Sequence record: ON528725 | Length of the DNA stretch: 64,000 bases | Direction: 5' to 3' (one strand) | Origin: Shigella phage ESh15 | In this document: positions 1 to 64,000 of the stretch, in pieces | Position numbering within the stretch: the stretch's first letter is position 1 | Layout of the letters: every line of letters begins with the position of its first letter | The notes under the pieces: generated by a model | What the model saw: the letters and a program-made list of their open reading frames with translations, nothing else | Databases searched by the model: none | What the model was told of the DNA's origin: nothing | Position numbers and translations under genes: made by a program

Positions 1-417
1 ATTAACTGACAACATATCGGTTTTTAAGAATTCGTCAATATAAAAACGTGGTTTATTAGGGTCTGCAGTGATATTGAAATTGAATTCTACATCAAAAGCG
101 CCGCCATAACCAGTGATATCTGTGATTAGAAAATCACAATCATAATAATCAATTAATGAATCAACCACAAATTCATTTTCAGACCAGAAATATTTACGAG
201 TGTTATACGCGTTATCTTTATACCATAATGGAACAAACTTAAATTCCGGGAAAAGACGTTCACATTCTTTAATATCAGATGCATTACGTGGATATGTAAT
301 CACATCACCTGGATTAGCACGGTGCAAATGAAGTTGGAAGTTGCCATCCTTAAGGATAGCATACTGTCCAGTTTCATAAGACCGCATACTCAAGATTGGT
401 ACGCGGAAAATAGCCAT
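1..417 (-). CDS. hypothetical protein, N-terminal part only (gene runs past window start); occupies the position where T4 has beta-glucosyltransferase
   Basis: ATG at 417..415 overlaps gene 42 stop (TAATG); open frame to window edge (MAIFRVPILSMRSYETGQ...); not in ORF track because it has no stop in window; no family recognised. Confidence 0.45.
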   Translation of the reverse strand, partial: MAIFRVPILSMRSYETGQYAILKDGNFQLHLHRANPGDVITYPRNASDIKECERLFPEFKFVPLWYKDNAYNTRKYFWSENEFVVDSLIDYYDCDFLITDITGYGGAFDVEFNFNITADPNKPRFYIDEFLKTDMLSVN

Positions 418-1133
418 TAGTCAAGGAATCCTTTAACATAATCAAAATCACGTTCAAACACATGGGCACTTACCATGGTATGAGTATAATCACCAACTTC
501 TACACCGCATTCGTTAGCGATATAATGAAGTAATTTTCCTTGGAGATAAAAATCCAACTGCATAACAACAGCACAGTTCTGAGAACGCATATGACAGTGT
601 GTATAAAGCTTACCATCACGAATATAATAAGTCACTGAGTCAGTACATGGATATTCAAGCGTTTCGTCTGAATCAAGCAAAGCCTGATCAGAACTTTCTA
701 GAATTTGGAACACAACTCTTCGAGAGTTAGGCTTCTCTTTAAGTTCTTTTAGAAGAGCTGGTAATTGAGCCGCAATGCGAGGACCATAGAAAGTGTTGAA
801 GTTCGCAGGCAAAGCATCTGATTTTGGTTTAGAAATAAATTTAGCGACATTAGGATATGCCTTAAACGCTTCTTCTGCATCAGTACCACCAGAAATCATA
901 AACTTCCAGAAGTCTTCGGCATATTCATAAGAGATGCGGTTAATACGTGGGTCGGTCATTTTGAATGATGATGGAGTGTCAACAACTACTGTCATAGACC
1001 CAATTTCATTACAACGTCCAATACGAGAATCAGTTACGAATTCCGGGTTTTCTAAAATTTCACGATTGACTGCTTTAAATGCGGTTTGAAAATCTGCGGC
1101 TTTGATATATTTCATTGTGTTATGTTTTCCCAT
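417..1133 (-). CDS. 42: dCMP hydroxymethylase-like protein (thymidylate synthase superfamily)
   Basis: 238 aa; active-site-like P-C-T-x-x-V-x-Y-x-I-R and SRR motifs; position equivalent to T4 gene 42. Confidence 0.6.
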   Translation of the reverse strand: MGKHNTMKYIKAADFQTAFKAVNREILENPEFVTDSRIGRCNEIGSMTVVVDTPSSFKMTDPRINRISYEYAEDFWKFMISGGTDAEEAFKAYPNVAKFISKPKSDALPANFNTFYGPRIAAQLPALLKELKEKPNSRRVVFQILESSDQALLDSDETLEYPCTDSVTYYIRDGKLYTHCHMRSQNCAVVMQLDFYLQGKLLHYIANECGVEVGDYTHTMVSAHVFERDFDYVKGFLD

Positions 1134-1175
1134 GTTTACCTCAATACAATTTATTATATACTCAATTCGTAAAGC

Positions 1176-1415
1176 TTATTTGAATTTCTTGACAATGTTG
1201 ATATAACGTAAAGCTTCAGCATCGATACTTCCAAGAACACTATGAAGGAATGCATCAGTGTAGTATTCCAATTGAACCGGTTCTTTAATCACTTTAGCCG
1301 CTTTGGTTTCAAACAGGCCCATAAGGGCCTTTTTAAGAATTTGTTCGTTAGTGTTCAGTTTTATAGTCAAAATCTCTTCATTAAGTTTATAATTAAAAGT
1401 TTTTCTAGAAATCAT
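1176..1415 (-). CDS. hypothetical protein (79 aa)
   Basis: ORF with 4-nt overlap to upstream gene; hydrophilic, so not an Imm-like membrane protein. Confidence 0.45.
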   Translation of the reverse strand: MISRKTFNYKLNEEILTIKLNTNEQILKKALMGLFETKAAKVIKEPVQLEYYTDAFLHSVLGSIDAEALRYINIVKKFK

Positions 1416-2572
1416 TCCGGGTACCTCAAAGCGTCATCAGAGTTAGTTATATCAATAATAGATATGGAGTTTTCTGCTAACCCGTTTTTAGATAATTGAC
1501 GTTTATAATATCTTTCACAATATGTACACGTTGACCCACAGATTTCATTGGCACAATCAAAATCCGGATGTCTGAACCACCTTTTTTCTAAAAAGCCATC
1601 TAACAAAGAGGTTTCAATATTTACTGTATGTGAAAACTCAGTCTCATTTTCAAGAGTGAAAATAGTCTCTAAAGGCTTCCACAGTTCTAACAAATTACCT
1701 TCAAACTTTTCAGAAGCGTATGCTTCAAGAACTTTCAAAATGTAGTCTGTGCTACCTGTACGTCCTGAAACTTTGAATTGAGTGATACCAATATCATTAT
1801 AAAGTTTCAAATCTTGAGGACGAACAAAACGAGTTCTCAACCAGTTAAATGGGTCCGTATCACGAGCTTTAATGCAGTGTTGCATTGGATATCCATTTAA
1901 GGATTTAGCATCATCAGCTGTAACATCAGTACTATGGAAAATATAGCAAGAGTCACGATAGCTACAATGTGTTGTATACCCTTTACCAGCATTAGAACAG
2001 AACTCATTTACAAGAACTTCAAATATTATATTGTTCTTATTGCAAAACTCTGCTGCACGCTTCAGGAAAGAAACTGAACGGTTCTTATGAATTCCGCAAC
2101 AGACTTTTTTGATGTTATATTGGTCGTGCAAGTATTTGATTTGAGTTACGGCATCAACATGTAGAATTGTTGAAACTTCAATCTCAATATCTTTATTGAC
2201 TTCACGAACAATTTCCATAACAACAGGGTTAGCGATAGTAATACGCCATACGCCTATTGACCAAAGATACTGAACATAATCCTGAATAGCTTTCTTCTTC
2301 CACTCAACTAGTTCTCTTTTTGAACCAGGATTTATCGTGTTGAGTGTATAGTTAAAGCAAATACCTAATTCATTACAACGTTTAACATAGTCTTCTAACA
2401 TCTTTTTGTCAACGTCAGGAAGCCTAAAATCAGGTCTGGCTGCTACAAAAGCCATTTCTCTTGTAGAGCCGTATACTTCATTTATCAAGCTATTAGGATA
2501 AGTTTTATTGAGCTCTACGATTTTATCAAGAAGAGCTAAATCAAAATTCGTTCCGATTTTAAAAGTATTCAT
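1412..2572 (-). CDS. Cys-rich protein with C-terminal CxxxCxxC cluster, possible Fe-S enzyme; fold unassigned
   Basis: 386 aa; C-terminal C-x4-C-x3-C-x2-C (DFDCANEICGSTCTYC) plus several other Cys; weak resemblance to U32-type TIM-barrel proteins (FNYTLNTI segment). Confidence 0.6.
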   Translation of the reverse strand: MNTFKIGTNFDLALLDKIVELNKTYPNSLINEVYGSTREMAFVAARPDFRLPDVDKKMLEDYVKRCNELGICFNYTLNTINPGSKRELVEWKKKAIQDYVQYLWSIGVWRITIANPVVMEIVREVNKDIEIEVSTILHVDAVTQIKYLHDQYNIKKVCCGIHKNRSVSFLKRAAEFCNKNNIIFEVLVNEFCSNAGKGYTTHCSYRDSCYIFHSTDVTADDAKSLNGYPMQHCIKARDTDPFNWLRTRFVRPQDLKLYNDIGITQFKVSGRTGSTDYILKVLEAYASEKFEGNLLELWKPLETIFTLENETEFSHTVNIETSLLDGFLEKRWFRHPDFDCANEICGSTCTYCERYYKRQLSKNGLAENSISIIDITNSDDALRYPE

Positions 2573-2630
2573 TTTTGCATCTCGCGTTAATTGATGCGAT
2601 GGGTTTTTTTTGCAGGTCTTACTTAAATTA

Positions 2631-3032
2631 TTATAGATTCGGTTTATACGATTTAAATGTTTCGAATTCGCCTTTATTCATAAGAGCTTTGAATTCGTCA
2701 GGACGCATAGCTTTGTCGTCGATAATCCAATCATATACTGGTTTATGTGTTAGCAAATTATGGTACTTCAAACCAATGTTTTCCAAGTTCTGAATCAGAC
2801 TTGGGAGAATGTCAATTGCTATACGACCAGGACCTACTGACTTCATACCACGAGCAGTGTAAAGCGTTATGGTATGCCCTGCATCATACAGGGCATTAAT
2901 GGCAGACACCATTTCGACGTCTGGTTTGAAGTTCACGTAATCACGATTGTTATTCCATTCCGTGATGCAATCATCGACATCAAAACAAAGATTAAGCATG
3001 TTTTCTACACGGTGCATTAGATTCGTTCCCAT
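2631..3032 (-). CDS. HAD-like phosphatase (small, KdsC-like)
   Basis: 133 aa; motif I-like FDVDDCIT, TARG, C-terminal WIIDDKA acidic motif; alternative start at 3017 overlapping upstream stop (TAATG). Confidence 0.5.
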   Translation of the reverse strand: MGTNLMHRVENMLNLCFDVDDCITEWNNNRDYVNFKPDVEMVSAINALYDAGHTITLYTARGMKSVGPGRIAIDILPSLIQNLENIGLKYHNLLTHKPVYDWIIDDKAMRPDEFKALMNKGEFETFKSYKPNL

Positions 3033-4705
3033 TGATGAGTGATATCGCCACCGATTGGACGATAGGAAACACCAGTTTCTTTATCAGTTAGTACCCATTT
3101 ACCAGGATTTTTTGTAATCAGAGTAGCCGTTACAGGTTCTGCTACGTCATAACTAATAGAGCCGTCTTGAAGTACACGACCCATGTTACGTAATTGCTTA
3201 GTCAGAAGTTCCATACCTTTATAATATGCTGCTACCGCTTTAAGTGGATTATTCTTGAAATAACCACCTAATGCAATCCAGATAATTGCTACTGCCAAAT
3301 GATGATACTCGTTAAACGAACTCATCTTTCCATATTTGTAAACTAGTGGATTGATGTTAATAGTCACATTACAAGTTGTTTCATCAATAATAAACTGGCC
3401 CCAGGTCGGATTAGCGTTGAATTCATCATAACCTGAAACAGCATAAAGCACTTTAGCTTCATCATACAATTTTGGCCCGTAAATCTTGGTTTCACCAAAA
3501 TATCCACGAGGGTCGATAAACTTGACTTCGCCGTTATCAGTAATCATGGTATTACTGAAGTTCGGGTCACCGTGAATAACAGAGTACTGTCCCTGAGAAC
3601 GGTTATGATAGCGAATAAGATGTTCTAAAGCTTGTTTCAACATTGGCTTCAGATGTCCAATCTTAGTGTAGTTCACGTGTGTGATTTTACCAAATGAATC
3701 AATCAATGGCTGAATGCTTTCACAACGATCAATAACTTTCGTATAGAATTCTTTAGTGAAATCACGACGAACAGTTTCAGGACTTACAAAATAAGTGTCT
3801 GTGCTGAATTTCAGTGCATCTAAAATTACATCAACAATTTGTGGACGAGCAAGACTTGATTTGGATTTAATATATTCAAATGCTGGCTTACCTTTAATAC
3901 GTTCCATAATAAAGTGGCCGCCAGGATGATAACTTACAATCTGTGGAACTGAATCTGATTTAACTTTCTTATACCAATTGACTTCATCTTTTTGAAGTGC
4001 AACGCCCTGTTCTGTTAAAGCAATCTTTGTTACCGTTTCTTCGCCAATTTCAACTGCATTAAAACTACGATTAAGTTCACGAACTTCATGAGCTTTTTCA
4101 AGTTTAGGCATATCACCAAGGTCGATGATATTCATAAGCTCTGATTTATTGAATGCGCCGCTGTAAAGGAATTCTACGAAATCACGTCCTTTGCAGTATT
4201 CATGAATTTCCTCATCAGTAGAACCCATATAGAATTCCCAGTCTTTGAACTGATAAATTCCTACAACATTACCACCTGTTGAACCTACGTTAGTGATATT
4301 TTCACCGTCGAAATTATATCGACATTCGTCACCCTTAACATAGATTGCGTTAACATTCCAAGACCATGAACCAAAATCAGGAATAATATCGCACCAGTTA
4401 ACAACTACGTTATGGCCGTCTAAATCTTTATGTAATTTAGCAAGAGCATAAGCAGAACCATACGCTTCATCAACTGTACGAATAGTCACATTGAACCCTT
4501 CTTGCTCACAATAAGCTCGAACAGTTTCAGCAAATTTTGAATGAACTACTACAATAATTTCATCTGCACCAAGGTCAGAATAAATTGTATACAAATTGCT
4601 CAGAATAGTGTCTTGTTTATAGTTCACAAGAACTTTTGGAATATGGTGAGTAATTGGATATAAACGAGTTGCCAATCCAGCACCAAGAATAACAGCTTTT
4701 TTCAT
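3017..4705 (-). CDS. bifunctional sugar-1-phosphate nucleotidyltransferase (N-terminal) / APH-ChoK-type sugar kinase (C-terminal)
   Basis: 562 aa; N-terminal ILGAGLATRLYPIT resembles RmlA/GalU G-x-G-T-R-L-Y-P-I-T; C-terminal HGDPNFSN (H-x-D-x4-N kinase catalytic motif) and FIDPRG. Confidence 0.7.
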   Translation of the reverse strand: MKKAVILGAGLATRLYPITHHIPKVLVNYKQDTILSNLYTIYSDLGADEIIVVVHSKFAETVRAYCEQEGFNVTIRTVDEAYGSAYALAKLHKDLDGHNVVVNWCDIIPDFGSWSWNVNAIYVKGDECRYNFDGENITNVGSTGGNVVGIYQFKDWEFYMGSTDEEIHEYCKGRDFVEFLYSGAFNKSELMNIIDLGDMPKLEKAHEVRELNRSFNAVEIGEETVTKIALTEQGVALQKDEVNWYKKVKSDSVPQIVSYHPGGHFIMERIKGKPAFEYIKSKSSLARPQIVDVILDALKFSTDTYFVSPETVRRDFTKEFYTKVIDRCESIQPLIDSFGKITHVNYTKIGHLKPMLKQALEHLIRYHNRSQGQYSVIHGDPNFSNTMITDNGEVKFIDPRGYFGETKIYGPKLYDEAKVLYAVSGYDEFNANPTWGQFIIDETTCNVTININPLVYKYGKMSSFNEYHHLAVAIIWIALGGYFKNNPLKAVAAYYKGMELLTKQLRNMGRVLQDGSISYDVAEPVTATLITKNPGKWVLTDKETGVSYRPIGGDITHQWERI

Positions 4706-4746
4706 GTTGAAGTCCTCATTGGTAAGTAGATGTATTGTACACTATT

Positions 4747-4890
4747 CTAGTTAAAGCATTCATACTTTGCCTGTAGACCAATCATAATCCATCCAATTAC
4801 AAGTGTTGGAATCATTACTGGAACCGTTAAGCTCCAGTAGATAGTCATGACAAGCATCAATAGTAAAAGTCCTATTGTTATTGCTTTCAT
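4747..4890 (-). CDS. small hydrophobic membrane peptide (47 aa), below ORF-track cutoff
   Basis: ATG overlaps stop of SIS gene (ATGA); translation MKAITIGLLLLMLVMTIYWSLTVPVMIPTLVIGWIMIGLQAKYECFN; coordinates approximate. Confidence 0.35.
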   Translation of the reverse strand: MKAITIGLLLLMLVMTIYWSLTVPVMIPTLVIGWIMIGLQAKYECFN

Positions 4891-5522
4891 TGTTCGCCTC
4901 GTAACATGGCACCTAGTGCACCGCCAGGGTGGAACTTAAGGAAGTCATTAGAGGTAAATCCACGTTCAGACGAAAGGTTGATAGCGAACGTATCGATAAG
5001 CGCTAACAACAATGTAGTGGACATGGTCGGAGCTAAAGAGTTCTCGTCAACTTCTACCGCGATACCAGTACAGAACGTATAATCAAAAAGAGCTTCGTAT
5101 TCTTGTGGAATGTCAGGGTTACAATGTAACAGAATCTGTTTAACCTGAGGACGAATCATACGAAGATGTTTAGCAACACCTATCATTTCTTCAGTCTTAC
5201 CAGAACGACTAATATGAATCAACACATCATTAGGCGCAATGAATCCTGCATCACCGTGAGAATAATGCCCAGTGTTCAAGTACATACTCGGGATACCGAG
5301 TGAAGCAAATGTCTCAGAAGCTTTAGTTGCAATATTAGCATTCTTACCAACACCTGTAATAATTACTCGGCTTTCATAATTACTAAGTCCAGGGCGTCGA
5401 AGAGTTTCTAGAATAGCATTATAACGAGCAGGGTTTTGACTAATTACTTTGGCCATGGTGGCAAGAGATGAAGCTTGTTTTACGATTGCGTCAATAGCGA
5501 TAGTGATTGGTGTAGTTTTCAT
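4887..5522 (-). CDS. SIS-domain sugar-phosphate isomerase (arabinose-5-phosphate isomerase KdsD/GutQ-like)
   Basis: 211 aa; VIITGVGKNANIATKASETFASLGIPSMYLNTGHYSHGD resembles the KdsD SIS core (GxGKS...HGD); no CBS domains. Confidence 0.7.
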   Translation of the reverse strand: MKTTPITIAIDAIVKQASSLATMAKVISQNPARYNAILETLRRPGLSNYESRVIITGVGKNANIATKASETFASLGIPSMYLNTGHYSHGDAGFIAPNDVLIHISRSGKTEEMIGVAKHLRMIRPQVKQILLHCNPDIPQEYEALFDYTFCTGIAVEVDENSLAPTMSTTLLLALIDTFAINLSSERGFTSNDFLKFHPGGALGAMLRGEQ

Positions 5523-5562
5523 ATTTCTCTCATTTAATTAGTTGGCCGTCCTTGGCATTATA

Positions 5563-8274
5563 TCAAAAATCGAACATATCGAACAGAGATGCTTTCTTCT
5601 CGTAATCGAGTTTCGCTGCTGATGTGAATCCTTCAAGTGGTTTAATAAATGTCTTCTCAAGGAGAACAGTGTAGTCCATCCAATGAAGTACGTCGTCTTT
5701 AATTAAATCTGTGATTTCAGTACCAGAAGGCCATGCGATACATTTATCACCGAATGGGTTTCCATCACGTAAAGGCAGAACGTATACCTTTTCGCCTTCT
5801 ACAACTTGTGGAGCATCAATATTACCTTTGATAGCTCGGTTATATGTCAGAATTCCACGAATATGGAACGGACATTTAGGACCAGGGAATCCACCAACAT
5901 CATATTTAGCAATGTTATTCGCAGAAGATACCGACGCGATGCTAATATAATTCAATTGACGGAATTCTTTTTCAAACTCTTTAAAATATTCTTGTAATGA
6001 TTCTTCACCTTCTTGAAGCATACGACGAATACATTCTTTAAGAGCTTTCTGTACTGCTTTAGGGGTCGAAGATTTCTGAGTCTCTAGACCCATGATTTTG
6101 AGTTTAGGCTCAGCGTAACGAGTACCTTCCATATCCCACACGTTTAATGCGTAACGTTTCTTACCAGTCCAGAATCCACCAATACCTTTAGAACCGAGCG
6201 GAGGACCAGCGATAGCTTCTCGGTCCATGAACATTAAGTGTTGTTTATTGTTCATGTATTCACACATTTCACGGAAACCTCTATCAATAGCAGGTTCCAT
6301 ACGTTCACGAGCGAACTTATCTAAGAAGTCTACCCAATGGTTGGTATCACGGAATTTAGATTCACCAACCTTATCAATAATTTTATCTGCAGATACATAA
6401 ATGGAGTCTGTATCACCATATAGAACGAAAGCTTCACCTTCTGTACCACAAACTTCGTTCAGATATTCATTAACTTTACGTTCAATCCACTGTAAAGCCA
6501 TTTGACCAAATGTTGTGATTGCAGTAGCATTACGCAAATCGTAATAACGGAACCAAACGTTTCCAAGTGCACCATAAAGCGAGTTGATGAGCAATTTACG
6601 GTTAATCTGTGCAGTCATACCTGCAACTTCAGTACGTTGAGCTCTAAACAACATTTCATTAAGAGATTTAGCAGACAACTTTTTAATCTTTTCTTTAATC
6701 TCGTCAGTGAAGTCGAAACGATAATCAACATCTAATGGTTCGTCAACAGAAAGATTAGGATTATGCAACGCCTCTTTAATTATTTCACCATTACGTTGAG
6801 CTGCAAGCATGTAACCTTTATGTTCTTTACGTTGATTAAAGACCTTAGTGATTTCAGTTGGAACTACACCGTCACGGTCTTTATAATACATCATGCCGTT
6901 AGGAGAGCAACTGTACACATCTGAAGGACGTTCAGCGATTGCGTTAATATAATCATGCAATGGAGCTACTTTAAACGTTCCTGCTATTGTTTCTGGGCTA
7001 ATATTCACTTGGCGAATAATACTTGGATACAGAGATGTAAGGTCGAAACTCATTACGTATTTGTATCGATTTGGAATAGGTTCCTTAACAAAAGCGCCAG
7101 GATAAGGTTGAACCGGGTGAGAACGACCTTGTGGAATCACCTTGTTCTGCTCTTTAAGGCTATTAAAAATAATAGCATCCCATGTTTTAATTGGGCTAAA
7201 CACAGATTGAATCTGTATCTTAGCATAATAACCCATGTCCAAACTCAAGTTGATGAACTGACGCTTAGCATCAATTTGCAATACACGATACACGTCGATA
7301 ATGTTATAAGAAATATATCGTTGGTGATTGCTTTCACGAAGCTTAGAAATAGGGCCGTCATATTTCAGTTTACCAACGTTCAATTCAAATTCTGAAATGT
7401 AATCCAGAGAATACGACGGTTGATTGGTAAAAGAGAATTTTTTGTAAAGGTCAATGTAATCAAGAACAGAGATACCGAACAATGTAATGATTTCACGAGA
7501 ACCATACATGTTTTCGATAACTTTAACACGAGTTTTACGATGTGGTGATAAACGTTTCGCAGTAGATTCGCCAAAAATATTCTTGATTCGGTTATACACA
7601 TATGGAATATCAAATGACTCAACGTTCCATCCAGTCAAAATGACAGGAGTTTTCTGTTGCCAGAAGTTGAGATATTCCATCAACAATTCTTTTTCGTTAT
7701 CGAACGGCATATAAACGATTTTGTCGATAATTTCGGATGGAACTTCATCACCACCTTGTTCTTGAAGCTTAGCAGCGATTTCAATAGACCATTCTTCTAC
7801 ATTACCATATGGAGAATTCAATAGATCAAATACGTAGAACCTGTCGTCAATTGAGTCATAATGGGTGATAGCATCAATCGGATGTTTTGCTTGTGACGGC
7901 TCAGGGAACCCATCCGGAGATGTTACTTCGATGTCGAAGTTAGCCACACGAATTTTTGTATGGTCGTATTTGATTTCATAGTTATAAGTGTCAGACAAAT
8001 ACGCCAATTTGAAATCGTCCATGCCAAGTGCTTCAAGTCCGATATCTTCCATGCGTTTAATCCATTGGGAGGCATCACGCATATTAGCGAACAACTTACG
8101 AGTACACGGCTTACCGTAGATATCGAAATATTTCGTAGCCTGACTTTCTGGACAATGAGCAAACAGTGATGGTTTATATTCTACTTCACGAGTACGTTCA
8201 CGGCCATTAGAATCGATGTAACGTTCAAAAATTGAATCACCAATCTGTTCAACCGTTAAGTAAAATTCTTTCAT
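5563..8274 (-). CDS. 43: DNA polymerase (family B), RB69-type
   Basis: 903 aa; exonuclease FDIE motif, polymerase YGDTDS motif; N-terminus MKEFYLTVEQIGDSIFERYIDSNGRERTREVEYKPSLFAHCPE as I recall for RB69 gp43. Confidence 0.97.
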   Translation of the reverse strand: MKEFYLTVEQIGDSIFERYIDSNGRERTREVEYKPSLFAHCPESQATKYFDIYGKPCTRKLFANMRDASQWIKRMEDIGLEALGMDDFKLAYLSDTYNYEIKYDHTKIRVANFDIEVTSPDGFPEPSQAKHPIDAITHYDSIDDRFYVFDLLNSPYGNVEEWSIEIAAKLQEQGGDEVPSEIIDKIVYMPFDNEKELLMEYLNFWQQKTPVILTGWNVESFDIPYVYNRIKNIFGESTAKRLSPHRKTRVKVIENMYGSREIITLFGISVLDYIDLYKKFSFTNQPSYSLDYISEFELNVGKLKYDGPISKLRESNHQRYISYNIIDVYRVLQIDAKRQFINLSLDMGYYAKIQIQSVFSPIKTWDAIIFNSLKEQNKVIPQGRSHPVQPYPGAFVKEPIPNRYKYVMSFDLTSLYPSIIRQVNISPETIAGTFKVAPLHDYINAIAERPSDVYSCSPNGMMYYKDRDGVVPTEITKVFNQRKEHKGYMLAAQRNGEIIKEALHNPNLSVDEPLDVDYRFDFTDEIKEKIKKLSAKSLNEMLFRAQRTEVAGMTAQINRKLLINSLYGALGNVWFRYYDLRNATAITTFGQMALQWIERKVNEYLNEVCGTEGEAFVLYGDTDSIYVSADKIIDKVGESKFRDTNHWVDFLDKFARERMEPAIDRGFREMCEYMNNKQHLMFMDREAIAGPPLGSKGIGGFWTGKKRYALNVWDMEGTRYAEPKLKIMGLETQKSSTPKAVQKALKECIRRMLQEGEESLQEYFKEFEKEFRQLNYISIASVSSANNIAKYDVGGFPGPKCPFHIRGILTYNRAIKGNIDAPQVVEGEKVYVLPLRDGNPFGDKCIAWPSGTEITDLIKDDVLHWMDYTVLLEKTFIKPLEGFTSAAKLDYEKKASLFDMFDF

Positions 8275-8334
8275 TTAATTTCCTTTAGACGAGTTATTGT
8301 CTTTTGTTTGTTGATGAACTTATTATACTCCAAA

Positions 8335-8350
8335 TGGGACCGAAGTCCCA
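8335..8350 (-). terminator. UUCG-tetraloop hairpin between regA and gene 43 (terminator or RNA stability element)
   Basis: minus-strand UGGGAC-UUCG-GUCCCA then UUUGG, followed by TATAAT-like element about 40 nt before the gene 43 RBS. Confidence 0.4.
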
Positions 8351-8355
8351 TTGCT

Positions 8356-8724
8356 TTAATTACCAATTGTATATTTTGCTTTCAAAGTCCAGTCATCTTT
8401 CTGTTTAAAAGAGATAACACGGAAGTTATTAGTCAGGCCAAACAGATCTTCACGAGCAGAGTCTTCAATAACAATTAATCCCCAGTCTTCAAGCAACTGA
8501 GCAATCGAATCACGTCGCTGATAGTCTTCACCATCAATATCAACCTGACGTCCGTCCATACGCAGCATTTCTTTAAAGTGGACGATGTAATATTTACCTT
8601 GCTTTTGGAGGATATGACAGGACTGATAAAGGATTTTATCCTTGTTATTAGCGATGCCCATACGGGTTAGAGTCTCTTTGACTTTCAGAAAATCTTCAGG
8701 GTTCTTCAATTTAATTTCAATCAT
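8356..8724 (-). CDS. regA: translational repressor RegA
   Basis: 122 aa from MIEIKLKNPEDFLKVKETLTRMGIANNKDK, near-identical in pattern to T4 RegA; ORF-track start at 8733 is probably over-extended. Confidence 0.9.
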   Translation of the reverse strand: MIEIKLKNPEDFLKVKETLTRMGIANNKDKILYQSCHILQKQGKYYIVHFKEMLRMDGRQVDIDGEDYQRRDSIAQLLEDWGLIVIEDSAREDLFGLTNNFRVISFKQKDDWTLKAKYTIGN

Positions 8725-8726
8725 TT

Positions 8727-9290
8727 TTACCATTCCAATGCTAATTTTTTAAATTGTTTTTGTTCTTTCACATTTTTTGTAACTTCTTTGAGAAACTCAT
8801 CAGTGACCATGGCCTTCAGTTCTTTAAGGACTATTGGCAACTTGTTATTTTTTTCAAGGAGCCGCTTATACTCGGTAGCATCATTCATGTTGATTGTGTA
8901 ATGTTTCATCAACAGTTTGATAACTAGTAACTCTGAAGTGTCTTCGACTAGTTTAGCCCATTTAGAGAATCGACGACCACGCGGAATTGCCGCCATCATA
9001 TAGTTGAAGTGCGCTTCATCACTTAATTCAGAACCGACTAAGTTCATCATGTAAACGGCTGGCATACATTCTGGGAACTGGGATAATGAGTTCTCAACCA
9101 TAAATTTTGAGTAGTCGACCTGAGCAATTGACATAGATTTCTTTTCATTAATAGCATTAATGATTTTAAAGAATTCATTCTCAGGTTTTTCTTTAAACAT
9201 ATCAGCACATTTTTGAATCGCATCAGCGTCATTAGACTTCCATGCAATTTGGTGCTCGTTAAGCTGGACGTCATCATCGAATAAGTTCAT
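8727..9290 (-). CDS. 62: clamp loader small subunit
   Basis: 187 aa, same length and N-terminal pattern as T4 gp62; synteny regA-62-44-45. Confidence 0.9.
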
Positions 9291-9291
9291 A

Positions 9292-10254
9292 TTATTTCCA
9301 AGTCAGTTCACAGGTCAGTTGAAGAAGCATATACATAACATGTAATTCAATATTACTTGCTAGTCCATGAAACTTATTATTTTCGCCTGCAATTTCGTAA
9401 AGCGAAATAATACTTTTACCAGGTGCAACTTGGTCATAACATTCTGAAACTAATTTATCGATGAACCACGAATAATCTGCAGCATATTTTGGAGCTAATG
9501 CACGAAGCTGTTTGATATCTTTGTTCTTCATTGCTTCGATAACATCAGAGACTGTGCCACGGTCATTAGTTACGATAGACAGAATACCTGCATCAAGAAC
9601 ACCTTTAGACGAGTACTGGTCTAATTGGCCGATTGTGCGACGAAAGTCTGGGAAGTTCTTTTTAACCAGAGCTGCAACAACTTTCATATCAGCGATTTCG
9701 ATATTTTCGTTCTTACAGATTTCAACCATACGATGAATCATTTTCTTCATCATCGAGATTTTATCTTCTTCAGTCGGACGACCGAATTCGATAACTCGAC
9801 AACGGCTACGTAATGGTTCAATAATTCCGTCAATATTGTTAGCAGTGATAATAATAGAGCAATTACTAGAGAATTCTTCCATAAACGTACGAAGGTGACG
9901 TTGTGATTCAGCGAGGCCACTACGGTCAAATTCATCAATAACAATAACTTTAGGCTTGCCTTCCATTGAGACTGAACGAGCGAATGCAGTTAACGGACCG
10001 CGTACAAAATCAATTTTACAATCAGAACCGTTGACGAACATCATTTCAGCATTGATATCGTTACATAATGCTTTTGCTACGGTTGTTTTACCTGTACCAG
10101 GAGAAGGAGAGTGCAAAATAATATGAGGAAGTTTTCCTTTAGATACTAAAGACTTGAATGTTTCATGGTCATATGCAGGCAGAATACATTCGTCAATGGA
10201 AGAAGGACGATATTTCTGTTCTAGAATGTGTTCTTTGGAATTGATAGTAATCAT
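9292..10254 (-). CDS. 44: clamp loader large subunit (AAA+ ATPase)
   Basis: 320 aa; Walker [11 protein letters not shown], Walker [12 protein letters not shown] motif; GAGGA RBS. Confidence 0.95.
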
Positions 10255-10329
10255 GTAATTTTCCTCATTATCATTAATCTGGAGGATTTCTCCTCCATAA
10301 TCGTACTACATTAAACGTAAAGCTTTGAC

Positions 10330-11016
10330 TTAGAAGTCGTGAGTAGAATCGGCTTCCATTGCAATAACATAACTTACTTGAGAGCTTTCAAACTTAGCTG
10401 CAACTTTATCACCAGCTCCCCACAACATTACTTTATAGTTACCTGGCTGGATTTTCATATTAGCCATATTGATTACGAAGTTAAAGTTATTAGAACCATC
10501 ATAATCGGTAAGAGTCAAAGAATACTTAGGACGAGTTAGTCCAGAGTCTTCAACTTTATTATAACCATTGATAACAATTTTACCATCTTTATTTGTAATA
10601 GCAATTGTATCAATCTGGAGACCACGTGAAACTCGAAGCAATTGTTGAAGGTCTTCAGCTTTAATTTCAGTAATAACGGAAGCTACTGGGAACTGAATTG
10701 GCTTATTAGGGAACACTATAGTGCTCTTGTCAGCAGCAGGCCAATAAACTGTGGAACGTGTATCTGCAATTTTAATATTGCCATCGGTGTGCATTGAAAT
10801 TTCAGCATCATCAGACACTAGACTCAAAATGCTTAAGAAGCTATTCAAATCATAAAGTGCTACATCAAAATCAATTTCATCAGAGATATTTGCTTCCGCA
10901 TAAGTGGTGCCATTAACCGCACGGGTCATAATAAATTTACCTTGACTCAACAGAATGCCGGAGTTAATAGAGGCAAAGTTTTTCAGAATAGCGATAGTAT
11001 CTTTAGACAGTTTCAT
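10330..11016 (-). CDS. 45: sliding clamp
   Basis: 228 aa from MKLSKDTIAILKNFASINSGI, matches T4 gp45 length and N-terminus; ORF-track start at 11031 over-extended. Confidence 0.95.
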   Translation of the reverse strand: MKLSKDTIAILKNFASINSGILLSQGKFIMTRAVNGTTYAEANISDEIDFDVALYDLNSFLSILSLVSDDAEISMHTDGNIKIADTRSTVYWPAADKSTIVFPNKPIQFPVASVITEIKAEDLQQLLRVSRGLQIDTIAITNKDGKIVINGYNKVEDSGLTRPKYSLTLTDYDGSNNFNFVINMANMKIQPGNYKVMLWGAGDKVAAKFESSQVSYVIAMEADSTHDF

Positions 11017-11056
11017 TTTATTTCCTTTCAAGACAATTCAAAGTTTAAAAAATTTA

Positions 11057-11473
11057 TTATGCAGCAACCATCTGCTTTTTAATAGCTTCAGGCAGTGATT
11101 CAATATATTCTGGAATTTTAGAAGCAACAATTTCACCAGCTGCAATTAGTTGTTCGTCGGCATCAACACAATAGAAATCTTCCAGGCGCTCAGAACCATC
11201 TTTATCAAGAACGATTTTTCCACCAGCTTCAATAGAATCTTTATAGTGCTTACGCATCAGATGAATCCACATATCAGATACATCGTTATCAATAAAACCA
11301 TAAATCATAAAACGAGTTTCTTGTGGCAAAGATTGAAGCTTTTTAGCACTTGCGTCATCACAATGCAGGACCCATGCTTTACGAACACGATTATGGTTAT
11401 GCGGGTTAGCGTCAGTACGGATAGAAGTAACTTTCAGATCAGCAGCAGTGAAACCTTTAGCAGTAGTAAACAT
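11057..11473 (-). CDS. rpbA: RNA polymerase binding protein RpbA-like
   Basis: 138 aa ORF in the T4 rpbA position between 45 and 46; call by synteny only. Confidence 0.5.
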   Translation of the reverse strand: MFTTAKGFTAADLKVTSIRTDANPHNHNRVRKAWVLHCDDASAKKLQSLPQETRFMIYGFIDNDVSDMWIHLMRKHYKDSIEAGGKIVLDKDGSERLEDFYCVDADEQLIAAGEIVASKIPEYIESLPEAIKKQMVAA

Positions 11474-11485
11474 ATTATTTCTCTC

Positions 11486-11686
11486 TTATTCGTAGAAGTC
11501 AGTAACTGTCCATGCGGAATTGCGATTAGACATTATTTTATTATACTCATCTTTAAAAGCAGATTTGAGCATTTGTTCAGTAACAATATGTTCTTCACCT
11601 GAAAACGTATTGGTCAAAACATATTTTTTAATTTCAGGGACAACGAGAAGATGTTGACCGGTTGAATACTCCATGTTGTTCTCCAT
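11486..11686 (-). CDS. hypothetical protein (45.2 position)
   Basis: 66 aa ORF, synteny. Confidence 0.45.
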   Translation of the reverse strand: MENNMEYSTGQHLLVVPEIKKYVLTNTFSGEEHIVTEQMLKSAFKDEYNKIMSNRNSAWTVTDFYE

Positions 11687-11728
11687 TTAATTTGATGTGG
11701 TCATTATAACCACATCGTGTTAAAGCGT

Positions 11729-13417
11729 TTATGAAACAGTCATCACAGTAAATCGTCCAACTTTGCTCATCCGAAGATGTTGTCCATAAGCTTGTGGGTC
11801 ATGGTCTCTGTGACTAATTATAAACACGTTTGCATCGGTTAGAGAGTTAAGAATTGTTGAAATAGCTTTAATACCTTCAGAATCAGTCGCGGAATCCATG
11901 ACTTCGTCCATAATTAATGTATTGATTCTAACACCAGAAACCTTTTCAGCAATATCTCGCCATGTAAACAACAATGCGATATCGATACGTGCCTTTTCAC
12001 CTTGACTAAATGAAGCATAACTAAAATCTTCACGGCCACGGGATTTTATAGATTCATTGAATTCTTCGTCAATAGAAAACACGTAATCAGCTTCCATGAT
12101 TTTAAGATAATGGTTAATCTGCTTGTTGAACAGAGGCACATATTTTTTAATGATAGCACCTTTAATACCAGAATCTTTTAACATATCTGTGATAATACCA
12201 CGATGGTATTTTTCAAGAACGATATCTGATTTTGTTTTAATGATTTTATCAAGTTCTTTTTGAAGCAAAGCTATCTCATCGGCATGGTCGATAAATTCCG
12301 CCGAGGCTTGCTCTATTGCAGCTTTAACTTTCTTAGCTTTATCAATAGTGGCAATCATTGCTTGTTTCTTGGTACGGATATCGGATGCAAGGTCCTGTTT
12401 AGTCTTAACATTAGCTCGATATTCGTCCACTAGGACACTCAGATTATCTCTGTGGCAGGTAAGTTGCTCGAATGAGTGATTACATTCATGAAGCTTATCG
12501 GTAATCTTAGAGACAATAGGGTCACCCTGGTGCAACTGTGATGCACAAGTAGGACATGTGCCACCGTCATGATACATCTTAATAACTTTGTTATATGAGT
12601 CAATTTTAGATTTAATCAAGAATGCTTCTTGTCCTATCTTGTTGAATGCCTCAGTAGGGTCTTCGTCAAGAACAATATTAAGTAGACGCTCGTTAGCTTC
12701 TTCGATTTCTGCTTTTAATGAACGAGCTTCTTTGGCTAGGTCGTCATACATATTCTGTAGACGCGCTACATTATCACCAGATAATTTCTTTTGACGTTCG
12801 ATATTCTCGTTATAAATCTTAATTTGTTGGATAATACCATCTTTCTTGGCATCGAGAACTTGTCCCTGGGAATTAAGTTCGCGAACTTGAGACTTATTGA
12901 TTTTATCCATTTCAGCAAGTGTGCCGACTTCTAAAAGGTCTTCGACAAGTTTTCTACGAGCAGGGGTGCTAAGAGCCATGAAAGGGGTATACCCTGCCGT
13001 CCCAAGCACAACGATTTGTTTAAAAGACGCATATGACATTCCGATGCTACGTTCAAATTCTTCTTGGAAGTCGCGACTGCTGGCAGATTCATCAAGACGA
13101 ACACCGTCAACGGAGATTTCGAAAATATTGGGCTTTTGGCCACGTTTAATGAAGTATTTTTTATCATCGAATTCCATCCAAAGCTCAACTAAGAGCTCTT
13201 TCTTGTTCGTGCTATTAATGATTTGTCCTTTCTTAACATCACGAAATGGTTTACCGAAAAGTCCGAAAGTAATGGCTTCTAACATCGTAGATTTACCACC
13301 ACCATTTTTACCAGTGATTAATGTCTTTTGGACTTTATCTAATTGGATATCGATAGGATTCCCACCTACCGACATGATGTTTTGATAACGAACACGATTT
13401 AATTTAAATGATTTCAT
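11729..13417 (-). CDS. 46: recombination nuclease subunit (Rad50/SbcC-like ATPase)
   Basis: 562 aa; Walker A GKNGGGKST, coiled-coil middle with CPTC zinc hook-like motif, C-terminal signature/Walker B region. Confidence 0.95.
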   Translation of the reverse strand: MKSFKLNRVRYQNIMSVGGNPIDIQLDKVQKTLITGKNGGGKSTMLEAITFGLFGKPFRDVKKGQIINSTNKKELLVELWMEFDDKKYFIKRGQKPNIFEISVDGVRLDESASSRDFQEEFERSIGMSYASFKQIVVLGTAGYTPFMALSTPARRKLVEDLLEVGTLAEMDKINKSQVRELNSQGQVLDAKKDGIIQQIKIYNENIERQKKLSGDNVARLQNMYDDLAKEARSLKAEIEEANERLLNIVLDEDPTEAFNKIGQEAFLIKSKIDSYNKVIKMYHDGGTCPTCASQLHQGDPIVSKITDKLHECNHSFEQLTCHRDNLSVLVDEYRANVKTKQDLASDIRTKKQAMIATIDKAKKVKAAIEQASAEFIDHADEIALLQKELDKIIKTKSDIVLEKYHRGIITDMLKDSGIKGAIIKKYVPLFNKQINHYLKIMEADYVFSIDEEFNESIKSRGREDFSYASFSQGEKARIDIALLFTWRDIAEKVSGVRINTLIMDEVMDSATDSEGIKAISTILNSLTDANVFIISHRDHDPQAYGQHLRMSKVGRFTVMTVS

Positions 13418-13662
13418 ATGTATTCTCTTCGAATGAAGTCCTCTACATATTTTAACATGTCATCTCTATCAGCAAAATATTCATCTAGTTCTGCATACAT
13501 AACAACACCTGGTGCATACTCACAGGTAACATACATTGTTCCAAAGAAACGAGGAGTTGTCTCCTCGTAATTCTCAGTCCATTCAACGATACCAATATAA
13601 CCGTCACCAATACTAAATTCGTGACGATGGATTTCATAGTCAGTCTTCGTCATTATACGCAT
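13414..13662 (-). CDS. hypothetical protein (46.1 position)
   Basis: 82 aa ORF, 4-nt overlap with gene 46. Confidence 0.45.
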   Translation of the reverse strand: MRIMTKTDYEIHRHEFSIGDGYIGIVEWTENYEETTPRFFGTMYVTCEYAPGVVMYAELDEYFADRDDMLKYVEDFIRREYI

Positions 13663-13897
13663 CCTCGATACATGCTTCAGCCATTTTAAGAATAGAGCCA
13701 GGAGTATCGTTGTCCATTATATTAAAGCTAAATTCAATAGCCCAGTCGGTACAGACATGAACGGCTTTAACTTCATTGCCTTCAACGCGTAATGGCTCAA
13801 TCCAATACTTGATAGTGTTCTCGAATCCATCATCATCTTTAACGTCTATTTCAACTTCAAGTCCGAGCCCAGCATTGTTAAATTCATCTAAAGTCAT
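13640..13897 (-). CDS. hypothetical acidic protein (46.2 position)
   Basis: 85 aa ORF overlapping neighbours. Confidence 0.45.
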   Translation of the reverse strand: MTLDEFNNAGLGLEVEIDVKDDDGFENTIKYWIEPLRVEGNEVKAVHVCTDWAIEFSFNIMDNDTPGSILKMAEACIEDAYNDED

Positions 13898-14913
13898 TGT
13901 GTTGCCTCAATATAAAGTTCGTTAGAATATTTGACCAGCGCTTCTCTGTCTTCGTCTGAGATATCTGGAATCGCGTCAATATATTCTTTAATGATATCTT
14001 GAAGTGATTTAATCTCGATTTCCTGGTCGTCATCAGATTCAACACTGTTATCAACTTTAGAAACCATACGAAGAGAGTGAACTACTTTTTCAAGTTCAGA
14101 TTCAAACTTAGTCAACTCTGAATCAATTTCTGATACTATAACACGTACGGCTAGATTAGTATAATCAGAATAATTGATTTTGCCTTTAAATGGATAAGTG
14201 ATTCGTCGATGCCACGTTGTTTCATTAGGAATAAATTCCATACGTTCAACATCAGTGTCAAATACCCAGAATCCGCGAGGATCATTCTCGTCACCTGCAG
14301 TAAGGGTCCATGGTGTCCCAATATATTTGACGTTAGCAGCTTCAGAGATTGTGTGGAAGTGGCCGGACCAGACTTGTTTATAGGTCTTTAAGAAATCAGG
14401 TTCAAGCCCATGAGACTTCATTCCTTTATAGAAATAAAAGCCATTCAGTTCCCAGTGACCAACACAATACGCAGCAGAAGAAGTCTTGATGTGCTCTAAG
14501 ATTTCACCTGTATTTTCTTCACACATCCATGGAACGATATCAATCAGACATCCGTCAAAATCTACAGTAGTTGGATGTTCGTAAATAGTAAAGTTTTCAA
14601 ATTGAGTTAACAATTCAGAAACAGTGTTAGGTGTTATTGTATTCTTAAACGCCATGTCATGGTTTCCTATCGTGACATGAACGTGAATGCCTGCTTTAGA
14701 AATCATATCAACGATTTCACGATTGAATTCCATTGTACGATGTGTGATTGCTTTACGGACGTCGAACCAATCACCGTACTGAATCCAAGTTTTAATCCCG
14801 TGTTTCTTAGAGTATTCAATTGCTTGACGAATACCATCACGTTGAATATCTTGAACCCATGGGTCATCTTGTTTGACTCCGATATGGAAGTCGCCTAAGT
14901 GCAAAATTTTCAT
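13894..14913 (-). CDS. 47: recombination nuclease subunit (Mre11/SbcD-like phosphoesterase)
   Basis: 339 aa; MKILHLGDFH, GNHD and HWELNG phosphoesterase motifs; matches T4 gp47 length. Confidence 0.95.
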   Translation of the reverse strand: MKILHLGDFHIGVKQDDPWVQDIQRDGIRQAIEYSKKHGIKTWIQYGDWFDVRKAITHRTMEFNREIVDMISKAGIHVHVTIGNHDMAFKNTITPNTVSELLTQFENFTIYEHPTTVDFDGCLIDIVPWMCEENTGEILEHIKTSSAAYCVGHWELNGFYFYKGMKSHGLEPDFLKTYKQVWSGHFHTISEAANVKYIGTPWTLTAGDENDPRGFWVFDTDVERMEFIPNETTWHRRITYPFKGKINYSDYTNLAVRVIVSEIDSELTKFESELEKVVHSLRMVSKVDNSVESDDDQEIEIKSLQDIIKEYIDAIPDISDEDREALVKYSNELYIEATQ

Positions 14914-14959
14914 ATTATTTCCTCATTAGTTAATTCATTCTATCATCCGTTTATAAAGC

Positions 14960-14983
14960 AAAAAAGGAACTCCGAAGAGTTCC
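14960..14983 (-). terminator. rho-independent terminator
   Basis: minus-strand GGAACUC-UUCG-GAGUUCC followed by UUUUUU. Confidence 0.6.
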
Positions 14984-15156
14984 TATCCACATAGTACACC
15001 GTACAGAGGCTCATTTGAACTTTTAAATCGAATGGGCTTGTACGTAATAGTTCCTTCGGCTTTAGCTTTATCATAAGACTCTTTAAAACATCTCATTCTT
15101 TCTGCTTTGCCTTTACGGATTTTATCGAAATTTTCAGAAGTCGGGATGTTCGTCAT
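14983..15156 (-). CDS. small hypothetical protein (57 aa), below ORF-track cutoff
   Basis: ATG with GAGAGGTG RBS; MTNIPTSENFDKIRKGKAERMRCF...; ends at the terminator. Confidence 0.4.
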   Translation of the reverse strand: MTNIPTSENFDKIRKGKAERMRCFKESYDKAKAEGTITYKPIRFKSSNEPLYGVLCG

Positions 15157-15195
15157 GCATAAGCACCTCTCAGAAAATGCCTAAATCGATTTCTC

Positions 15196-15417
15196 TCATC
15201 GTTTCCACCATTTCTTAACTTGAAATGAATCAACCCACACGAGTTGTTTTGGGTCTGCCTTTACAATAGGCGGACAAATTTCTGTAATAGAACCGTCGTG
15301 ATATTCCTTTTCGGAAATTTTAACACAAAGAGGACCACCCAATTTAATGGTGAACCCTGCGTTCAGCTTCAGACGTTTAAACTTTGTTTGAACTAGCGCC
15401 ATTAATGATGTCCTCAA
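15196..15417 (-). CDS. hypothetical protein
   Basis: 73 aa ORF; note that no alpha-glucosyltransferase-sized gene lies between 47 and 55. Confidence 0.4.
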   Translation of the reverse strand: MRTSLMALVQTKFKRLKLNAGFTIKLGGPLCVKISEKEYHDGSITEICPPIVKADPKQLVWVDSFQVKKWWKR

Positions 15418-15700
15418 TAGCCTGACGAGTAGTAATCCACTGGATTTTAATTAACTTGTCATTATATGGTTGTCGTAGAATATCCCGAGATTTCTTAATA
15501 GCATATTCGTAAGCTTCGAAGTTGTTTTGAATTGCTGCTTCTTGAGCATGAGCATAAAGTCGATTTAGTTCAAAACGATTCTTTTTAAGAATCTTTTCGG
15601 ATTTTTTACGTGCTTCAGCTTCATTTTTCTTTTGTATTTCTTGTAGCATTTTAGCTACTGCATCTTCTGCTTCTTTATTTTCAATAATCTCGGTAGTCAT
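15377..15700 (-). CDS. hypothetical coiled-coil protein
   Basis: 107 aa ORF. Confidence 0.45.
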   Translation of the reverse strand: MTTEIIENKEAEDAVAKMLQEIQKKNEAEARKKSEKILKKNRFELNRLYAHAQEAAIQNNFEAYEYAIKKSRDILRQPYNDKLIKIQWITTRQAIEDIINGASSNKV

Positions 15701-15701
15701 A

Positions 15702-15917
15702 TTATCTCATTAAATTAAAATAAAAACGTCCGTCCTCTTCAATACAGAACTCGTACTCAACTGGAGTCCCATTTATCGAAAATGACACGTCATGTGGGTT
15801 CAAAGGGTCGATGTCAAAATTAATTTTAAATTCTCGACCCAACAGTTTTACCAAATAAGGGATTGCTTCGTCAAAAGGTTCTTCTAAGTAGTTAGAGATG
15901 TCAATTGTCGTCCTCAT
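15702..15917 (-). CDS. hypothetical protein
   Basis: ORF-track 15702..15995; likely start at internal Met 15917 to limit overlap with gene 55. Confidence 0.4.
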
Positions 15918-16458
15918 ATAAAAAATCCAAACTAGGCGAATCGCTAACAACTTCCTTCTTTTCAGCCCCAGGAGCTTTATAAGCGGATTCTTCATAATGC
16001 GTCATTTTATCGTAGATGTCTTGAATAAACGTTTCATCTACCAACGCTACCATATCATCGTCATGACTGTCGTAGACATTATGAACGAAGTAACTATATT
16101 TCTTTGCAACTTCCTTACGTTCTTTTTTGATACGTTGGACAAAAGCATTAAAACAAGCTCGAGTTATGTATGCATGTGGGTTATTGTACTTAGTTTCGTC
16201 GAAATTATGAAGTCCCTTAATAGAGGCTTCAATCCCATCTGCAATCATCTCCTGCTTCCAAGACTGGGTATATCCTGAAAAGTTGAAACGTTTGGACAGG
16301 CCTTCGGCGATAAGCATAATTGCTAAACCGATGGTATCATTCTGACGAATAATTTTGTTTGGGTCTTTATTATTTAAGAGCTCCTTTTTCCACTCGATTA
16401 TAGCGGCGAGAAGCTCTTTATTATTCACATAGTTATTTTTAGGTTTTTGTTCAGTCAT
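15901..16458 (-). CDS. 55: late-transcription sigma factor
   Basis: 185 aa; [10 protein letters not shown]...[52 protein letters not shown] matches T4 gp55. Confidence 0.95.
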
Positions 16459-16613
16459 AAGTACCTCTTAGCTCAATTCATAGGTCTATTATATCATAAT
16501 ATTTAGAGACCTATCTTAAAGCACGAGATACTATCAAAGATACATAACTTTTATAAAGTTGACGACTTAAAATTCACCAAACTTTTCTTCGGTTATAGCA
16601 ATTCGAGATAGTT

Positions 16614-16841
16614 TCATTCTAATTCCTTTGCTGCAAATAAGGCAGCATCCAACGAATCAAATTGGTCAACGAAATCAATATTCAACGCATCGTCAACCGT
16701 AGCATATAACCACCACTGTTTGAATTCATATTCTAGGATAAATCCAGGCCCTTCAATCTGAGGAAGACCTAGACTATTTGTACCAACTTCGTAACCAGCT
16801 AGACGCAGGTCATTAATCAAAGTTTCTGTTAATACACTCAT
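16614..16841 (-). CDS. hypothetical protein
   Basis: 75 aa ORF. Confidence 0.45.
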   Translation of the reverse strand: MSVLTETLINDLRLAGYEVGTNSLGLPQIEGPGFILEYEFKQWWLYATVDDALNIDFVDQFDSLDAALFAAKELE

Positions 16842-17170
16842 TTTACCGCCTTAACAATTTTCAGGTCAACGAATTTTTTCTTACGTTGATTTTTCATACG
16901 ACGGATAGTCTTTTCAGAGATTTCATGTTTCTGATAAGCTTTAGATTCAACACCAAATGCAGCAACGTCAAATTCAGAAAGAATATATTGTACTAGAATT
17001 TCGCGAATAGAATTACGTCCAATTTTCTGGTCGTGTTTTTGCATGATTTCATAAAGACGGAATTCCCACGCGTCAAGAACTTGAGGAGTAACAATATTGC
17101 CGGATTCCAGAAGAGCAACAACTTTATCGAAAGCGAAAGAATTAACTACGTTTTTGATTTTAGTAGACAT
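16838..17170 (-). CDS. hypothetical protein
   Basis: start at internal Met with GAGGAAAATAAT RBS; ORF-track start 17218 runs into the promoter region. Confidence 0.45.
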   Translation of the reverse strand: MSTKIKNVVNSFAFDKVVALLESGNIVTPQVLDAWEFRLYEIMQKHDQKIGRNSIREILVQYILSEFDVAAFGVESKAYQKHEISEKTIRRMKNQRKKKFVDLKIVKAVK

Positions 17171-17207
17171 ATTATTTTCCTCGGTTATTTTATTATCCAA
17201 CGAGAGA

Positions 17208-17236
17208 ATTATACTCATCTCTCAAGAGTTGTATAT
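17208..17236 (-). promoter_or_regulatory. sigma70-type promoter-like element with palindrome-flanked -10 (repeat copy 1)
   Basis: minus-strand TATAAT flanked by GAGAGA/TCTCTC inverted repeat; about 40 bp near-identical to the element at 47360..47400. Confidence 0.4.
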
Positions 17237-17475
17237 TATTTTTTAAGCATGAAAAGTAAGTAATTTGTATCACGTGGAGTAATATCAACACCCATATCAA
17301 AGATGCCTTTATAGATTGGGTATTTGTTTTCGGTTGTATCGAAGCTGAAACTATTTCCATCACAACTAACAGTAATAGCATCTGTTAAAATGTCATACTC
17401 AATCCTAACAATTGAATTCCCAATTTTAACGTCGAGGTGTTTTTTGAATTTGATAAAATCTAATTCTTGGGCCAT
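17236..17475 (-). CDS. hypothetical protein
   Basis: 79 aa from internal Met with GAGGAAAATATC RBS. Confidence 0.45.
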   Translation of the reverse strand: MAQELDFIKFKKHLDVKIGNSIVRIEYDILTDAITVSCDGNSFSFDTTENKYPIYKGIFDMGVDITPRDTNYLLFMLKK

Positions 17476-17537
17476 GATATTTTCCTCATTTAAGACGATA
17501 GGAAGATAATAACATGTCTTCCTATCGTTGTACATTA

Positions 17538-17750
17538 TTAACCGAACTTTTTAGCGCCTTTCCAGCCTTCGTACATAGCTGCACAAGTCAGTAGTACAGC
17601 GTGCTGGCATTCTTTGTATTTGTAAATCCAGAACCAGCGTAAAAAGTCTTCATCCTCAACACCATTGAGTTTCATGTTGGCAAAGAATTCTGCACGTTCT
17701 TCACGAAGTTGCCATGACACAATATTTTCAGGATTCATTTTATATTCCAT
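17538..17750 (-). CDS. hypothetical protein
   Basis: 70 aa ORF. Confidence 0.4.
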   Translation of the reverse strand: MEYKMNPENIVSWQLREERAEFFANMKLNGVEDEDFLRWFWIYKYKECQHAVLLTCAAMYEGWKGAKKFG

Positions 17751-17962
17751 GCCCCATTTTCATCGATGAACTTAATCCAGTCATTTACGGACCATTTAGT
17801 TGTATCACCCTTTGGATTAACATTTAAAGTATATAATCCCTGCTTAAAAAGCATTCGTTTGATATTCATAATTTCCTCAACTGTAACGATAACATTCGTT
17901 AGCTTTACGTTTGGCTTCAGTATGAGAAGTATTATAATCATAATCTTCTTTACTGTAAACAT
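17735..17962 (-). CDS. hypothetical protein
   Basis: 75 aa ORF. Confidence 0.4.
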   Translation of the reverse strand: MFTVKKIMIIILLILKPNVKLTNVIVTVEEIMNIKRMLFKQGLYTLNVNPKGDTTKWSVNDWIKFIDENGAWNIK

Positions 17963-18170
17963 CTTTTTTCAACTTACGAACTTCTTTGCGGAGTTGTCGA
18001 TTCATTTCGTTCTTGACTTCAGAATCAACGCCTTTCATACGTTTCCATTTATCTGAGCGGAAGATGTTTTCAACCATGTCTTTGTGGCTAACACCATCAG
18101 GAGCTTTACGCTTACCAAAATAGTCGTAATCGCGAACTTTCAAATCTTTACGACGATATGTTTTACCCAT
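17877..18170 (-). CDS. hypothetical basic protein
   Basis: start at internal Met with GAGGTA RBS. Confidence 0.4.
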   Translation of the reverse strand: MGKTYRRKDLKVRDYDYFGKRKAPDGVSHKDMVENIFRSDKWKRMKGVDSEVKNEMNRQLRKEVRKLKKDVYSKEDYDYNTSHTEAKRKANECYRYS

Positions 18171-18177
18171 AAGTACC

Positions 18178-18426
18178 TCAGAGGTTGATTGATACAATGC
18201 GTTTGATAAAATTCACTTCACTTACTGAAAGGTTTTTAAGACCGATTGATTCTAAACGCTGAGTAAGCGTCAACATCGGGATATAATCCCAATGAGTTTT
18301 ATTTGCTTGATAAGTACGAACGCCATTAGCAATTTCAACATGCAAATCTGAAATGGTAATGAATACCAGACGCTCATCATTAACTTTAAGGGTTAGAACA
18401 ACTTTCTTTGAATCTAAACTAATCAT
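18178..18426 (-). CDS. hypothetical protein
   Basis: 82 aa ORF. Confidence 0.4.
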   Translation of the reverse strand: MISLDSKKVVLTLKVNDERLVFITISDLHVEIANGVRTYQANKTHWDYIPMLTLTQRLESIGLKNLSVSEVNFIKRIVSINL

Positions 18427-18605
18427 AGTTTAATTTCCTTCGCGATTGAACAGAAGATACCACGGTCACAAAGCAGTTCACCAATTTCTGGATATTTGAT
18501 TGAACGATACCAAACATCCAGGCTTGAAATTCTGGTTATCCGTACTGCATTACCGTTGACAGAATAGTACTGGTCAACCTTAATTTCTTTATCTTCAATT
18601 GTCAT
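18423..18605 (-). CDS. hypothetical protein (60 aa)
   Basis: internal Met with GAGGAAAATAAA RBS; GTTTAC -35-like element just upstream. Confidence 0.4.
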   Translation of the reverse strand: MTIEDKEIKVDQYYSVNGNAVRITRISSLDVWYRSIKYPEIGELLCDRGIFCSIAKEIKL

Positions 18606-18740
18606 TTTATTTTCCTCTATAGTAGTTGGTTTAATCTTAACACATCTATTGAGGATGTAAACTGTTTTATGAAAATATTTTTGATTTGAGAGGGGCACAA
18701 GGAGATAGTGAAGTGAAGATTCCAATGGATTATATTAGAA

Positions 18741-18772
18741 ATGAGATAAAGAAGACCAGGCGGCACCTGGTC
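18741..18772 (-). terminator. rho-independent terminator
   Basis: GACCAGG-UGCCG-CCUGGUC perfect 7-bp stem followed by U-rich tract; overlaps stop of upstream gene. Confidence 0.55.
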
Positions 18773-19094
18773 AATCTTCTATGATATCAGAGTCGTATCC
18801 TAATGAAATCAAGGACTTTTTAAACTCTGCAATATTCTTTTGTTTCTTATCATTTAAAAATATGACAGGATAACGAATATTAAGTGAAGTGAATCCTGCA
18901 CGTTTAGCAAGAGATACGATTAAAGGACGGTCATATTCAATCTTACCATTATTAGTGAGGACTTTATAAAATGTATAAGGAGCATTGAGCTCCTTTAAAA
19001 GTTTTGTAACAGTATAACATCCTGGACAACGTCCAACTTCTTCAGGGATGCCATAAATTTCAATCTTGTTCTTTAAGTTCGAGTTTTGTTCCAC
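18771..19094 (-). CDS. glutaredoxin-like protein (NrdH-type)
   Basis: IEIYGIPEEVGRCPGCYTVTKLL redox CxxC motif; probable GTG start; overlaps end of 19060..19377 ORF in another frame. Confidence 0.5.
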   Translation of the reverse strand: MEQNSNLKNKIEIYGIPEEVGRCPGCYTVTKLLKELNAPYTFYKVLTNNGKIEYDRPLIVSLAKRAGFTSLNIRYPVIFLNDKKQKNIAEFKKSLISLGYDSDIIED

Positions 19095-19377
19095 GAGAAA
19101 TAATTCCTTGGTAAGCCCAATAAGGAGGATTAACAGAATCCTCACCAGAGTTTTCTTCAGGAAAATAAACCTGGATAACAAATCCAGATGCATCAAAGGT
19201 AAAATAAACCGTAGGCAGTTCACCTAACAATTCGGCACGAGCGTTAATTTCTTCGAGATCTCGTTCACGTCCAGCCCAAAAACTAGGATTTAGACTACAT
19301 TCGTAAAAATAATAGTCATTACCGAACATATCAAACCCCTTCCAACTCTCTACCACGTACTGCTCAAAACTAATCAT
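19060..19377 (-). CDS. hypothetical acidic protein
   Basis: 105 aa ORF. Confidence 0.45.
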   Translation of the reverse strand: MISFEQYVVESWKGFDMFGNDYYFYECSLNPSFWAGRERDLEEINARAELLGELPTVYFTFDASGFVIQVYFPEENSGEDSVNPPYWAYQGIISRGTKLELKEQD

Positions 19378-19379
19378 AA

Positions 19380-19595
19380 TTAAGCCTTTTTATCAAGAAC
19401 AGAATTCAGTTTGTTAGTAATTTTGTCCAGACGCTCATTGAACTCACTAGAAGATAAGCCCTTTTCTGGAGAAATTAAACTAATCACGAAAAATACACCA
19501 GTAAAAGGAATAAGAAAAATAGCTCCAACTGCCATAAACAAAAAGAACGTTACAGTTGTAAGAAAATCAGCTAAACCTTTACGAAATTTATACAT
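19380..19595 (-). CDS. small membrane protein
   Basis: 71 aa; long hydrophobic segment FLFMAVGAIFLIPFTGVFFVISLI. Confidence 0.5.
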   Translation of the reverse strand: MYKFRKGLADFLTTVTFFLFMAVGAIFLIPFTGVFFVISLISPEKGLSSSEFNERLDKITNKLNSVLDKKA

Positions 19596-19706
19596 ATTTA
19601 CCCTTAATTAATTAACCAAGCATTGATAAGCAAACCATATTGCGAATAAAATTCTGGACCAAAATGAAAAATCATATCATTTATAGTATCCATAATATAA
19701 TTCAAT

Positions 19707-20177
19707 TTAATCATGTTTCCACACCCCATCGGTATTTGACCAAAGTCGCTGATTATCTGATCCTCGCCACAGCTTTTTGGTCGGAAGATTCTTCTCATAC
19801 TTCCCATCAATAATAACATCAACATATTTAAGCATTTCTAGTTGTTTAATATCTTCAAAATTATATCCTGTCCACAACCAAATGCTTTTATTGGGATAAA
19901 GATTTTTAATAGTTTGAACCACAGAGTGAATCACATCTCTGTTATCAGGATAGAGAGGGTCTCCTCCAGTTATAGTCAATCCTTCTATATAATCATTATT
20001 CAAACATTCAATTAATTGTTCTAGTGTTTCACCAGTGAATGGAATACCATTTCTAGCATTCCATGTTGATTTATTATAACACCCTTCGCATTTATGCAAA
20101 CACCCTGTAACGAAAAGAACAACCCTACAACCAGGGCCGTTCACAAAATCGCAAGGATAAAATCTATCATAATTCAT
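19707..20177 (-). CDS. nrdG: anaerobic ribonucleotide reductase activating protein (radical SAM)
   Basis: 156 aa; Cys-rich N-terminus CDFVNGPGCRVVLFVTGCLHKCEGC. Confidence 0.9.
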   Translation of the reverse strand: MNYDRFYPCDFVNGPGCRVVLFVTGCLHKCEGCYNKSTWNARNGIPFTGETLEQLIECLNNDYIEGLTITGGDPLYPDNRDVIHSVVQTIKNLYPNKSIWLWTGYNFEDIKQLEMLKYVDVIIDGKYEKNLPTKKLWRGSDNQRLWSNTDGVWKHD

Positions 20178-21991
20178 TGGTGTTTAACCCTATGCATGAT
20201 TTCTTTATTTTTACCGAGATTAAATCCGCGTTCGTTAGGATTTCCCAAATAACCGCAGGTCCTTCTTATAGTGTTCATCTTTTTAGGATCAGTTTCTCCA
20301 CAAACTGAACAAACAAATCCATTTTCAGTAGGAGTCATTTCATGAGTACTTCCGCATGTAAAACATTTATCCACTGGCATATTAACACCAAAATAATCTA
20401 AATGTTGCGCAGCATAATCCCAGACAGCCTCAAGTCCCTTTAAATTGTTTTTCATATCTGGAAGTTCAACATAAGAAATGTGACCACCTGTCGCAATGAA
20501 ATGATACGGCGCTTCACGAGAAATCTTTTCAAACGGAGTAATATTTTCTTCTACTGAAACATGGAAACTATTAGTGTACCAGCCTTTATCGGTAACATCT
20601 TTTACGCTTCCATATTTTTCAGTATCAAGTTTACAGAAACGATAACAAAGGTTTTCAGCAGGAGTAGAATATAAACTAAAAGCAAATCCAGTTCTTTCGG
20701 TCCACTGTTTAAGATGAGCATTCATTTTAGTTAAAATTTCTTGTCCAATATCACGACCAACAAGAATATTCAATTCATGAATACCAATGTATCCTAAAGA
20801 CACTGAACTTCTACCGTTTTTAAATAACTCAATTATATCGTCGTCAGGTTTAAGACGAACCCCAAATGCACCTTCTTGGTAAAGAATAGGAGCAACAGTA
20901 GCTTTAACTCCTTTTAAGGAACTAATTCTACACATCAAGGCTTCAAAGCACAGATCCATTCGTTCATTAAATAATTCGATAAATTTCTGTTCATTGAACT
21001 GTGTTCCAATATAAGAATCTAATGCGATACGAGGAAGATTCAGTGTTACAACACCGAGATTATTACGTCCATCAAGAATTTCATTACCAGTCGAATCTTT
21101 CCATACGCTCAAGAAACTACGGCAACCCATTGGAGAAACTGGAACTGAAGAACCGGTAATAGCTTTATTATTCTTAACAGAAATAATGTCAGGATACATT
21201 CTTTTGCTTGCACACTCTAGAGCGAGTTGCTTAATATCATAGTTCGGATCATCTTTATAAAGATTAACACCCTCTTCAACAAACATAACAAGTTTAGGAA
21301 AAATAGGAGTTATTCCATCACGGCCGAGACCTTTAATACGATTTTTCAGAATTGCTTTCTGAATCATTCGTTCAGTCCAATCGGTTCCTGTCCCAAATGT
21401 TATAGTAACAAAAGGAGTTTGACCGTTTGAACTAAAAAGAGTATTTACTTCATATTCATAAGCTTGGAATGCGTCATAGACATCTTTTTCTGTTTTAGAT
21501 TGAGCATAATTCAGAATGTCTGGTATTTGCCATTTTTCTGCATCTTCAACATGTTTAGCGTATGTACGTTTAACATAAGGAGAAAGAACTTTATCGACAT
21601 TTGCAAATGTAGTTCCGCCATACTGATGTGAAGCAACCTGTGCAGTAATTTGTGCCATAATTGCAGTAGCAACACCAATCGATTTAGGCGTTTCAATTTG
21701 AGCATTGCCTAATTTAAATCCATTCTCAAGCATCCCCTTTAAATCGACTAAACAACAATTAGTAAACGGAAGAGCAGGAGAATAATCAATATCATGCATG
21801 TGGATAATTCCACTTTCATGCGCATTCATAATAAAAGACGGGACCATATTTTTGGCAATGTGCTTAGACACAATACCAGCCATAAGGTCCCGTTGAGTTG
21901 GAAAAACACGAGAATCTTTATTAGCATTCTCGTTCAAAAGATCTTTATTAGTTTTATAAATTAATCCTTCAATTTCTTTTTCAATTTTCAT
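20174..21991 (-). CDS. nrdD: anaerobic ribonucleoside-triphosphate reductase (class III)
   Basis: 605 aa continuous ORF; C-terminal glycyl radical motif RRTCGYLG and Zn-ribbon cysteines CFTCG...CSVCG. Confidence 0.92.
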   Translation of the reverse strand: MKIEKEIEGLIYKTNKDLLNENANKDSRVFPTQRDLMAGIVSKHIAKNMVPSFIMNAHESGIIHMHDIDYSPALPFTNCCLVDLKGMLENGFKLGNAQIETPKSIGVATAIMAQITAQVASHQYGGTTFANVDKVLSPYVKRTYAKHVEDAEKWQIPDILNYAQSKTEKDVYDAFQAYEYEVNTLFSSNGQTPFVTITFGTGTDWTERMIQKAILKNRIKGLGRDGITPIFPKLVMFVEEGVNLYKDDPNYDIKQLALECASKRMYPDIISVKNNKAITGSSVPVSPMGCRSFLSVWKDSTGNEILDGRNNLGVVTLNLPRIALDSYIGTQFNEQKFIELFNERMDLCFEALMCRISSLKGVKATVAPILYQEGAFGVRLKPDDDIIELFKNGRSSVSLGYIGIHELNILVGRDIGQEILTKMNAHLKQWTERTGFAFSLYSTPAENLCYRFCKLDTEKYGSVKDVTDKGWYTNSFHVSVEENITPFEKISREAPYHFIATGGHISYVELPDMKNNLKGLEAVWDYAAQHLDYFGVNMPVDKCFTCGSTHEMTPTENGFVCSVCGETDPKKMNTIRRTCGYLGNPNERGFNLGKNKEIMHRVKHQ

Positions 21992-22461
21992 TTTAAACTC
22001 TTTCTAAGCTGCTTTTTGAATGAAGCTATTAATTGTGTTTTAGTATCAGATTCATTATATTCAAATCCTCTTTGAAGCATCTCGGTCATCATTTCCTCTT
22101 TACCTAGTCTTGAGAACTCTTTAGTTTTGTCTGGAACAAAATTAGGATGGATATTATTATCAGAATAATCTTGTTTCAAATAAGCAAGAAGAGCTTCAAG
22201 CCATTCGAGGTAATCAACGTTTTGACCTTTCAAACCGGAACGGTTGAACTTATGCTTCATTTGACCTTCTGCTGCGTTGCACAGATTACAGAGTAATCCA
22301 CGAACTCTACCGGCTTTTGGCCCGTTTAATTCATGGTCGTGGTCAAGATGGTTACCTTGAACATCAGGGTCTAATTCACGGTGGCAAATAGGACACTTAC
22401 CGTTCTGTGCATCATAAAATTTTTGTTTTTCTTCTTTATATTTTGCGCCTGATAATAACAT
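21988..22461 (-). CDS. 49: endonuclease VII (Holliday junction resolvase)
   Basis: 157 aa; CPICHREL...HLDHDHELNGPKAGRVRGLLCNLCN Zn-binding His-Cys box. Confidence 0.9.
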   Translation of the reverse strand: MLLSGAKYKEEKQKFYDAQNGKCPICHRELDPDVQGNHLDHDHELNGPKAGRVRGLLCNLCNAAEGQMKHKFNRSGLKGQNVDYLEWLEALLAYLKQDYSDNNIHPNFVPDKTKEFSRLGKEEMMTEMLQRGFEYNESDTKTQLIASFKKQLRKSLK

Positions 22462-22496
22462 GATAAACCCTTACCTTAAATAGATAAGGGTATTTA

Positions 22497-22910
22497 TTAA
22501 CTTAAACGTCTTTCTAAATATTCAATGTATTCTGCGGCTGCTTGCATCAGGTTACCTTCATAGCCGTCGTTATTTTCTTGTCCGGCTAATTTAGCTAATG
22601 CATAAGAAATTCGTTCACCTTCGAATTCGCCAAGTCCACCATCACAAACTACTTGGTCAATTTCTTCGAGTTCATCTATTGAATGGGATTCCCAGAAGCA
22701 CCAAAGAGAAGTATCACGGTCATAGATGCAAAGTTTCTCACCTGTGTTCAACATCACTTCGATAATGCCATGGTCGCCATAACCATCTTCGGTAGTAGTA
22801 CCAATTACCTTGATGATTGTTCCTTTCTTTAATTCAGGAAACTTGACTTGTAGTTCTTCGTCTTCTTTAACAATCTTGAACCATTTACCGCGAGTTTCAG
22901 AAATATTCAT
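22497..22910 (-). CDS. hypothetical protein
   Basis: 137 aa from internal Met; ORF-track extension to 23048 unlikely. Confidence 0.4.
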   Translation of the reverse strand: MNISETRGKWFKIVKEDEELQVKFPELKKGTIIKVIGTTTEDGYGDHGIIEVMLNTGEKLCIYDRDTSLWCFWESHSIDELEEIDQVVCDGGLGEFEGERISYALAKLAGQENNDGYEGNLMQAAAEYIEYLERRLS

Positions 22911-22911
22911 A

Positions 22912-23082
22912 TCAATATTCTCTATAAAAGTTACGATGAGAACGTTTAGCTTTGCGAAGCTGACGTTTAGTAGGACGAACTGTAAATGGTTGTCCAGAGA
23001 AAAAATTCGGATCGGTTTTAATAAGCAAATACCAATCATGCTTGCCATTTTTTAATAAACGGTACAATAATTTAACTTGCAT
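22912..23082 (-). CDS. small basic hypothetical protein (56 aa)
   Basis: ATG start with purine-rich upstream; ORF-track used a TTG further upstream. Confidence 0.3.
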   Translation of the reverse strand: MQVKLLYRLLKNGKHDWYLLIKTDPNFFSGQPFTVRPTKRQLRKAKRSHRNFYREY

Positions 23083-23210
23083 AATAATCTCTTCCCATTT
23101 CCATATCAATTAATTCATTTATTGAAGGTTCATCATAACATGGTTCTTCGTCGTTGTAAACAGTTTCGACGTCTGGCTCGACAGTCTCCCATCGAGCAGA
23201 ATACCACGGT

Positions 23211-23567
23211 TTAACCCCGGAGTTTATTGAGCTCTTCATAATCAATCCAGGATTCTAGCCCTGACGGAAGGTCACATTCAATGTTCCACAGAAGCTCTTC
23301 AATGGCTTGCAGGCGATTATATTCTTCAACGGTAATGGTAACCATTGGTGCAACCGGTTCTGCCTTTTTAACCATCATATCGTTCATAAGGACGTAAAGG
23401 TCATCACGAACGACGGTGTCGTTCCAACCCCATGATTTGGCTTCGTAAGCTAATGATGAAGGGAGCACATTTAAAACTTCAATAATAGTTGGAGCATCAG
23501 GACCAAGTTCATTGGCACAAACTTCGTATACATCTTGGAAATCTTTAAGATTTAATGAATATGTCAT
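23211..23567 (-). CDS. hypothetical protein
   Basis: 118 aa ORF. Confidence 0.45.
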   Translation of the reverse strand: MTYSLNLKDFQDVYEVCANELGPDAPTIIEVLNVLPSSLAYEAKSWGWNDTVVRDDLYVLMNDMMVKKAEPVAPMVTITVEEYNRLQAIEELLWNIECDLPSGLESWIDYEELNKLRG

Positions 23568-23827
23568 TTAAAATATTCTCGTAGTTGGTCAAATCCACCA
23601 ATATGACTTCCATCAGGAGCAAATACTTGAGGCATAGTCAATCCAACTTGTGATTCACGTCCAAGCTTAACCAGAAGCTCAGCAATTTTCTCATCATCGA
23701 ACACACCTTTTTCTGGCATCACGTTAATGAATTCGAACGGCTGTTTCTTAACAGTCAACAATCGTTTCGCATTATCACAATAAATGCATTTATGAATAGT
23801 AGAGTCATACCCGTACACTTTAAACAT
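23564..23827 (-). CDS. nrdC: glutaredoxin/thioredoxin
   Basis: 87 aa from MFKVYGYDSTIHKCIYCDNAKRLL, CxYC active site; matches T4 NrdC pattern. Confidence 0.85.
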   Translation of the reverse strand: MFKVYGYDSTIHKCIYCDNAKRLLTVKKQPFEFINVMPEKGVFDDEKIAELLVKLGRESQVGLTMPQVFAPDGSHIGGFDQLREYFK

Positions 23828-24233
23828 TATTTTTCCTTTCATCGATTAAATATGCAACGCCAAATACAATACATGTAATAAAACCTGTGATACAGATAGA
23901 AACCAACAACACTGTACCAAAGAACCAAATGATGTTATCTCGAGTATTTTGCTGAATATCCATCTCACGAATTTCTATAGCTATAGTATCACCTTTATTC
24001 AGAAGCGTATAAAACGATGGTGATACATGCCTGTCAAAAACTCGTCCTTGCTCATCTTTATAGACTGCAATAAATTCTAATTTAGAATATTTTCCTGTAG
24101 ATTGACCTGAGATTAATTCCACTACCTCCACAGGAATTACTTTAGTTTCCATGTAAGTATTCTGGCTGTTCCAAATGAATGGAATAATAGCAAAAACTAA
24201 AGCTGCGATAAAACAACGAAGGCTATATCTCAT
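23820..24233 (-). CDS. membrane protein
   Basis: 137 aa; N- and C-terminal hydrophobic segments. Confidence 0.45.
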   Translation of the reverse strand: MRYSLRCFIAALVFAIIPFIWNSQNTYMETKVIPVEVVELISGQSTGKYSKLEFIAVYKDEQGRVFDRHVSPSFYTLLNKGDTIAIEIREMDIQQNTRDNIIWFFGTVLLVSICITGFITCIVFGVAYLIDERKNNV

Positions 24234-24508
24234 TATAATGTTCTCTCAAATTTGTGGAAGCATTTACGGCATTTCAATTTCAAGTTATCACTAGTCCAGT
24301 TAACCAATTGGACTTGGATAGTTCCACATTCCGGACACGGGTGTTTTGCTGCCGATTTGGCAGCATTTTCACGTCGTTCAACCATTTTCATTATTTCGTT
24401 CCATGCAGGAGGAACGAACTCTTCTTCACCGTGGATTTTATCTCGCTGAACAAATTCAATCTTTGAACTATCATCAATAAACTTAACTAAGCCATGATTA
24501 GTGCTCAT
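24233..24508 (-). CDS. zinc-ribbon protein
   Basis: CPECG...CRKC pair; start at internal Met with GAGGA RBS. Confidence 0.45.
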   Translation of the reverse strand: MSTNHGLVKFIDDSSKIEFVQRDKIHGEEEFVPPAWNEIMKMVERRENAAKSAAKHPCPECGTIQVQLVNWTSDNLKLKCRKCFHKFERTL

Positions 24509-24537
24509 ATCAATATCCTCTAGAAGACGTAGGTTCA

Positions 24538-25479
24538 TTATAACACCTCAATGGCATTTCGTAAACCATCCGCTTTCGCATTCAGAGCTTTTAACGATTT
24601 AGTTTGTTCTGCAATCTGGGCTTCGACTTCTTTCAGACGAGATTTGAGGTACTCACGTTCTTCGCTCAGGTTATCAACCTTTTCAACTTTAGGTTCTTTA
24701 GGCTTATACTCGTTAGGGTTCTTCAGTTTAATTTGAATTCGAGAACTGAATAACATTGAACCGGTATCTTCGGTTTCGTCATACATTTCTACCACGTCCA
24801 TGATTCTTAACATCATGCGAAGTTTATAAGACAGCGAACGAACGGTTTTATTGTGCTTCTTAATTTCTTCAGCTTTCATGGTGCCAAGATTACGTGAGTA
24901 ATAATAAGGAACCTGGATATCAATTGATAATGATGCGTTACCATTACCTGTTGGTTTGAATACTGCAGTAACCCAATCTTTAACATGAACTTTATTTGTA
25001 CGATCATCACCGCCTGTGAATAATTTACATGAATGTTTAAAAAGCATATTCACTTGGTTATTGAATTCACAAGCAAATTTATCAGCAAATTTAGTTTCAG
25101 GAATGGTAGATAACCAATCAGCCAAATGAGTCTTTTTAACATCATTAACAATAGTGAATTCAACCAAATCTGTTTTAGATGTCACAGATTTAATAAAGCT
25201 CGGCTTCATAAAGTTTTTAATGTTATCGCGAGCTACAGTAGAAGATAATAAACGAGAACGTTTGAACCATTGAAGCAGTGTCCCTAATGAATGAGAATAT
25301 GCATTTTGAGTATCTTTACAGATATGATTTTCTTGGCCTGTGTATGTACCAAAATCGCGAAGAATACCACTTACTACAACTCGGTGTGGAACATCAAATC
25401 CTAGTGCGCCAGTAGCGCGCTGAGCATGAACGTTAGCGATAAGACCGGCAAAGTATTCAATGTAATGTGAACGTGTCAT
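24538..25479 (-). CDS. hypothetical protein with C-terminal coiled coil
   Basis: 313 aa ORF. Confidence 0.5.
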   Translation of the reverse strand: MTRSHYIEYFAGLIANVHAQRATGALGFDVPHRVVVSGILRDFGTYTGQENHICKDTQNAYSHSLGTLLQWFKRSRLLSSTVARDNIKNFMKPSFIKSVTSKTDLVEFTIVNDVKKTHLADWLSTIPETKFADKFACEFNNQVNMLFKHSCKLFTGGDDRTNKVHVKDWVTAVFKPTGNGNASLSIDIQVPYYYSRNLGTMKAEEIKKHNKTVRSLSYKLRMMLRIMDVVEMYDETEDTGSMLFSSRIQIKLKNPNEYKPKEPKVEKVDNLSEEREYLKSRLKEVEAQIAEQTKSLKALNAKADGLRNAIEVL

Positions 25480-25541
25480 AATATTTTCCTCTCGTTAAGA
25501 TAGATTCATTATACTCCAACCATCCTTGGTTGTAAACTGAT

Positions 25542-26498
25542 TTATGATTTTAATGCATTCATTGCGTTAAAAAGTTTAGAGTACTGCAACTGGAGATTGG
25601 TCACCACCTGTTGAGCATCACGAAGCTTAGCTTGTGCCTTATCAAGTTCAGCAGACAGTTGGTCTACAGTAGCCTTGATTTGATTGTAATGATAATCTTC
25701 AGCCGGAAGAAGGTCATTAGAAACATTTAGTTTTACTGCCGACAGTTTGCACACATTTGGCGAACCTTTAAACATACCAGATTGTGCTGGAGAATATGCG
25801 CCTAGAACCTCTGCATTACCGACTGGTGTTGCTGTGATATTGCCTTCAAACAATGCATTTTCCTTTTTAAGATTTTGATAGTATTCAGAGTCTTTGTGCC
25901 ACCATGGTGCAGGAACCTTTTTACCAATAGATACACGAGCCTGGATAGCGATATGGCCCTTATTCTTGATAACGTCGATAATATTAAGCTCACGAGAATA
26001 AATTGCTTTAATCTCGTGGATATTATCACCTAAAACTTCCAACGCTTGGTGGAATACACGAGCAACGTTATCATTCTTAGGTTTATACGTAAGAGTGAAC
26101 TCATTCTCACTGATAACCATGATTTCTAACTTATCGTAAGTATATTTCAAATGTTTCATGTTAATTGCTTGAGGACGAATACGAGAAGCAATGGCCATCA
26201 GATTGTTAAGGTTATTCCGGAACTGCTTAGCGAAATATTGTCCTTCACCGCCAATACAAAAATTACGAAGTTTCTGTTTAGCCAGTAAACGACTGAACTC
26301 ACCGTTTTTAATGAACTCTTTAACTGGTGTGTTAGTAACGCATTCGAATTGAGTAAACTTACGAGAAGTAATCCCGTAATATGAACAGATTTCCTCAATC
26401 TCTTCAGGAGTCTTTACAGGCATACGGATAGGATTAGGTCCTGGAGTATATGCGTTCGAGGTAAATTCTTTGATAAGTTCTCTACGTGTAATAGCCAT
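25542..26498 (-). CDS. hypothetical protein with C-terminal coiled coil
   Basis: 318 aa ORF; upstream motif TTATACTCCAACCATCCTTGGTTGTA shared with next gene. Confidence 0.5.
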   Translation of the reverse strand: MAITRRELIKEFTSNAYTPGPNPIRMPVKTPEEIEEICSYYGITSRKFTQFECVTNTPVKEFIKNGEFSRLLAKQKLRNFCIGGEGQYFAKQFRNNLNNLMAIASRIRPQAINMKHLKYTYDKLEIMVISENEFTLTYKPKNDNVARVFHQALEVLGDNIHEIKAIYSRELNIIDVIKNKGHIAIQARVSIGKKVPAPWWHKDSEYYQNLKKENALFEGNITATPVGNAEVLGAYSPAQSGMFKGSPNVCKLSAVKLNVSNDLLPAEDYHYNQIKATVDQLSAELDKAQAKLRDAQQVVTNLQLQYSKLFNAMNALKS

Positions 26499-26553
26499 TT
26501 TATATTCCTCATGTTGAAAAATTTATTATACTCCAACCATCCTTGGTTGTACA

Positions 26554-27549
26554 TCATTCCTTAAGAAGTTTTACTACTTGAATAAGATTAGCTCGTTCTG
26601 TTTTATTTTTACCGTTTAAGCCTGCTAATCGTGAGATTTCATCGTCAGTCTGTTGAATAGTTACATTAAGTTCGTTAATCAAAGTTTCAAAGTATTTGAT
26701 TTGCTCAGCATGTTTTGATTCAAATTTCTGAACAGGAATAACGTCTTGGTTTAGTTCGTCAATAAGGTCTTTAAGAGCATCTTCTTGGTTTATATCATAT
26801 TCAACTTCTTTTATTTCTTCAACGAGCTCGTCTTTATATCTAACGTCTTTTAGTCCTGGAGCTGGTCCTGAAATCTCTTCTTTAAGAGTACAAACATACC
26901 CAATACGGTATCCAATGCCGTCTCGCTTGATATCAACTTCGTCGATAAATCCACAATGTTTAAGTCCAGAGCCGATTATGTCAAAATATCCTTGACGTCG
27001 TCCTTCAAACGTTACACGAACTACTAATACAGTTTTGCCACCAACCTTTTGAAGCTCACATTTATAAAAGTTTGTTGAACCTGAATAACGCGGATGAGTT
27101 TTAAAGTTCATCTGACGATCTAGGCCCATTTGTAAACGTGCTGTTACAGCCATAAAACGTGTTTGGTTCTCGTTAAGATGAGCAACAATCCATTTCAAAG
27201 GCATTTTACACTGTTCACGACCGAACAAGTCAGTACGTCCTAGATTACGCAGGATGTTGTTAGAGTTAATCATCGACAGAACGTTAAGTTTATTCAGCGC
27301 GCTGAAGATTCCATCAGCCATTGATTTTCCATAACCTTTACACGCTTTAATAAGTGCTCGTGGCAGATTAGTATAGATTTCAGACGGCATATGAAAATCA
27401 AATTTACTAGTCAGTAATTGATGAACTTGGATAGCGATTTGCTCATAATTAAGTGCTCTGCGATCATTATGGTCTTTAAACCACACTTTAATCTGTGAAG
27501 CACATAAACCGTTAATTTCATGTTTTACCGCATCAGATGTAATACTCAT
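26554..27549 (-). CDS. hypothetical protein with C-terminal coiled coil
   Basis: 331 aa ORF. Confidence 0.5.
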   Translation of the reverse strand: MSITSDAVKHEINGLCASQIKVWFKDHNDRRALNYEQIAIQVHQLLTSKFDFHMPSEIYTNLPRALIKACKGYGKSMADGIFSALNKLNVLSMINSNNILRNLGRTDLFGREQCKMPLKWIVAHLNENQTRFMAVTARLQMGLDRQMNFKTHPRYSGSTNFYKCELQKVGGKTVLVVRVTFEGRRQGYFDIIGSGLKHCGFIDEVDIKRDGIGYRIGYVCTLKEEISGPAPGLKDVRYKDELVEEIKEVEYDINQEDALKDLIDELNQDVIPVQKFESKHAEQIKYFETLINELNVTIQQTDDEISRLAGLNGKNKTERANLIQVVKLLKE

Positions 27550-27611
27550 AACTATTTCCTCAGATTGAATTGGAACTCAAAACCATTATAACCCTTCCTT
27601 GGGTAAAGCGT

Positions 27612-28139
27612 TTATGCGTGAACCGTCTTTAAACGTTCTTCAAATTTCCGAAGAGTACTAATACGTTCTGCTTTCTGTTTTGTATAGTTTGCAATACGTT
27701 CTGAAGTGAGAGCGTATCGTTCGTTTACTGTTTCTTTCATGAAGTCAGGGATTTCACGAGAAGCTTTAATTTCATCAAACTTATCAAGTACTGCCTGATC
27801 TTCAGCGATTAAATTTTCGTACATCTCGATATCTTTCTTGATGAAGTCGATATCTTCCTGGGTTACTTTGGATAAACGAGATGCTTTATCCTTTTTGTAC
27901 TGCTCGTTAGTTTCACGAGACCAGAATAATGTACGTTTTTTGTTAGTGTTTTTGTAGACTTCCACAATTCCAACTGAATCGATGATAACAATCCAATTCC
28001 AGCGAGATTTGAAAATCTGACCTCCATCCACGGTAATCTCGTTACCATAAGCAACATCGTTAAAGAACTTGCTTTGTGCTTCAGATTTAAATTTACCGTC
28101 GTTATAATTTACCAGGTTGAAAATATCTTTAGCGTTCAT
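27612..28139 (-). CDS. hypothetical protein with C-terminal coiled coil
   Basis: 175 aa ORF. Confidence 0.5.
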   Translation of the reverse strand: MNAKDIFNLVNYNDGKFKSEAQSKFFNDVAYGNEITVDGGQIFKSRWNWIVIIDSVGIVEVYKNTNKKRTLFWSRETNEQYKKDKASRLSKVTQEDIDFIKKDIEMYENLIAEDQAVLDKFDEIKASREIPDFMKETVNERYALTSERIANYTKQKAERISTLRKFEERLKTVHA

Positions 28140-28166
28140 GTTTTACCTCCAGTAGTTGATAGGTCT

Positions 28167-28195
28167 ATAATAACATAACCATAGACCTTGTAAAC
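28167..28195 (-). promoter_or_regulatory. T4 early-type (sigma70) promoter
   Basis: minus-strand GTTTAC-N17-TATTAT; inverted repeat AGGTCTAT/ATAGACCT around the -10. Confidence 0.5.
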
Positions 28196-28197
28196 AA

Positions 28198-28485
28198 CTA
28201 AAAGAAACTTTTTTCGGTATTTTTTCCACTGAACCAAACAGACTTCGGGATTTTTTGTAATTTTTCAGATTTAAGTTTCTCTTCCTGTTCTTTCTTATAT
28301 ACACCCTTGTCGTACTGGAGCATCTCTATGGCATTCTTTTGCAAACGATCTAAGGTAATTAAGGCTTTAGTTTTTCCTTTCAAGGAAGAGTCCTGGCGAA
28401 CCTCCTCGCTATATTGCATAGTAGAACTAACCATACGATGAGCATAGAGTTCGACTGCGGCTTTAATTTTTTGCATAAAATCCAT
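28198..28485 (-). CDS. hypothetical protein
   Basis: 95 aa, AGAGGA RBS. Confidence 0.45.
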   Translation of the reverse strand: MDFMQKIKAAVELYAHRMVSSTMQYSEEVRQDSSLKGKTKALITLDRLQKNAIEMLQYDKGVYKKEQEEKLKSEKLQKIPKSVWFSGKNTEKSFF

Positions 28486-28623
28486 AACATATCCTCTTTA
28501 ATTTGTACATCATTATTTTTAAATATTTCTATGCCCTCAGTAGGTTCCTGGTGTCCTTCTTTGAGATAAGCCATATGATTATTCATCTTTATGGCTTTTG
28601 TTACCTCAGGACTTCCTGTAAGC

Positions 28624-29616
28624 TTATTTCAGTAAAGTTACTTCGGAGATTTCCTCCCAACCATCTTTATCAGTTGAAATAAAATCTGCTACATAAAGAG
28701 CCGTACGTAATGATACATTGCGAAGACGAGATACGTTAGTCTTCATCCAGGACAATGCTTTATACGTTTCAGCATCAGTCAGACCACGTTTCTGCATCAT
28801 GTCAGTAGATAATATTACATCTTCAACTCGAACCATAATCTCTTCATTAGAGTGTACTCCAAGGTCCAAATAAACTGAACGAGATACTAAAGCTTGAAGG
28901 TGTGGAGCAAGTTTCGAACCACGTTCTAACTCTTTATCGATATCAACGTTTGTAATGAAAACGATAGTACCTTCAAACTCAAATTCTTTATCGATACCCT
29001 TATCATCAAGATAAGATGATGCAGTGCTCCAGCAAACTTTGCGTTTATCACCGGTATCTAATGCTGCTTTAAGAAGGTTCAGGATGTCCATATCTGAGAA
29101 TACGTCAACGTCGTCGATTAAGAGAACGCTGTCTGCATCACGGTTGAGCCAAAGTTGTTCGTAAAGGCCAATACCAGAGATTTTACCATTAATGCTTTTG
29201 TATTTGATGAAACCATTATCATTAGCATTATTAAGTGCTTTATCCAGAGAATACGTCTTACCAATACCAGCTGCACCTGAAATAATGAGTGAACGAATTT
29301 TGCCATCGATAATGCCATTCGTCATCATGTTCATTACTTTAAAGCGTTTGTTGATACGAGTTTTCATATCTTCAGTGCTTTCAACAACTGCAACTGGAGA
29401 TGTTTCAACTCCTTCCATTACGATGTCTGATTTGAAGACCCATACTCCACGTTCAGAACCATCAATCATAACGAAAATTTTACCATCACCTAAGTGGGAA
29501 CATTCAGGATTAAGCTTTGCCGGGAACCATGTCTTTGTGGCAACATAAGAACCAGAAATTTCGTTATTGCGATAGATACCTTTTTTGATTTGAACGTTGA
29601 ACATTTTATTCTCCAA
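28624..29616 (-). CDS. P-loop ATPase (AAA-like)
   Basis: 330 aa; Walker A GAAGIGKT, Walker B VLLIDDVD. Confidence 0.55.
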   Translation of the reverse strand: MENKMFNVQIKKGIYRNNEISGSYVATKTWFPAKLNPECSHLGDGKIFVMIDGSERGVWVFKSDIVMEGVETSPVAVVESTEDMKTRINKRFKVMNMMTNGIIDGKIRSLIISGAAGIGKTYSLDKALNNANDNGFIKYKSINGKISGIGLYEQLWLNRDADSVLLIDDVDVFSDMDILNLLKAALDTGDKRKVCWSTASSYLDDKGIDKEFEFEGTIVFITNVDIDKELERGSKLAPHLQALVSRSVYLDLGVHSNEEIMVRVEDVILSTDMMQKRGLTDAETYKALSWMKTNVSRLRNVSLRTALYVADFISTDKDGWEEISEVTLLK

Positions 29617-29643
29617 ATTTACTCATTTCGTTTCGATAGGTCT

Positions 29644-29672
29644 ATAATAACATGTTTAAAGCAAAAGTAAAC
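29644..29672 (-). promoter_or_regulatory. T4 early-type (sigma70) promoter
   Basis: minus-strand GTTTAC-N17-TATTAT upstream of the ATPase gene. Confidence 0.5.
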
Positions 29673-29674
29673 AA

Positions 29675-29893
29675 TTATTTGCGACGAGATTTTTTGGTAA
29701 GAGGTTGAAAGAACACTGCTTTACCGGCCGGGGTTAAGGTGACCCGTAATGCATTACCGATTCCTAAGGATGCTTTAACTAGACCTTTAGCTTTCAGTTC
29801 ACCGAATGCTTGACGTTGGTCTGCATCACGAGTGTTAACCATAAGACCTTTATCACCTGCTTCACGAATCATTTCTAACATTTTGGTTTTCAT
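29675..29893 (-). CDS. hypothetical protein (72 aa)
   Basis: start at internal Met with GAGGAGAA RBS; ORF-track start runs through the promoter. Confidence 0.45.
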   Translation of the reverse strand: MKTKMLEMIREAGDKGLMVNTRDADQRQAFGELKAKGLVKASLGIGNALRVTLTPAGKAVFFQPLTKKSRRK

Positions 29894-29921
29894 TTTGTTC
29901 TCCTCTTGTTTTGATAGGTCT

Positions 29922-29950
29922 ATAATAACATATCCTAAAAGCATGTACAC
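29922..29950 (-). promoter_or_regulatory. early-type promoter-like element
   Basis: minus-strand GTGTAC-N17-TATTAT. Confidence 0.4.
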
Positions 29951-29972
29951 TACTTTTTAAAAATATTTTAAC

Positions 29973-29998
29973 CCCCTAAAGGGACCCGAAGGTCCCCA
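29973..29998 (-). terminator. UUCG-tetraloop hairpin (terminator/processing element), repeat family member
   Basis: minus-strand GGGACC-UUCG-GGUCCC-UUUAGGGGG; near-identical to the element at 48291..48316. Confidence 0.45.
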
Positions 29999-30001
29999 CA
30001 T

Positions 30002-30268
30002 TTACTTATCGCACTTAGCAACATAATTAGGCATATCACAGAATACAGAGCGAGTAACTACTCGACCCTTTGACCATGCTTCAGTTGCTTGTCCTGCCGT
30101 GCTATTAATATAGCTTGATTTAATGTTCTCAATACCCTGAGAATGTGATGCATTTACCGAACCGTTGGAAGGTGCAGAAGACTGGTTACCACCAGCTCCT
30201 GTACCTGTGGTAGCACCAACAGAGAATGCCATCATTACTGCGAATAAACCAATTGCTAATTTTTTCAT
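30002..30268 (-). CDS. secreted small protein
   Basis: 88 aa; signal peptide MKKLAIGLFAVMMAFSVGA, two Cys near C-terminus. Confidence 0.5.
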   Translation of the reverse strand: MKKLAIGLFAVMMAFSVGATTGTGAGGNQSSAPSNGSVNASHSQGIENIKSSYINSTAGQATEAWSKGRVVTRSVFCDMPNYVAKCDK

Positions 30269-30299
30269 ATTTACCTCAAGTTAAGGGTTATTTATCTAC

Positions 30300-31289
30300 T
30301 TATTTATAGTAAGAATTATGATTTTCGAGATAGACTTGCTCAAGGAAATCATCCCAGAAACTCATATCTACTTTTTGTTGCATACCATTCTTGGTAGCTT
30401 GTTCTGATGCATGTTCAACTTGGTCAACGATATCTTCTAGGAATTCTTGTACAGTTTTAAATGTATGTTTACCAAGCTTAACATCGAGAATAAATGGAGC
30501 GTCCTGAAGCGGGTAAACTAGGTCGCCGGTTTTGTAAATTTCCAATAATTGAAGTCCACCACGACATGCATGACTCAATGCTTTCCAGTCAATACCTTCG
30601 TTAGCTTCTGCCTTACGAGCACGTTCACCATAGTTCTCTTCCAGTTTAACCAGGATAGCATTGAACTCTTTATTGGTTAACGTGTCTTGGAATTTACGGT
30701 CTAACAGACTATAGAATGTTTGCTTACCTGTTTTCTCGTTTTCGGTTTCAACCCATGAAGCAAATTCACCTACAGGCAGAACATTCTTCATATGTGATAA
30801 ACGAATTACTGCACCATTATCAAAGTATTGTCCCCATTCATTAGAACGTTTAAGGGCTTGTCGAAGAACAGCCAGTCGAGAACCCTTGACACCGTATTTA
30901 GAAGCTTGCTTACGGACATACCCTAAATAAGATTTCATGTTAGTGGTATAGAAACGAGACCTGTTATCTTGAATATACTTCCATACATCAGGCAAATCAG
31001 ATTTAACTACTAGACTTTGTGGAGTGTGAAGCATATCTAATGCGACAGTTTCACCATCTGCAGCTAGTTTAAAGAAATATTTGAGACTATACAACTCATG
31101 GTCCACGTCGTCTTTTGTGTTCTTAGAAGATGTGTTATTCGTGTTCTTGCTCATATGTTCTTTAACGTTACCGGTCAAAATATCACGAGCATGAGGGACA
31201 TAAATTTCTTTAAAATCGACGTCAGATTCAGGAGTAGACGTTCCATAAAGGTGGCTACCAAAGTAGCCTTTCATAATTGTTTTCATCAT
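30300..31289 (-). CDS. nucleotidyltransferase-fold protein (Pol-beta superfamily)
   Basis: 329 aa; N-terminal GSHLYGTSTPESDVD fits G-S-x10-D-x-D. Confidence 0.45.
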   Translation of the reverse strand: MMKTIMKGYFGSHLYGTSTPESDVDFKEIYVPHARDILTGNVKEHMSKNTNNTSSKNTKDDVDHELYSLKYFFKLAADGETVALDMLHTPQSLVVKSDLPDVWKYIQDNRSRFYTTNMKSYLGYVRKQASKYGVKGSRLAVLRQALKRSNEWGQYFDNGAVIRLSHMKNVLPVGEFASWVETENEKTGKQTFYSLLDRKFQDTLTNKEFNAILVKLEENYGERARKAEANEGIDWKALSHACRGGLQLLEIYKTGDLVYPLQDAPFILDVKLGKHTFKTVQEFLEDIVDQVEHASEQATKNGMQQKVDMSFWDDFLEQVYLENHNSYYK

Positions 31290-31759
31290 TTAGCCTTATA
31301 TTCAAGAGTAGGACAGACTTTTTCTTTACGAGCTTTAAGGTATTCACCTATTAATGATTTCTTACGTTCAATAGGCTCAAGTCCATTTTTAATTCGTTCT
31401 TGGTTTTGTGCAATGAGCTCAACTTCTTTATAATACTTCCGCTCTCTGTATAAGTCGATTAGCCACGGTATGCCTAATACTAAAACTATAGAAATACCAA
31501 CACATAATGCAATGAATAAAACACCTACACCAATTGAGGCCGGAACTAATGTCCATAAACTACTAAAGACAAAGAATTTAGTTAAAATTTCCTGGCCAAT
31601 GATTGTGGCTGCTGCTAAAATCGCAAATCCAATAATCGAAACAAACAATACTGGGAGAAACGTTTTCCAAAAATAAACACACAACGTTTTCGGACGATTC
31701 CATGTACTATTGAACGCGGCATAAATTTTAAAATGCCAAGAGTTTTCATTGATAATCAT
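31286..31759 (-). CDS. membrane protein
   Basis: 157 aa with several hydrophobic helices. Confidence 0.5.
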   Translation of the reverse strand: MIINENSWHFKIYAAFNSTWNRPKTLCVYFWKTFLPVLFVSIIGFAILAAATIIGQEILTKFFVFSSLWTLVPASIGVGVLFIALCVGISIVLVLGIPWLIDLYRERKYYKEVELIAQNQERIKNGLEPIERKKSLIGEYLKARKEKVCPTLEYKAK

Positions 31760-31768
31760 AATAATTCC

Positions 31769-32299
31769 TTATTTCAAAGTTGGGATAATGGAATCAAGAT
31801 AAGCTTTAAGAGCAACTGCTTCATCTTTGTCTAATGTAATGATATGTTGACGAAGGTCATCAATTTGGCGAATAACTACGACATCGCCGTCTTCATAAGA
31901 AGGATTAACGCTCAGGACCGTTGTAGAGTCAGGGTTGACCAGATTTGTAATAAAAGCATTACGGCATTTAGACCATTGAAGTTTGGCCTTTTTGACTGTT
32001 TCAGATTCCATGAATTCTTTCACCTTAGTGACGAATGTTTTCCAATTATTAATAGAAAAACATTCGTCTTCAGTTTCGATATTAACCCCACTATAAAGCC
32101 CGTGATAAAAACGAACTTGAAGGTCTTCGTCAATGTTAATTACAGATGCATGGCCCGGTGGATTGAGCTTCAAAATCTTGTCCAGTTCCATAGGAAGAAT
32201 AGTAACAGCATCATCTTCTTGTGTCAGAACGTAAGCGTAACCACGTTTTTCGATACATAAATCACCAAACAACTCAGTTGTTTCAATTACAGTTTTCAT
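31769..32299 (-). CDS. hypothetical protein
   Basis: 176 aa from ATG with GGTGA RBS; ORF-track start is TTG. Confidence 0.45.
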   Translation of the reverse strand: MKTVIETTELFGDLCIEKRGYAYVLTQEDDAVTILPMELDKILKLNPPGHASVINIDEDLQVRFYHGLYSGVNIETEDECFSINNWKTFVTKVKEFMESETVKKAKLQWSKCRNAFITNLVNPDSTTVLSVNPSYEDGDVVVIRQIDDLRQHIITLDKDEAVALKAYLDSIIPTLK

Positions 32300-32644
32300 A
32301 TTATTCACCAATTAAAGTTTCAACAAAATTCACCAAATCATTCAGACAAGCATCAACCTGATTTTCATAAAAGTCTTCGTTATCATTTACCGCATGATAA
32401 GCTACATCATTCAAATCTGAATCGGCTTCACGTAAGTTACGGATAAGTTCCATCAGTTTATTAGCTTGTTCACGGGTCATTTTACCATACTCGTTTCAAT
32501 AAGATTCACTATGCCGTTTACCATGTTATAAGTAAACATCGGATAATTGTATTGTACTACAACATAAGCGATAAGCAAAAGTTTCATTTTGTTCTCCGTT
32601 TGTTTTGATAGGACTACTATAACATAGTCCTACCAAGATGTAAA

Positions 32645-32878
32645 CTACCGATTGTGTTTTAAATGTTGATAAAGTTCTTCAACTTGTTTAGGGTCCAAAA
32701 CAATTAAGTCATTTTCTTGGCGAAGATAAATCCATCCCTTATCCCCAGGACCATTTTTACAAAACATCACCACCATATCATCATCTTCAGCGCTTTCAGG
32801 TAAAAGTTCAAGTACACCGTCTTCAGATTTTCCAGTATAATCGTAAAGCATAATGTCCTCACATAATCTCGTTAACAT
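32645..32878 (-). CDS. hypothetical protein
   Basis: 77 aa ORF. Confidence 0.4.
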   Translation of the reverse strand: MLTRLCEDIMLYDYTGKSEDGVLELLPESAEDDDMVVMFCKNGPGDKGWIYLRQENDLIVLDPKQVEELYQHLKHNR

Positions 32879-33038
32879 ACATTTGCAATTCGGTGTGGGC
32901 GTCGGCCATCTTTTTCATAGCTCTGTTAATGTCGATGTCTCCATCTTCGCAACCATGAGCATTTTCCCAATCGGATACAGAATTAGCATACTCTTCAATC
33001 AAAAACATCAACTTAGAAATCTTTTCTTTACGTGTCAT
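32859..33038 (-). CDS. hypothetical protein (59 aa)
   Basis: internal Met with GAGGAGAA RBS. Confidence 0.4.
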   Translation of the reverse strand: MTRKEKISKLMFLIEEYANSVSDWENAHGCEDGDIDINRAMKKMADAHTELQMYVNEIM

Positions 33039-33042
33039 AACG

Positions 33043-33094
33043 TTCTCCTCTAGTAAGTAAAGACTACTATAACACAACCTGAGGAGAAGTAAAC
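33043..33094 (-). promoter_or_regulatory. promoter enclosed by SD/anti-SD inverted repeat
   Basis: minus-strand GTTTAC then TTCTCCTC ... 8-bp perfect partner GAGGAGAA that is the downstream gene's Shine-Dalgarno. Confidence 0.5.
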
Positions 33095-33139
33095 TGATAG
33101 ATGCCAAAAAGCCCCAACCATAAGGAAGGGGCTAGTAAA

Positions 33140-33442
33140 TTAGATAGATGTAGGCTCTAATTTTATTTTCATGAACTCAGCAAATTGTCTGGCAGTTTTT
33201 ATGCCTTGTTCATGACATTCAAATGCATCATCACAGGGGCTATTTTTGTAATGCTTTGCCATATACTTATAGAATTTTTCAGAATTCTCGACATTTTGAA
33301 TTTCAAACAAAGTATATACGTTTTTAATCCCTGATTCCATAAAGTTATCAAAATATGGGTCAATATGTGCAGTACCAACGATAGGAGTTGTTGCTGCAAA
33401 AAACCCCAGCATCGCTATGACAGCTATCGCTCTTAAGGCCAT
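33140..33442 (-). CDS. rI: lysis inhibition regulator, periplasmic
   Basis: 100 aa; signal peptide plus DPYFDNFMESGIKNVYTLFE...CDDAFEC pattern as T4 RI. Confidence 0.8.
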   Translation of the reverse strand: MALRAIAVIAMLGFFAATTPIVGTAHIDPYFDNFMESGIKNVYTLFEIQNVENSEKFYKYMAKHYKNSPCDDAFECHEQGIKTARQFAEFMKIKLEPTSI

Positions 33443-33454
33443 ATAGGCCTCCTG

Positions 33455-33667
33455 TTAATTTTGGCCAGTATTTATTTTTCGCCTTTGGACGGCCTTAACA
33501 TCTGCGAGGTATTTTTCCAGCTTGCGCTTGCGTGTATAATCAGCTTTAGAACCAGTTTGACGGATATCCTCGTTTAAATGAGAAATAGAATGTCCTAATT
33601 CTCTTCGGATTTCATCCAATTGGGTTACAGTAAGATTACGAAGTTGTCTTTCGTTTAATTGCTGCAT
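33455..33667 (-). CDS. hypothetical protein
   Basis: 70 aa ORF between tk and rI. Confidence 0.45.
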
Positions 33668-33694
33668 ATATACCTCTTGGTTAGATATTAGTAT

Positions 33695-34276
33695 TTATAA
33701 CAACCCTGTCAAATCATTCCAATGCTTCCGGCATAATGACACGTATCTATCGGTATCACCAATTTCAATTTGACTGCCATCTGTAATTGGAAGTCCGTCT
33801 TCCGTGACTCTAGCTACCATTGTGGCCTTTTTACCACAATGACAGACACCTTTAAGTTCAACAAGCTTATCGGCAATAGCCATTAATGCTTGAGAACCTT
33901 CAAATAGATTACCTTTAAAATCTGTTCGTAGTCCATATGCCATTACTGGCACATTGTATACGTCAACAATACGACTAAGTTGATACACCTTTTCAGTAGT
34001 TAAGAACTGAGCTTCGTCAACAAATACACAGTGAATATCCTTTTGTGCCGCAGCCCATTTATAGAATTCAAAGACATCCATATCTTCGGTAATTATATTG
34101 GCATCCTGACGAATACCAATACGAGAGACTATTTCACCTTTTGAATCACGAGTATCAATAGCCGGTTTAAGAACTAATACACCCATGCCACGTTCTTTAT
34201 AGTTATGTGCGGCAGTAAGTAATGAAGCAGACTTACCAGCGTTCATAGCGGCATAGGTAAAAATTAAACTAGCCAT
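33695..34276 (-). CDS. tk: thymidine kinase
   Basis: 193 aa; P-loop YAAMNAGKSASLL, C-terminal CHCGKKA...CRKH zinc motif. Confidence 0.92.
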   Translation of the reverse strand: MASLIFTYAAMNAGKSASLLTAAHNYKERGMGVLVLKPAIDTRDSKGEIVSRIGIRQDANIITEDMDVFEFYKWAAAQKDIHCVFVDEAQFLTTEKVYQLSRIVDVYNVPVMAYGLRTDFKGNLFEGSQALMAIADKLVELKGVCHCGKKATMVARVTEDGLPITDGSQIEIGDTDRYVSLCRKHWNDLTGLL

Positions 34277-34285
34277 AAGAGTCCC

Positions 34286-34468
34286 TTATAGTGAATTCAC
34301 ATAGTCAATGAGTTCTTGTTCTTTCCTGTCAAATGATTCCAACAATGCTTGATATTCTTCATCTGTTAAAGGAGCATATTCATCGTACGCATTGGTGGCT
34401 GCTTGCTCATCCAATAGGTCATGGATAAGTTCGAACAGTTTAGCTTTTTCTTCTTTAGTCAATTTCAT
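34286..34468 (-). CDS. hypothetical acidic protein
   Basis: 60 aa ORF. Confidence 0.4.
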   Translation of the reverse strand: MKLTKEEKAKLFELIHDLLDEQAATNAYDEYAPLTDEEYQALLESFDRKEQELIDYVNSL

Positions 34469-34959
34469 TTAGGTTCCCAATCAACAATCACAATTTCTAG
34501 TTTAGTGGAATACGTATCTAAAATCTCTTCGATGACATCCCAGTTTCCACCACCAATACCTGCACCAATTCTTGGCATATAAATTACAGGCTTTGTTATC
34601 TTATTCTTTCCGAATTTATTTAATTCTATTATACAATTCATTAAAGCAGAGTACTCAAAATTAGGTCCCGGCTCAAACTGTGTATAAAGATTAAAGCAAT
34701 AAGCTTTATGGGTCTTAAAATATTTTTCATAAACCGAATAAGACCCGAGTTTAGACTCGTCTCCGAATTCGGTTTGAAGTTTATCGGCTTCCAGAATTTT
34801 TGGATAAGCCTTTGCTAATTGACCTGCTACACCAGCGCCCATTGTATGAAAACAATTACACCCATGAGCAATATTATTACCTTTAGAAAACAGGGCGACA
34901 ATATCGCCCTTGATATAGTTTTTAATCACTTGCTGCAAGTCCTCTAGTATAAGAGTCAA
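34465..34959 (-). CDS. possible macro-domain-like protein
   Basis: 164 aa; Gly-rich segments HGCNCFHTMGAGVAGQ and GAGIGGGNWD; assignment tentative. Confidence 0.3.
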   Translation of the reverse strand: MTLILEDLQQVIKNYIKGDIVALFSKGNNIAHGCNCFHTMGAGVAGQLAKAYPKILEADKLQTEFGDESKLGSYSVYEKYFKTHKAYCFNLYTQFEPGPNFEYSALMNCIIELNKFGKNKITKPVIYMPRIGAGIGGGNWDVIEEILDTYSTKLEIVIVDWEPK

Positions 34960-35269
34960 CTAGACGGTCCACCATAGAATTGCATGCTGCCTTATCTTTA
35001 GGTTCCGCCACCGAGCATTCTAATATTTGCCATTTTTTATAGTATCTTTTAATTAAGGTAGACGCCTTGAACCTACTAGACGCCCCATCTTTTTCTCCGT
35101 CTTTATATGCGTATAACAATTTTTGTGAAAAATCTACTTTACACTCTTGACTTTTACCACAATAATCAGACGCCGTTCTGTTTGTATACTCCGTTACATC
35201 AGTATATGTAGTATTAGCAAGAGCGTTAAATGAAACCAAGCCAACTATTAAAGCTAACATTTTGGTCAT
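34922..35269 (-). CDS. secreted hypothetical protein
   Basis: 115 aa with N-terminal signal peptide. Confidence 0.45.
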   Translation of the reverse strand: MTKMLALIVGLVSFNALANTTYTDVTEYTNRTASDYCGKSQECKVDFSQKLLYAYKDGEKDGASSRFKASTLIKRYYKKWQILECSVAEPKDKAACNSMVDRLVDSYTRGLAASD

Positions 35270-35808
35270 TCTTTTATTTCCAGTAGTTTATTTGATTTAA
35301 GGTAATTAGCCTTTTCTAGGACTTCAGAAGCATATTTACTTCCAGCACTTGTCTTCCATCCCGCATTATATGAGGATATGGCTTTCCTTATATCCCCGTT
35401 ATGTATATTTAACCAATAAGAAAATTCGATATAAGCCCATCTTGCTGAATTAGACCGCTTAGATAGCATTTTCTTAATTTGGGCATCAGTCATATTATAA
35501 CCAAGCTGGTTAATTCTTGCCCTCATTGTTGGTAGATAGTTTTGGAACATTCCATACGCATGGTGACCTTTCTTATCTTTAAGATTAATACCGGCGGATG
35601 ATTCTTGCCATAGTATTGCGGCCATTATGTATCCAAGTCCTTTCTTATGCATATTTTCATGCGTTTTAAATTTTCCGTCCTTAGAAAACTGTTCCCCAAA
35701 CTGATAAGCATAATTCAAGTTATCGAGTTGGACATTACTAAAAGTATGCTCGGAGCTATGTGCTGATAACGAAAGAGCAAATAGACCAGCGAGTAGTGCT
35801 TTTCTCAT
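35266..35808 (-). CDS. secreted lytic transglycosylase-like protein
   Basis: 180 aa; signal peptide; WQESS ... YGMFQ motifs typical of SLT-type domains. Confidence 0.5.
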   Translation of the reverse strand: MRKALLAGLFALSLSAHSSEHTFSNVQLDNLNYAYQFGEQFSKDGKFKTHENMHKKGLGYIMAAILWQESSAGINLKDKKGHHAYGMFQNYLPTMRARINQLGYNMTDAQIKKMLSKRSNSARWAYIEFSYWLNIHNGDIRKAISSYNAGWKTSAGSKYASEVLEKANYLKSNKLLEIKE

Positions 35809-35816
35809 GTTTACCT

Positions 35817-36275
35817 CTAGATTTTAATCACTGCTTTAGAAGCTTTTCCTGGTAGTCGTTTACTGTTAATAATAGCCATTCTGCATTGAAGAGTCTTCAT
35901 TTTGAATGCCGGATTTTCGCGACAAACTGTAAGTCCTAACCAAAGATTTCCATCAGTTATTTCTAAACGGCCTGGGCGATATTCGACACCTTCGACAAAA
36001 TCTTCATCAACATCTGGACGTGCCGGCATTGATAAAAATTCTGCAACTTCTTTAACATGATTTTTTACTTTATGAAATAATTCAAAAACGTAATTCTCAT
36101 CTATTTCTCTCTGGATGGCACGATCTAAGAGATGTTGAGAATACTTGATATGAAAGCCTGGTAGTCCAAGAGACTTTGCAGCATCTTTTATACCGGCATT
36201 TATTTTGCGGAACTCCGTTTCAAAGATTCGACGGAGTTTATTACGACGGATAAAAACTTCCGAATTGATAGTCAT
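35817..36275 (-). CDS. regB: sequence-specific endoribonuclease RegB
   Basis: 152 aa; MTINSEVFIRRNKLRR...YSQHLLDRAIQREIDE matches T4 RegB. Confidence 0.85.
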   Translation of the reverse strand: MTINSEVFIRRNKLRRIFETEFRKINAGIKDAAKSLGLPGFHIKYSQHLLDRAIQREIDENYVFELFHKVKNHVKEVAEFLSMPARPDVDEDFVEGVEYRPGRLEITDGNLWLGLTVCRENPAFKMKTLQCRMAIINSKRLPGKASKAVIKI

Positions 36276-36281
36276 TTTGAT

Positions 36282-36332
36282 TTCTCCTCTAGTTGACAGG
36301 TCTATAGTAACACAACTAGAGGAGAAGTAAAC
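36282..36332 (-). promoter_or_regulatory. promoter enclosed by 13-bp perfect SD/anti-SD inverted repeat upstream of regB
   Basis: minus-strand GTTTAC-TTCTCCTCTAGTT-(19 nt with TACTAT)-AACTAGAGGAGAA-ATCAAA-ATG. Confidence 0.55.
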
Positions 36333-36336
36333 TACT

Positions 36337-36546
36337 TTATTCTTGGAACGGTGTGAGTTTTCCAGCTATCGAACAAATTTCTACCATCGCAGGATAAAAC
36401 TCTTTCACTTGTTCAAGGCGCTGGACAGCGTACCGCATTTCGCCTTCTTCAAGACAAGCCGCCTGGTCATCGAGCAAATATTTGTGGTAACCTGTACAGG
36501 CTTCGCTAATGATACGTTGGAATTCTTGCAAACTTTCAATTTTCAC
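36337..36546 (-). CDS. hypothetical protein
   Basis: 69 aa, apparent GTG start. Confidence 0.35.
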   Translation of the reverse strand: MKIESLQEFQRIISEACTGYHKYLLDDQAACLEEGEMRYAVQRLEQVKEFYPAMVEICSIAGKLTPFQE

Positions 36547-36812
36547 TAGTATTTTTCCTCGGGTCTAAATACTGCACGACAGGCCCACATGCTGGCTTCT
36601 TTTAGATGTTGCTTAGCGTACTTAAGAGCCTGCACTGCATCCATATCTTCTTTGGTTTGTTGCTCTGTTTCATTTTCTTTCAAGATATATGCTTCTTCAA
36701 TCAGAGCATCAAACATCAATCCAAGACGGACTTCAGCATCTTTAATAGCGTTCACTTTACTAATTTTATCATCGGTATGCGGCTTGTAGCCTTTGATGTC
36801 TTCAATTGACAT
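36546..36812 (-). CDS. hypothetical protein
   Basis: ORF-track 36546..36980; start likely at an internal Met (MSIEDIKGY...), coordinate approximate. Confidence 0.35.
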   Translation of the reverse strand: MSIEDIKGYKPHTDDKISKVNAIKDAEVRLGLMFDALIEEAYILKENETEQQTKEDMDAVQALKYAKQHLKEASMWACRAVFRPEEKY

Positions 36813-37026
36813 AAGGAATTTCCTCATCGGTGGCAAGGTCATATTCGACCAATTGGATAGGCTCATTAATACCATATCCACGTACAGTGATATCAGTTGT
36901 CGGATAGTTTCCAGTAATATCACCCATTCTAAATGCTTCAATGAATGATTGCTCGCCTGAGCAACTAAACCAGGCGGCAAAACATTTTAAAACATCTTCA
37001 GACCCTTCTATAATCAATTTAGCCAT
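36802..37026 (-). CDS. hypothetical acidic protein
   Basis: 74 aa ORF. Confidence 0.4.
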   Translation of the reverse strand: MAKLIIEGSEDVLKCFAAWFSCSGEQSFIEAFRMGDITGNYPTTDITVRGYGINEPIQLVEYDLATDEEIPYVN

Positions 37027-37388
37027 TATAGACTCTCAGTAAAGGTACGAGCGATAACGTCGCGCTGCTGTTCCGGAGTCAGAGAGTTAAAGCGAACTGC
37101 ATAACCGGATACACGGATGGTCAGTTGCGGATATTTTTCCGGATGCTTAACTGCATCTTCCAGAGTTTCGCGACGCAGAACGTTAACGTTCAGGTGTTGA
37201 CCACCTTCAATTTTAACTTTAGGTTGATGTTCAATTTCAATTTCACGGGCATTCAAACCGTAGAAAATTTCCGGGTCTACAATAGCGTCTTCTTTAAAAG
37301 TCTTAGAGACAATAATCCGGGCTTGAGTACCGTCTTCAAAATAAATAGTGCCTTTGTGTGTGCCTTCAAGAATTTGATATGCTTTCAT
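37026..37388 (-). CDS. autonomous glycyl radical cofactor (GrcA/YfiD-like)
   Basis: 120 aa; C-terminal glycyl radical domain ...[32 protein letters not shown]. Confidence 0.8.
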
Positions 37389-37394
37389 ATAACC

Positions 37395-37703
37395 TCAATT
37401 AGAAAATAAATTTATCCAAGTTTTTTCTTTAATCAAAAATGGGTCGGAATTAAACGCCATTAAACTTTGAGTGGTTAATCCCTTAAATGGCCCATCAATA
37501 AATTCCATTTTGAAATGCGGAATACTAGTCATCAACCGTGCATTAGGAGCAGTACAAAGAACCTGCTGCCCTGCGAACGGACCTTTAGTCAAACGATATC
37601 GTTTAGGTTTAAAATGGTAAATCTCGTAATTTTCTACAAGAGCCCTTTTATTGCATACTGGGCTGTTATAACAATACTCAAAAACTTCAATAGTGGTCAT
37701 CAT
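37395..37703 (-). CDS. hypothetical protein
   Basis: 102 aa ORF. Confidence 0.45.
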   Translation of the reverse strand: MMTTIEVFEYCYNSPVCNKRALVENYEIYHFKPKRYRLTKGPFAGQQVLCTAPNARLMTSIPHFKMEFIDGPFKGLTTQSLMAFNSDPFLIKEKTWINLFSN

Positions 37704-38239
37704 TGCATTCCAATCACAAAAAATTGAGGACGAGCATTACCGCCTATGCAATATTTGCTTTTGCAACAGTGTTGGACTGTTTTAATATGTACATTGTAAA
37801 TCTTATCCATATCAGGAGCTTTAATAGGCTCGTCAATTATATACAGAATACGAGAAAGCGTTAATCCACGGAATTTAGAACCTTCATTGCCAATAAAACT
37901 ACGAACAGAATCAGTAAATAAACGGAATCGAATATCGTCGCTAGAATAACGAGAAAATTCTTTTTTAATGTTGCCAACAGAAATTTTAGCATAAGCTGAA
38001 GTATTAGAAAGAACAATAACTGTTCCACCATCATACAGCCAATTAACAGCGAAATTAGTTACTGCGGTCGATTTACCTGATTGTCTGCCGCCGTCTAAAC
38101 GAAGTGTACAGTACTGCTTGAGTACGTCTTCAAATGGTGGGACATAACCGTTCTTACAAATTTCTTCTACTCTAGCATCAGAATGGTGTGTAAAAGCATT
38201 CATCAGGGATAGATAAGGTCCAGTTAAAAATGTTCTCAT
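37700..38239 (-). CDS. P-loop NTPase (possible small kinase)
   Basis: 179 aa; Walker A GGRQSGKST. Confidence 0.45.
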   Translation of the reverse strand: MRTFLTGPYLSLMNAFTHHSDARVEEICKNGYVPPFEDVLKQYCTLRLDGGRQSGKSTAVTNFAVNWLYDGGTVIVLSNTSAYAKISVGNIKKEFSRYSSDDIRFRLFTDSVRSFIGNEGSKFRGLTLSRILYIIDEPIKAPDMDKIYNVHIKTVQHCCKSKYCIGGNARPQFFVIGMQ

Positions 38240-38412
38240 TTAGTTTCTCTTAAGGTTGGGGCCATTCCGTGGCACATGTTAGGTCCTTCGACTCGCTATG
38301 TAAACCCATTACCGCACTTGGGCTCGACCTTATTACAGGTTGGAAAAGGTACATCACTCAGAGGACTCGACGTTCGTGAGGAGAGGTTGCGTTTCCCTTT
38401 ATTAGGCAAGAA

Positions 38413-38742
38413 TTATACTCTAGGCTTTTGAGCTTGTTTGGTATTGGATTCCCACGCTGCTTTAGTAATTTTGTTAGCGGCATAGCCAAAGGCATTAGAT
38501 AGAACACCTTTAGAGTTGAATACATCCAATCCAATAAGTACACCGGCTGCGTTAAATTTAGGAGCAAAGTATGCATTAGTTTTAGAAAGAGCTTTTTTCA
38601 ATTCAGGGTCTTGAACCAAGCCATCAAAAACGCCTTTACCATTTACTTTATATGTTACTTTAGGATTTTTACCTTCTTCGATAGCAGCTTTCTGTTCCGC
38701 AGATAATGTAACTTCAGTGATAAATTCTTGATACGTTTTCAT
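38413..38742 (-). CDS. internal protein with capsid-targeting sequence
   Basis: N-terminus MKTYQEFITE matches the T4 internal-protein targeting sequence. Confidence 0.7.
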   Translation of the reverse strand: MKTYQEFITEVTLSAEQKAAIEEGKNPKVTYKVNGKGVFDGLVQDPELKKALSKTNAYFAPKFNAAGVLIGLDVFNSKGVLSNAFGYAANKITKAAWESNTKQAQKPRV

Positions 38743-38783
38743 ATGTTTCCTTTAAATGTAAATAGGCCTAAGTATAGGCCTTA

Positions 38784-39362
38784 TTAATTACCACGGGCCG
38801 CATTAGCGACGGCGTAAGCGTACTGAACATTAGCGTCTTTAAACGTACCTTTAGATGTATCTATTTCTGCCTTAAAGCCACCTTTAGCCATAACATCGGC
38901 AAATTCTTTACGGAAAGCCATTGCATCAAGACCTTTCCATGATGATTTATGCTTGGCAAATTCAAGACCAGCGTAGTTGACAGCTTTAGCTAATTTATTA
39001 TCAATAACCCATTTACCGGCTTTAGGCACAAACTTCGGGCCTTTTTGTTTAGAGAACAGTTTTAAATTCCAGCGACGAAGGTCACTGTCGGCTTTAACAA
39101 AAGCTGCGTCTAAGTTACTAGCAACAACATCTTCAATATGAGCAAATTTAAGTCCGTCAACTTCAATATTTAGATCGTTACGCCAGCGTAGTCCTTCCCA
39201 AGCGAAGGCTTTAAAATCAGAAGCCTTTGTAGCTAAGTACCGTTCAATAGGAGCTGTTTTAGGGTCAAAGCCGTTTCCGCCACGATAATTCCACTCGTCC
39301 TTATTAATGCCTTGAGCTTTTCCTGCAAAGGCCTCGGCGATAAATTCTTTATATGTTTTCAT
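38784..39362 (-). CDS. internal protein with capsid-targeting sequence
   Basis: N-terminus MKTYKEFIAE. Confidence 0.7.
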   Translation of the reverse strand: MKTYKEFIAEAFAGKAQGINKDEWNYRGGNGFDPKTAPIERYLATKASDFKAFAWEGLRWRNDLNIEVDGLKFAHIEDVVASNLDAAFVKADSDLRRWNLKLFSKQKGPKFVPKAGKWVIDNKLAKAVNYAGLEFAKHKSSWKGLDAMAFRKEFADVMAKGGFKAEIDTSKGTFKDANVQYAYAVANAARGN

Positions 39363-39388
39363 TTTTGTTCCTATTCTTTTAATTTATG

Positions 39389-39703
39389 TTATTCTTTAGG
39401 GAAGTTTTTAGAGTATGCGTCATAAAGTTTATTACCGATGCGACGGAAGACTTTAGCTGCAAAACGGTTTTCAGGGTTTTTAATCATGATTTGCATCATG
39501 TAAGTTCCTGCATCCGAAAGAGCTTCTTCATAGTACCCGTTAATTTCTTTAAGAGTCCTACGTTTACCACCAGGACCATCAACAGTAATTTTCCATTTAC
39601 CTGTAGAAGTGCGGCTCGGTGGCTCAACTTGTTCAATCCAAATATAACCACCTTCAACGCGTTGGTTGGCGGATTCTGCAATAAATTCTTTATACGTTTT
39701 CAT
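39389..39703 (-). CDS. internal protein with capsid-targeting sequence
   Basis: N-terminus MKTYKEFIAE. Confidence 0.7.
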   Translation of the reverse strand: MKTYKEFIAESANQRVEGGYIWIEQVEPPSRTSTGKWKITVDGPGGKRRTLKEINGYYEEALSDAGTYMMQIMIKNPENRFAAKVFRRIGNKLYDAYSKNFPKE

Positions 39704-39766
39704 TTTTGTTTCCTTGTTTGTTTTGATAGAGTAATTATACCATATTAATACTTAAGCGTAAACAAT

Positions 39767-40027
39767 TTAAGCTTTACCGCCAGAAATAATTCCGAAGTTG
39801 TTAAAATCGTATCCAATATCGTCAACATCTACTTTAGGACTTGCTACAACATAAGCAATTTCACTACGTTTTGCATAGGTGTTGATTTCTTTACCATCGC
39901 CACCTAAGAAAGAATACCCATTACGTTTTAATGAGCCAAAGTCTTCCTCATCACCAATGAAAGCTTTAACTTTAAATTTTGGGTCTTTGGCATCTGCTTC
40001 AGTGATAAATTCTTGATACATTTTCAT
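39767..40027 (-). CDS. internal protein with capsid-targeting sequence
   Basis: N-terminus MKMYQEFITE. Confidence 0.65.
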   Translation of the reverse strand: MKMYQEFITEADAKDPKFKVKAFIGDEEDFGSLKRNGYSFLGGDGKEINTYAKRSEIAYVVASPKVDVDDIGYDFNNFGIISGGKA

Positions 40028-40033
40028 TTTTCC

Positions 40034-40447
40034 TTAGTAAATTGATTTACCATAGTATTTGTACCAAGTCGGACGTTGAGCAATTTTTTCATCTAAGCGT
40101 GCTTGACTTATCGCAATGGACGCTTCGGACGGGACATAATTATTACGAAATTCGGCAGGGATGTCGGAAATATCCTGGACAGTCGTGTCCTTGATTTTGA
40201 AACCACGTTTCAAACATTCAGCGATTAGCTCGATTTGGCGTAAACGTAAAAATTCGAGTTTGTCGTAAAAGAATGTTACGTGACCCTTGCCTAAGATAAA
40301 TGTTGGAGAGATTTTAAAATCCTTTACACGTTTACCGTTTTGAACATGTTTACGGACTGCACCAAATACGCGTGGTAATTCACGATACTCAGCCATAAGA
40401 TGTTGGTCGGTCAGTTCAGAAACAAGTGTTAAATTGATACGAGTCAT
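40034..40447 (-). CDS. denV: endonuclease V (pyrimidine dimer DNA glycosylase)
   Basis: 137 aa from [34 protein letters not shown], matches T4 DenV. Confidence 0.92.
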
Positions 40448-40450
40448 AAT

Positions 40451-40504
40451 TTCCTCCAAGTAGTTGATGAATGTATAGTATCAAAACCCTTGGAGGAAGT
40501 AAAC
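40451..40504 (-). promoter_or_regulatory. promoter enclosed by 10-bp SD/anti-SD inverted repeat upstream of denV
   Basis: minus-strand GTTTAC-TTCCTCCAAG ... CTTGGAGGAA-ATT-ATG. Confidence 0.5.
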
Positions 40505-40505
40505 A

Positions 40506-40787
40506 CTATTTTTCTGAAGCGCCTGAAATATATTTTTCAAGACGTTGTTTCATCAGCGAGCCGTTCTTAGCGATTTCTTCCGGTTTATCGCACATACGCA
40601 ACAACGCTTCAAGCTTAACGATATCACTGGTGCGCTCAAATTTGCGAGTATCTATCTTACTGGCAAGTTCAGAAATACGTGCTAATAGACTTTCAGCTTC
40701 GACCAAAGCTGCACCTAGCTTAGTTGCAAATGTGTCAGTAGCTTCGTTAAGAATAGATTCTGATAAAAATTCACTATATGTTTTCAT
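40506..40787 (-). CDS. internal protein with capsid-targeting sequence
   Basis: N-terminus [10 protein letters not shown] from internal Met; ATGA overlap with lysozyme stop. Confidence 0.65.
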
Positions 40788-41272
40788 ATATACGCTTTCC
40801 AAGTTCCTGTTTTAAATGTTGAGATTACGCGTTTCGCGCGATTAGGTGTCTGACGATACCATTTAGATTGGGCTAGATTTACTGCCGCTTCGTCCCAACG
40901 TTTCTGTTGAAGCATACGAAGAGAATTAGTAAAACCGGCGACGCCTGCTACACCCATTTGGAAGACCATATTGACTAATGCACATCGACGAACTGCGTCT
41001 AAAGAATCATATACCGGTTTAAGTTTAGCATTACCCAAGATTCCGCGAACGGCTTTATCAACATCTTCATTAAATAGCTTTTCAGCCTCATCAAGGGTAA
41101 TTGTACCGTTGCATTTACGACCGATCATTCTGTCAAGTTCAGTTTTAGCTACGGCTAAAGACGGGTTCTTTGTTACCAAATGGCCTATGCCAATAGTCCA
41201 AAAGCCTTCGGTGTCTTTGTATAAAGTCAGTCTAAGACCTTCGTCATTACGAAGCATTTCAAATATATTCAT
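40784..41272 (-). CDS. e: lysozyme (endolysin)
   Basis: [33 protein letters not shown]4 lysozyme catalytic E11/D20/T26 context. Confidence 0.95.
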
Positions 41273-41273
41273 A

Positions 41274-41299
41274 ATACCTCCCACGTTTATAGGAGGTAT
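41274..41299 (-). promoter_or_regulatory. RBS-sequestering hairpin upstream of lysozyme with late-promoter-like loop
   Basis: minus-strand AUACCUCC-UAUAAACGUG-GGAGGUAU then ATG; loop carries TATAAA. Confidence 0.55.
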
Positions 41300-41306
41300 T
41301 TATTAC

Positions 41307-41765
41307 TTATAGGAGGGTAGTGAGCACCTTATATAATGATTTGCCCATCACATATTCCCATTGAGAAGGTTTAATTAAAGCGAATGCATCAAATTCAGGA
41401 ATTTGTCGTCCGTCTGGGAATGTATGATAGGAATTACAAACACTGTTTCTGAATTGCTCGTGCTCTACAGGGATGGTATATAGGAACAGATGAATATTCT
41501 TATTGTCTGAGTAATGATGTTCACCTAGGTCTTTCAGGAAGGCAGGGTCATATTGTGTAAACCCAGTTTCTTCTTCGCATTCACGAATAGCGGCTTCGAT
41601 AGGAGATTCGCCGGGTTCGACACGGCCTTTAGGAATATCCCACCGATGAGCTAAAGAACCTTTAGGACGAGAACCAGTTACACGCCCCATGAATAACTCT
41701 TTATCTTTTGTCATGAAGATAATACCGGCTGATAGTTCTTTCACTTTATTTTTCTTACTCATCAT
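41307..41765 (-). CDS. nudE: Nudix hydrolase
   Basis: 152 aa; Nudix box GRVEPGESPIEAAIRECEEETG. Confidence 0.85.
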   Translation of the reverse strand: MMSKKNKVKELSAGIIFMTKDKELFMGRVTGSRPKGSLAHRWDIPKGRVEPGESPIEAAIRECEEETGFTQYDPAFLKDLGEHHYSDNKNIHLFLYTIPVEHEQFRNSVCNSYHTFPDGRQIPEFDAFALIKPSQWEYVMGKSLYKVLTTLL

Positions 41766-42006
41766 CTCGGTCCCATGATTTGGCCATTAATTCGGACATA
41801 AATTCTTCAATGCGCGTTTCTTTAGATGGACTTTCACTATTAGAGACCGCAAGTTTGTAATCTGCAATAGGACTGAACAAATCAAGGTCCATATTAAGAT
41901 CGTCTTTGATTTTTTCTTCTGACACATCTTTATCATATGTGTACAGATAACTATCACATGATTCTGATTTAATGTAAATTGCTATACTCATCTCAAATTC
42001 CTGCAT
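41755..42006 (-). CDS. hypothetical acidic protein
   Basis: 83 aa ORF. Confidence 0.4.
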   Translation of the reverse strand: MQEFEMSIAIYIKSESCDSYLYTYDKDVSEEKIKDDLNMDLDLFSPIADYKLAVSNSESPSKETRIEEFMSELMAKSWDRDDE

Positions 42007-42479
42007 TCGGTAATAAAACGTTCAACTTCATTATTCTTGGCCTTTATCTTGTCTTTACGTTCCTGTAAACTACTTTTAACAAGATTAATAATGATGCCTA
42101 TAGTACCTCCACCAATAATACCACCAATAATACTTACGATAGTAGATGCTAATAAGATAGCGATAATATCTGGTATGGCAAAGGCGCTTACTTTAGTACT
42201 AAAAAACCATACCGATGGTACAAATATAATCCATCCTGTTATCCATTGGCACTTATTGAAAAACTTTTCAAGCTCAGCTTGAGTTGTTCGTATTACTTCA
42301 TCGATAGGTTGATATCCATTAATGTATCTGTTCACAATAATACCTGCTGGCTGGTCGATTTTAAATTCTTGGCAAATACGTTTCACTAAGTAGGATGGAC
42401 ATCCTGTCCAATCCACTGAATAGTACGAAATACCTTCGTTGCCGTCGTCAATATTAGACCAATATGTTTTGTTAATCAT
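41988..42479 (-). CDS. membrane-anchored hypothetical protein
   Basis: 163 aa; C-terminal hydrophobic Gly/Ile-rich segments. Confidence 0.45.
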   Translation of the reverse strand: MINKTYWSNIDDGNEGISYYSVDWTGCPSYLVKRICQEFKIDQPAGIIVNRYINGYQPIDEVIRTTQAELEKFFNKCQWITGWIIFVPSVWFFSTKVSAFAIPDIIAILLASTIVSIIGGIIGGGTIGIIINLVKSSLQERKDKIKAKNNEVERFITECRNLR

Positions 42480-43165
42480 TACCAGCCTTCCATAGGGAAT
42501 TCCAGATAAACTTGAGCATTGACACGAATTTCATTAGTAATCTTTTTAACTCGGTCTGTATTACGAGATACACGTCCGAACCAACGCCATCCGTTACTAA
42601 TTGCACGAGAACCAGTGTGCCATGTTTGCCAATCAAACTGAAGAAGAGTACGGTCTGGAGCTTCCCATTTCTCTAGTTCACCTTTTTCAATTTTTTCGAG
42701 GACTTCTTTGTGCCACTGGCGATAGATAAGTTCGCCATCAGGAATCTGACTGAACTCTGCAGTTCCTGTTGCAAAATGAGTAGGACACACGTCAGCGTTA
42801 ACAAGACCAAGAATATGTTCAGAATGGTAACGAGGGTTGTCATAGTCAGGTTGTCCTGCAGTAATAAAGTGTTGACCAACCGGAATATCCGGGCGTGGTA
42901 CATCGTCATGGTGATAACCTGGTATAGCAGGGTACCAACCAGGCATCAGCATATGAACCCGAGAATCAAATACAACCTGGTCGGTGTTCCAATCATCTGG
43001 CAAGTTCATGATGAAGCTGCGAGTAATAGGACCGCCGTTATTATAAGCAAATTCTAAACTACAGTTGAAGAACATAGGCTCGTTCTTGATTTTATCATTA
43101 GAAATACCGCCGGCAAAACCACCTACTGCACGAGCTTGACTATTAAACACTTTAGAACTATTCAT
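42479..43165 (-). CDS. hypothetical protein
   Basis: 228 aa ORF, His/Asp-rich patches; no firm family. Confidence 0.45.
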   Translation of the reverse strand: MNSSKVFNSQARAVGGFAGGISNDKIKNEPMFFNCSLEFAYNNGGPITRSFIMNLPDDWNTDQVVFDSRVHMLMPGWYPAIPGYHHDDVPRPDIPVGQHFITAGQPDYDNPRYHSEHILGLVNADVCPTHFATGTAEFSQIPDGELIYRQWHKEVLEKIEKGELEKWEAPDRTLLQFDWQTWHTGSRAISNGWRWFGRVSRNTDRVKKITNEIRVNAQVYLEFPMEGW

Positions 43166-43166
43166 A

Positions 43167-43472
43167 TTATTTTCCTCGACATTCTTTAATGAAATTTTCT
43201 AGATTGGTAGATTCAATAGCTTTTTTACGAGCTTCTGCATGTTCTTCTTCAGACAATTTACATTTATAATTAACCCAGACGTTATGGTCAAAACTAGTCG
43301 TGGCATATAATAACAAAGCCCCGACGAATAATAAAAACGGTGATAAGAATACAAAACCAGGAACACCATCCATATCGTAAGCCTTTTGTAATACTGCAAC
43401 AGAAAGAGTTGCGTAAAAAGGTGATGCAAATATTGTTAAAAGACCAATTCGGTTGGTTTCTGTTAATTTCAT
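43167..43472 (-). CDS. membrane protein
   Basis: 101 aa, two hydrophobic helices, GAGGAGAA RBS. Confidence 0.5.
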   Translation of the reverse strand: MKLTETNRIGLLTIFASPFYATLSVAVLQKAYDMDGVPGFVFLSPFLLFVGALLLYATTSFDHNVWVNYKCKLSEEEHAEARKKAIESTNLENFIKECRGK

Positions 43473-43542
43473 AATATTCTCCTCATGTTTTAATAGGACT
43501 ACTATAACATAGTCCTATAATTGTGTAAACAGTTTTGTGAAG

Positions 43543-44499
43543 TTATTTGAAAGGTTTTACCATATGGAAATTTTGTTTGAAACGTTTTACATAATCGTCA
43601 TGTCCTAAGCTTTGGTACATACTTACAACTTTGCTGTAGTTTTCCCAAGCGTATTCACGGAACCAGCCTGACGTGATTGAAGTACAGACCTTTTCAAGAG
43701 CCATCATAAAACTATCACGTGGATGGATTTTAAAGTCATTAGGAATCTGAGAACGTTCTAATGCTAGTACACATGATTCTTCGTATACACCGGCCAATTT
43801 GACCATTTCTGGTAATGATTCGAACTTCTCGCGTGAGGTCATGACTTCAGAACCATCTTTCATGTAAAACGTATAAGCAGGGCGGTCTGTTAGTGCAATG
43901 GCTTCGTGAATAGTATCATGATCGTATGTGTAGATGTCATCTTTAAAGAATGCGCTTTTAGAAGTGTCAAGAACCGGGTGAGCATAGTTCAATGTTTCTT
44001 TCTGGCGTTTAAGCATAATTTCAGTAAGTTCATCGTTCAGTGTAACACCTTTACCACGAAGATACTGAATATGGTTCATAGTCTTTAAAAAGAATGGATT
44101 ATTTTTCTTGAAACGATGAGACATCTTAATTGCAAGACACATCTCAGGAGTTGCCCAGTAAAACCCGTTCAAACGATCTTTAGTCAAATTTTTCTTGGCG
44201 TATTTTAAAAGGTCATAAGAAGACGTGAAATCTTCAGGAGTGAGTTCACCAACTAATTCACGGACATTAGTGATTGCCGGAACAATATATGCTTCAAAAT
44301 GAGTTTCGCGTCCATTATGGAAGCATTTGAAAACTTGGACATCAGGGTTATCTTGGTGAACATATACACCCATCATTTGATTTTTGAATGCATTCCAAGA
44401 ACCTTGGTCCGCAATAAAGTCCCAATCACTATTTTTGATAGCGCTAGAATCAATAAGGCCGTGATAGTGAAGTGCACGAGAACCAATAACTAACATCAT
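43543..44499 (-). CDS. hypothetical protein
   Basis: 318 aa ORF. Confidence 0.5.
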   Translation of the reverse strand: MMLVIGSRALHYHGLIDSSAIKNSDWDFIADQGSWNAFKNQMMGVYVHQDNPDVQVFKCFHNGRETHFEAYIVPAITNVRELVGELTPEDFTSSYDLLKYAKKNLTKDRLNGFYWATPEMCLAIKMSHRFKKNNPFFLKTMNHIQYLRGKGVTLNDELTEIMLKRQKETLNYAHPVLDTSKSAFFKDDIYTYDHDTIHEAIALTDRPAYTFYMKDGSEVMTSREKFESLPEMVKLAGVYEESCVLALERSQIPNDFKIHPRDSFMMALEKVCTSITSGWFREYAWENYSKVVSMYQSLGHDDYVKRFKQNFHMVKPFK

Positions 44500-44524
44500 A
44501 ATAATTTCCTCAAATTTAGATTAC

Positions 44525-44776
44525 TTAAATTTCACGACATGCGATATTATATTCATCCCAGAGGTCATCATGTGAAGCCTCTACCAATGGAACGATTGTA
44601 CCATTTATGTCTTCATTATAAGGACAAATTGTACAGTGCGCATCTTCGAATCGGATGCCTTTGTGTTCAGATTTTTTATAACGCATATCGAATATCTTTG
44701 CAAACTTTTCACGAGTAATAGTTTTAGCAACTACTTCGGTTCCGATACTTTCGTAATAAATCATTGTGGACTCCAT
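44525..44776 (-). CDS. hypothetical protein
   Basis: 83 aa ORF. Confidence 0.4.
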   Translation of the reverse strand: MESTMIYYESIGTEVVAKTITREKFAKIFDMRYKKSEHKGIRFEDAHCTICPYNEDINGTIVPLVEASHDDLWDEYNIACREI

Positions 44777-44827
44777 TTAATTTGATAGGACTACTATAAC
44801 ATAGCCCTATCTTGTTGTAAACTGTTT

Positions 44828-45025
44828 TTAGCAAGAATAACTAGATGATACCCAGCCTTGAACAGTAATACTATTATTTGATAACGAGATCGCGTCCTGG
44901 AGATTCAGACCTGCGTTATCTTCAATCCATAATGTAACTTCTTCGCGTTCTTCTGTTGCAATTTGGAACAGGTTTTCCAGAGCAGCTACTGCCGTACGTA
45001 CAGCACAATCTAATTCACGAGACAT
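44828..45025 (-). CDS. small protein, paralog family with C-terminal WVSSS..C
   Basis: 65 aa ending GWVSSSYSC. Confidence 0.45.
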   Translation of the reverse strand: MSRELDCAVRTAVAALENLFQIATEEREEVTLWIEDNAGLNLQDAISLSNNSITVQGWVSSSYSC

Positions 45026-45034
45026 ATTGTTTCC

Positions 45035-45307
45035 TTAGCAAGTGTGAGAAGATGCAACCCAACCGCCATCTTCAAGGCTCAGGTTGTAGTCGTATTGGTA
45101 AACGTCAGCCCATTCAGCATAGCCGTTTTTTGTACAACGTTCAAGATCGGCTTTAAGATGTCCTGGTGAATGATAGGTTCCACCCATACCATAAGCTGGA
45201 TACAAGTCAAATGTTGTGTTTTGTTTATTGGCAATTTCTTTGGCTGCCTCAATAGCTGCATAGATTTTTGCTACGGCTTCAGCCAGTTCGGTTTGTTCTT
45301 TAGACAT
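45035..45307 (-). CDS. small protein, paralog family with C-terminal WVSSS..C
   Basis: 90 aa ending GGWVASSHTC. Confidence 0.45.
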   Translation of the reverse strand: MSKEQTELAEAVAKIYAAIEAAKEIANKQNTTFDLYPAYGMGGTYHSPGHLKADLERCTKNGYAEWADVYQYDYNLSLEDGGWVASSHTC

Positions 45308-45316
45308 AATGATTCC

Positions 45317-45622
45317 TTAGCACAATGCAGAAGACGAAACCCAAGCACCTTCAGTAATAACGTAACCATTACCTTCACGCTTAACGTCGCCACCATTATT
45401 TTCAATTTCATTTTTCATCCACTGGGATACGATTTCACCCTTAGGATAATAAGTACGACCGCTACCATAATCACCTACAGAAAATGATACAGCATATTGG
45501 TCTGCGATCTTTGTTGCTTCTTCTTCGATACGTTCAGCTTGATTCAGAAGTTTATAAATTGCATCTGAAGCGGATTTGGCATCATTAAACTCTGGCACTT
45601 TAATTTCAATAATCTTACTCAT
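45317..45622 (-). CDS. small protein, paralog family with C-terminal WVSSS..C
   Basis: 101 aa ending GAWVSSSALC. Confidence 0.45.
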   Translation of the reverse strand: MSKIIEIKVPEFNDAKSASDAIYKLLNQAERIEEEATKIADQYAVSFSVGDYGSGRTYYPKGEIVSQWMKNEIENNGGDVKREGNGYVITEGAWVSSSALC

Positions 45623-45720
45623 TTTCTACATTCCTTAATAAAGTTTTCGATTGTTTCATTTTCACGTCTAGCTAGGAGTTCATTATAACTAATCATTTGA
45701 GAAGCGTAAACAGCATAAAT

Positions 45721-46143
45721 TCAGTTAAGGCTTTTGCATCTTATCTCCTTAACGAATTCCATGGCTTCATTGTATTCATACTTTTTAACAGCTTCATCAT
45801 ACTGAGCTTGGGCTTTTGCGCACTGAACTTTCCATTCTCTTAATCGGGCTCTGTGATGACGGCCTTGGTGCCAATATCCTGCCCAATTAATAGGCATTAA
45901 TAAAAACGGTACAATAAGTGGTGCGACGAACATTAATGAAAATGCTGCATCAGACGATATAACTTCACTAGAATCTAAAACAGCTCCTATAATCATAAAG
46001 ATTAAAAATGCTAAAGCTAAAATAGGACCAAACAACACCTCATTAGGAATTAATTTACGTTTGTATTCGTATGCCCAGGGCTTAATTGGCATGTACAGGG
46101 TTGGCTTTGACATATTCTCTACATTCCATAATAAATTGCTCAA
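45721..46143 (-). CDS. membrane protein
   Basis: 140 aa ORF; true start probably an internal Met (about 46092-46113) given overlap with upstream gene. Confidence 0.4.
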   Translation of the reverse strand: MSNLLWNVENMSKPTLYMPIKPWAYEYKRKLIPNEVLFGPILALAFLIFMIIGAVLDSSEVISSDAAFSLMFVAPLIVPFLLMPINWAGYWHQGRHHRARLREWKVQCAKAQAQYDEAVKKYEYNEAMEFVKEIRCKSLN

Positions 46144-46705
46144 GGATTAAATTGTTAGTGAAATTAGGACTAACAACCATAGTTTCATAAAGCGCATCAA
46201 TAGCACTTAAAGCATCAACTCTTTTAAGCAAAGGCTTGCCTTCATACATAGTTTCAGAATCTACGATTAGCGTAAAGTAATATTTTTTATTATCGACTAG
46301 AACTTCAGTATCGATATAAAACATGTTAGACCTTAAAAGCTTATCTCTAAAACCATAATAATCTTCAGAGCGTTCGCTGATATATTCCCATTCAGTGTTT
46401 AAACAACAAACAGACCATGTAGGAGCAACGAAATCAGTGAATCTAATATCATGGTCTGCAACTAGTTTAGCAATAGCTCCGATATCATGAATCATAATAC
46501 CTGGGGCTAATAAAGATTTTCTGCTATGGCTAGCCGTTTTCTCAGTAGTCTCATAAGAAGACGACCAGTACCATTTACGTCCGGTTGCAACATATCGTAA
46601 TGAATCAACTAAAGACGTAGGTGGATTTACCTTATCTCGGAACTCTTCGAACATTGAGTCAATATCATTATTTTGGTTTCGCATGTTAACTCCTTTATTA
46701 TCCAA
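46082..46705 (-). CDS. hypothetical protein
   Basis: 207 aa ORF. Confidence 0.5.
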   Translation of the reverse strand: MDNKGVNMRNQNNDIDSMFEEFRDKVNPPTSLVDSLRYVATGRKWYWSSSYETTEKTASHSRKSLLAPGIMIHDIGAIAKLVADHDIRFTDFVAPTWSVCCLNTEWEYISERSEDYYGFRDKLLRSNMFYIDTEVLVDNKKYYFTLIVDSETMYEGKPLLKRVDALSAIDALYETMVVSPNFTNNLILEQFIMECREYVKANPVHAN

Positions 46706-46735
46706 AAAAGGAGGACCGGAGTCCTCCGTATTATT

Positions 46736-47329
46736 TTATTTCAAAGAGTTAATATATTCTTGTACATCAGCAGAAGTTGTTTCGACACCAGCTGGAGTGC
46801 CATTGAATGTTTCAACACGAGTCAGAGTGTCTTCGATATCAACCTTAGTCAGTGCAGCAATTTCGATTACATCATCGGCCGTAGAGATACCAAGGGCATT
46901 GGCTGCTCGAGTTTCACGAATGTATTCGAGTTTGATTGCCAGATTCTGACGAGCATCATCAAGTTCAACCACCTTACGAGCAATTTCAATTCGCATAGCG
47001 GCGTACCCGTCAGCTTTTGTATTAAGTTGTTCGGCTGTTCGACGATACAGAAGTCCAAGCTTAGCATGCATGGTAACATCTTGTCCTTCAGCCAGGAGCT
47101 TACGAATTTCACGTTCTTTAGAAGCGGCTTGCTTGTTCTTTTCATTAACAAGTTCGCGAATACGTTTTTCTTCATTAATAGATTTAACAGAAGCCGTTTT
47201 TAGTTCTTTGATTTGGGTAATCAACTTATCTGCGGCTGCGTTATACTGTTCTTCGACAGTCAGATTTTTAGCCATAGCAGTACCCAGTTTAGTGCGGATG
47301 AATTCAACAAGTTTCTTCAGTGTGTTCAT
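46736..47329 (-). CDS. coiled-coil protein (PspA/IM30-like pattern, tentative)
   Basis: about 197 aa from internal Met; long heptad-rich helices. Confidence 0.35.
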
Positions 47330-47370
47330 ATTATTACCTTTCAATTGGTGGTTTATTATCCAACGAGAGC

Positions 47371-47400
47371 ATTATACTCTGCTCTCAAGAGTTTGTAAAT
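47371..47400 (-). promoter_or_regulatory. sigma70-type promoter with palindrome-flanked -10 (repeat copy 2)
   Basis: minus-strand ATTTAC-N18-TATAAT; GAGAGC/GCTCTC inverted repeat around the -10. Confidence 0.45.
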
Positions 47401-47627
47401 TATTTTTTAATCAAATTGACATAAAACTTAGCGTCTTCAGGGTGCATGCCTTCGCAGTATTCTTCAACCATGAACTTCTTAACAGCTTCATAAGGACCAC
47501 TCAGATTAAGCTCAGTTGTCCAAAACTTGGAATCTTGGGCTGAATCGATATGAACTTCAGGGTGTCGGTTGCGAATAACTTCTTCGGTGTATTCATAATC
47601 AACGACATCAATACTAACTTTAGCCAT
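47400..47627 (-). CDS. hypothetical protein
   Basis: 75 aa ORF. Confidence 0.45.
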   Translation of the reverse strand: MAKVSIDVVDYEYTEEVIRNRHPEVHIDSAQDSKFWTTELNLSGPYEAVKKFMVEEYCEGMHPEDAKFYVNLIKK

Positions 47628-47906
47628 TTTGTTTTCCTCTTGATTTGATGTGATTACTATAACATAAACTTACTTAGATGTAAATTATTTCAACGTCACC
47701 TTTAGCTGCTTTATAACCTTCAGCCCAAGATATAACAGAGTTTTTATCTGAGGATTCAAATTCAGGCATTGGACTTTCACCAATATTCACACAGTATGTT
47801 TCTTCATTTTCATCGAACCAAATAATTAAAGTAGTCATTTTGTTTACTCCACTGTAGTTGATAAGTCTATAGTATCACCATCCTTGGTGCTTGTACATCA
47901 TTATTT

Positions 47907-48212
47907 TTAATTTTTCCAACTTAACAACTTGTAGTGTCCTTCATTCATACGTGGTTTATCCCAAGAAATACTAATATATGATTCGCTGTCAATAGAAGTC
48001 GCCGGGTTTTTCTCTACCGTAAGACCTTCACTTTCTAACCATTCAATAGTGTTTGCGCATAAATCTGAAGAACACCTCATCGGAAACTGGCAAGATTTTT
48101 CACCTTTAGCTGCAGTGTTATACATCTTTTCTAAAATACGCTTTTGCACGTTTTTAAAAATAGTTTCAGCAGATTCTTCAGATTTTTTATTCAGTTCAGT
48201 GTAAAGACTCAT
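47907..48212 (-). CDS. hypothetical protein
   Basis: 101 aa ORF. Confidence 0.45.
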   Translation of the reverse strand: MSLYTELNKKSEESAETIFKNVQKRILEKMYNTAAKGEKSCQFPMRCSSDLCANTIEWLESEGLTVEKNPATSIDSESYISISWDKPRMNEGHYKLLSWKN

Positions 48213-48290
48213 AATATTCTCCTCATGTTTTGATAGGTCTATAATAACACATCTATGGAAGAAGTAAACAACTTTTTCAGTAAGTTATAG

Positions 48291-48316
48291 ACCCCCTAAA
48301 GGGGACCGAAGTCCCC
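48291..48316 (-). terminator. UUCG-tetraloop hairpin (terminator/processing element), repeat family member
   Basis: minus-strand GGGGAC-UUCG-GUCCCC-UUUAGGGGG directly after the stop of the 48322..48942 gene. Confidence 0.45.
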
Positions 48317-48321
48317 ATTCT

Positions 48322-48942
48322 TTACTTACGAGTTTTTGCATACTGAGCAGCGTCAGCAGCCAAACGACCTGCCTGACGAAGTTTTTCTTTAATCTCATCA
48401 TGAAGTGGTTGAGTATACTTCAAACCTTCGATAGTCAAATAAAGACGATAAAGGTCTGGGGTATCAAGGTTGTTGATATGTTGGCCATTACGAAGAATAT
48501 TAAATTCACGAACGAGTGAAGATGTATCGGATTCAATATCACGAACAAGCGAAGATAGTTGTTTATATTTTTTTTCCAGGCTAGAAGTATCAAACTTAAG
48601 AGCAGGAGCTTTAGGAGTTGCTTTTACTTCCGGCTTAGGCTCAGGTTTTGCTTTAGGGGTCGTAGGTTTAGGAATGGTAGGAGCAGGTTTTACTTTAGGC
48701 GAACCAGATTTAGCAGAAACACCACCACTAACAATATCTTTGAATGCTTTAGAAGCTCTGTAATATTCTTTTTGGCTGGAAGTGTCGATACCGTACATGG
48801 CTTGAACGTTTTTGAAAAACTCTGTACTAGTTTTTGTACCAGAAATAGCATCGTAAGCAGCTTGCCATTTCTCTTTTGTCATACGTACACCGGCTTCGGT
48901 GATTACTTCCGTTTCGGCTAAAAATTCATTAAAAGTATACAT
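48322..48942 (-). CDS. internal-protein-like with capsid-targeting sequence
   Basis: N-terminus MYTFNEFLAE; Pro/Lys-rich linker. Confidence 0.55.
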   Translation of the reverse strand: MYTFNEFLAETEVITEAGVRMTKEKWQAAYDAISGTKTSTEFFKNVQAMYGIDTSSQKEYYRASKAFKDIVSGGVSAKSGSPKVKPAPTIPKPTTPKAKPEPKPEVKATPKAPALKFDTSSLEKKYKQLSSLVRDIESDTSSLVREFNILRNGQHINNLDTPDLYRLYLTIEGLKYTQPLHDEIKEKLRQAGRLAADAAQYAKTRK

Positions 48943-48977
48943 TGATGGTCCTTAGAAAGTAGGTTTATTGTTTACTA

Positions 48978-48985
48978 TATTTATA
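48978..48985 (-). promoter_or_regulatory. T4 late promoter TATAAATA
   Basis: exact TATAAATA on minus strand about 35 nt upstream of the 48942 start. Confidence 0.6.
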
Positions 48986-48990
48986 CAAAA

Positions 48991-49014
48991 AAGCCCCAAC
49001 CTTTCGGAAGGGGC
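48991..49014 (-). terminator. rho-independent terminator
   Basis: minus-strand GCCCCUUCC-GAAA-GGUUGGGGC followed by UUUUUU. Confidence 0.6.
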
Positions 49015-49020
49015 TATATA

Positions 49021-49318
49021 CCTTGTCGGGGTTTCCACCTACTAAGGCAAGTGTTTGTACGAAACGCCGGGACTCGAACCCGGTTATTAAGCAGTTGACG
49101 CTACTCAATATTTTTAAAAGGCCATATCTCGACCATATCCGAACGTTCCGTCAAAAACGCTACTCGGCTTACGGCAAAGATATTTCCTCGAATCGATAAT
49201 TCGGTGCGCCGTTTCTGCTGTGATGTAAGGGGATATTAACGAATCATAAAGATTTATTAAGACCAGTCCTTACTCAGGGAACATCAGTCCGACGTCTTGC
49301 CGGTAGCGACCCGGCTTC
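49021..49318 (-). ncRNA. non-coding region with tRNA-like elements (degenerate tRNA remnant and/or small stable RNA)
   Basis: no ORF; minus-strand CCGGG-TTCGAGT-CCCGG T-arm with an acceptor-like CGGAACG/CGTTTCG pairing but no canonical cloverleaf or CCA; several other stem-loops. Confidence 0.35.
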
Positions 49319-49663
49319 TTATTTTGGCATATCATCAATTTGTTCTCGACGCCGACGCCATAGATTAATCGCTTCATTGGCACATTCTGCGTTTGGTATA
49401 TGACGGCAATAATATAATGATTCGCGTTTCTGGAACCGATGTTGCAATGGAATTTCGTTTAAAAGGTCTTTACGGTCAAAGTATTCAAAACTAGTTAACC
49501 CAGAACGGTTTTTAAGAAACTTCCAATGTCCGAATTCATTTTGAAAATAAACGTAATCAGCGTGTTGATATAACGAATTAATCAACCGGTCGGAAATAAC
49601 TGTATCCTGTTCGTTAAAATAAAACGTTAAATCATGAACTACCAAATAAATATTGCCTTTCAT
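49319..49663 (-). CDS. hypothetical protein
   Basis: 114 aa from internal Met with GAGGAAAAT RBS; begins 18 nt after tRNA-Arg. Confidence 0.45.
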   Translation of the reverse strand: MKGNIYLVVHDLTFYFNEQDTVISDRLINSLYQHADYVYFQNEFGHWKFLKNRSGLTSFEYFDRKDLLNEIPLQHRFQKRESLYYCRHIPNAECANEAINLWRRRREQIDDMPK

Positions 49664-49681
49664 ATTTTCCTCACTTGAAGT

Positions 49682-49758
<77 letters not shown>

Positions 49759-49761
49759 GAT

Positions 49762-49836
49762 TGGTGACCCTGGCTGGTTTCGATCCAGCTACCTATCAGT
49801 TATGAGCTGACAGCTCTCCCATTGAGCTACAGGGCC
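49762..49836 (-). tRNA. tRNA-Met or tRNA-Ile2 (anticodon CAU)
   Basis: hand-folded cloverleaf: acceptor GGCCCTG/CAGGGTC, D-arm GCTC-AATGGGA-GAGC, anticodon loop CTCATAA, T-arm GCTGG-ATCGAAA-CCAGC, encoded CCA. Confidence 0.8.
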
Positions 49837-49915
49837 TAAATAACTTTCTATTATGAAAGGCACTTTATAGCACCTTTGGTAATAGAGGGTATGAATTAAT
49901 AATAACACATAATTC

Positions 49916-50431
49916 TTAAAGCAAATCAATCATTTTAACAGTCGGCAAAACAATTTCTTCTTCAATATAAGCGAATTCAACACGTTCAACTACACGCAAG
50001 AAATCGTAATCATAGTATTCAGAAGCATAGCCAAGAATATCAATAAGTCCTTGAGATATCTCATCGCCTTTCACAAAGAACAGGTCGAATACGCGGGCTT
50101 CGTCTTCTTCAGATTTATCACCAAGGTCTACTTCGATACCAAAGACCTTTTTAATAAATTCCGGTTGGAGTTGGTCTGAGAACAGTCCTTCAACCAAGTA
50201 TTCATAGATTAAAAGCGAGCAATCACTGAATGGTGTATTGCCACAGTAACGTTCAGCTTTAGTGCTGGAATGTCGGCTCTTAAATTTCTTCAAGAGGTAT
50301 TTGAACTGTTGGAGCTCATGCTCTCCCACTTCAAACAATGTTTTGGTTTTATAGTTGTCACCATCATTTTCATAGGTAGTGACATCAATTACGTAGCCCT
50401 TAGGAATTGTACTGCCTAAACAAATATTCAT
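49916..50431 (-). CDS. hypothetical protein
   Basis: 171 aa ORF. Confidence 0.5.
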   Translation of the reverse strand: MNICLGSTIPKGYVIDVTTYENDGDNYKTKTLFEVGEHELQQFKYLLKKFKSRHSSTKAERYCGNTPFSDCSLLIYEYLVEGLFSDQLQPEFIKKVFGIEVDLGDKSEEDEARVFDLFFVKGDEISQGLIDILGYASEYYDYDFLRVVERVEFAYIEEEIVLPTVKMIDLL

Positions 50432-50435
50432 TTAC

Positions 50436-50726
50436 TCACCGTACCATATTAATGTAATTATATTCAATGCAACGTAATTTCAAAGGATTCTTGAAAATAT
50501 CATATTCAAGAGGGCCTTTTTCTGTTTCAATAAAGAAATCAAAGTTCACACTATTAAATTTGCGGTCTTCCCAAAGTAATTTAACTTGCGAAGATGAACG
50601 GTCGATATAAACCTTTTCAACCTCAAAGTTAGTCAGAATACCGTAGTCATCGACTAGTGCTTTAGCTGCACGTTGATCGCTTTCATATCCATTCTCAACG
50701 GATTTTACCTTAGCATAAAGAATCAT
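50436..50726 (-). CDS. hypothetical protein
   Basis: 96 aa ORF. Confidence 0.45.
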   Translation of the reverse strand: MILYAKVKSVENGYESDQRAAKALVDDYGILTNFEVEKVYIDRSSSQVKLLWEDRKFNSVNFDFFIETEKGPLEYDIFKNPLKLRCIEYNYINMVR

Positions 50727-51103
50727 GAGTGTTCCACCATTTCAAAGGTATGAGCATCAACAATATGATACCAGTCAAAATTTTCTTCTGCTTTTTTATA
50801 AATTTCGCGAAGAGCCTCAACAGTTTTTCCTGTAGCAACAAGGTCGTTAATACCGCCAAGAGGATAACAGTCGTAACCGGCAAACAGAAGGAAATTAATA
50901 GTTTCTGTAGGGGCCGGATGCAGTGTACCATTGTCATCGACTACTTCAAAGAACATATAACCAGGCGATTTAGATTTAATCCAAGCCCATGCTTGAGCTG
51001 CTGAATCAAATGGTCTGCGTATCAAACGACAATCAGGGTCTTTAGAAGGATTTGCTTCAAAATCCGCATATACATGATATTTCATTTTACTCACCTTTTG
51101 CAA
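50723..51103 (-). CDS. hypothetical protein
   Basis: 126 aa ORF. Confidence 0.45.
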   Translation of the reverse strand: MQKVSKMKYHVYADFEANPSKDPDCRLIRRPFDSAAQAWAWIKSKSPGYMFFEVVDDNGTLHPAPTETINFLLFAGYDCYPLGGINDLVATGKTVEALREIYKKAEENFDWYHIVDAHTFEMVEHS

Positions 51104-51272
51104 TTTTATCCATAACGATAGCGATTAAGCCGATTAGAAATGCTACTACCAATGAGATAGAATTTTCTGTTGTTGTCAGTAGTCCACAAATGAATCCTAC
51201 AAACATCGAAAAACTAAAAGCCATTGAAGCAATTACTACAGCAACATTACGAATCAGTTCAGCGCGTTTCAT
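51087..51272 (-). CDS. small membrane protein
   Basis: 61 aa, hydrophobic. Confidence 0.4.
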   Translation of the reverse strand: MKRAELIRNVAVVIASMAFSFSMFVGFICGLLTTTENSISLVVAFLIGLIAIVMDKIAKGE

Positions 51273-51341
51273 TTTATTCTCCTCAGTAGTTGATAGGGTA
51301 ATAGTATCACTACCCTATCTAAAAGTAAACGGTTTTATAAA

Positions 51342-51650
51342 CTATTTTATTCCGCGTGATGCAATCGTATTCTGCCGTTTAACGCCAGTTTGTTTAAAGT
51401 TATGATTGTCGAGTTGATCGGTACGAGCAACTCCGAATGATGATTTAATCTTAGCTTTAGATCCTTTAGTTATAGAAATAAACATCTCGGGAGCCCCTTT
51501 CTTAAAGTCCGAAGCAATTACTTCAACACCGTTCTTAGCAAGTGACCTCAGAATTGCTTCCGCATACTCATCATCAAGACCCGCTTGAGTATGAATAACG
51601 AATGTCTTTGGTGCAGCTGCTTCACAGATAAATTCTTTAAATGTTTTCAT
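51342..51650 (-). CDS. internal protein with capsid-targeting sequence
   Basis: N-terminus MKTFKEFICE. Confidence 0.65.
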   Translation of the reverse strand: MKTFKEFICEAAAPKTFVIHTQAGLDDEYAEAILRSLAKNGVEVIASDFKKGAPEMFISITKGSKAKIKSSFGVARTDQLDNHNFKQTGVKRQNTIASRGIK

Positions 51651-51713
51651 TTTATTTTCCTAATTAATTTTGATAGGACTACTATAACATAGTCCTATCA
51701 GCATGTAAACTAC

Positions 51714-52001
51714 TTACAGAAGAGTTTTTGCAATAATTTTAAGCTGAGCTACAGAAATATGCTTAGCTTTAAACAGTGCAGTCTCTTCAGCTGGAGAGAT
51801 AACAATAGTAGCGCCATCTTTCTTAGCAGACCATCCATCACCTAAGTAAACAGTACCTTTTACTTCTTCGCCGTCAACCAGACTAATCATTGGTTTACCC
51901 TCACGTCCTTTATTTGCTTTAATAACTTCGGAAGTAAGGGTTGCTTCAGTCAGAGTAGAAACGTTAGCAACAGGTGATATAAATTCTTTATAGGTTTTCA
52001 T
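51714..52001 (-). CDS. internal protein with capsid-targeting sequence
   Basis: N-terminus MKTYKEFISP. Confidence 0.6.
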   Translation of the reverse strand: MKTYKEFISPVANVSTLTEATLTSEVIKANKGREGKPMISLVDGEEVKGTVYLGDGWSAKKDGATIVISPAEETALFKAKHISVAQLKIIAKTLL

Positions 52002-52078
52002 TTTATTTCCTTGAGGTCGTTTATTTGATAGGATGATAGTATCACACCGTCATCCTTATGTAAACTGTTTTGTGAAAA

Positions 52079-52764
<686 letters not shown>

Positions 52765-52768
52765 TTTA

Positions 52769-53503
52769 TTACCTTAAGATTGTTTCAATTTTAGAATAAA
52801 GCTCTTCTAAAGAGCCGTCGTTTGTAATAACTAAATCGCCTTCTTCAATAGGCAACCCAGCTTCTGTAATATGTTTATCTGTGGATTCCATACCGGAGCG
52901 AACCACATGAATAACTGTAGCACCCATCGCTCTAGCGGTTTCCATTTCATGGACTTGACGTGTATCGGTTACGACATAGTAATCGAAATCACTTCCAATA
53001 TAATCCATATAGTTTAATGCAAAAAGCTTAACCCAATACATACGGTCAAATAAATTAACGACAACATCCGTACCGAGGGCTTGCATAAGACGGCGGATTG
53101 ACCATGTGTCGTTGATATTATTTATAGCTTCACGCAGGGCTTCATATGGTTTAATATCTAGATATGAATATCCACCTTCTAACGATGATAATACTTTAAC
53201 ATTATTAATTGGTAAATATTGACTTTGTAAATAAATTAGCGTTTCTTCCAATAATTCAATAACATCCAACTTATTGAGATTTAATGGTGTTTCACGATCG
53301 TATCCAACACCTTCAAAGTATTCGTATTTCAACTCGGTGAATACATCAGGGTTTTCAGCATGTTTACGACCCCAGGCTATTGCTAGAGCGTCTTTAATCG
53401 GATATGCTAATTGATATTTTACAGATTTAAAGTTTGAATTGATGTAATCAGCAGTAGTGTCTTTACCACTACGTTTGATGCCACTTAAAAAGATTAGCTC
53501 CAT
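52769..53503 (-). CDS. 1: deoxynucleoside monophosphate kinase
   Basis: 244 aa; P-loop FLSGIKRSGKDTTADY; C-terminus matches T4 gp1 pattern. Confidence 0.9.
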   Translation of the reverse strand: MELIFLSGIKRSGKDTTADYINSNFKSVKYQLAYPIKDALAIAWGRKHAENPDVFTELKYEYFEGVGYDRETPLNLNKLDVIELLEETLIYLQSQYLPINNVKVLSSLEGGYSYLDIKPYEALREAINNINDTWSIRRLMQALGTDVVVNLFDRMYWVKLFALNYMDYIGSDFDYYVVTDTRQVHEMETARAMGATVIHVVRSGMESTDKHITEAGLPIEEGDLVITNDGSLEELYSKIETILR

Positions 53504-53556
53504 AGGTTTTCCTCATATAATTTATGAGCGATTATAACATACGGAGCTAGAAGCGA

Positions 53557-54141
53557 TTAACGCAAGGAAGGGTGTCTAGAAATGGATTTAGATTCGACCG
53601 CTTGACGTGGTTGTTGAGATACAATGACTTCACCATCTTTTTCTATCGTCATATACGCGAAGTGAATAGTTGCTACGCACGTAACGGCAGGGTCAGAGTC
53701 TTCAGTGTAACTAAATTCAATTTCGCTCAAATCGGAAATCCATGGTTTATAGAAATTTGCCGTCAAAACGACTTCTGTCTTATTGTTGTTTAAAATGTGC
53801 AAAGTAACAAACTCAGGACCATCGGCATGGGCCGTATTATGACCTGTTATATAGTTATTAGTGCTGAGCATCCATTTATACATGTTCATCCAGGACGTCA
53901 TGTCTTCATCAACTATAAATCGTACAATAAAAGGGTCATATTCAAATGTAGTGCCTGCACGCATTGCACGTCCTAACCCCATTGTGCCCGTCACAGTTTC
54001 AACAACAGGAATTCTCACACCAGGTAATGGAGCCGTTTGGGCATTGAGCACAAAACCTGAAGTTCGTGTACTATCCGGGATATCCACAACAAAGTTTGTT
54101 ATATTTGTTTGGTTAAAAATCTGTCTCGCTGGACGAGTCAT
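53557..54141 (-). CDS. 3: tail completion / sheath stabilizer protein
   Basis: ATG with GAGG RBS (ORF-track start is GTG 6 nt upstream); synteny 1-3-2-4. Confidence 0.6.
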   Translation of the reverse strand: MTRPARQIFNQTNITNFVVDIPDSTRTSGFVLNAQTAPLPGVRIPVVETVTGTMGLGRAMRAGTTFEYDPFIVRFIVDEDMTSWMNMYKWMLSTNNYITGHNTAHADGPEFVTLHILNNNKTEVVLTANFYKPWISDLSEIEFSYTEDSDPAVTCVATIHFAYMTIEKDGEVIVSQQPRQAVESKSISRHPSLR

Positions 54142-54243
54142 AAGCACCTCAAAAACGCTTTAATAAAAATGCAGTATAATGGTTTTAGGTCTCTTCCATT
54201 AATCCGGTTCAACAGAATATCAGAAGAACGGAAGAGAATAGAA

Positions 54244-55065
54244 TTAAGATTTCCAAACAGTATTCGCAGAGAAACGTTTTCCTTTTGACATAAACTGCTG
54301 AGTAGGTAACATGATTATGTTAGCCCAGTCTTTAGGAGCTATTTCTGTTATTGTTCCTCTAATGTGGCCTGGCAGGTATGCTTTAATCATTTTGTCAGCA
54401 CCTTGAAATCCTTTCACCTTGCTCCAGTCTATCTTCAACTTTGTGTTATTAGTAATTGTAGTTGTGCTAGCATATTGCTTCAGCAATTCTTCAAGAAACT
54501 GTTGACGTGCTTTAGGCGGGATATAGTGCAAGTTTAACCCATACATCAAATTATGTTTACCTAATCCTAAATAAATAATCAAAGGATATCGGTCCCAATA
54601 TGGCAGAGTATCTTTATGTTTAGCATCATACACGTAAGTATAAATTTTGCCTGGCGTAGGCTTGACTACTTTATGACCTTTTACACTTTTCTTAATTGTT
54701 TCAACAAACCACTTAGTTGATTTGTTGTTTACTGCTGCGCCTTCATTTCTAATCTTTTCTCGTATTGAACTGCGAAACGAGTTTATCATCAGAAGTTGAC
54801 GTTCTTGTTTATTGAGTTTATTTTTAGGTTTAGATTCAAGCGTTTCAATTTTCTGTGCAGTCTTAATAGATGATGCATATCTAGACATTGCAGATGTAAA
54901 AGACGAGTATTTTATTCCTTTTGATTCTGCAAATGCTTTTGCAGTGATTCCTTTCTCTTTAGCTTTCTTGTATTCTAATCCTATCTCAATCCATTTTCTT
55001 TCATTCATAGACTGAGCAATCTTAGGGGCTTGTACGCCTTCAGATATAATTTGGAATATGCTCAT
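54244..55065 (-). CDS. 2: DNA end protector protein
   Basis: 273 aa, basic; synteny and length as T4 gp2. Confidence 0.75.
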
Positions 55066-55067
55066 AA

Positions 55068-55517
55068 TTACCCCTTGTATCCGAGTTTCCTAAGTCCGTC
55101 TTCGGTTAGAACTCGAAATTTTATATTTCTCTTTTCAGCAACAGCTGAAGCAGCTTTCCATTTGTCACAGTTCACAGACCAGGTATATATTTCATTCATA
55201 TAACGTTTCTTTGCTGCGGTAGTAAGATTTGCAGGCTTAATAGGTGGTTGAGTTTCTTTCTTTGGTTTTATTTCTACAAAAAACTCTTGACCTGATGCAT
55301 CTTTCATCCATATGTCCATATAGTATCGACGTTTCTTACCTTCAGCATTACAAAAATATGGAATTACTGCTGTTTCACTACCCCATGCAATAATTTCTGG
55401 ATTTTTATCCAACCATTCGAAAAAGAATTTTTCCCAGTTTGAACGATACGTTATTTTGGTATGGTCTCCACGGTATTTTTTTAAATTTTTTGGGACCCAT
55501 TTACCAGAGTAGGCCAT
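55068..55517 (-). CDS. 4: head completion protein
   Basis: 149 aa from [11 protein letters not shown] with AAGGAGG RBS; ORF-track 5' extension unlikely. Confidence 0.8.
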
Positions 55518-55528
55518 GTTGTCCTCCT

Positions 55529-55536
55529 TATAAATA
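55529..55536 (+). promoter_or_regulatory. T4 late promoter TATAAATA for baseplate operon
   Basis: exact TATAAATA about 43 nt upstream of gene 53 start. Confidence 0.65.
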
Positions 55537-55543
55537 GTATTAT

Positions 55544-55551
55544 TATTTATA
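55544..55551 (-). promoter_or_regulatory. T4 late promoter TATAAATA for gene 4 (divergent)
   Basis: exact TATAAATA on minus strand about 27 nt upstream of gene 4 ATG. Confidence 0.6.
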
Positions 55552-55578
55552 CCAATTTCATATTGGAAGGAGACTATT

Positions 55579-56154
55579 TTGTTATTTACATTCTTCGACC
55601 CAATAGGATATAGTGCTAAAACAGTTGATAAGAATGCACCTACTATTCCTATGACAGACATATTTCGTAACTATAAAGAGTACTTTAAGCGTGTTGCTGC
55701 CAATTATAGATTACGTTCTTATTATATTAAAGGCTCTCCGCGTCCTGAAGAACTAGCAAACATAATTTATGGCAACCCTCAATTATACTGGGTCCTTTTG
55801 ATGTGTAATGATAACTATGACCCATATTATGGTTGGATTACATCTCAGGAAGCAGCGTATCAAGCTTCTATTCAGAAATATGCAAATGCTGGCGGAGACC
55901 AAATTCTTTATCATATTAACGAGAACCGTGAGAAATTTTACAATTTAGTTTCATATCCAGACGAGCCTTTAGTGTGGTACGATAAAGGTGACGAAGCTCG
56001 CAAATATCCGCAATATAAAGGGCCTTTAGCTGCTGTAGATACTTATGAAGCGGCAGTATTAGATAATGAAAAACTTCGTAAAATAAAAATTGTTGCAAAA
56101 GAAGATATAAACTCGTTTATTACTGATTTGATTCGTGAGATGGAGATTGCATAA
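55579..56154 (+). CDS. 53: baseplate wedge protein
   Basis: 191 aa; MLFTFFDPIGYSAKTVDKNAPTIPMTDIFRNYK matches T4 gp53; apparent TTG start codon with AAGGAG RBS. Confidence 0.9.
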   Translation: MLFTFFDPIGYSAKTVDKNAPTIPMTDIFRNYKEYFKRVAANYRLRSYYIKGSPRPEELANIIYGNPQLYWVLLMCNDNYDPYYGWITSQEAAYQASIQKYANAGGDQILYHINENREKFYNLVSYPDEPLVWYDKGDEARKYPQYKGPLAAVDTYEAAVLDNEKLRKIKIVAKEDINSFITDLIREMEIA

Positions 56155-57887
56155 TGGAAATGATTAGTAGTAGCCTTAATTGGTTCGTGGGTGTTGTCGA
56201 GGACAGAATGGACCCATTAAAACAAGGGCGAGTTCGAGTTCGAGTCGTTGGTCTTCATCCGGCACAGAGAGCACAAGGTGATGTGCAAGGTATTCCTACA
56301 GAAAAACTTCCATGGATGACTGTTATTCAACCTATTACGTCTGCATCAATGTCAGGTATTGGTGGTTCTGTTACAGGTCCTGTTGAAGGAACTCGAGTAT
56401 ATGGTCATTTCTTAGACAAATGGAAAACAAACGGAATTGTACTTGGTACATATGGCGGAATCGTACGTGAAAAGCCTAATAGACTTGAAGGTTTTTCAGA
56501 CCCGACAGGCCAGTATCCACGACGTTTAGGTAATGATACGAACGTATTAAACCAAGGTGGTGAAGCTGGTTATTATTCAAACTCTAACGTAATTCAAGAT
56601 AACAACTTAGATTATGGTATAAACCCAGATGATACAGATTTAGCAAATATTCCAGAAGATGATGACCCTAATTTTACAATAACAGAAATGTTACGTCGTG
56701 ACGAAGGTCTTCGTGATAAAGTGTATTGGGACCATCTCGGATATCCTACAGTAGGTATTGGACACCTTATCGTAATGGAAAAGACCCGAGATATGTCTCG
56801 AATTAATAAATTGTTATCTGATCAAGTAGGGCGTGAAGTAACAGGAAATCCAGGAACTATTACATTAGAAGAAGCAACAGCGTTATTTGAGAAAGACCTT
56901 GCTAAGATGCAGAAAGACATTCGTTCTAATTCTAAAGTAGGTCCTGTTTATGCTAAAATGAACAGATCTCGTCAAATGGCATTAGAAAACATGTGCTTCC
57001 AAATGGGCGTTGGTGGTGTAGCAAAATTCAATACTATGCTTAAAGCAATGGCCACAGGTGATTGGAAAACTGCATACAAATCTGGGCGCGATTCATTATG
57101 GTTCCAACAGACTAAAGGACGTGCTTCACGCGTAACAACAATTATTTTAACTGGTAACATGGAATCATACGGTGTTCCTGTTAAAACACCACCTTCACCA
57201 GGAGTTGGTGCCGATTTAGTTACTAGAAATACCGATTCAGAAGACCCAGCCGGTCCTCCTGTTCCATTAGATTCACGTATCCTTTTTAAAGAACCGGAAT
57301 CAAGTTATCGCGGTGAGTATCCGTATGTTCATGCTATGGAAACAGAAAGTGGTCATATCCAAGAATTTGACGATACTCCAGGTAATGAACGTTATCGATT
57401 AGTTCATCCAACAGGGTCATATGAGGAAGTTTCTCCATCCGGGCGTCGTACTCGTAAAACTGTAGAAGACCTTTTTGACATCACTAATGGTGATGGGAAC
57501 TTCTTGATTTCTGGTGATAAACTTGTTAACGTTGGTGCTAATGAAATATATTATAACATGGCAGACCGCCTCCATCAAATAGACGGCAATGACACAATCT
57601 TTATTCGTGGTAACCAAACTAAAACTGTTGAAGGCGATGGAACTCTTTACGTTAAGGGTAATATCAAAATAGTTGTTGACGGAAATGCAGATATTCTTGT
57701 TAAAGGTGATGCTAAAACTCAGGTCGAAGGGAATCATGATTACACCGTCAACGGAAACGTTAAATGGACTGTTAATGGTAATGTTGATATGACTGTTGCC
57801 GGGGATTGGGCAGAAACAATGTCTACAATGAGCTCAGTAGCTTCAGGACAATACACTGTTGACGGATCTCGTATTGATATTGGGTAA
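56154..57887 (+). CDS. 5: baseplate hub subunit and tail lysozyme
   Basis: 577 aa; OB-fold N-terminus, lysozyme domain (FTITEMLRRDEGLRDKVYWDHLGYPTVGIGHL), C-terminal beta-helix repeats (VxGxxxxx). Confidence 0.95.
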   Translation: MEMISSSLNWFVGVVEDRMDPLKQGRVRVRVVGLHPAQRAQGDVQGIPTEKLPWMTVIQPITSASMSGIGGSVTGPVEGTRVYGHFLDKWKTNGIVLGTYGGIVREKPNRLEGFSDPTGQYPRRLGNDTNVLNQGGEAGYYSNSNVIQDNNLDYGINPDDTDLANIPEDDDPNFTITEMLRRDEGLRDKVYWDHLGYPTVGIGHLIVMEKTRDMSRINKLLSDQVGREVTGNPGTITLEEATALFEKDLAKMQKDIRSNSKVGPVYAKMNRSRQMALENMCFQMGVGGVAKFNTMLKAMATGDWKTAYKSGRDSLWFQQTKGRASRVTTIILTGNMESYGVPVKTPPSPGVGADLVTRNTDSEDPAGPPVPLDSRILFKEPESSYRGEYPYVHAMETESGHIQEFDDTPGNERYRLVHPTGSYEEVSPSGRRTRKTVEDLFDITNGDGNFLISGDKLVNVGANEIYYNMADRLHQIDGNDTIFIRGNQTKTVEGDGTLYVKGNIKIVVDGNADILVKGDAKTQVEGNHDYTVNGNVKWTVNGNVDMTVAGDWAETMSTMSSVASGQYTVDGSRIDIG

Positions 57888-57890
57888 TAT

Positions 57891-58406
57891 ATGGCACAAA
57901 TACTTCCTTTAAATACCGACTTAGGAGAAGACATGGAAGGGGCGTCTATTGACGTCCTTTTTACTCCACAGTTAGAAACAACCGAAACTTTAGTGTCAAT
58001 AAATATAATAGATTATGAACCGACACAAGGCATTACGGTAGATGGTAATCATTTATATGGAACATATGAAAGTGTATTTAGCTTTTCTTCAGACGCATTG
58101 AAATATCGATTAAATGATGATTTTAAAACTGCATCTTCATGGGATGATTTACCGAAAGATGAATCCACACAGTTATATTTGTGGAGAGCTCCTCAGAATC
58201 TTCGTAAAGTGTTTAGTTATACGGTTGAAATGATTTATAACTACCAAGAAGAAAGTTCATCAGGCGGTTCTAGAAGTGACTCTGGTACAGAACCTCCACC
58301 GGCTCCAGTACAAAAAACTCTTACTAAGGTTTATACAAAAACTATAGTAGGAAATTGGAGCAAATGGGCACAACAATTACGAAACTATGTTTATATGAGG
58401 CCATAA
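57891..58406 (+). CDS. 5.1: hypothetical protein (5.1 position)
   Basis: 171 aa ORF, synteny. Confidence 0.6.
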
Positions 58407-58408
58407 AA

Positions 58409-58702
58409 ATGTCTGGCTTAAGTTACGACAAGTGCGTTACAACAGGTCATGAAGCATGGCCTCCTACTATAATAAATGCTTCCCAATCTAAAGTGTTCAC
58501 CGGCGGTATTCCTGTTCTTGTGGCAGGAGACCAAATAACACCTCATACAGAAATTAAAAAACCATACGAGACTCATGGAGGTGTTACTGAACCTCGTACA
58601 TCTAAAGTATATGTCACCGGTAAAAAAGCCGTTCAAATGGCTGACCCAATTTCATGCGGGGATACTGTTTCTCAGGCCTCGTCAAAAGTCTTTATAAAAT
58701 AG
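58409..58702 (+). CDS. 5.4: PAAR-repeat spike tip protein
   Basis: 97 aa from [19 protein letters not shown]; same length as T4 gp5.4. Confidence 0.8.
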
Positions 58703-58710
58703 GAATTAAA

Positions 58711-60684
58711 ATGGCAAACACTCCTGTAAATTATCAGTTAGTCAGAACAGCGAATGCTATTCCCGAGATTTTTATCGGGGGCACATTTGCCGAAATCAAA
58801 CAAAACATTATCGAATGGCTCAATGGACAGAACGAATTTCTTGATTATGATTTTGAAGGTTCACGCTTAAACGTATTGTGCGACCTTTTAGCATATAACA
58901 CTCTTTACATCCAACAGTTCAGTAATAGTGCAGTGTATGAAAGTTTTATGCGTACTGCAAACTTGCGTAGTTCTGTTGTACAAGCGGCTCAAGATAACGG
59001 ATATCTGCCTTCATCTAAATCAGCAGCGCAAACAGAAATTATGCTCACATGTACAGATGCATTAAATAGAAACTATATCACCATTCCACGTGGTACTCGT
59101 TTCTTAGCATATGCTAAAGATACTTCTGTTAACCCGTATAACTTTGTTTCTACTGAAGATGTCATTGTAGTTAAAGACAAAAATAACCAATATTTTCCAC
59201 GTCTTCGATTAGCTCAAGGACGTATTGTTCGCACTGAATTAACATTTGATAGATTAAAACCTATCATTATTCGTGATAAGAATATTGACCGTAATTTGGT
59301 TAAGTTGTATGTTGACGGAGCAGAATGGATTAACTGGACTCGTAAGTCGATGGTTCATGCTGGTTCTACATCAACAATCTATTATATGCGTGAAACTGTT
59401 GATGGTAACACCGAATTTTATTTTGGTGAAGGCGAAATCTCTATTAACACATCAGAAGGTGCGTTAACATCTAACTATATTGGTGGCCTTAAACCTGTTC
59501 AGGGTTCTAAAATCGTAATTGAGTATATTTCTACTAATGGCGCAGATGCTAACGGTGCTGTAGGATTTTCTTATGCTGATACATTAGCTAATATCACGGT
59601 AATCGATATTAATGAGAACCCTAGCAATAACCCAGACTTTGTCGGGGCTGATGGTGGCGGTGACCCTGAAGATATTGAACGTATTCGAGAATTAGGCACA
59701 ATTAAACGCGAAACTCAACAACGTTGTGTAACCGCTTCCGACTATGACACATTCGTCTCTGAGCGGTTTGGTTCTATTATTCAAGCAGTTCAAACATTCA
59801 CAGATTCATCTAAACCAGGGTACGCATATATTGCTGCTAAGCCTAAATCTGGATTGTATTTGACTTCTGTTCAACGCGACGACATCAAAAACTATTTAAA
59901 TGATTATAACTTAGGGACTATTACTCCTGTTGTTATTTCGCCTGATTATTTGTTTATCAAAATGAATATCAAAGTTACATACGCGTTGAATAAACTCCAA
60001 GAATCAGAACAATATCTTGAAGGGCAAATTATTAATAAAATTGACCGTTATTATATTGAAGATGTAGAAATTTTTAACTCATCATTTGCAAAATCTAAAA
60101 TGCTAACTTATGTCGATGATGCAGATATTTCTATTATTGGTTCTTCGGCTACTATTCAAATGGTTCGCGAAGTACAGAACTTTTATAAAACGCCTGAGGC
60201 CGGTATTAAATACAATAATCAGATTAAAGATAGATCGATGGAATCTAATATATTCTCGTTTGATTCGCACAGACCTAATCCAGAAAATGCAAACGAAACT
60301 ATTAAATACGGTGTTCGCATAGTATCTTCCGACCGTAATGACCGTGGCATAGGTCAAGTTATTATTGGTCCATTTGCAGACGGTGATGTTGTTGAAAACG
60401 AAAATATACAACCTTATACAGGTGATGATTTTAATAAACTTACTGTTACTGACGGACGAAACAAATACTATTCAATTGGTGAAGTGAATTATCCTGCCGA
60501 TTCGATTTATTGGAACATTGCTAAAATTGACCTCACTTCAGATCGTTTTGAAGTTCAAACAATTGAACTTTATTCAGACCCTGCAGATGATATTATTTTT
60601 ACAAAGGATGGTTCTTTAATCGTATTCGAAAATGACTTACGTCCTCAGTACTTAACTATAGATTTGGAGCCTATTTCACAATGA
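58711..60684 (+). CDS. 6: baseplate wedge subunit
   Basis: 657 aa from MANTPVNYQLV with AGGAA RBS; synteny. Confidence 0.9.
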   Translation: MANTPVNYQLVRTANAIPEIFIGGTFAEIKQNIIEWLNGQNEFLDYDFEGSRLNVLCDLLAYNTLYIQQFSNSAVYESFMRTANLRSSVVQAAQDNGYLPSSKSAAQTEIMLTCTDALNRNYITIPRGTRFLAYAKDTSVNPYNFVSTEDVIVVKDKNNQYFPRLRLAQGRIVRTELTFDRLKPIIIRDKNIDRNLVKLYVDGAEWINWTRKSMVHAGSTSTIYYMRETVDGNTEFYFGEGEISINTSEGALTSNYIGGLKPVQGSKIVIEYISTNGADANGAVGFSYADTLANITVIDINENPSNNPDFVGADGGGDPEDIERIRELGTIKRETQQRCVTASDYDTFVSERFGSIIQAVQTFTDSSKPGYAYIAAKPKSGLYLTSVQRDDIKNYLNDYNLGTITPVVISPDYLFIKMNIKVTYALNKLQESEQYLEGQIINKIDRYYIEDVEIFNSSFAKSKMLTYVDDADISIIGSSATIQMVREVQNFYKTPEAGIKYNNQIKDRSMESNIFSFDSHRPNPENANETIKYGVRIVSSDRNDRGIGQVIIGPFADGDVVENENIQPYTGDDFNKLTVTDGRNKYYSIGEVNYPADSIYWNIAKIDLTSDRFEVQTIELYSDPADDIIFTKDGSLIVFENDLRPQYLTIDLEPISQ

Positions 60685-63600
60685 CAGTAAAAGCGCCAGC
60701 AGTCACAAGTCTCAGAATATCCAAGTTGTCCGCTAACCAAGTTCAAATACGCTGGGATGACGTTGGTGCTAATTTCTACTATTTTGTAGAAATCGCTGAG
60801 ACTAAAACGGCAGACGGGGAAATAATTCCCCCTGCCAGCTATAGATGGATAAATTTAGGATATACTCCTAATAGCAACTGGTTCGAAAGTAGCTTAGACC
60901 CATTAACTTCTTATATTATTCGTGTATCAACTGCCGCCGAAGGCTTCGAGAGATCTGATTGGGTATATACCGAAATATTTGAATCATTTCAGACTAACGC
61001 GTATACATTTCAACATATGATTGAAATGCAATTGGCCAACACTTTTATTAGAGAAAAATTTACAAATAACAACATGGCTTATGTCGATTTTAATAACGAC
61101 ACTATAATGGCAGCTCTAATGAATGAATCGTTCCAATTTAGCCCTGCTTATGCGGATATTTCATCTATTAAAAATTTCATTATTGGCGAAAATGAGTATC
61201 ATGAAATTCAAGGTTCGATTCAACAGGTGTGTCATGATATAAACCGTGTTTATTTGATGGAATCTGAAGGAATTCTTTATTTGTTTGAACGGTATCAGCC
61301 TGTGGTTAAAGTCTCTAATGATAAGGGACAAACCTGGAAATCGGTTAAATTGTTTAATGACCGTGTAGGGTACCCTGTATCAAGAACAGTGTATTACCAG
61401 ACAGATTACACCACGTATGTTCTTGGGTATGATAAATTATTTTACGGCCGTAAATCAACTGACGTTCGTTGGTCTGCTGATGATGTGAGATTTAGTTCTC
61501 AAGATATAACATTTGCTAAAATTGGTGATCAGTTAAATTTAGGATTTGATGTAGAAATATTTGGTAACTACGCATCATTACCTGCTAACGTATCACGTAT
61601 TGCAGAAGCTATCGTTTGTAATGATGATTATGTATATGTTGCTGCTCGAGATAAAGTTCGGTTTATTAAAACTAGTAATGCCCCTATTGATTCAGACCCG
61701 TTATCTCCAACATATTCCGAACGTTTGTTTGAACAAGAAACATTTAACATCACAGGTAACCCTAAGGCAGTTTGTTATAAAATGGATTCTGTCGGTGGTA
61801 AAATATTTGCACTGATTATCGGTGAAGTTGTTAATCTTAACGATGACCCGAGGACTACTCCTATTGTTGATTCTGCTGATAAGGGTATTTACGTTCTAGA
61901 CCATGATGCTGGCACATTTAAACGTGTGTTTGGTAATACTGAAGAAGAACGCCGTCGTATTGAACCAGGGTACACCAGTATGTCTACTGATGGTGTTGAG
62001 TTATCTATTTCATCTAGTAATTTTAAATTTCTAGAATCGGATATTGTTGATGACCAAAAAACACAAGTCAAGTACGGTTTAATCGGTGCTGTTAAATATG
62101 AGTATCCTCGTGAATGGCTGGCTGATAAACATTATCATATGATGGCATTTATTTCAACTGAAGACTCTCAATGGGAATCGTTCACTCCCCAACCAATGGA
62201 ATACTATGCTGAGCCATTCTTTAGTTATTCTAGAAAGTCTGGTACTCGTTGTTGGATTAATAACTCAGACAAGGCCGTTGTAATTTATTCTGATTTACTT
62301 TACACTAAGGTTATTGAGAATCATCCACTTAGTTCTTCAGACCGTGAAGTTCATGAATATTGGAAGGACGGTGACTGTACAATAGTGATGCCTAACGTAG
62401 ATTTCACTGGATTTAAAAAATATGCTTCCGGTATGATTTTCTATAAATCATCAGGTGAGATTATTTCTTATTATGATTTTAGTTATCGTGTTAGAGATAA
62501 TGTTTCTATAATTTGGAAGCCTACTAATATATTCTTAACAGCATCATTACAAAACCAAGAAAAAGATACCACATGGACTCCTGTAGAAGAGAACGGTATT
62601 GCAGACCCGGATTTACGACCATTGCTCACTACAATGATGCCAGAGTCTTATCTTTTAGATAATACAAACTTTGAAGCATTCTGCGAGGCTTATATTCAGT
62701 ATCTTTCTGACGGTTATGGGACCCATTATAACAACCTTTTAAATCTTATTAAAAATCAATATCCGCGAGAAGAACATGCGTGGGAATACTTATGGTCTGA
62801 GATTTATAAACGAAACATTTACTTAAACGCCGAAAAACGCGATTTAGTGTCTCGTTTCTTTGAATCAAGAAGTTATGACTTCTATTCAACTAAAGGAACT
62901 GAAGCATCATATAAATTCTTGTTTAAAGTGCTTTATAACGAAGATGTTGAAATTGAAATTGAATCTAGTTCCGGGACCGAATATGATATCATCATTGAAT
63001 CTGATTCGTTGACAGAAGATTTGGTCGGACAAACCATATACACCGCGACAGGACGTTGTAATGTGACGTATATCGAGAGAAGTTACTCTAAAGGTAAATT
63101 ACAATGGACCGTAACAATTCACAACCTCTTAGGTCGTTTAATCCAAGGACAGGAAGTTAAAGCTGAAAGACTCCCTGGTTTTGAAGGTGAAATTGTTCGT
63201 GGTATTAAAGGTAAAGAGCTTTCTCAGAACAACATCGATTATATAAATCGTGGTAGAGCATACTACGTAATGAAGATTAAATCTAAACTTCCATCGTCTC
63301 GTTGGAAATCAGACGTATTACGTTTTGTTCATCCGGTTGGATTTGGATTTATCGCAATTACCCTTCTCACAATGTTTATTAACACCGGATTAACACTTAA
63401 ACATGTTGAAACCATTATTAATAAATACAAAAACTATAAGTGGGATTCTGGATTACCGACTAAATATGCAGACCGAGTGGCTAAATTAGACCCACAAGGA
63501 AATGTTGAGTTTGACCCTATTACAGGTAAAGCGATATATGAAATAGGCCCTATGGCTGGTCAAGATTATCCATTGCCTGAAGATTATAACGCTGAAAACA

Positions 63601-63779
63601 ATAACTCCATATTTCAAGGTCAACTTCCATCGGAACGACGTAAACTGATGAGCCCATTATTTGATGCGTCCGGAACAACATTCTCTAGATTTAGAGATTT
63701 AGTTGAACAACGGTTAATCGATAATGTAGGAAATCCAAGAGACCCCGTGAATCCACCACAGGTTAAATTAGATGAATGA
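60681..63779 (+). CDS. 7: baseplate wedge initiator
   Basis: 1032 aa, same length as T4 gp7; 4-nt overlap with gene 6. Confidence 0.9.
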   Translation: MTVKAPAVTSLRISKLSANQVQIRWDDVGANFYYFVEIAETKTADGEIIPPASYRWINLGYTPNSNWFESSLDPLTSYIIRVSTAAEGFERSDWVYTEIFESFQTNAYTFQHMIEMQLANTFIREKFTNNNMAYVDFNNDTIMAALMNESFQFSPAYADISSIKNFIIGENEYHEIQGSIQQVCHDINRVYLMESEGILYLFERYQPVVKVSNDKGQTWKSVKLFNDRVGYPVSRTVYYQTDYTTYVLGYDKLFYGRKSTDVRWSADDVRFSSQDITFAKIGDQLNLGFDVEIFGNYASLPANVSRIAEAIVCNDDYVYVAARDKVRFIKTSNAPIDSDPLSPTYSERLFEQETFNITGNPKAVCYKMDSVGGKIFALIIGEVVNLNDDPRTTPIVDSADKGIYVLDHDAGTFKRVFGNTEEERRRIEPGYTSMSTDGVELSISSSNFKFLESDIVDDQKTQVKYGLIGAVKYEYPREWLADKHYHMMAFISTEDSQWESFTPQPMEYYAEPFFSYSRKSGTRCWINNSDKAVVIYSDLLYTKVIENHPLSSSDREVHEYWKDGDCTIVMPNVDFTGFKKYASGMIFYKSSGEIISYYDFSYRVRDNVSIIWKPTNIFLTASLQNQEKDTTWTPVEENGIADPDLRPLLTTMMPESYLLDNTNFEAFCEAYIQYLSDGYGTHYNNLLNLIKNQYPREEHAWEYLWSEIYKRNIYLNAEKRDLVSRFFESRSYDFYSTKGTEASYKFLFKVLYNEDVEIEIESSSGTEYDIIIESDSLTEDLVGQTIYTATGRCNVTYIERSYSKGKLQWTVTIHNLLGRLIQGQEVKAERLPGFEGEIVRGIKGKELSQNNIDYINRGRAYYVMKIKSKLPSSRWKSDVLRFVHPVGFGFIAITLLTMFINTGLTLKHVETIINKYKNYKWDSGLPTKYADRVAKLDPQGNVEFDPITGKAIYEIGPMAGQDYPLPEDYNAENNNSIFQGQLPSERRKLMSPLFDASGTTFSRFRDLVEQRLIDNVGNPRDPVNPPQVKLDE

Positions 63780-64000
63780 TTCAAGTGTTATCTATCGTGC
63801 AATAGTTACATCAAAATTTAGAACAGAGAAAATGCTGAATTTTTATAATTCAGTCGGGGATGGAGATGATAAGAACTCCATTTATATTACGTTTGGACGT
63901 TCAGAGCCTTGGGCGTCAAATGAAAATGAGGTGGGCTTCGCCCCACCTTATCCTACAGATTCTGTTCTTGGTGTTACTGATATGTGGACCCATATGATGG
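63772..64000 (+). CDS. 8: baseplate wedge subunit, N-terminal part (runs past window end)
   Basis: MNDSSVIYRAIVTSKFRTEKMLNFYNS matches T4 gp8 N-terminus; start overlaps gene 7 stop. Confidence 0.9.
   Translation, partial: MNDSSVIYRAIVTSKFRTEKMLNFYNSVGDGDDKNSIYITFGRSEPWASNENEVGFAPPYPTDSVLGVTDMWTHMM

What the first reader, a model, noticed from the sequence alone, without database searches (positions are those of the whole stretch)
1..417. No canonical glucosyltransferase genes; unknown partial gene at the beta-gt position
Between genes 47 and 55, where T4 has alpha-gt, there are only three small ORFs (15196..15917). Immediately downstream of gene 42, where T4 has beta-gt, an unrecognised gene begins (MAIFRVPILSMRSY...) and is translationally coupled to gene 42 (TAATG). 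It is a candidate for the transferase that uses the cassette product, but only 139 residues are visible.
Basis: partly seen in the sequence, partly recalled or inferred. Interest (0 to 1): 0.55.

Follow-up and report, generated by a model that had tools for sequence, protein, structure and literature searches.

The report
Phage DNA arabinosyltransferase gene, N-terminal half

Summary
Window 417..1 (minus strand) is an open 139-codon reading frame. It starts in a TAATG overlap with the upstream thymidylate-synthase-family gene and runs off the window edge.

The window is a Mosigvirus (RB69-like). The ORF is 135/139 identical to RB69 ORF047c. In close relatives the full gene encodes 299 aa.

The window has no T4 alpha-gt, beta-gt or RB69 ORF003c-type gene.

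The "gene 42" next door is 238/238 identical to RB69 gp48, a published 5-hydroxy-dCMP synthase. The acceptor is therefore 5-hydroxycytosine, not hmC.

The gene family tracks this synthase and the UDP-arabinose cassette across about 350 phage genomes. ORF003c-type transferases occur only in Mosigvirus and Acinetobacter phage records, the groups with published di- or tri-arabinosylated members.

Lee et al. (NAR 2026) already predicted RB69 gp46:47 as "arabinosyltransferase 1". Its activity has not been shown.

Verdict: interpretation supported, and already known. One open point is whether the first sugar goes onto DNA or onto the free nucleotide.

The parts
1..417 (-). N-terminal 139 codons of a 299-aa GT-B-fold glycosyltransferase, orthologue of RB69 gp46:47 (ORF047c+046c), the predicted 5-hydroxycytosine alpha-arabinosyltransferase 1. 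The visible part corresponds almost exactly to the N-terminal (acceptor-side) Rossmann-like domain. About 160 codons lie beyond the window edge.
417..1133 (-). Thymidylate-synthase-family gene at the gene-42 position. It is a 5-hydroxy-dCMP synthase (flavin- and O2-dependent), not a dCMP hydroxymethylase. Its stop overlaps the transferase start (TAATG).
   Evidence: Pfam Thymidylat_synt. 238/238 identical to RB69 gp48, which was shown experimentally to make 5hodCMP (PMC13326640). Only 24.8% identical to T4 gp42. Carries the RSQN (D169N-type) signature where T4 and PS2 have RSND.
1176..1415 (-). 79-aa ORF of unknown function inside the cassette (RB69 ORF049c homologue).
   Evidence: ORF list. 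Annotated as hypothetical in Bas46 and RB69. No Pfam hit.
1412..2572 (-). 386-aa Peptidase_U32-family protein of the cassette (RB69 gp50). Its role is unassigned.
   Evidence: Pfam PF01136, 42.2 bits, above the cut-off. Weak NCBIfam UbiU match.
2631..3032 (-). 133-aa HAD-type sugar-phosphate phosphatase (RB69 gp51; AfhF-like).
   Evidence: DVDDC motif in the sequence. NCBIfam TIGR01689 capsule-biosynthesis phosphatase, E 1.9e-13, below its cut-off. Role taken from PMC13326640.
3017..4705 (-). 562-aa bifunctional sugar kinase and sugar-1-phosphate nucleotidyltransferase that makes UDP-arabinofuranose (RB69 gp52:53; AfhE-like).
   Evidence: Pfam NTP_transferase at residues 3-99, plus weak kinase-family hits at 309-410. 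Role taken from PMC13326640, which cites He et al. 2026.
4887..5522 (-). 211-aa SIS-domain arabinose-5-phosphate isomerase (RB69 gp55).
   Evidence: Pfam SIS. PMC13326640, Table 1.
14983..15917 (-). Four small ORFs homologous to T4 a-gt.2, a-gt.3, a-gt.4 and a-gt.5. This is the alpha-gt neighbourhood with alpha-gt and mobB absent.
   Evidence: tblastn E 4.7e-23, 2.3e-29, 3.5e-32 and 2.6e-14. No hit for T4 alpha-gt or mobB. T4 gene map.

Best explanation
The partial ORF is the N-terminal, acceptor-side domain of a small (299 aa) two-domain GT-B glycosyltransferase. It is the window phage's orthologue of RB69 gp46:47.

Proposed mechanism:
1. The upstream, translationally coupled thymidylate-synthase homologue hydroxylates dCMP to 5-hydroxy-dCMP. 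This step is shown for the identical RB69 protein.
2. Kinases and the phage polymerase put 5-hydroxycytosine into DNA.
3. The adjacent cassette (SIS isomerase, kinase/uridylyltransferase, HAD phosphatase) turns ribulose-5-phosphate into UDP-D-arabinofuranose. This is shown for homologues in phage HY126, according to PMC13326640.
4. This enzyme transfers the first arabinofuranose from UDP-Araf to the 5-OH of 5-hydroxycytosine, giving the alpha-linked, base-proximal sugar. This step is inferred.
5. A second, unrelated-in-sequence GT-B enzyme (RB69 gp3 / ORF003c type, encoded outside this window) then adds the beta-linked second arabinose.

The result is hypermodified DNA that resists restriction enzymes and DNA-targeting CRISPR-Cas systems.

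For: Orthology. The window ORF is 135/139 identical to RB69 ORF047c.

Context. It is stop/start-overlapped with a TS homologue that is 100% identical to the experimentally shown 5hodCMP synthase. The same overlap occurs in Thanatos and in a metagenomic phage.

Conserved triad. The order TS(N-type)-GT-P-loop kinase is kept in phages only 37-38% identical.

Phyletic pattern. This family is found in 348 phage records, with genus counts almost identical to those of the UDP-Ara enzyme: Escherichia 177/177, Acinetobacter 57/57, Klebsiella 26/25, Shigella 14/14, Enterobacter 9/9, Proteus 7/7, Yersinia 6/6. The ORF003c-type GT is found only in Mosigvirus (one copy; di-arabinose) and in Acinetobacter phages (two copies; tri-arabinose). 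Mono-arabinosylated Thanatos carries this GT, and no Shewanella or Serratia phage record matched the ORF003c-type GT.

Fusions. Natural fusions exist of this GT domain to a Tmk-like kinase and to a KdsC-like HAD phosphatase.

Independent published prediction. PMC13326640 (Table 1 and Results) and PMC13390438.
Against: - No enzymatic activity has been shown for any family member.
- Lee et al. saw no arabinosylation of 5hoC-DNA by individually purified DLP3 transferases, including the orthologue gp79, with UDP-Araf or UDP-Arap (PMC13326640).
- The Thanatos orthologue TH1_063 did not transfer xylose to DNA, dCMP, dCTP or cytosine. It was instead reported to form UDP-xylose from UTP and xylose-1-phosphate (PMC12838424).
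- There is no sequence-level link to any curated GT family. Pfam and NCBIfam give nothing for the protein. Pfam also gives nothing for 78 distant relatives. hhalign against ORF003c-type, alpha-gt and beta-gt proteins gives probability below 1%.
- Foldseek's lowest E-values go to UDP-GlcNAc 2-epimerases, which share the fold but are not transferases.
- Only the N-terminal domain lies in the window, so the donor-binding half is inferred from relatives.
Confidence: 0.75

Rival explanations
1. Same enzyme, different substrate level. The transferase arabinosylates the free nucleotide (5-hydroxy-dCMP). The adjacent Tmk-like kinase then phosphorylates the glycosylated nucleotide, and the polymerase incorporates an already arabinosylated dCTP (pre-replicative glycosylation).
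For: - The gene order TS-GT-kinase matches that reaction order and is conserved in distant phages.
- GT-kinase fusion proteins exist.
- RB69's T4-type dNMP kinase gp159 already phosphorylates 5hodCMP (PMC13326640). A homologue is in the window at 52769..53503. This leaves the extra Tmk-like kinase without a necessary role.
- Purified GTs did not act on 5hoC-DNA, and the authors state they cannot tell nucleotide-level from DNA-level addition (PMC13326640).
- The family is markedly acidic: median pI 5.2 and net charge -10, against +6 for T4 beta-GT.
Against: - In the phage DNA hypermodification pathways reviewed in PMC13326640, groups are transferred to a pre-existing hydroxyl in DNA after replication.
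- The later arabinoses are added on DNA (PMC13326640, Fig. 5).
- T4 alpha-GT and the gp3-type GT are also mildly acidic, so charge is weak evidence.
- Gene fusion shows a shared pathway, not the order of steps.
- TH1_063 gave no product with dCMP or dCTP, though these lacked the 5-OH (PMC12838424).
Confidence: 0.15
2. The protein is a UDP-pentose pyrophosphorylase that makes the activated sugar, as reported for the Thanatos orthologue TH1_063, and not a transferase.
For: TH1_063 is 47.8% identical to the full-length relative and sits in the same position after the TS homologue. It produced UDP-xylose from UTP and xylose-1-phosphate in an LC-MS assay (PMC12838424).
Against: - The fold is GT-B, not the sugar-nucleotidyltransferase fold.
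- There is no NTP_transferase signature.
- The neighbouring 562-aa protein carries a genuine NTP_transferase domain, and its HY126 homologue is reported to be the UDP-arabinose pyrophosphorylase (PMC13326640). The pathway therefore needs no second one.
- The only control mentioned in the passages I read was 'no enzyme', so a co-purified E. coli uridylyltransferase, or reverse phosphorolysis by a retaining GT using contaminating UDP, could explain the product. This last point is my inference.
Confidence: 0.05
3. The protein is a non-transferase member of the GT-B superfamily, for example a UDP-sugar 2-epimerase-like enzyme that remodels the nucleotide sugar.
Against: - Phages with a single sugar on the base would then have no transferase at all. 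Thanatos is said to encode a single ara-GT, which is this one (PMC13326640).
- The RL38J1 homologue, which gives the same Foldseek pattern, is likewise assigned as the first glycosyltransferase (PMC13326640, Table 1).
Confidence: 0.04
4. The gene is a diverged orthologue of T4 beta-glucosyltransferase acting on hydroxymethylcytosine DNA, which is the reader's implicit T4 framing.
For: It has the same position immediately downstream of the gene-42-position gene, and both proteins are GT-B fold.
Against: - There is no sequence similarity: no tblastn hit and hhalign probability 0.1%.
- The phage makes 5-hydroxycytosine, not hmC (PMC13326640).
- Phage PS2 has a distant relative of this gene in addition to beta-gt and beta-alpha-gt, so the two are separate lineages.
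Confidence: 0.01

Closest known systems
RB69 gp46:47 (ORF047c+ORF046c), DLP3 gp79 and Thanatos TH1_063: predicted 5-hydroxycytosine 'arabinosyltransferase 1' (PHROG 3891)
   Different: Nothing substantive differs. There are four amino-acid differences from RB69 (A20S, D90A, G105D, N113I). In the RB69 GenBank record the gene is split in two by a sequencing error. Only the N-terminal domain is in the window.
RB69 gp3 / ORF003c, Bas46 'Aat' and the HY126 glycosyltransferase (PDB 9iqz, 9ir0): second arabinosyltransferase
   Different: There is no detectable sequence relationship (BLAST E 6.6; hhalign probability 0.3%). It is 366 aa against 299 aa. It is encoded about 21 kb away, between rIIA and the topoisomerase gene. 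It occurs only in phages with two or three arabinoses. It is proposed to add the beta-linked second sugar onto arabinose rather than onto the base.
T4 beta-glucosyltransferase (CAZy GT63) and alpha-glucosyltransferase (GT72)
   Same: They share the GT-B fold, use a UDP-sugar donor and modify a C5-substituted cytosine. The beta-gt gene occupies the same genomic slot downstream of gene 42.
   Different: There is no sequence similarity. Their acceptor is the hydroxymethyl group of hmC in DNA and their sugar is glucose. Here the acceptor is the phenol-like 5-OH of 5-hydroxycytosine and the sugar is arabinofuranose. DNA-level action is shown for the T4 enzymes and unproven here.
Bacterial GT4-type retaining glycosyltransferases (sucrose-phosphate synthase 6kih, BshA 6n1x, PimA 2gej, MshA 3c4q)
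   Different: Identity is only 8-12%. There is no match to the Pfam Glycos_transf_1 or Glyco_trans_4 models. The protein is about 60-100 residues shorter. It has a family-specific, invariant N-terminal motif (P-I-x-S-M-R-S-Y-E-T-G-x-Y-x-x-L-K-D-G-N) in place of the usual glycine-rich loop.

Membership tests
GT-B fold glycosyltransferase superfamily | Two Rossmann-like beta/alpha/beta domains joined by a linker, with a C-terminal helix crossing back | tested here: met
GT-B fold glycosyltransferase superfamily | Nucleotide-sugar-dependent glycosyl transfer | not testable with these tools
   Requires an enzyme assay. The literature reports no activity yet for this family (PMC13326640, PMC12838424).
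CAZy GT4 / Pfam Glycos_transf_1 (retaining GT-B) | Sequence match to the family models | tested here: not met
   No Pfam family at E <= 10 for P0001, P0023, P0094 or the window fragment. No GT family in 78 distant relatives. No NCBIfam hit. No PDB sequence hit with the family profile.
CAZy GT4 / Pfam Glycos_transf_1 (retaining GT-B) | C-domain Arg/Lys pair for the diphosphate and a conserved Glu on the nucleotide-binding helix (EX7E-type) | tested here: inconclusive
   R197, D200, N225, H270 and E275 are at least 90% conserved even among relatives of 20-30% identity. K246 is invariant in the closer set. I could not superpose coordinates to confirm that they occupy the canonical positions.
Phage 5-hydroxycytosine arabinosyltransferase 1 (RB69 gp46:47 family, PHROG 3891) | Orthology to RB69 gp46:47 | tested here: met
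   135/139 identical to ORF047c. PHROG 3891 E 1.8e-75. The full-length relative P0001 matches RB69 at 99% in two pieces (H50).
Phage 5-hydroxycytosine arabinosyltransferase 1 (RB69 gp46:47 family, PHROG 3891) | Lies immediately downstream of a D169N-type thymidylate-synthase homologue (5hodCMP synthase) | tested here: met
   TAATG overlap. The TS homologue is identical to RB69 gp48 and has RSQN where T4 has RSND. The same arrangement is seen in Thanatos, L008 and L009.
Phage 5-hydroxycytosine arabinosyltransferase 1 (RB69 gp46:47 family, PHROG 3891) | Co-occurs with the UDP-arabinose synthesis genes | tested here: met
   The cassette is present at window 1176-5522. Genus-level counts of the GT and of the AfhE-like enzyme are nearly identical over about 350 phage records. 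The distant member in L009 shows no cassette genes within 8 kb, so the family as a whole tracks 5hoC rather than arabinose.
Phage 5-hydroxycytosine arabinosyltransferase 1 (RB69 gp46:47 family, PHROG 3891) | Transfers arabinofuranose to 5hoC | not testable with these tools
   This is a prediction in the literature too. In vitro attempts with the DLP3 orthologue on 5hoC-DNA were negative (PMC13326640).
T4 beta-glucosyltransferase (GT63) | Sequence homology to T4 beta-gt | tested here: not met
T4 beta-glucosyltransferase (GT63) | Acts in an hmC-producing phage | tested here: not met
   The adjacent TS homologue is identical to the 5hodCMP synthase of RB69 (PMC13326640).
Sugar-1-phosphate nucleotidyltransferase (claim for TH1_063) | Nucleotidyltransferase fold or NTP_transferase signature | tested here: not met
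   The fold is GT-B. No Pfam NTP_transferase hit. That domain is in the neighbouring 562-aa protein.

The most novel reading that the evidence does not exclude
The first arabinose is attached before replication. This transferase would glycosylate free 5-hydroxy-dCMP. The Tmk-like kinase encoded next to it, and fused to it in some phages, would phosphorylate the arabinosylated nucleotide. The phage polymerase would then build DNA from an already glycosylated dCTP. To my knowledge that would be the first case of a sugar-bearing base entering DNA through the nucleotide pool rather than by post-replicative transfer.
Probability: 0.15. Interest if true: 0.8.

Novelty: already known. Interest (0 to 1): 0.3.

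Why it matters
Arabinosylated 5-hydroxycytosine protects a large group of T4-like phages, including therapeutic candidates against E. coli, Klebsiella and Acinetobacter, from restriction enzymes and DNA-targeting CRISPR-Cas systems.

The enzyme that puts the first sugar on the base is the one step of the pathway still without biochemical proof. This gene is the only credible candidate, and it belongs to a sequence-orphan branch of the GT-B fold that Pfam, NCBIfam and PHROGs do not name.

For this window the practical outcomes are corrected annotations:
- The gene is a predicted arabinosyltransferase, not a hypothetical protein.
- 'Gene 42' is a dCMP 5-hydroxylase.
- Any assay should use 5hoC substrates (DNA and nucleotides) with UDP-arabinofuranose, not hmC DNA.

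Tried and rejected
Searches and comparisons that gave nothing:
- Pfam at E <= 10, NCBIfam and a PDB sequence search with a 52-member family profile. None gave a meaningful hit.
- Pfam on 78 distant relatives recovered by the exhaustive profile search. No GT family matched.
- hhalign of the family profile against the ORF003c-type GT, T4 alpha-gt and T4 beta-gt. No relationship was detected. The templates were single sequences, which limits sensitivity.
- BLASTP of the window's HAD phosphatase and the Bas46 kinase against the fusion proteins. There were no hits to the extensions. hhalign then linked the C-terminal extensions to the Tmk-like kinase only moderately (probability 81%, E 1.3e-5). It did not link the N-terminal extensions to the window's HAD. 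The HAD nature of those extensions rests on the DxDG...GDD motifs and one weak Pfam hit.

Papers not held in the library:
- Mahler et al. 2025 (Cell Host Microbe) and He et al. 2026 (Nat Chem Biol) were not available. What they show about the transferases is known to me only through citing papers.

Considered and rejected:
- That the three or four small ORFs at the alpha-gt position could hide a transferase. They are homologues of T4 a-gt.2 to a-gt.5 and are 57-107 aa long.

- I could not obtain model coordinates, so no residue-level superposition or electrostatic surface was made.

Full report
**What is there**

On the minus strand, window 417..1 is an uninterrupted 139-codon reading frame (MAIFRVPILSMRSY...MLSVN) that runs off the left edge of the window.
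- Its ATG shares one base with the TAA stop of the upstream gene at 417..1133 (TAATG).
- An AAGGA lies 11 nt upstream of the ATG.
- The ORF is not a chance product. It matches PHROG 3891 at E 1.8e-75 and the corresponding gene of phage Bas46 at 98.6% identity.

The first 1200 bases of the window are 98-99% identical to about 150 Mosigvirus (RB69-like) genomes. In Bas46 the complete gene is 900 nt and encodes 299 aa. It is annotated as 'hypothetical protein' and is followed by a 182-aa thymidylate-kinase-like gene and then uvsX. In the RB69 GenBank record the gene is split into ORF047c and ORF046c. The window fragment is 135/139 identical to ORF047c.

T4 has 42 followed by beta-gt, and 47, 47.1, alpha-gt, mobB, a-gt.2 to a-gt.5, then 55.
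- The window has no sequence related to T4 alpha-gt, T4 beta-gt, PS2 beta-gt or beta-alpha-gt, or the RB69 ORF003c-type transferase (tblastn, E <= 0.01).
- Pfam finds no glycosyltransferase domain in the 14 larger ORFs I scanned.
- Between genes 47 and 55 there are four small ORFs rather than three. They are homologues of T4 a-gt.2, a-gt.3, a-gt.4 and a-gt.5. The neighbourhood is therefore conserved, with alpha-gt and the mobile endonuclease absent.

**The neighbour is not a dCMP hydroxymethylase**

The 'gene 42' protein is only 24.8% identical to T4 gp42. It is 238/238 identical to RB69 gp48.

Lee et al. (NAR 2026, PMC13326640) showed the following by expression in E. coli, 18O2 labelling and cofactor analysis:
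- gp48 is a flavin-dependent 5-hydroxy-dCMP synthase.
- RB69 DNA contains beta-D-Araf-(1-3)-alpha-D-Araf-5-hydroxy-deoxycytidine, not arabinosyl-hmC as first reported (PMC6024577).
- An Asp-to-Asn change at the position of E. coli ThyA D169 is a predictor of this activity.

In my alignment the window protein and the Thanatos homologue have RSQN and RSEN where T4 and PS2 have RSND. The acceptor for any transferase here is therefore the 5-OH of 5-hydroxycytosine.

**What the protein is**

Sequence methods give nothing:
- No Pfam hit at E <= 10.
- No NCBIfam hit.
- No PDB sequence hit, even with a 52-sequence family profile.
- No hhalign relationship to the ORF003c-type enzyme, alpha-gt or beta-gt.
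- An exhaustive profile search of 1.84 billion representative proteins found only 227 relatives. None of the 78 distant ones I scanned carries a Pfam GT domain.

Structure prediction is decisive.
- With the family alignment, AlphaFold2 gives pLDDT 95.2 and pTM 0.89, with two beta/alpha/beta domains (residues about 1-141 and 142-285) and a terminal helix.
- Foldseek agrees on the superfamily. It gives its lowest E-values to UDP-GlcNAc 2-epimerases, but its higher TM-scores (0.59-0.63) go to MshA, 6kih and other transferases.
- Beyond its own family, the viral structure library mostly returns viral glycosyltransferases, along with unnamed or uncharacterised entries.

The 139 residues in the window correspond almost exactly to the N-terminal domain, which in GT-B enzymes forms the acceptor side. 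This domain carries a family-specific invariant motif (M11 R12 S13 ... Y19 ... K23 D24 G25 N26 ... R33). The C-terminal domain, outside the window, carries the near-invariant residues R197, D200, N225, K246, H270 and E275.

**Genomic evidence for its role**

1. *Coupling.* The stop/start overlap with the TS homologue recurs in RB69, Bas46, Thanatos and a metagenomic phage.
2. *Triad.* In two metagenomic phages whose transferase is only 37-38% identical, the order TS homologue (RSNN or RSQN type), transferase, P-loop kinase is kept. A flavodoxin-like (FMN reductase family) gene lies just upstream in one locus and about 6 kb upstream in the other.
3. *Distribution.* The family occurs in 348 phage records. 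Its genus counts are almost the same as those of the kinase/uridylyltransferase of the arabinose cassette (373 records).
4. *Contrast with the second transferase.* The ORF003c-type transferase occurs in only 211 records. These are Mosigvirus with one copy and Acinetobacter phages with two.
5. *Match to sugar count.* Published data give one arabinose in Thanatos and LC53, two in RB69, Bas46 and NP, and three in DLP3 (PMC13326640, PMC13390438, bioRxiv 10.64898/2025.12.19.695335). The gene in this window is thus the one transferase common to all such phages, as expected for the enzyme that adds the base-proximal sugar.
6. *Fusions.* Natural fusions join this domain to a Tmk-like kinase (eight representatives with the kinase C-terminal, one with it N-terminal) and to a KdsC-like HAD phosphatase (seven representatives).

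**Comparison with the literature**

It is not proven:
- Purified DLP3 transferases, tested one at a time, did not arabinosylate 5hoC-DNA.
- The authors state they cannot say whether the first sugar is added to the mononucleotide or to DNA.
- The Thanatos orthologue TH1_063 (47.8% identical) was reported to make UDP-xylose from UTP and xylose-1-phosphate, and not to glycosylate DNA or unmodified cytosine nucleotides (PMC12838424).

I consider a pyrophosphorylase role unlikely. The fold is GT-B, and the neighbouring protein has the real nucleotidyltransferase domain. Contaminating host enzyme, or reverse phosphorolysis by a retaining GT using contaminating UDP, could explain the product (inference).

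**Most likely mechanism and what remains open**

1. dCMP is hydroxylated by the TS homologue. This is shown for the identical protein.
2. 5hodCMP is phosphorylated. This is shown for the T4-type dNMP kinase, whose homologue is at window 52769..53503.
3. The nucleotide is polymerised into DNA.
4. The cassette makes UDP-Araf. This is shown for HY126 homologues, according to PMC13326640.
5. This GT-B enzyme transfers the first, alpha-linked arabinofuranose to the 5-OH. This step is inferred.
6. The gp3-type enzyme, encoded outside the window, adds the second sugar.

The alternative that my data do not exclude is that step 5 happens on the free nucleotide and that the adjacent Tmk-like kinase handles the glycosylated product. 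The points in its favour are suggestive, not decisive:
- the gene order;
- the GT-kinase fusions;
- the apparent redundancy of that kinase;
- the negative DNA assays;
- the acidity of the family (median pI 5.2).

**Verdict**

Novelty is nil for the identification itself, and interest is modest.

Noticed in passing
window 1412-2572 (minus strand): The 386-aa cassette protein is a genuine Peptidase_U32 family member (Pfam 42 bits, above cut-off) with a weak UbiU match. It has Cys-rich stretches, including C-x4-C-x3-C-x2-C near the C-terminus. U32 proteins include RlhA (makes 5-hydroxycytidine in 23S rRNA, PMC5727448), TrhP (makes 5-hydroxyuridine in tRNA, PMC6599085) and UbiU/UbiV (O2-independent hydroxylases that use prephenate, PMC6747719, PMC10990095). 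This protein could be an oxygen-independent cytosine-5 hydroxylase that backs up the O2-dependent TS homologue in the anoxic gut. Lee et al. list it only as 'sugar or heterocycle reductase' and do not mention U32 or TrhP.
   Followed up: partly
proteins P0224, P0235, P0237, P0247, P0250, P0259, P0261, P0216, P0233 (kinase fusions); P0140, P0150, P0151, P0152, P0166, P0168, P0219 (HAD fusions): Metagenomic relatives of the transferase are fused to other pathway-type domains. One group carries a Tmk-like P-loop kinase domain (EGFDRIGKD motif; hhalign probability 81% to the Bas46/RB69 gp45 kinase). Another carries an N-terminal KdsC-like HAD phosphatase domain (DFDG...GDD motifs). These fusions tie the transferase to nucleotide phosphorylation and to sugar-phosphate processing.
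   Followed up: partly
L008:1-9682 and L009:6739-9594: In two distant metagenomic phages (contigs of 356 kb and 122 kb) the order N-type TS homologue, transferase, gp45-like kinase is conserved. L008 has one extra 200-aa gene between the TS homologue and the transferase. A Flavodoxin_2 (FMN-reductase-type) gene lies directly upstream of the TS homologue in L009 and about 6 kb upstream in L008, which fits a flavin-dependent hydroxylase. L009 shows no arabinose genes within 8 kb, so the transferase family seems tied to 5-hydroxycytosine rather than to arabinose.
   Followed up: partly
L005:5001-5927 (Serratia phage PS2 gp042; also Serratia phage Muldoon): Phages with a classical hydroxymethylase-type gene 42 (RSND), and with both beta-gt and beta-alpha-gt, carry a third gene right after gene 42. 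It is a distant relative of this transferase: 25% identity over the N-domain, Foldseek TM 0.73 for the Muldoon homologue. Its role in an hmC-glucose phage is unknown.
   Followed up: partly
window 14983-15917: The four small genes a-gt.2 to a-gt.5 that flank alpha-gt in T4 are retained (47-74% identity), although alpha-gt, mobB and 47.1 are absent. The small genes are therefore not functionally tied to glucosylation.
   Followed up: yes
window 417-1133 versus window 1-1917: The 5hodCMP synthase is 238/238 identical in protein to RB69 gp48, although the surrounding 1.9 kb of DNA is only 96.8% identical to RB69. Every difference within this gene must therefore be synonymous, which suggests strong purifying selection.
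   Followed up: no
public annotations of the orthologue: In some 350 phage records the transferase is almost always annotated as 'hypothetical protein'. Some rows list 'RNA polymerase binding protein', 'peptidase' or 'cysteine desulfurase' among the features under the match, possibly for this gene. RB69 still shows it as two ORFs. The neighbouring 5hodCMP synthase is widely annotated as thymidylate synthase or dCMP hydroxymethylase.
   Followed up: no
window 4747-4890 (minus strand): A 47-aa, very hydrophobic ORF (MKAITIGLLLLMLVMTIYWSLTVPVMIPTLVIGWIMIGLQAKYECFN) sits inside the arabinose cassette, between the isomerase and the kinase/uridylyltransferase. It is annotated in Bas46 (bas46_0147). 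A small membrane protein in a nucleotide-sugar operon is unexplained.
   Followed up: no

Follow-up and report, generated by a model that had tools for sequence, protein, structure and literature searches.

RB69 DNA carries 5-hydroxycytosine arabinosides in which the arabinose is ether-linked directly to the C5 oxygen (PMC13326640), and the absence of a methylene bridge from the RB69 nucleoside is reported as well. Arabinosylated 5-hydroxycytosine is reported in the virion DNA of RB69, HY126 and Bas46/47 (PMC13326640). RB69 gp48, a flavin-binding protein, makes 5-hydroxy-dCMP (5hodCMP) with an oxygen taken from 18O2 (Lee et al. 2026, PMC13326640). Together with a dNMP kinase, gp48 is enough for 5hodC formation in E. 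coli in air, and D169N has been defined as the signature of 5hodCMP synthases (PMC13326640).

As for the sugar donor, the UDP-arabinose genes of RB69 were suggested in 2018 by Thomas to be ORF055c and ORF53_52c (PMC6024577). The pathway was then characterised in RB69 and HY126 in 2025-26 (PMC13326640). That paper, summarising He et al., gives the order as arabinose-5-phosphate (Ara-5-P) to Ara-1,5-bisphosphate by a kinase domain, to Ara-1-P by a HAD phosphatase, and then to UDP-Araf. Its Table 1 keeps an older order through free arabinose, unlike the text, and lists gp46:47 as arabinosyltransferase.

The sugar-donor genes of ESh15

The window analysed here is a stretch of 64,000 nucleotides from Shigella phage ESh15 (record ON528725). 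Among 152 phage records, Mosigvirus DNA was 97-98% identical to the window, which by its sequence is a Mosigvirus. The four genes that the original prediction had joined into a sugar-activation cassette were confirmed as ORFs at 1412..2572, 2631..3032, 3017..4705 and 4887..5522, all on the minus strand, and two further small ORFs were found at 1176..1415 (79 aa) and 4747..4890 (47 aa). The genes run head to tail and are so tightly packed that stop codons overlap the next start, as ATGA at the junctions of the SIS gene with the 47-aa ORF and of the U32 gene with the 79-aa ORF, and as TAATG between the 562-aa and HAD genes. The upstream neighbour is the DNA polymerase gene gp43 (5563..8274, minus strand), a 903-aa ORF that bears this annotation in Bas47, RB69 and HY126. 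This flank was predicted correctly; the other, predicted to be a dCMP hydroxymethylase gene, holds a ThyA homologue (417..1133, minus strand) that is identical to RB69 gp48 at 238/238 positions.

In Bas47 these genes are annotated as "putative enzyme involved in UDP-arabinose biosynthesis". Beyond Mosigvirus, nine T4-like lineages that were sampled keep the synteny of the cluster. Gene order and domain architectures are those of the arabinosyl-5-hydroxycytosine system of RB69, HY126 (Afh genes), Bas46/47, Serratia LC53 and Acinetobacter DLP3. ESh15 has in common with RB69 and HY126 the SIS isomerase, the bifunctional AfhE, the AfhF phosphatase, the ThyA-fold 5hodCMP synthase and the glycosyltransferase (GT), at 96-100% protein identity and without substantive difference: ORF049c is truncated in HY126, and the AfhE and GT genes, uninterrupted in ESh15, are each split by sequencing errors in the RB69 GenBank record. 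Because the proteins are 96-100% identical to the RB69/HY126 counterparts of the published pathway, the cassette is already known, a further Mosigvirus example of a donor pathway that others have characterised. That the interval between the polymerase and ThyA genes serves ESh15 as its UDP-D-arabinofuranose donor pathway, for DNA hypermodification with arabinosyl-5-hydroxycytosine, thus appears highly probable.

The SIS gene (4887..5522, minus strand; 211 aa) encodes, by homology, a single-domain arabinose-5-phosphate isomerase that would convert ribulose-5-P to arabinose-5-P. The protein matched Pfam SIS (4e-10), KpsF/GutQ (5e-32), KdsD (2e-30) and phrog_5670 (1.5e-116), as well as PDB entries 3etn (7e-25), 5uqi (2e-22) and E. 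coli KdsD 2xhz (1e-18), with alignment of the HGD and HPGGALG motifs, and it is identical to its HY126 and RB69 counterparts at 207/211 and 205/211 positions, respectively. The KdsD-like character and the HGD motif noted earlier stand, but the GxGKS core does not, the sequence being GVGKN...HGD.

The 562-aa protein (3017..4705, minus strand) is the AfhE homologue, in which, as judged by profiles and by identity to HY126 (553/562) and RB69 ORF053+052 (540/561), an N-terminal UDP-arabinose pyrophosphorylase would be joined to a C-terminal arabinose-5-P 1-kinase. Residues 3-99 matched NTP_transferase (9e-10), residues 309-410 gave weak matches to the APH, ChoK and fructosamine-kinase families, and PDB 1jyk was matched at 2e-5. 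The nucleotidyltransferase loop reads GAGLATRLYPIT, and the kinase motif is HGDPNFSN followed by IDPRG. The predicted pairing of an RmlA-like N-domain with an APH/ChoK-type C-domain was therefore correct except for small misreadings of the motifs.

The HAD-type phosphatase, an AfhF homologue that would convert Ara-1,5-bisphosphate to Ara-1-P, is a 133-aa ORF at 2631..3032 (minus strand) with FDVDD as motif I. Its assignment, also anticipated, was supported by the EcbF/BcbF capsule phosphatase family TIGR01689 (2e-13), by 99% identity to PDB 9iqw and by a match to 1xpj (1.5e-10). The true start is probably the ATG at 3017 (128 aa, 2631..3017), because the RB69 and HY126 annotations begin there and the alignment to the crystallised construct 9iqw starts with the same Met; over these 128 aa, the identity is 127/128 to HY126 and 126/128 to RB69. 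Pfam and NCBIfam models thus support the SIS, NTP_transferase/kinase and HAD assignments alike.

In the proposed scheme, the SIS enzyme would isomerise host ribulose-5-P to D-arabinose-5-P, a step that here and in the literature comes from homology. The C-terminal kinase domain of the 562-aa protein (3017..4705) would then phosphorylate C1 to give arabinose-1,5-bisphosphate, the small HAD phosphatase (2631..3017) would take off the 5-phosphate to leave arabinofuranose-1-P, and the N-terminal RmlA-like domain would join this to UTP, yielding UDP-Araf, with UDP as the carrier taken from the literature. In parallel, as a fifth step, the ThyA-fold enzyme (417..1133) would hydroxylate C5 of dCMP using O2 and flavin, after which kinases would produce 5ho-dCTP and the polymerase would put it into DNA. 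Finally, the GT starting at 417 and a second GT elsewhere in the genome would move arabinose to the 5-OH of the DNA. Steps two to five were shown experimentally in HY126, RB69 and DLP3 by other groups, and would hold in ESh15 on the strength of 96-100% sequence identity. The prediction that the phage itself encodes enzymes leading from ribulose-5-P via arabinose-5-P to an NDP-pentose, for glycosylation of modified cytosine as in RB69-type phages, matches the published model (PMC6024577; PMC13326640).

The prediction had also placed a free pentose between the two phosphorylated forms, with the HAD protein dephosphorylating Ara-5-P, the kinase forming Ara-1-P, and the arabinose going onto hydroxymethylcytosine (hmC) made by a gp42-type dCMP hydroxymethylase. 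This version has precedents, since a 2018 RB69 paper reported arabinosyl-hmC (PMC6024577), and in Table 1 of PMC13326640 gp51 has the label "dephosphorylates Araf5p to Ara" and the C-terminal domain is listed under "phosphorylates Ara to Araf1p". However, in the summary of He et al. given in the text of PMC13326640, AfhE is an arabinose-5-P kinase and the order runs through the 1,5-bisphosphate. The ThyA homologue, for its part, is identical to RB69 gp48, which makes 5-hydroxy-dCMP for an arabinose ether-linked to C5-O, and it carries D169N. The version through free arabinose and hmC is accordingly very improbable.

The logic of the bisphosphate route is the same as in the ADP-L-glycero-D-manno-heptose pathway (GmhA, HldE, GmhB), in which a SIS isomerase is followed by a kinase that acts on the anomeric position to form a bisphosphate, a HAD phosphatase that takes off the distal phosphate, and a nucleotidyltransferase, with the kinase and transferase likewise fused into one protein. 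Only the reaction logic is shared, as the ESh15 substrate is a pentose and its SIS protein is of the KdsD/KpsF type. HldE consists of a PfkB kinase and a cytidylyltransferase, whereas in ESh15 the kinase is APH/ChoK-like and C-terminal and the transferase RmlA/GlmU-like and N-terminal. Among NCBIfam models, no HldE model was returned for the transferase, which matched GlmU-, AglF-, RmlA- and MurU-type models, and the SIS protein gave KdsD, GutQ and KpsF but no GmhA type. Structural matches of the HAD protein to GmhB are reported (PMC13326640).

The same enzyme families could in principle be auxiliary metabolic genes for host surface sugars (Kdo, capsule or heptose) with no relation to DNA. Database names point that way, the HAD protein being called "capsule biosynthesis protein" or "capsule biosynthesis phosphatase" and the KpsF/KdsD-type SIS protein "phosphoheptose isomerase" in PHROGs and RefSeq. 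The genomic setting does not: in every sampled lineage, the genes are flanked by the replicative polymerase on one side and by the base-modifying enzyme, GT and Tmk-like kinase on the other. Moreover, the nearly identical HY126 proteins are reported to produce UDP-arabinose for DNA, and NDP-arabinose is no known enterobacterial metabolite (PMC13326640). A surface-sugar function is thus scarcely credible, and the arabinose donor reading is retained. Since the host lacks NDP-arabinose, the phage must make the sugar donor itself.

The modified base and its glycosyltransferase

The ThyA homologue is assigned, from its identity to RB69 gp48, as a ThyA-fold dCMP 5-hydroxylase (5hodCMP synthase) dependent on O2 and flavin. 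It is identical to its HY126 counterpart at 235/238 positions and 98.7% identical to PDB 9iqc/9ir2/9iqu. Alignment to thymidylate synthase revealed the D169N signature (RSQN) together with an N177D change (QLDF). A T4-type dCMP hydroxymethylase was ruled out by the identity to gp48 and the presence of D169N. The hmC-forming enzyme that the prediction had placed beside the cassette is therefore a maker of 5-hydroxy-dCMP, and because of this identity, the sugar is expected to sit on 5-hydroxycytosine.

The layout resembles that of T4 hmC glucosylation (gp42 with alpha- and beta-glucosyltransferases), sharing the neighbourhood gene 43, gene 42, uvsX and the sequence in which dCMP is modified by a ThyA-fold enzyme, incorporated, and then glycosylated in DNA. 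Unlike T4, in which the base is 5-hydroxymethylcytosine and the enzyme uses folate, ESh15 would have 5-hydroxycytosine and an enzyme using flavin and O2.

The prediction had remarked that no canonical alpha-gt is present. Positions 1..417 (minus strand) hold the N-terminal part, 139 codons long, of the gene for the first DNA arabinosyltransferase, a homologue of RB69 gp46:47, with the rest lying beyond the window start. The fragment is identical at 136/139 positions to the 299-aa HY126 protein and at 135/139 to RB69 ORF047c, and it matched phrog_3891 at 2e-75. The apparent lack of a glycosyltransferase is thus due to truncation of the gene at the window edge.

The U32-family protein and the small ORFs

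The Cys-rich protein encoded at 1412..2572 (minus strand; 386 aa), the RB69 gp50 homologue, had been taken to complete the sugar pathway. It belongs instead to the U32 family, whose characterised relatives are hydroxylases. Peptidase_U32 (PF01136) was matched at 7e-11 (42.2 bits against a cut-off of 22.4), and the AF2 model (pLDDT 92.7) has the U32 protein 5d88 as its top PDB fold match. Across 121 homologues, ten Cys are invariant or nearly so, and the group C158, C203 and C340-x4-C345-x3-C349-x2-C352 is invariant. The U32-motif Cys of UbiU, RlhA and TrhP are matched in the alignment by C192 and C209, C233 lies near UbiU C232, and nothing aligns with the third canonical Cys. Judging from this pattern, the protein probably binds Fe-S clusters.

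The gene neighbourhoods suggest a link to prephenate. In 13 of 15 T4-like loci, the U32 gene is followed, directly or after one intervening gene, by a chorismate mutase (CM_2) gene, and the same holds for all 51 phage records with such a CM. Among 31 non-T4-like phage loci, the U32 gene occurs in operons with GT1-like, AfhE-like, SIS, HAD and Tmk-like genes; in 12 of these loci it is accompanied by a gene for CM or DAHP synthase, and no ThyA homologue was found within 7-10 kb. The U32 gene is absent from Acinetobacter phages and from Dhakaviruses, which also infect E. coli. As in other Mosigviruses, no CM gene was found in the ESh15 window; prephenate would thus have to come via host PheA or TyrA.

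The closest characterised proteins are RlhA (ho5C2501 of 23S rRNA), TrhP (ho5U34 of tRNA) and UbiU/UbiV (ubiquinone), which share with the phage protein the Peptidase_U32 domain, the U32-motif Cys and an extra C-terminal Cys cluster. For the phage protein, a link to prephenate supply is suggested by its gene neighbourhoods. RlhA and TrhP are both implicated in pyrimidine C5 hydroxylation, the chemistry needed in ESh15. However, the phage branch is very divergent from the E. coli U32 paralogues (the family HMM gave at most 15.5 bits against them), and the phage form is short (360-390 aa), lacks DUF3656, and is phage-encoded beside deoxynucleotide and sugar-activation genes, its presumed substrate being a deoxynucleotide rather than RNA or a quinone.

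The U32 protein could therefore provide a second route to a 5-hydroxypyrimidine nucleotide, prephenate-dependent and O2-independent, for infection under anoxia. We see an evenly balanced case for its being a C5 hydroxylase of a deoxypyrimidine nucleotide, likeliest dCMP, and the anaerobic counterpart of the ThyA-fold synthase, and in many uncultivated non-T4-like phages the sole base hydroxylase feeding DNA glycosylation. The pairing would be analogous to the dual ho5U34 pathway, in which the O2-dependent TrhO and the prephenate-dependent U32 enzyme TrhP make one product in a facultative anaerobe, except that the O2-dependent partner in the phage is a flavin-dependent ThyA fold, not a rhodanese, and that the phage redundancy is hypothetical.

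Several other roles would involve no hydroxylation of a DNA precursor. The protein could serve the arabinose branch as a reductase or sugar-modifying enzyme, be a peptidase of the collagenase type, or modify host rRNA or tRNA in the manner of RlhA/TrhP. Table 1 of PMC13326640 lists the protein as a "sugar or heterocycle reductase", it is named peptidase or collagenase in GenBank records, and RNA is the substrate of those U32 pyrimidine hydroxylases that have been characterised. The sufficiency of gp48 and a dNMP kinase in air, and the Dhakaviruses that infect E. coli without a U32 gene, point the same way. On the other hand, the U32 family has no known protease catalytic mechanism. A proteolytic or RNA-modifying role also fails to explain the CM adjacency (13/15 T4-like loci, 51/51 CM-carrying phage records) or the non-T4 operons with GT1, AfhE, SIS, HAD, Tmk-like and CM/DAHP synthase genes without a nearby ThyA homologue. 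We consider these roles possible, with the balance tilted somewhat against them.

The U32 gene is the one cassette member left without an assigned role in the literature searched, and it is the new lead here. The sole demonstrated route to 5-hydroxy-dCMP requires O2, yet these phages infect gut Enterobacterales, and the RB69 map includes an anaerobic ribonucleotide reductase gene. A prephenate-dependent hydroxylase would account for the synthesis of hypermodified DNA without O2. If the proposal is true, the chemistry of prephenate as an oxygen donor would reach DNA precursors, beyond RNA and quinones, and the U32 field would gain a phage enzyme, small and soluble, that acts on a simple nucleotide and could be used in the still-missing in vitro reconstitution. 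About 480 sequence clusters (E <= 1e-30) in uncultivated phages would then mark a DNA-modification route undescribed in the literature searched.

The slot adjoining the U32 gene holds the 79-aa ORF (1176..1415, minus strand), a member of the RB69 ORF049c family that matched phrog_8601 and for which no Pfam or NCBIfam match was found. It is not a chorismate mutase: phiR1-RT has a CM gene of its own in addition to g049, to which the ORF is 45% identical. Its conservation within Mosigvirus is only 86-97%, and the HY126 version is truncated to 40 aa, while that of ESh15 is intact. The 47-aa hydrophobic protein (4747..4890, minus strand) belongs to the RB69 ORF054c family (phrog_3610, 6e-27) and is kept at the same position in HY126, RB69 and LC53, whose annotations give it a transmembrane segment.

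Gene layout and identity of the cassette

The interval between the DNA polymerase gene (5563..8274) and a thymidylate-synthase (ThyA-like) homologue (417..1133) is filled by six ORFs, all on the minus strand. They encode a SIS protein of 211 aa (4887..5522), a hydrophobic product of 47 aa (4747..4890), a bifunctional protein of 562 aa (3017..4705), a HAD protein of 133 aa (2631..3032), a Cys-rich U32 protein of 386 aa (1412..2572), and a small protein of the ORF049c family, 79 aa in length (1176..1415). At three junctions, the stop codon of one gene overlaps the start codon of the next, and the base composition of the region is unremarkable. The HAD gene has two candidate starts. From the upstream ATG, the product has 133 aa and the gene overlaps the 562-aa gene by 16 nt; from the ATG at 3017, the product has 128 aa (2631..3017) and the overlap is TAATG. 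The second is the start annotated in RB69 and HY126, and the construct of crystal structure 9iqw aligns from the same Met; on these grounds, the ATG at 3017 is probably the true start.

Scanning of 300..5700 for sigma-70 promoters and terminators gave no enrichment over shuffled sequences, and therefore no operon claim was drawn from the scan. By eye, the intergenic stretch at 1134..1175, 5′ of the ThyA-like gene, has the coding-strand sequence AAGCTTTACGAATTGAGTATATAAT, in which a GCTTTA element lies 11 nt upstream of TATAAT; this arrangement is similar to that of the MotA-dependent middle promoters of T4. In the intergenic space that separates HAD from U32 lies a hairpin (2582..2599) with a 7-bp stem, which is followed by a T-run on the plus strand and so is in antisense orientation to the genes. 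Read on the coding strand, the hairpin comes after an A-run and is therefore no terminator for the sense strand.

Profile searches confirmed the ORFs and domain calls of the original prediction, namely a SIS isomerase, a nucleotidyltransferase joined to a kinase, a HAD phosphatase, and a Cys-rich protein. The SIS protein was matched by Pfam (4e-10), the NCBIfam KdsD and KpsF/GutQ models (2e-30 and 5e-32), and PDB entry 3etn (7e-25), with the HGD and HPGGALG motifs aligned. In the 562-aa protein, NTP_transferase covered residues 3-99 with the loop GAGLATRLYPIT, and matches to APH, ChoK, and fructosamine kinase, all of them weak, lay near HGDPNFSN and IDPRG. The 133-aa protein, which has a DVDD motif, matched the EcbF/BcbF capsule phosphatase family (2e-13) and 1xpj (1.5e-10), and the 386-aa protein scored 42 bits with Peptidase_U32 against a cut-off of 22. 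The reaction logic is the same as that of the ADP-heptose pathway, but the protein family matches differ. A role in heptose, Kdo, or capsule metabolism was rejected from the genomic context and the near-identity to characterised phage enzymes.

The cassette is the arabinosyl-5-hydroxycytosine system of RB69 and HY126 and is already known. The first 6 kb of the window were 97-98% identical to Mosigvirus genomes and were covered to at least 80% by 152 phage records. Identities to HY126 and RB69, respectively, were 207/211 and 205/211 for the SIS protein, 553/562 and 540/561 for the bifunctional enzyme, 127/128 and 126/128 for the HAD protein, 384/386 and 383/386 for the U32 protein, and 235/238 and 238/238 for the ThyA-like protein. 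Crystal structures are available at 98.7-99% identity for the ThyA-like protein (9iqc, 9ir2, and 9iqu) and the HAD protein (9iqw). In phage Bas47 of the BASEL collection, the same genes are annotated as 'putative enzyme involved in UDP-arabinose biosynthesis', 'putative phosphatase', and 'putative phosphosugar isomerase'.

The presence of arabinose in RB69 DNA was established by Thomas et al. 2018, who suggested that ORF055c and the corrected ORF53_52c are UDP-arabinose genes (PMC6024577). In HY126, AfhE, the homologue of the 562-aa protein, is an arabinose-5-P kinase and UDP-arabinose pyrophosphorylase, and AfhF, the homologue of the HAD protein, is a Mg-dependent phosphatase that yields Ara-1-P from the 1,5-bisphosphate (PMC13326640, citing He et al. 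2026 and Mahler et al. 2025). The predicted pathway for DNA glycosylation was correct in outline, but three of its details need correcting. First, the modified base had been taken as hydroxymethylcytosine; it is 5-hydroxycytosine, which carries at least one arabinose via an ether bond (Lee et al. 2026, PMC13326640). RB69 gp48, to which the ThyA homologue of the window is identical, makes 5-hydroxy-dCMP with oxygen from O2 and binds flavin (Lee et al. 2026, PMC13326640), and the D169N (RSQN) and N177D (QLDF) changes were seen in the window protein. Second, a free pentose had been placed in the route, whereas the published order is kinase and then phosphatase without a free pentose (PMC13326640); Table 1 of the same paper still carries the older step order. 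Third, a canonical glycosyltransferase had been considered absent, but the first 139 codons of a glycosyltransferase gene lie at 1..417, with the remainder beyond the window start.

The U32 protein as a candidate hydroxylase

The cassette itself being known, the interest lies in the U32 gene within it. From genomic context and family chemistry, the simplest reading is that the phage U32 branch is a prephenate-using pyrimidine deoxynucleotide C5 hydroxylase. Such an enzyme would put the 5-hydroxyl on the nucleotide with prephenate and would back up the O2-dependent ThyA-fold enzyme in phages of facultative anaerobes such as this one. Against this reading, gp48 alone is enough for 5hodC in air (PMC13326640). 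An NrdD glycyl-radical motif, sought in the window as a sign of an anaerobic lifestyle, was not found there.

Characterised U32 proteins have been implicated in O2-independent, prephenate-dependent hydroxylations (PMC5727448, PMC6599085, PMC10990095). RlhA is required for 5-hydroxycytidine in 23S rRNA and itself depends on the chorismate mutase activity of PheA or TyrA, Fe-S biogenesis, and four Cys (PMC5727448). TrhP is required for ho5U34 in tRNA, a function that it shares redundantly with the O2-dependent TrhO (PMC6599085), and UbiU and UbiV use oxygen from prephenate to hydroxylate ubiquinone precursors (PMC10990095). For the homologous RB69 gp50, the sole label found was 'sugar or heterocycle reductase' in PMC13326640, a paper that makes no mention of chorismate, prephenate, or peptidase. 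Full-text literature searches returned nothing relevant on U32 proteins in arabinosyl phages or on chorismate mutase together with U32 in phages.

The phage protein retains the U32 motif region, in which EVLVNEFC192 and RDSC209Y align with the motif Cys of UbiU, RlhA, and TrhP. Nine Cys were invariant in 121 homologues (C158, C192, C203, C209, C233, C340, C345, C349, and C352), a set that contains a C-terminal CX4CX3CX2C group, and C177 was conserved in 98% of them. A PDB sequence search gave no match. The AF2 model was of high confidence (pLDDT 92.7); its best match in a Foldseek search of PDB was the U32 protein 5d88, and all other matches were generic TIM barrels. A family HMM of the phage branch scored at most 15.5 bits against E. 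coli UbiU, UbiV, RlhA, and TrhP, which is too weak to name the closest E. coli paralogue.

Distribution of the U32 and chorismate mutase genes

Of the 373 phage records that had an AfhE homologue, 57 were from Acinetobacter. The U32 gene was found in 221 records, in which the named hosts were all Enterobacterales or Shewanella. In the Acinetobacter AM101 cluster, the HAD gene is followed directly by the ThyA gene without U32 between them. Dhakaviruses lack the U32 gene, which counts against the hydroxylase reading; its absence from the E. coli Dhakavirus JS98 argues against a strict requirement. Where the gene is present, it is far better conserved than AfhE, as 82% identity between this phage and Proteus or Shewanella phages compares with 42-54%.

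In Winklervirus LC53, Kanagawavirus Entb_45 and PEi20, Marfavirus F48, and Shewanella phage Thanatos-2, the U32 gene is followed immediately by a CM_2 chorismate mutase gene, which in Tegunavirus phiR1-RT and Bragavirus Pm5461 lies one gene further downstream; all seven proteins were above the Pfam cut-off. In Thanatos-2 (11428-12818), the two genes stand together after a Tmk-like gene and not between the HAD and ThyA genes, which shows that they move as a pair. All 51 phage records with this chorismate mutase were U32-carrying phages of this kind, and in every one whose annotation names the neighbours, the gene adjoins the ThyA homologue or the U32 gene. It was also present in 13 of 15 T4-like IMG/VR loci.

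Mosigviruses, including the window, have the unrelated ORF049c in place of the chorismate mutase, and tblastn detected none anywhere in the 64-kb window. The 79-aa ORF (1176..1415) was rejected as a chorismate mutase: it had no CM_2 match, and its homologue g049 occurs in phiR1-RT alongside a separate chorismate mutase. Within Mosigvirus it was 86-97% conserved, compared with at least 99% for its U32 neighbour in most records, and the ORF is cut to 40 codons in HY126; on this sequence comparison, the small protein is probably dispensable.

U32 loci beyond T4-like phages

The U32 protein family is large, with 477 clusters at E <= 1e-30. We examined 31 non-T4-like loci with U32 homologues of 44-58% identity. 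No ThyA homologue was found within 7-10 kb on each side of U32 in any of them, and one was found in all 15 T4-like control loci. Weighing against the hydroxylase reading, this absence covers only those 7-10 kb flanks. Clustering placed a GT1 homologue with U32 in 22 loci, typically overlapping the U32 start. Alongside U32 there were AfhE-like genes in 16 loci and SIS genes in 10, as well as HAD and Tmk-like genes; chorismate mutase and/or DAHP synthase accompanied U32 in 12 of the 31, some of them fused. Several loci carry Pol III alpha replication genes.

The gene order is HAD, Tmk, GT1, SIS, AfhE, U32 in L052 (5766-11104), U32, CM, GT1, AfhE, HAD in L050 and L059 (9962-14590), and SIS, AfhE-like, U32, DAHP synthase in L015 (5910-9891). 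Compact U32 operons were present on the uncultivated contigs L051 and L056 (about 5237-11090), L038 and L060 (8434-11086), and L036 (7779-10130). The compact operons of such non-T4-like contigs resemble a pathway for DNA glycosylation that is centred on a putative U32 hydroxylase.

Three further arrangements were observed. In L046 (8399-9430), L047 (3-968), L048 (7290-8354), and L057 (11076-12194), one ORF beside U32 matched both DAHP synthase and chorismate mutase probes, which suggests a fused DAHPS-CM; Bacillus AroA(G) is such a fusion. The ENA and Logan contigs L012 and L013 (genes around 7185-15428 of L012) encode two U32 paralogues and a radical-SAM/SPASM protein, together with methyltransferases, a deoxynucleoside kinase, an NT5C nucleotidase, a nucleoside 2-deoxyribosyltransferase, and an NMN transporter, and adjoin a dockerin-bearing glycoside hydrolase gene. 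This locus may represent a different nucleoside-level modification pathway in an anaerobe. Two phage contigs that carry Pol III alpha replication genes, L011 (7447-9086) and L014 (7504-9083), one of which is 466 kb long, have a dCMP deaminase gene immediately upstream of U32; the two genes overlap in L011, and thymidylate-kinase-like and UDG genes are close by. In these phages, U32 may act on dUMP and not on dCMP.

Follow-up and report, generated by a model that had tools for sequence, protein, structure and literature searches.

The window analysed here, a stretch of 64,000 nucleotides from the RB69-like Shigella phage ESh15 (ON528725), encodes a cysteine-rich 386-aa protein belonging to the iron-sulfur enzyme family U32. 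Comparative genomics suggests that this phage U32 protein hydroxylates cytosine without oxygen. On balance we consider it probable, if only just, that the gene encodes a prephenate-dependent, O2-independent pyrimidine C5 hydroxylase acting as the anaerobic counterpart of the ThyA-type 5-hydroxy-dCMP synthase. According to this model, the Fe-S U32 enzyme would hydroxylate the pyrimidine C5 position without O2, prephenate giving the oxygen atom, and the likeliest substrate would be cytosine as a deoxynucleotide, i.e. dCMP being converted to 5-hydroxy-dCMP. The enzyme would back up the flavin/O2-dependent ThyA-type synthase when oxygen is absent, and both together would enable the conversion of C to 5-hydroxy-C, followed by arabinosylation, in air as well as in the anoxic gut. 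The RB69-type arabinosyl-5-hydroxycytosine pathway rests on an O2-needing hydroxylase, yet the gut bacteria these phages prey on live largely without oxygen. The features considered are compiled in Table 1.

Table 1. Coordinates of the U32 gene, its cysteine motifs and the neighbouring cassette genes in the window
Feature	Coordinates	Strand	Basis or remark
U32-family gene	1412..2572	(-)	386 aa; ortholog of RB69 gp50
Core U32 Cys region, residues 192-233 (C192, C203, C209, H213, C233)	1874..1999	(-)	predicted [4Fe-4S] site
C-terminal C-x4-C-x3-C-x2-C motif (C340, C345, C349, C352)	1517..1555	(-)	translation
ThyA homolog, 5-hydroxy-dCMP synthase (RB69 gp48 ortholog)	417..1133	(-)	Pfam Thymidylat_synt; PMC13326640
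orf79, small conserved protein	1176..1415	(-)	start codon overlaps U32 stop codon (ATGA)
HAD phosphatase, NDP-arabinose pathway (RB69 gp51, AfhF-like)	2631..3032	(-)	NCBIfam capsule biosynthesis phosphatase; PMC13326640
Bifunctional sugar-1-phosphate nucleotidyltransferase + kinase (RB69 gp52:53, AfhE-like)	3017..4705	(-)	Pfam NTP_transferase, kinase-like; PMC13326640
Arabinose-5-phosphate isomerase, SIS domain (RB69 gp55)	4887..5522	(-)	Pfam SIS; NCBIfam KpsF/KdsD

U32 family membership and conserved cysteines

The protein matches Pfam PF01136 with 42.2 bits (E 7e-11, residues 94-286), well above the gathering score of 22.4 and as the sole Pfam domain at E<=1. Profile-profile comparison with the E. 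coli U32 set yields a probability of 97% (E 4.5e-11), and the protein has the U32-type TIM-barrel fold. Its clade comprises about 500 representative clusters at E<=1e-30 and lies far from all characterised U32 subfamilies, the clade HMM reaching at most 15.5 bits. Among single sequences, RlhA matches best (hhalign 87%); the clade HMM scores 9.5 bits against it with the alignment limited to core residues 54-285, and at 386 aa the phage protein has neither the length (~650 aa) nor the conserved C-terminal region of the RlhA subfamily. TrhP, defined by the U32 core plus a C-terminal extension, is matched with 15.5 bits and an hhalign probability of 26%, and the UbiU model NF047963 of NCBIfam with 18.5 bits against a cutoff of 440. 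A sequence search of the PDB returned no solved relative, and a promoter/terminator scan around the gene gave no matches in excess of those expected from shuffled sequence. PADLOC models matched neither the U32 protein of the window nor its cellular homologs, and with zero matches we rejected a role of U32 proteins in a defence system.

The likeness to RlhA, together with the known nucleic-acid U32 enzymes being RNA hydroxylases only, would fit an enzyme hydroxylating host or phage RNA (tRNA U34, rRNA C2501-like sites) and thereby tuning translation in infection. We regard this as very unlikely, since the phage protein consists of the Pfam U32 core only and lacks what TrhP and RlhA have at their C-terminus, since both of these enzymes are already present in the host, and since the genes constantly found next to it encode DNA-nucleotide kinases, a DNA glycosyltransferase and replication functions.

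The residues C192, C203, C209, H213 and C233 of the core region are invariant in 121 homologs; ~39% of the distant members carry other residues in place of C203 and C209. In the alignment, C203, C209 and H213 correspond to C169, C176 and H180 of RlhA, and C233 corresponds to UbiU C232; UbiU C176 is required for cluster binding (PMC10990095). The known cluster ligands are C169, C176, C193 and C232 in UbiU and C169/170, C176/177, C192/193 and C196/197 in RlhA/TrhP. Three of the four canonical ligand positions are matched by C203, C209 and C233, and no Cys aligns at the C193 equivalent, for which the invariant C192 or C158 may act as a stand-in. Judged from these sequence comparisons, the core region is a probable [4Fe-4S] site. 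The C-terminal four-Cys motif is likewise invariant in 121 homologs, is kept in 109-115 of 131 distant representatives, and nothing aligns with it in UbiU, UbiV, RlhA and TrhP of E. coli; we predict it to be a clade-specific second metal site for either an auxiliary Fe-S cluster or zinc. A part of it, C345-x3-C349-x2-C352 with a Tyr before the last Cys, fits the CxxxCxxC pattern of radical SAM enzymes. Radical SAM was ruled out as there is no Pfam Radical_SAM match, which NrdG of the window does show, and as the motif lies in the C-terminal tail after the U32 barrel with an invariant fourth Cys, C340.

The first-pass annotation is partly supported by these data. The cysteine-rich 386-aa gene is confirmed, and the U32 likeness it had proposed tentatively is borne out as true membership by the Pfam score, the profile-profile comparison and the TIM-barrel fold, its hint at anaerobic nucleobase hydroxylases being the best lead. 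Its suggestion of an Fe-S cluster is plausible in light of the invariant Cys pattern and the alignment of C203, C209 and C233 to cluster ligands, the C-terminal motif being a candidate site for either Fe-S or zinc. Existing annotations instead label the protein as 'peptidase' or 'collagenase-like protease' (PHROG 5757 'peptidase'), and the compact four-Cys motif could hold zinc. A collagenase-like protease, or a non-redox protein using its cysteines for structural zinc only, is nevertheless highly improbable: the protease label is historical and unsupported in characterised U32 members, nine invariant Cys including aligned U32 cluster positions exceed the needs of a zinc site, and proteolysis would not account for why chorismate mutase, nucleotide kinases and GT1 are linked to the gene.

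Chorismate mutase linkage, phyletic pattern and gene order

The characterised U32 proteins, i.e. RlhA (ho5C in rRNA), TrhP (ho5U in tRNA) and UbiU/V, act in O2-independent hydroxylations that need prephenate from chorismate mutase (PMC5727448, PMC6599085, PMC10990095), their direct catalysis being not yet reconstituted in vitro (PMC10990095). In 56 phage records from ~15 host genera, we found a chorismate mutase (CM) gene directly downstream of the U32 gene and before the ThyA homolog, with the catalytic residues R11, R28, K39, S84 and Q88 of the phage CM kept in 17 of 17. In unrelated non-T4 phages and MAG loci, a DAHP-synthase+CM fusion or a 94-aa CM lies near U32 (L038, L040/41, L051, L062, L058). 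With the CM beside U32 in T4-like phages and DAHP-synthase fusions elsewhere, the linkage recurs in two architectures; a 'CM' match in L026 was not counted, as it covers no more than the DAHP-synthase portion of a gene that is truncated. By analogy to the characterised family members, we infer that prephenate serves as oxygen donor for the phage U32 enzyme as well. CM is absent from the window and its lineage (153 RB69-like records), which would rely on host PheA/TyrA for prephenate. A literature search revealed no earlier proposal tying phage U32/chorismate mutase to DNA modification, He et al. 2026 and Mahler et al. 2025 being outside its scope.

The neighbouring orf79 has homologs in RB69-like phages only, plus Yersinia-phage and L027 loci in which it lies between U32 and a true CM. 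We rejected it as a degenerate CM, as it has no Pfam match even at E<=10, yields no score with the CM HMM and only 0.3% hhalign probability, and as certain phages have both orf79 and, next to it, a true CM. Its AF2 model is of low confidence (pLDDT 62); orf79 is possibly an accessory factor.

The ThyA-type hydroxylase is present in 373 phage records, including 57 of Acinetobacter and 20 of Rhizobium phages. U32 occurs in 221 records with, among the records listed, only Enterobacterales or Shewanella as hosts and no Acinetobacter or Rhizobium phage. Acinetobacter phage Maestro and Pseudomonas phage PspYZU05, both inspected, encode the ThyA-type enzyme and no U32. Enterobacterial phages have both genes, with exceptions: ~40 Escherichia records (e.g. 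Dhakavirus Bp7) contain the ThyA-type hydroxylase without U32, which argues that U32 is not universally required in facultative-anaerobe hosts. The genomes in which U32-only loci are found belong nearly all to obligate anaerobes, among them Phocaeicola, Tannerella, Romboutsia and Lachnospiraceae, many of these host assignments deriving from MAG binning. The phyletic contrast between U32 and ThyA is confounded by phage phylogeny (Tevenvirinae vs Twarogvirinae) and reflects few independent events. The window also encodes the anaerobic NrdD/NrdG, which are absent from the syntenic nrdH-49 site of the control, Acinetobacter phage Acj9. A dual aerobic/anaerobic logic is established for UbiIHF/UbiUV, TrhO/TrhP and T4 NrdAB/NrdDG.

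The gene order is ThyA-hydroxylase, GT1, kinase in T4-like loci and kinase, GT1, U32 in non-T4 loci from phages/prophages of obligate anaerobes, the GT1 of the latter being homologous to RB69 gp46:47 (HMM E 1e-15 to 1e-30; hhalign 99.7%). This suggests a slot replacement, U32 filling the position of the ThyA-hydroxylase in the non-T4 loci. All 17 T4-like U32 loci are paired with the O2-dependent hydroxylase type (N169), and within +/-8 kb the ThyA-type hydroxylase is found in 0 of 46 non-T4 loci; one of them, L041, comprises GT1, SIS, NTPk, kinase, DAHPS-CM, HAD and U32 with the ThyA-type hydroxylase absent. The sole ThyA-family gene among the 46, in L028, was rejected as a hydroxylase, encoding a canonical thymidylate synthase (L143/D169/N177).

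A broader reading, which we put forward tentatively and hold to be rather doubtful as a whole, takes the U32 clade as a general O2-independent route to 5-hydroxypyrimidine DNA. Phages of obligate anaerobes would have the U32 protein as their only hydroxylase and would boost prephenate through a CM or DAHP-synthase fusions of their own, and the enzyme would act on the free deoxynucleotide with the second metal site replacing a partner; the products would feed glycosylated, perhaps methylated, hydroxy-pyrimidine hypermodifications. If this holds, the phage enzyme would be the first case of a U32 hydroxylase acting on a small soluble molecule and hence the first that could readily be reconstituted in vitro, and a 386-aa single-subunit nucleotide enzyme could open the question of U32 reconstitution to testing.

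Candidate substrates within the arabinosylation cassette

The ThyA homolog of the window carries the signature E143/N169/D177 of the published 5-hydroxy-dCMP synthase, which is flavin- and O2-dependent and, as revealed by 18O2 labelling, takes the oxygen from O2 (PMC13326640), so that an anoxic route is physiologically needed. This neighbour, taken for an hmC enzyme in the first-pass annotation, is therefore actually of the 5-hydroxy-dCMP synthase type. The same annotation offered two roles for the U32 protein. A missing transferase is contradicted by the fold, a U32 TIM barrel and not a glycosyltransferase, and by the transferases being already assigned to RB69 gp46:47 and gp3 (PMC13326640). 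An extra modification step is unlikely as DNA of aerobically grown RB69 holds arabinosylated 5-hydroxycytosine only (PMC13326640) and as Acinetobacter phage DLP3, lacking the U32 gene, makes the same chemistry. What the evidence points to is another way to reach the same hydroxylation, one independent of oxygen, rather than an additional modification.

The location between the gene of the HAD phosphatase and that of the base hydroxylase raises the possibility that the U32 protein belongs to the sugar branch and modifies arabinose-5-phosphate, NDP-arabinose or a precursor, which would agree with the label 'sugar or heterocycle reductase' given to RB69 gp50, as a label only, in Table 1 of PMC13326640. 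Sugar-activation genes are also found in half of the non-T4 loci, with an NTP-transferase/kinase in 18 of 46 and an SIS isomerase in 10 of 46. We judge this role unlikely. Acinetobacter, Pseudomonas and Dhakavirus phages possess the full SIS, NTPk and HAD pathway and no U32, the U32-less DLP3 still makes arabinosyl-5hoC, and RB69 DNA is without extra sugar chemistry. Moreover, several loci show kinase, GT1 and U32 with no arabinose genes in view (L004, L029, L033, L034, L039, L042, L054), tying U32 to the base/transferase step and not to the sugar. Pentose activation offers no rationale for the chorismate mutase linkage, and action on sugars is not known for any U32 enzyme.

Prephenate-dependent hydroxylation might alternatively be directed at another target, i.e. 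cytosine within DNA after replication, dUMP yielding 5-hydroxy-dUMP, or a second, conditional modification. RlhA and TrhP do act on polynucleotides, dCMP deaminase and dUTPase genes flank the non-T4 homologs in L001, L033 and L047, and cellular homologs are accompanied by a guanylate-kinase+methyltransferase fusion. Such a target appears improbable to us, because T4-type phages destroy dCTP and need the C analogue as a nucleotide for replication. In RB69, gp28 is listed as a dCTPase (PMC13326640). Dedicated nucleotide kinases are the most constant U32 neighbours, and RB69 DNA yields 5hoC derivatives only, as measured under aerobic conditions.

If the U32 protein is the proposed oxygen-independent dCMP hydroxylase, this would explain the anaerobic upkeep of the DNA modification and hence of resistance to restriction and CRISPR, and U32 chemistry would reach DNA precursors, beyond RNA and quinones. 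Phages of strict anaerobes would be predicted to hold a wide range of hydroxypyrimidine DNA modifications that are as yet unexplored. Phages used in therapy may perform differently, and carry differently modified DNA, at the anoxic site of use than in aerobic laboratory culture.

Comparison with known systems

Mk0906 of Methanopyrus kandleri, a U32 'peptidase' (PDB 5d88), shares 11-14% identity with the phage protein across the barrel only, the C-terminal Cys module being absent. The heterodimeric O2-independent ubiquinone hydroxylase UbiU-UbiV is also composed of U32 Fe-S proteins, with UbiU C232 aligning to phage C233, and prephenate was shown to be its O donor (PMC10990095). UbiU-UbiV has one cluster per subunit and a lipid substrate, whereas the phage enzyme consists of one polypeptide, whose second four-Cys site may replace a UbiU/V-type partner subunit. 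RlhA (YdcP), the E. coli 23S rRNA 5-hydroxycytidine-2501 synthase, has the U32 core in common with the phage protein, its C-x(5-6)-C-Y-I-x-H motif aligning with C203, C209 and H213, and its chemistry, Fe-S- and prephenate-dependent cytosine C5 hydroxylation, is that proposed for the phage enzyme. RlhA differs in its size of 653 aa, which includes a long C-terminal region, and in acting on 50S precursors; the 386-aa phage protein shows a different arrangement of the third and fourth ligand and its own C-terminal C-x4-C-x3-C-x2-C motif, and its neighbours point to deoxynucleotides or DNA.

The 5-hydroxy-dCMP synthase (RB69 gp48/DLP3 gp80/HY126), adjacent in the cassette, has the same proposed product and pathway position. 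It is of unrelated fold, flavin/O2-dependent and experimentally proven, whereas the role of the phage U32 protein is proposed from comparative data. The T4-type NrdAB/NrdDG are a precedent for paired aerobic/anaerobic isoenzymes in the synthesis of DNA precursors, as an analogy in strategy only, the enzymes and the chemistry being different from those of the U32/ThyA-type pair. For ho5U34 in tRNA, the prephenate-dependent U32 protein TrhP and the O2-dependent TrhO are two non-homologous hydroxylases generating one product, the proposed phage substrate being a DNA precursor and the C-terminal extension of TrhP missing in the phage protein. TrhO is a rhodanese, the O2-dependent partner in the phages a flavin-using thymidylate-synthase homolog. 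TrhP and TrhO are both found in facultative organisms, the U32 route alone in anaerobes and the O2 route alone in aerobes, and the phage U32 protein and the ThyA-type hydroxylase display this same three-way distribution.

The U32 protein and its neighbours in the window

The window derives from an RB69-like T4-type phage; many Escherichia and Shigella phages match it with 97-98% identity across 6 kb. Its cassette of DNA polymerase, SIS isomerase, nucleotidyltransferase/kinase, HAD phosphatase, U32, orf79 and ThyA homolog lies entirely on the minus strand. The first-pass annotation had placed the U32 gene beside hmC enzymes, which is not borne out: RB69 DNA contains arabinosylated 5-hydroxycytosine instead of hmC, the RB69 ThyA homolog gp48 generates 5-hydroxy-dCMP using flavin and O2, as seen by 18O2 labelling (PMC13326640, 2026), and the ThyA homolog of the window carries the published signature of these O2/flavin-dependent synthases. 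ThyA homologs with this signature are paired with U32 in 17/17 T4-like U32 loci examined. The same study gives gp50, the RB69 ortholog of the U32 protein, the table label 'Sugar or heterocycle reductase' without experiment or discussion, and cites the RlhA/TrhP papers as unrelated pyrimidine hydroxylation routes without connecting gp50 to them (PMC13326640). Within the literature searched, of which coverage is incomplete, we found no link of phage U32 or chorismate mutase (CM) to DNA modification. A role of the U32 protein as the missing transferase, as initially considered, is not supported.

Features of the window and of related loci
Feature	Position	Strand	Remarks
ThyA homolog	417..1133	-	signature E143/N169/D177
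orf79	1176..1415	-	79 aa, Cys-free
U32 gene	1412..2572	-	386 aa
C-terminal four-Cys stretch	1517..1555	-	CANEICGSTCTYC; C340-x4-C345-x3-C349-x2-C352
HAD phosphatase	2631..3032	-	
Nucleotidyltransferase/kinase	3017..4705	-	
SIS arabinose-5-phosphate isomerase	4887..5522	-	
NrdG, radical-SAM activase	19707..20177	-	only other CxxxCxxC in window
NrdD, anaerobic ribonucleotide reductase	20174..21991	-	572 bits
DAHP-synthase+CM fusions beside U32	L038:6411-7433; L041:6321-7376; L051:9079-10197; L062:6931-7959		320-372 aa

The U32 resemblance noticed earlier holds, as Pfam Peptidase_U32 matches the protein with 42.2 bits (curated threshold 22.4) and the clade profile aligns to the U32 proteins of E. 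coli at 97% probability. Membership in any characterised U32 subfamily was rejected, the clade HMM scoring TrhP with 15.5, RlhA with 9.5 and UbiU with 5.9 bits and the NCBIfam UbiU score being 18.5 with a cutoff of 440. The protein contains 13 cysteines, a share of 3.4% compared to 1.27% across the ORFs of the window, and given this Cys composition a four-Cys motif of its spacing is expected ~0.0005 times in the window. All 121 homologs with 48-88% identity retain C158, C192, C203, C209, C233, C340, C345, C349, C352 and H213; this conservation rules out a chance origin of the pattern and, together with the translation, confirms the C-terminal motif as real. The clade comprises 497 representative clusters at E<=1e-30 in an exhaustive profile search. 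Among 131 full-length representatives with 24-47% identity, R46, R165, C192, C233 and R271 are essentially universal, the C-terminal cysteines are kept in 109-115, and 80 retain C203 and C209, the rest showing a co-varying G/H variant.

Alignment of the core motif THC203-SYRDS-C209-YIFH213 with LC169-VAYSGQ-C176-YISH180 of RlhA and of C233 with the UbiU ligand C232 supports the earlier idea that an Fe-S cluster may be bound, only three canonical ligand positions being aligned. UbiU C176 is needed for [4Fe-4S] binding (PMC10990095). The C-terminal module has no counterpart among the E. coli U32 enzymes and constitutes a putative metal site, for either a second Fe-S cluster or zinc. C345/C349/C352 resemble the radical-SAM CxxxCxΦC motif; the location of the motif, the invariance of a fourth Cys and the lack of a Radical_SAM match speak against membership in that family. 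With its additional four-Cys module, the U32 protein represents a separate U32 subfamily borne by phages.

The ATG of orf79 overlaps the U32 TGA (ATGA). orf79 is kept in RB69-like phages and is present in the Yersinia-phage loci L020 and L023 and in locus L027, there between U32 and a true CM. It has a conserved motif (YY.DAF.HS..G.I.AE..R.IN) and no family match; being not CM-like and coexisting with CM as a separate gene, it was rejected as a CM, and it may assist the U32 enzyme as an accessory factor. An 18-nt stem-loop with a 7 bp stem (2582..2599), next to a run of A on the coding strand, shortly precedes the U32 start codon and could influence translation initiation; the number of such sites does not exceed that expected from shuffled sequence. 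Several T4-like loci have a ~212-aa protein between HAD phosphatase and U32, annotated as putative endonuclease in Serratia phage LC53.

Chorismate mutase linkage and gene order outside T4-like phages

LC53 and Enterobacter phage Entb_45 encode a CM directly downstream of U32, with a 4-bp overlap, and upstream of the ThyA homolog (Pfam CM_2: 44.6 and 40.9 bits, cutoff 27). The phage CM is found by tblastn in 56 phage records (hosts Klebsiella, Serratia, Yersinia, Enterobacter, Edwardsiella, Erwinia, Proteus, Pectobacterium, Shewanella, Providencia, Morganella, Kosakonia and others) and adjoins the U32 and ThyA genes in all records listed with annotation, the core catalytic residues R11, R28, K39, S84 and Q88 of E. 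coli CM being kept in 17/17 sequences. In unrelated non-T4 viral contigs/MAGs (L038, L040/41, L051, L062) DAHP-synthase+CM fusions accompany the U32 homolog (L038: DAHP_synth_1 88.7 bits, CM_2 71.8 bits; the others similar), and locus L058 has a 94-aa CM in place of the fusion. This suggests that the fusion-bearing elements push host shikimate flux toward prephenate, the product of CM. Function of RlhA, TrhP and UbiU/V requires prephenate, which was shown to be the oxygen donor for UbiU/V. The window's own lineage has no CM and orf79 is not one, so this phage would need the PheA/TyrA of its host, on which the U32 enzymes of E. coli also rely.

The 263 detectable homologs comprise ~19 T4-like orthologs, followed by numerous 360-aa proteins that share 45-58% identity and are encoded on phage-like contigs (PolIII-alpha, RecA, primase, holin, terminase) with nucleotide-metabolism genes as immediate neighbours. 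In 46 non-T4 loci analysed from IMG/VR, GTDB genomes and metagenomes, the neighbours met most often are GT1, which is homologous to RB69 gp46:47, the first DNA arabinosyltransferase (HMM E 1e-15 to 1e-30; hhalign 99.7%), and a thymidylate-kinase-like protein resembling gp45. The typical order is kinase, GT1, U32, that of T4-like phages being U32, (orf79), (CM), ThyA-hydroxylase, GT1, kinase. HMMs detect NTP-transferase/kinase in 18, GT1 in 16, SIS in 10 and a CM domain in 6 of the 46 loci, the latter excluding L026. A ThyA-family gene occurs within +/-8 kb of U32 in one locus (L028) and was rejected as hydroxylase, being a canonical thymidylate synthase (L143/D169/N177). Judged by its gene content, locus L041 (GT1, SIS, NTP-transferase/kinase, kinase, DAHP-synthase+CM, HAD, U32) is a predicted complete glycosyl-hydroxypyrimidine cassette with the U32 protein as its only candidate hydroxylase. 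Presence of sugar genes in about half of the non-T4 loci would fit a function of U32 in the sugar branch, a reading weakened by phages in which this sugar pathway operates in the absence of U32 and by DLP3, whose arabinosyl-5hoC chemistry, achieved without a U32 gene, is the same as that of RB69. Loci with kinase, GT1 and U32 but no arabinose genes in view (L004, L029, L033, L034, L039, L042, L054) tie U32 to the base/transferase step, not to sugar activation.

Further arrangements were observed. L028:3509-9089, on a 230-kb jumbo-phage contig, is another cassette variant, combining the thymidylate synthase, GT1, NTP-transferase/kinase and U32 with an HD-domain 5'-deoxynucleotidase (YfbR-like) and a 181-aa unknown protein. 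In anaerobe genomes (L065-L069, L002/L059; e.g. L069:3044-7137; hosts Phocaeicola, Tannerella, Lachnospiraceae, BRC1, Woesearchaeota, Bacillota), U32 ends a four-gene cassette following GP88 (PF17338), a guanylate-kinase + SAM-methyltransferase fusion (~430 aa) and a ~267-aa unknown protein. PADLOC gives no match for U32, GP88 and the 267-aa protein and only a weak one for the fusion (mad2, E 2e-8); the cassette may encode a pathway in which a nucleotide is hydroxylated and then methylated. A further U32 paralog, 377 aa long and far more divergent (L002:13227-14360, same in L059; Pfam 21.7 bits, just under cutoff), lies 4 kb from the first, beside genes for a radical-SAM/SPASM protein, a nucleoside 2-deoxyribosyltransferase-like protein, NT5C, a deoxynucleoside kinase and an NMN transporter. 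In viral contig L036 (6689-7951), an IS605 OrfB/TnpB gene (Cas12f-like TNB domain) is inserted directly upstream of U32, between it and the nucleotidyltransferase/kinase.

Hosts, oxygen and the proposed reaction

The ThyA-type hydroxylase is present in 373 phage records, including 57 of Acinetobacter and 20 of Rhizobium, and U32 in 221, with 0 from either genus (Escherichia 137, Klebsiella 26, Shigella 13, Serratia 7, Proteus 7, Yersinia 6, Enterobacter 4, besides Providencia, Edwardsiella, Shewanella and some others). When inspected directly, Acinetobacter phage Maestro and Pseudomonas phage PspYZU05 showed SIS, NTP-transferase/kinase, HAD and ThyA-hydroxylase with nothing between. Bacterial genomes with the U32 clade are almost all from obligate anaerobes (a Phocaeicola faecalis isolate, Tannerella, Romboutsia, Lachnospiraceae, Oscillospiraceae, Erysipelotrichales, Gastranaerophilaceae), many host labels being derived from MAG bins. 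Phages of aerobes have the O2 enzyme only, those of facultative anaerobes both and elements of anaerobes U32 only, a host contrast confounded by the Tevenvirinae/Twarogvirinae split. The window has a 157-aa ORF at the gene-49 position after NrdG/NrdD; in the control, Acinetobacter phage Acj9 (L073), nrdH is directly beside gene 49 with no nrdG/nrdD at the syntenic site, and Acinetobacter is not among the ten commonest NrdD-bearing host names.

About 40 Escherichia records (e.g. Dhakavirus Bp7) contain the ThyA-type hydroxylase without U32, making Dhakaviruses a natural test of the need for U32 under anoxia. The Bp7 slot, which holds U32 with or without CM in other enterobacterial phages, is occupied by a 178-aa P-loop kinase-like protein (L010:6468-7004) with weak AAA and thymidylate-kinase matches.

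The best-supported mechanism, to which we give slightly better than even chances based on homology, gene neighbourhood and host distribution, is that the U32 enzyme would act as an oxygen-independent, prephenate-dependent pyrimidine C5 hydroxylase, serving as anaerobic isoenzyme of 5-hydroxy-dCMP synthase. We infer the substrate level (nucleotide versus DNA) from dedicated nucleotide kinases, which are constantly present, and from the depletion of dCTP by T4-type phages, the subfamily apparently being directed at DNA precursors. The same three-way split as for phage U32 and the ThyA-type hydroxylase is reported for TrhP/TrhO.
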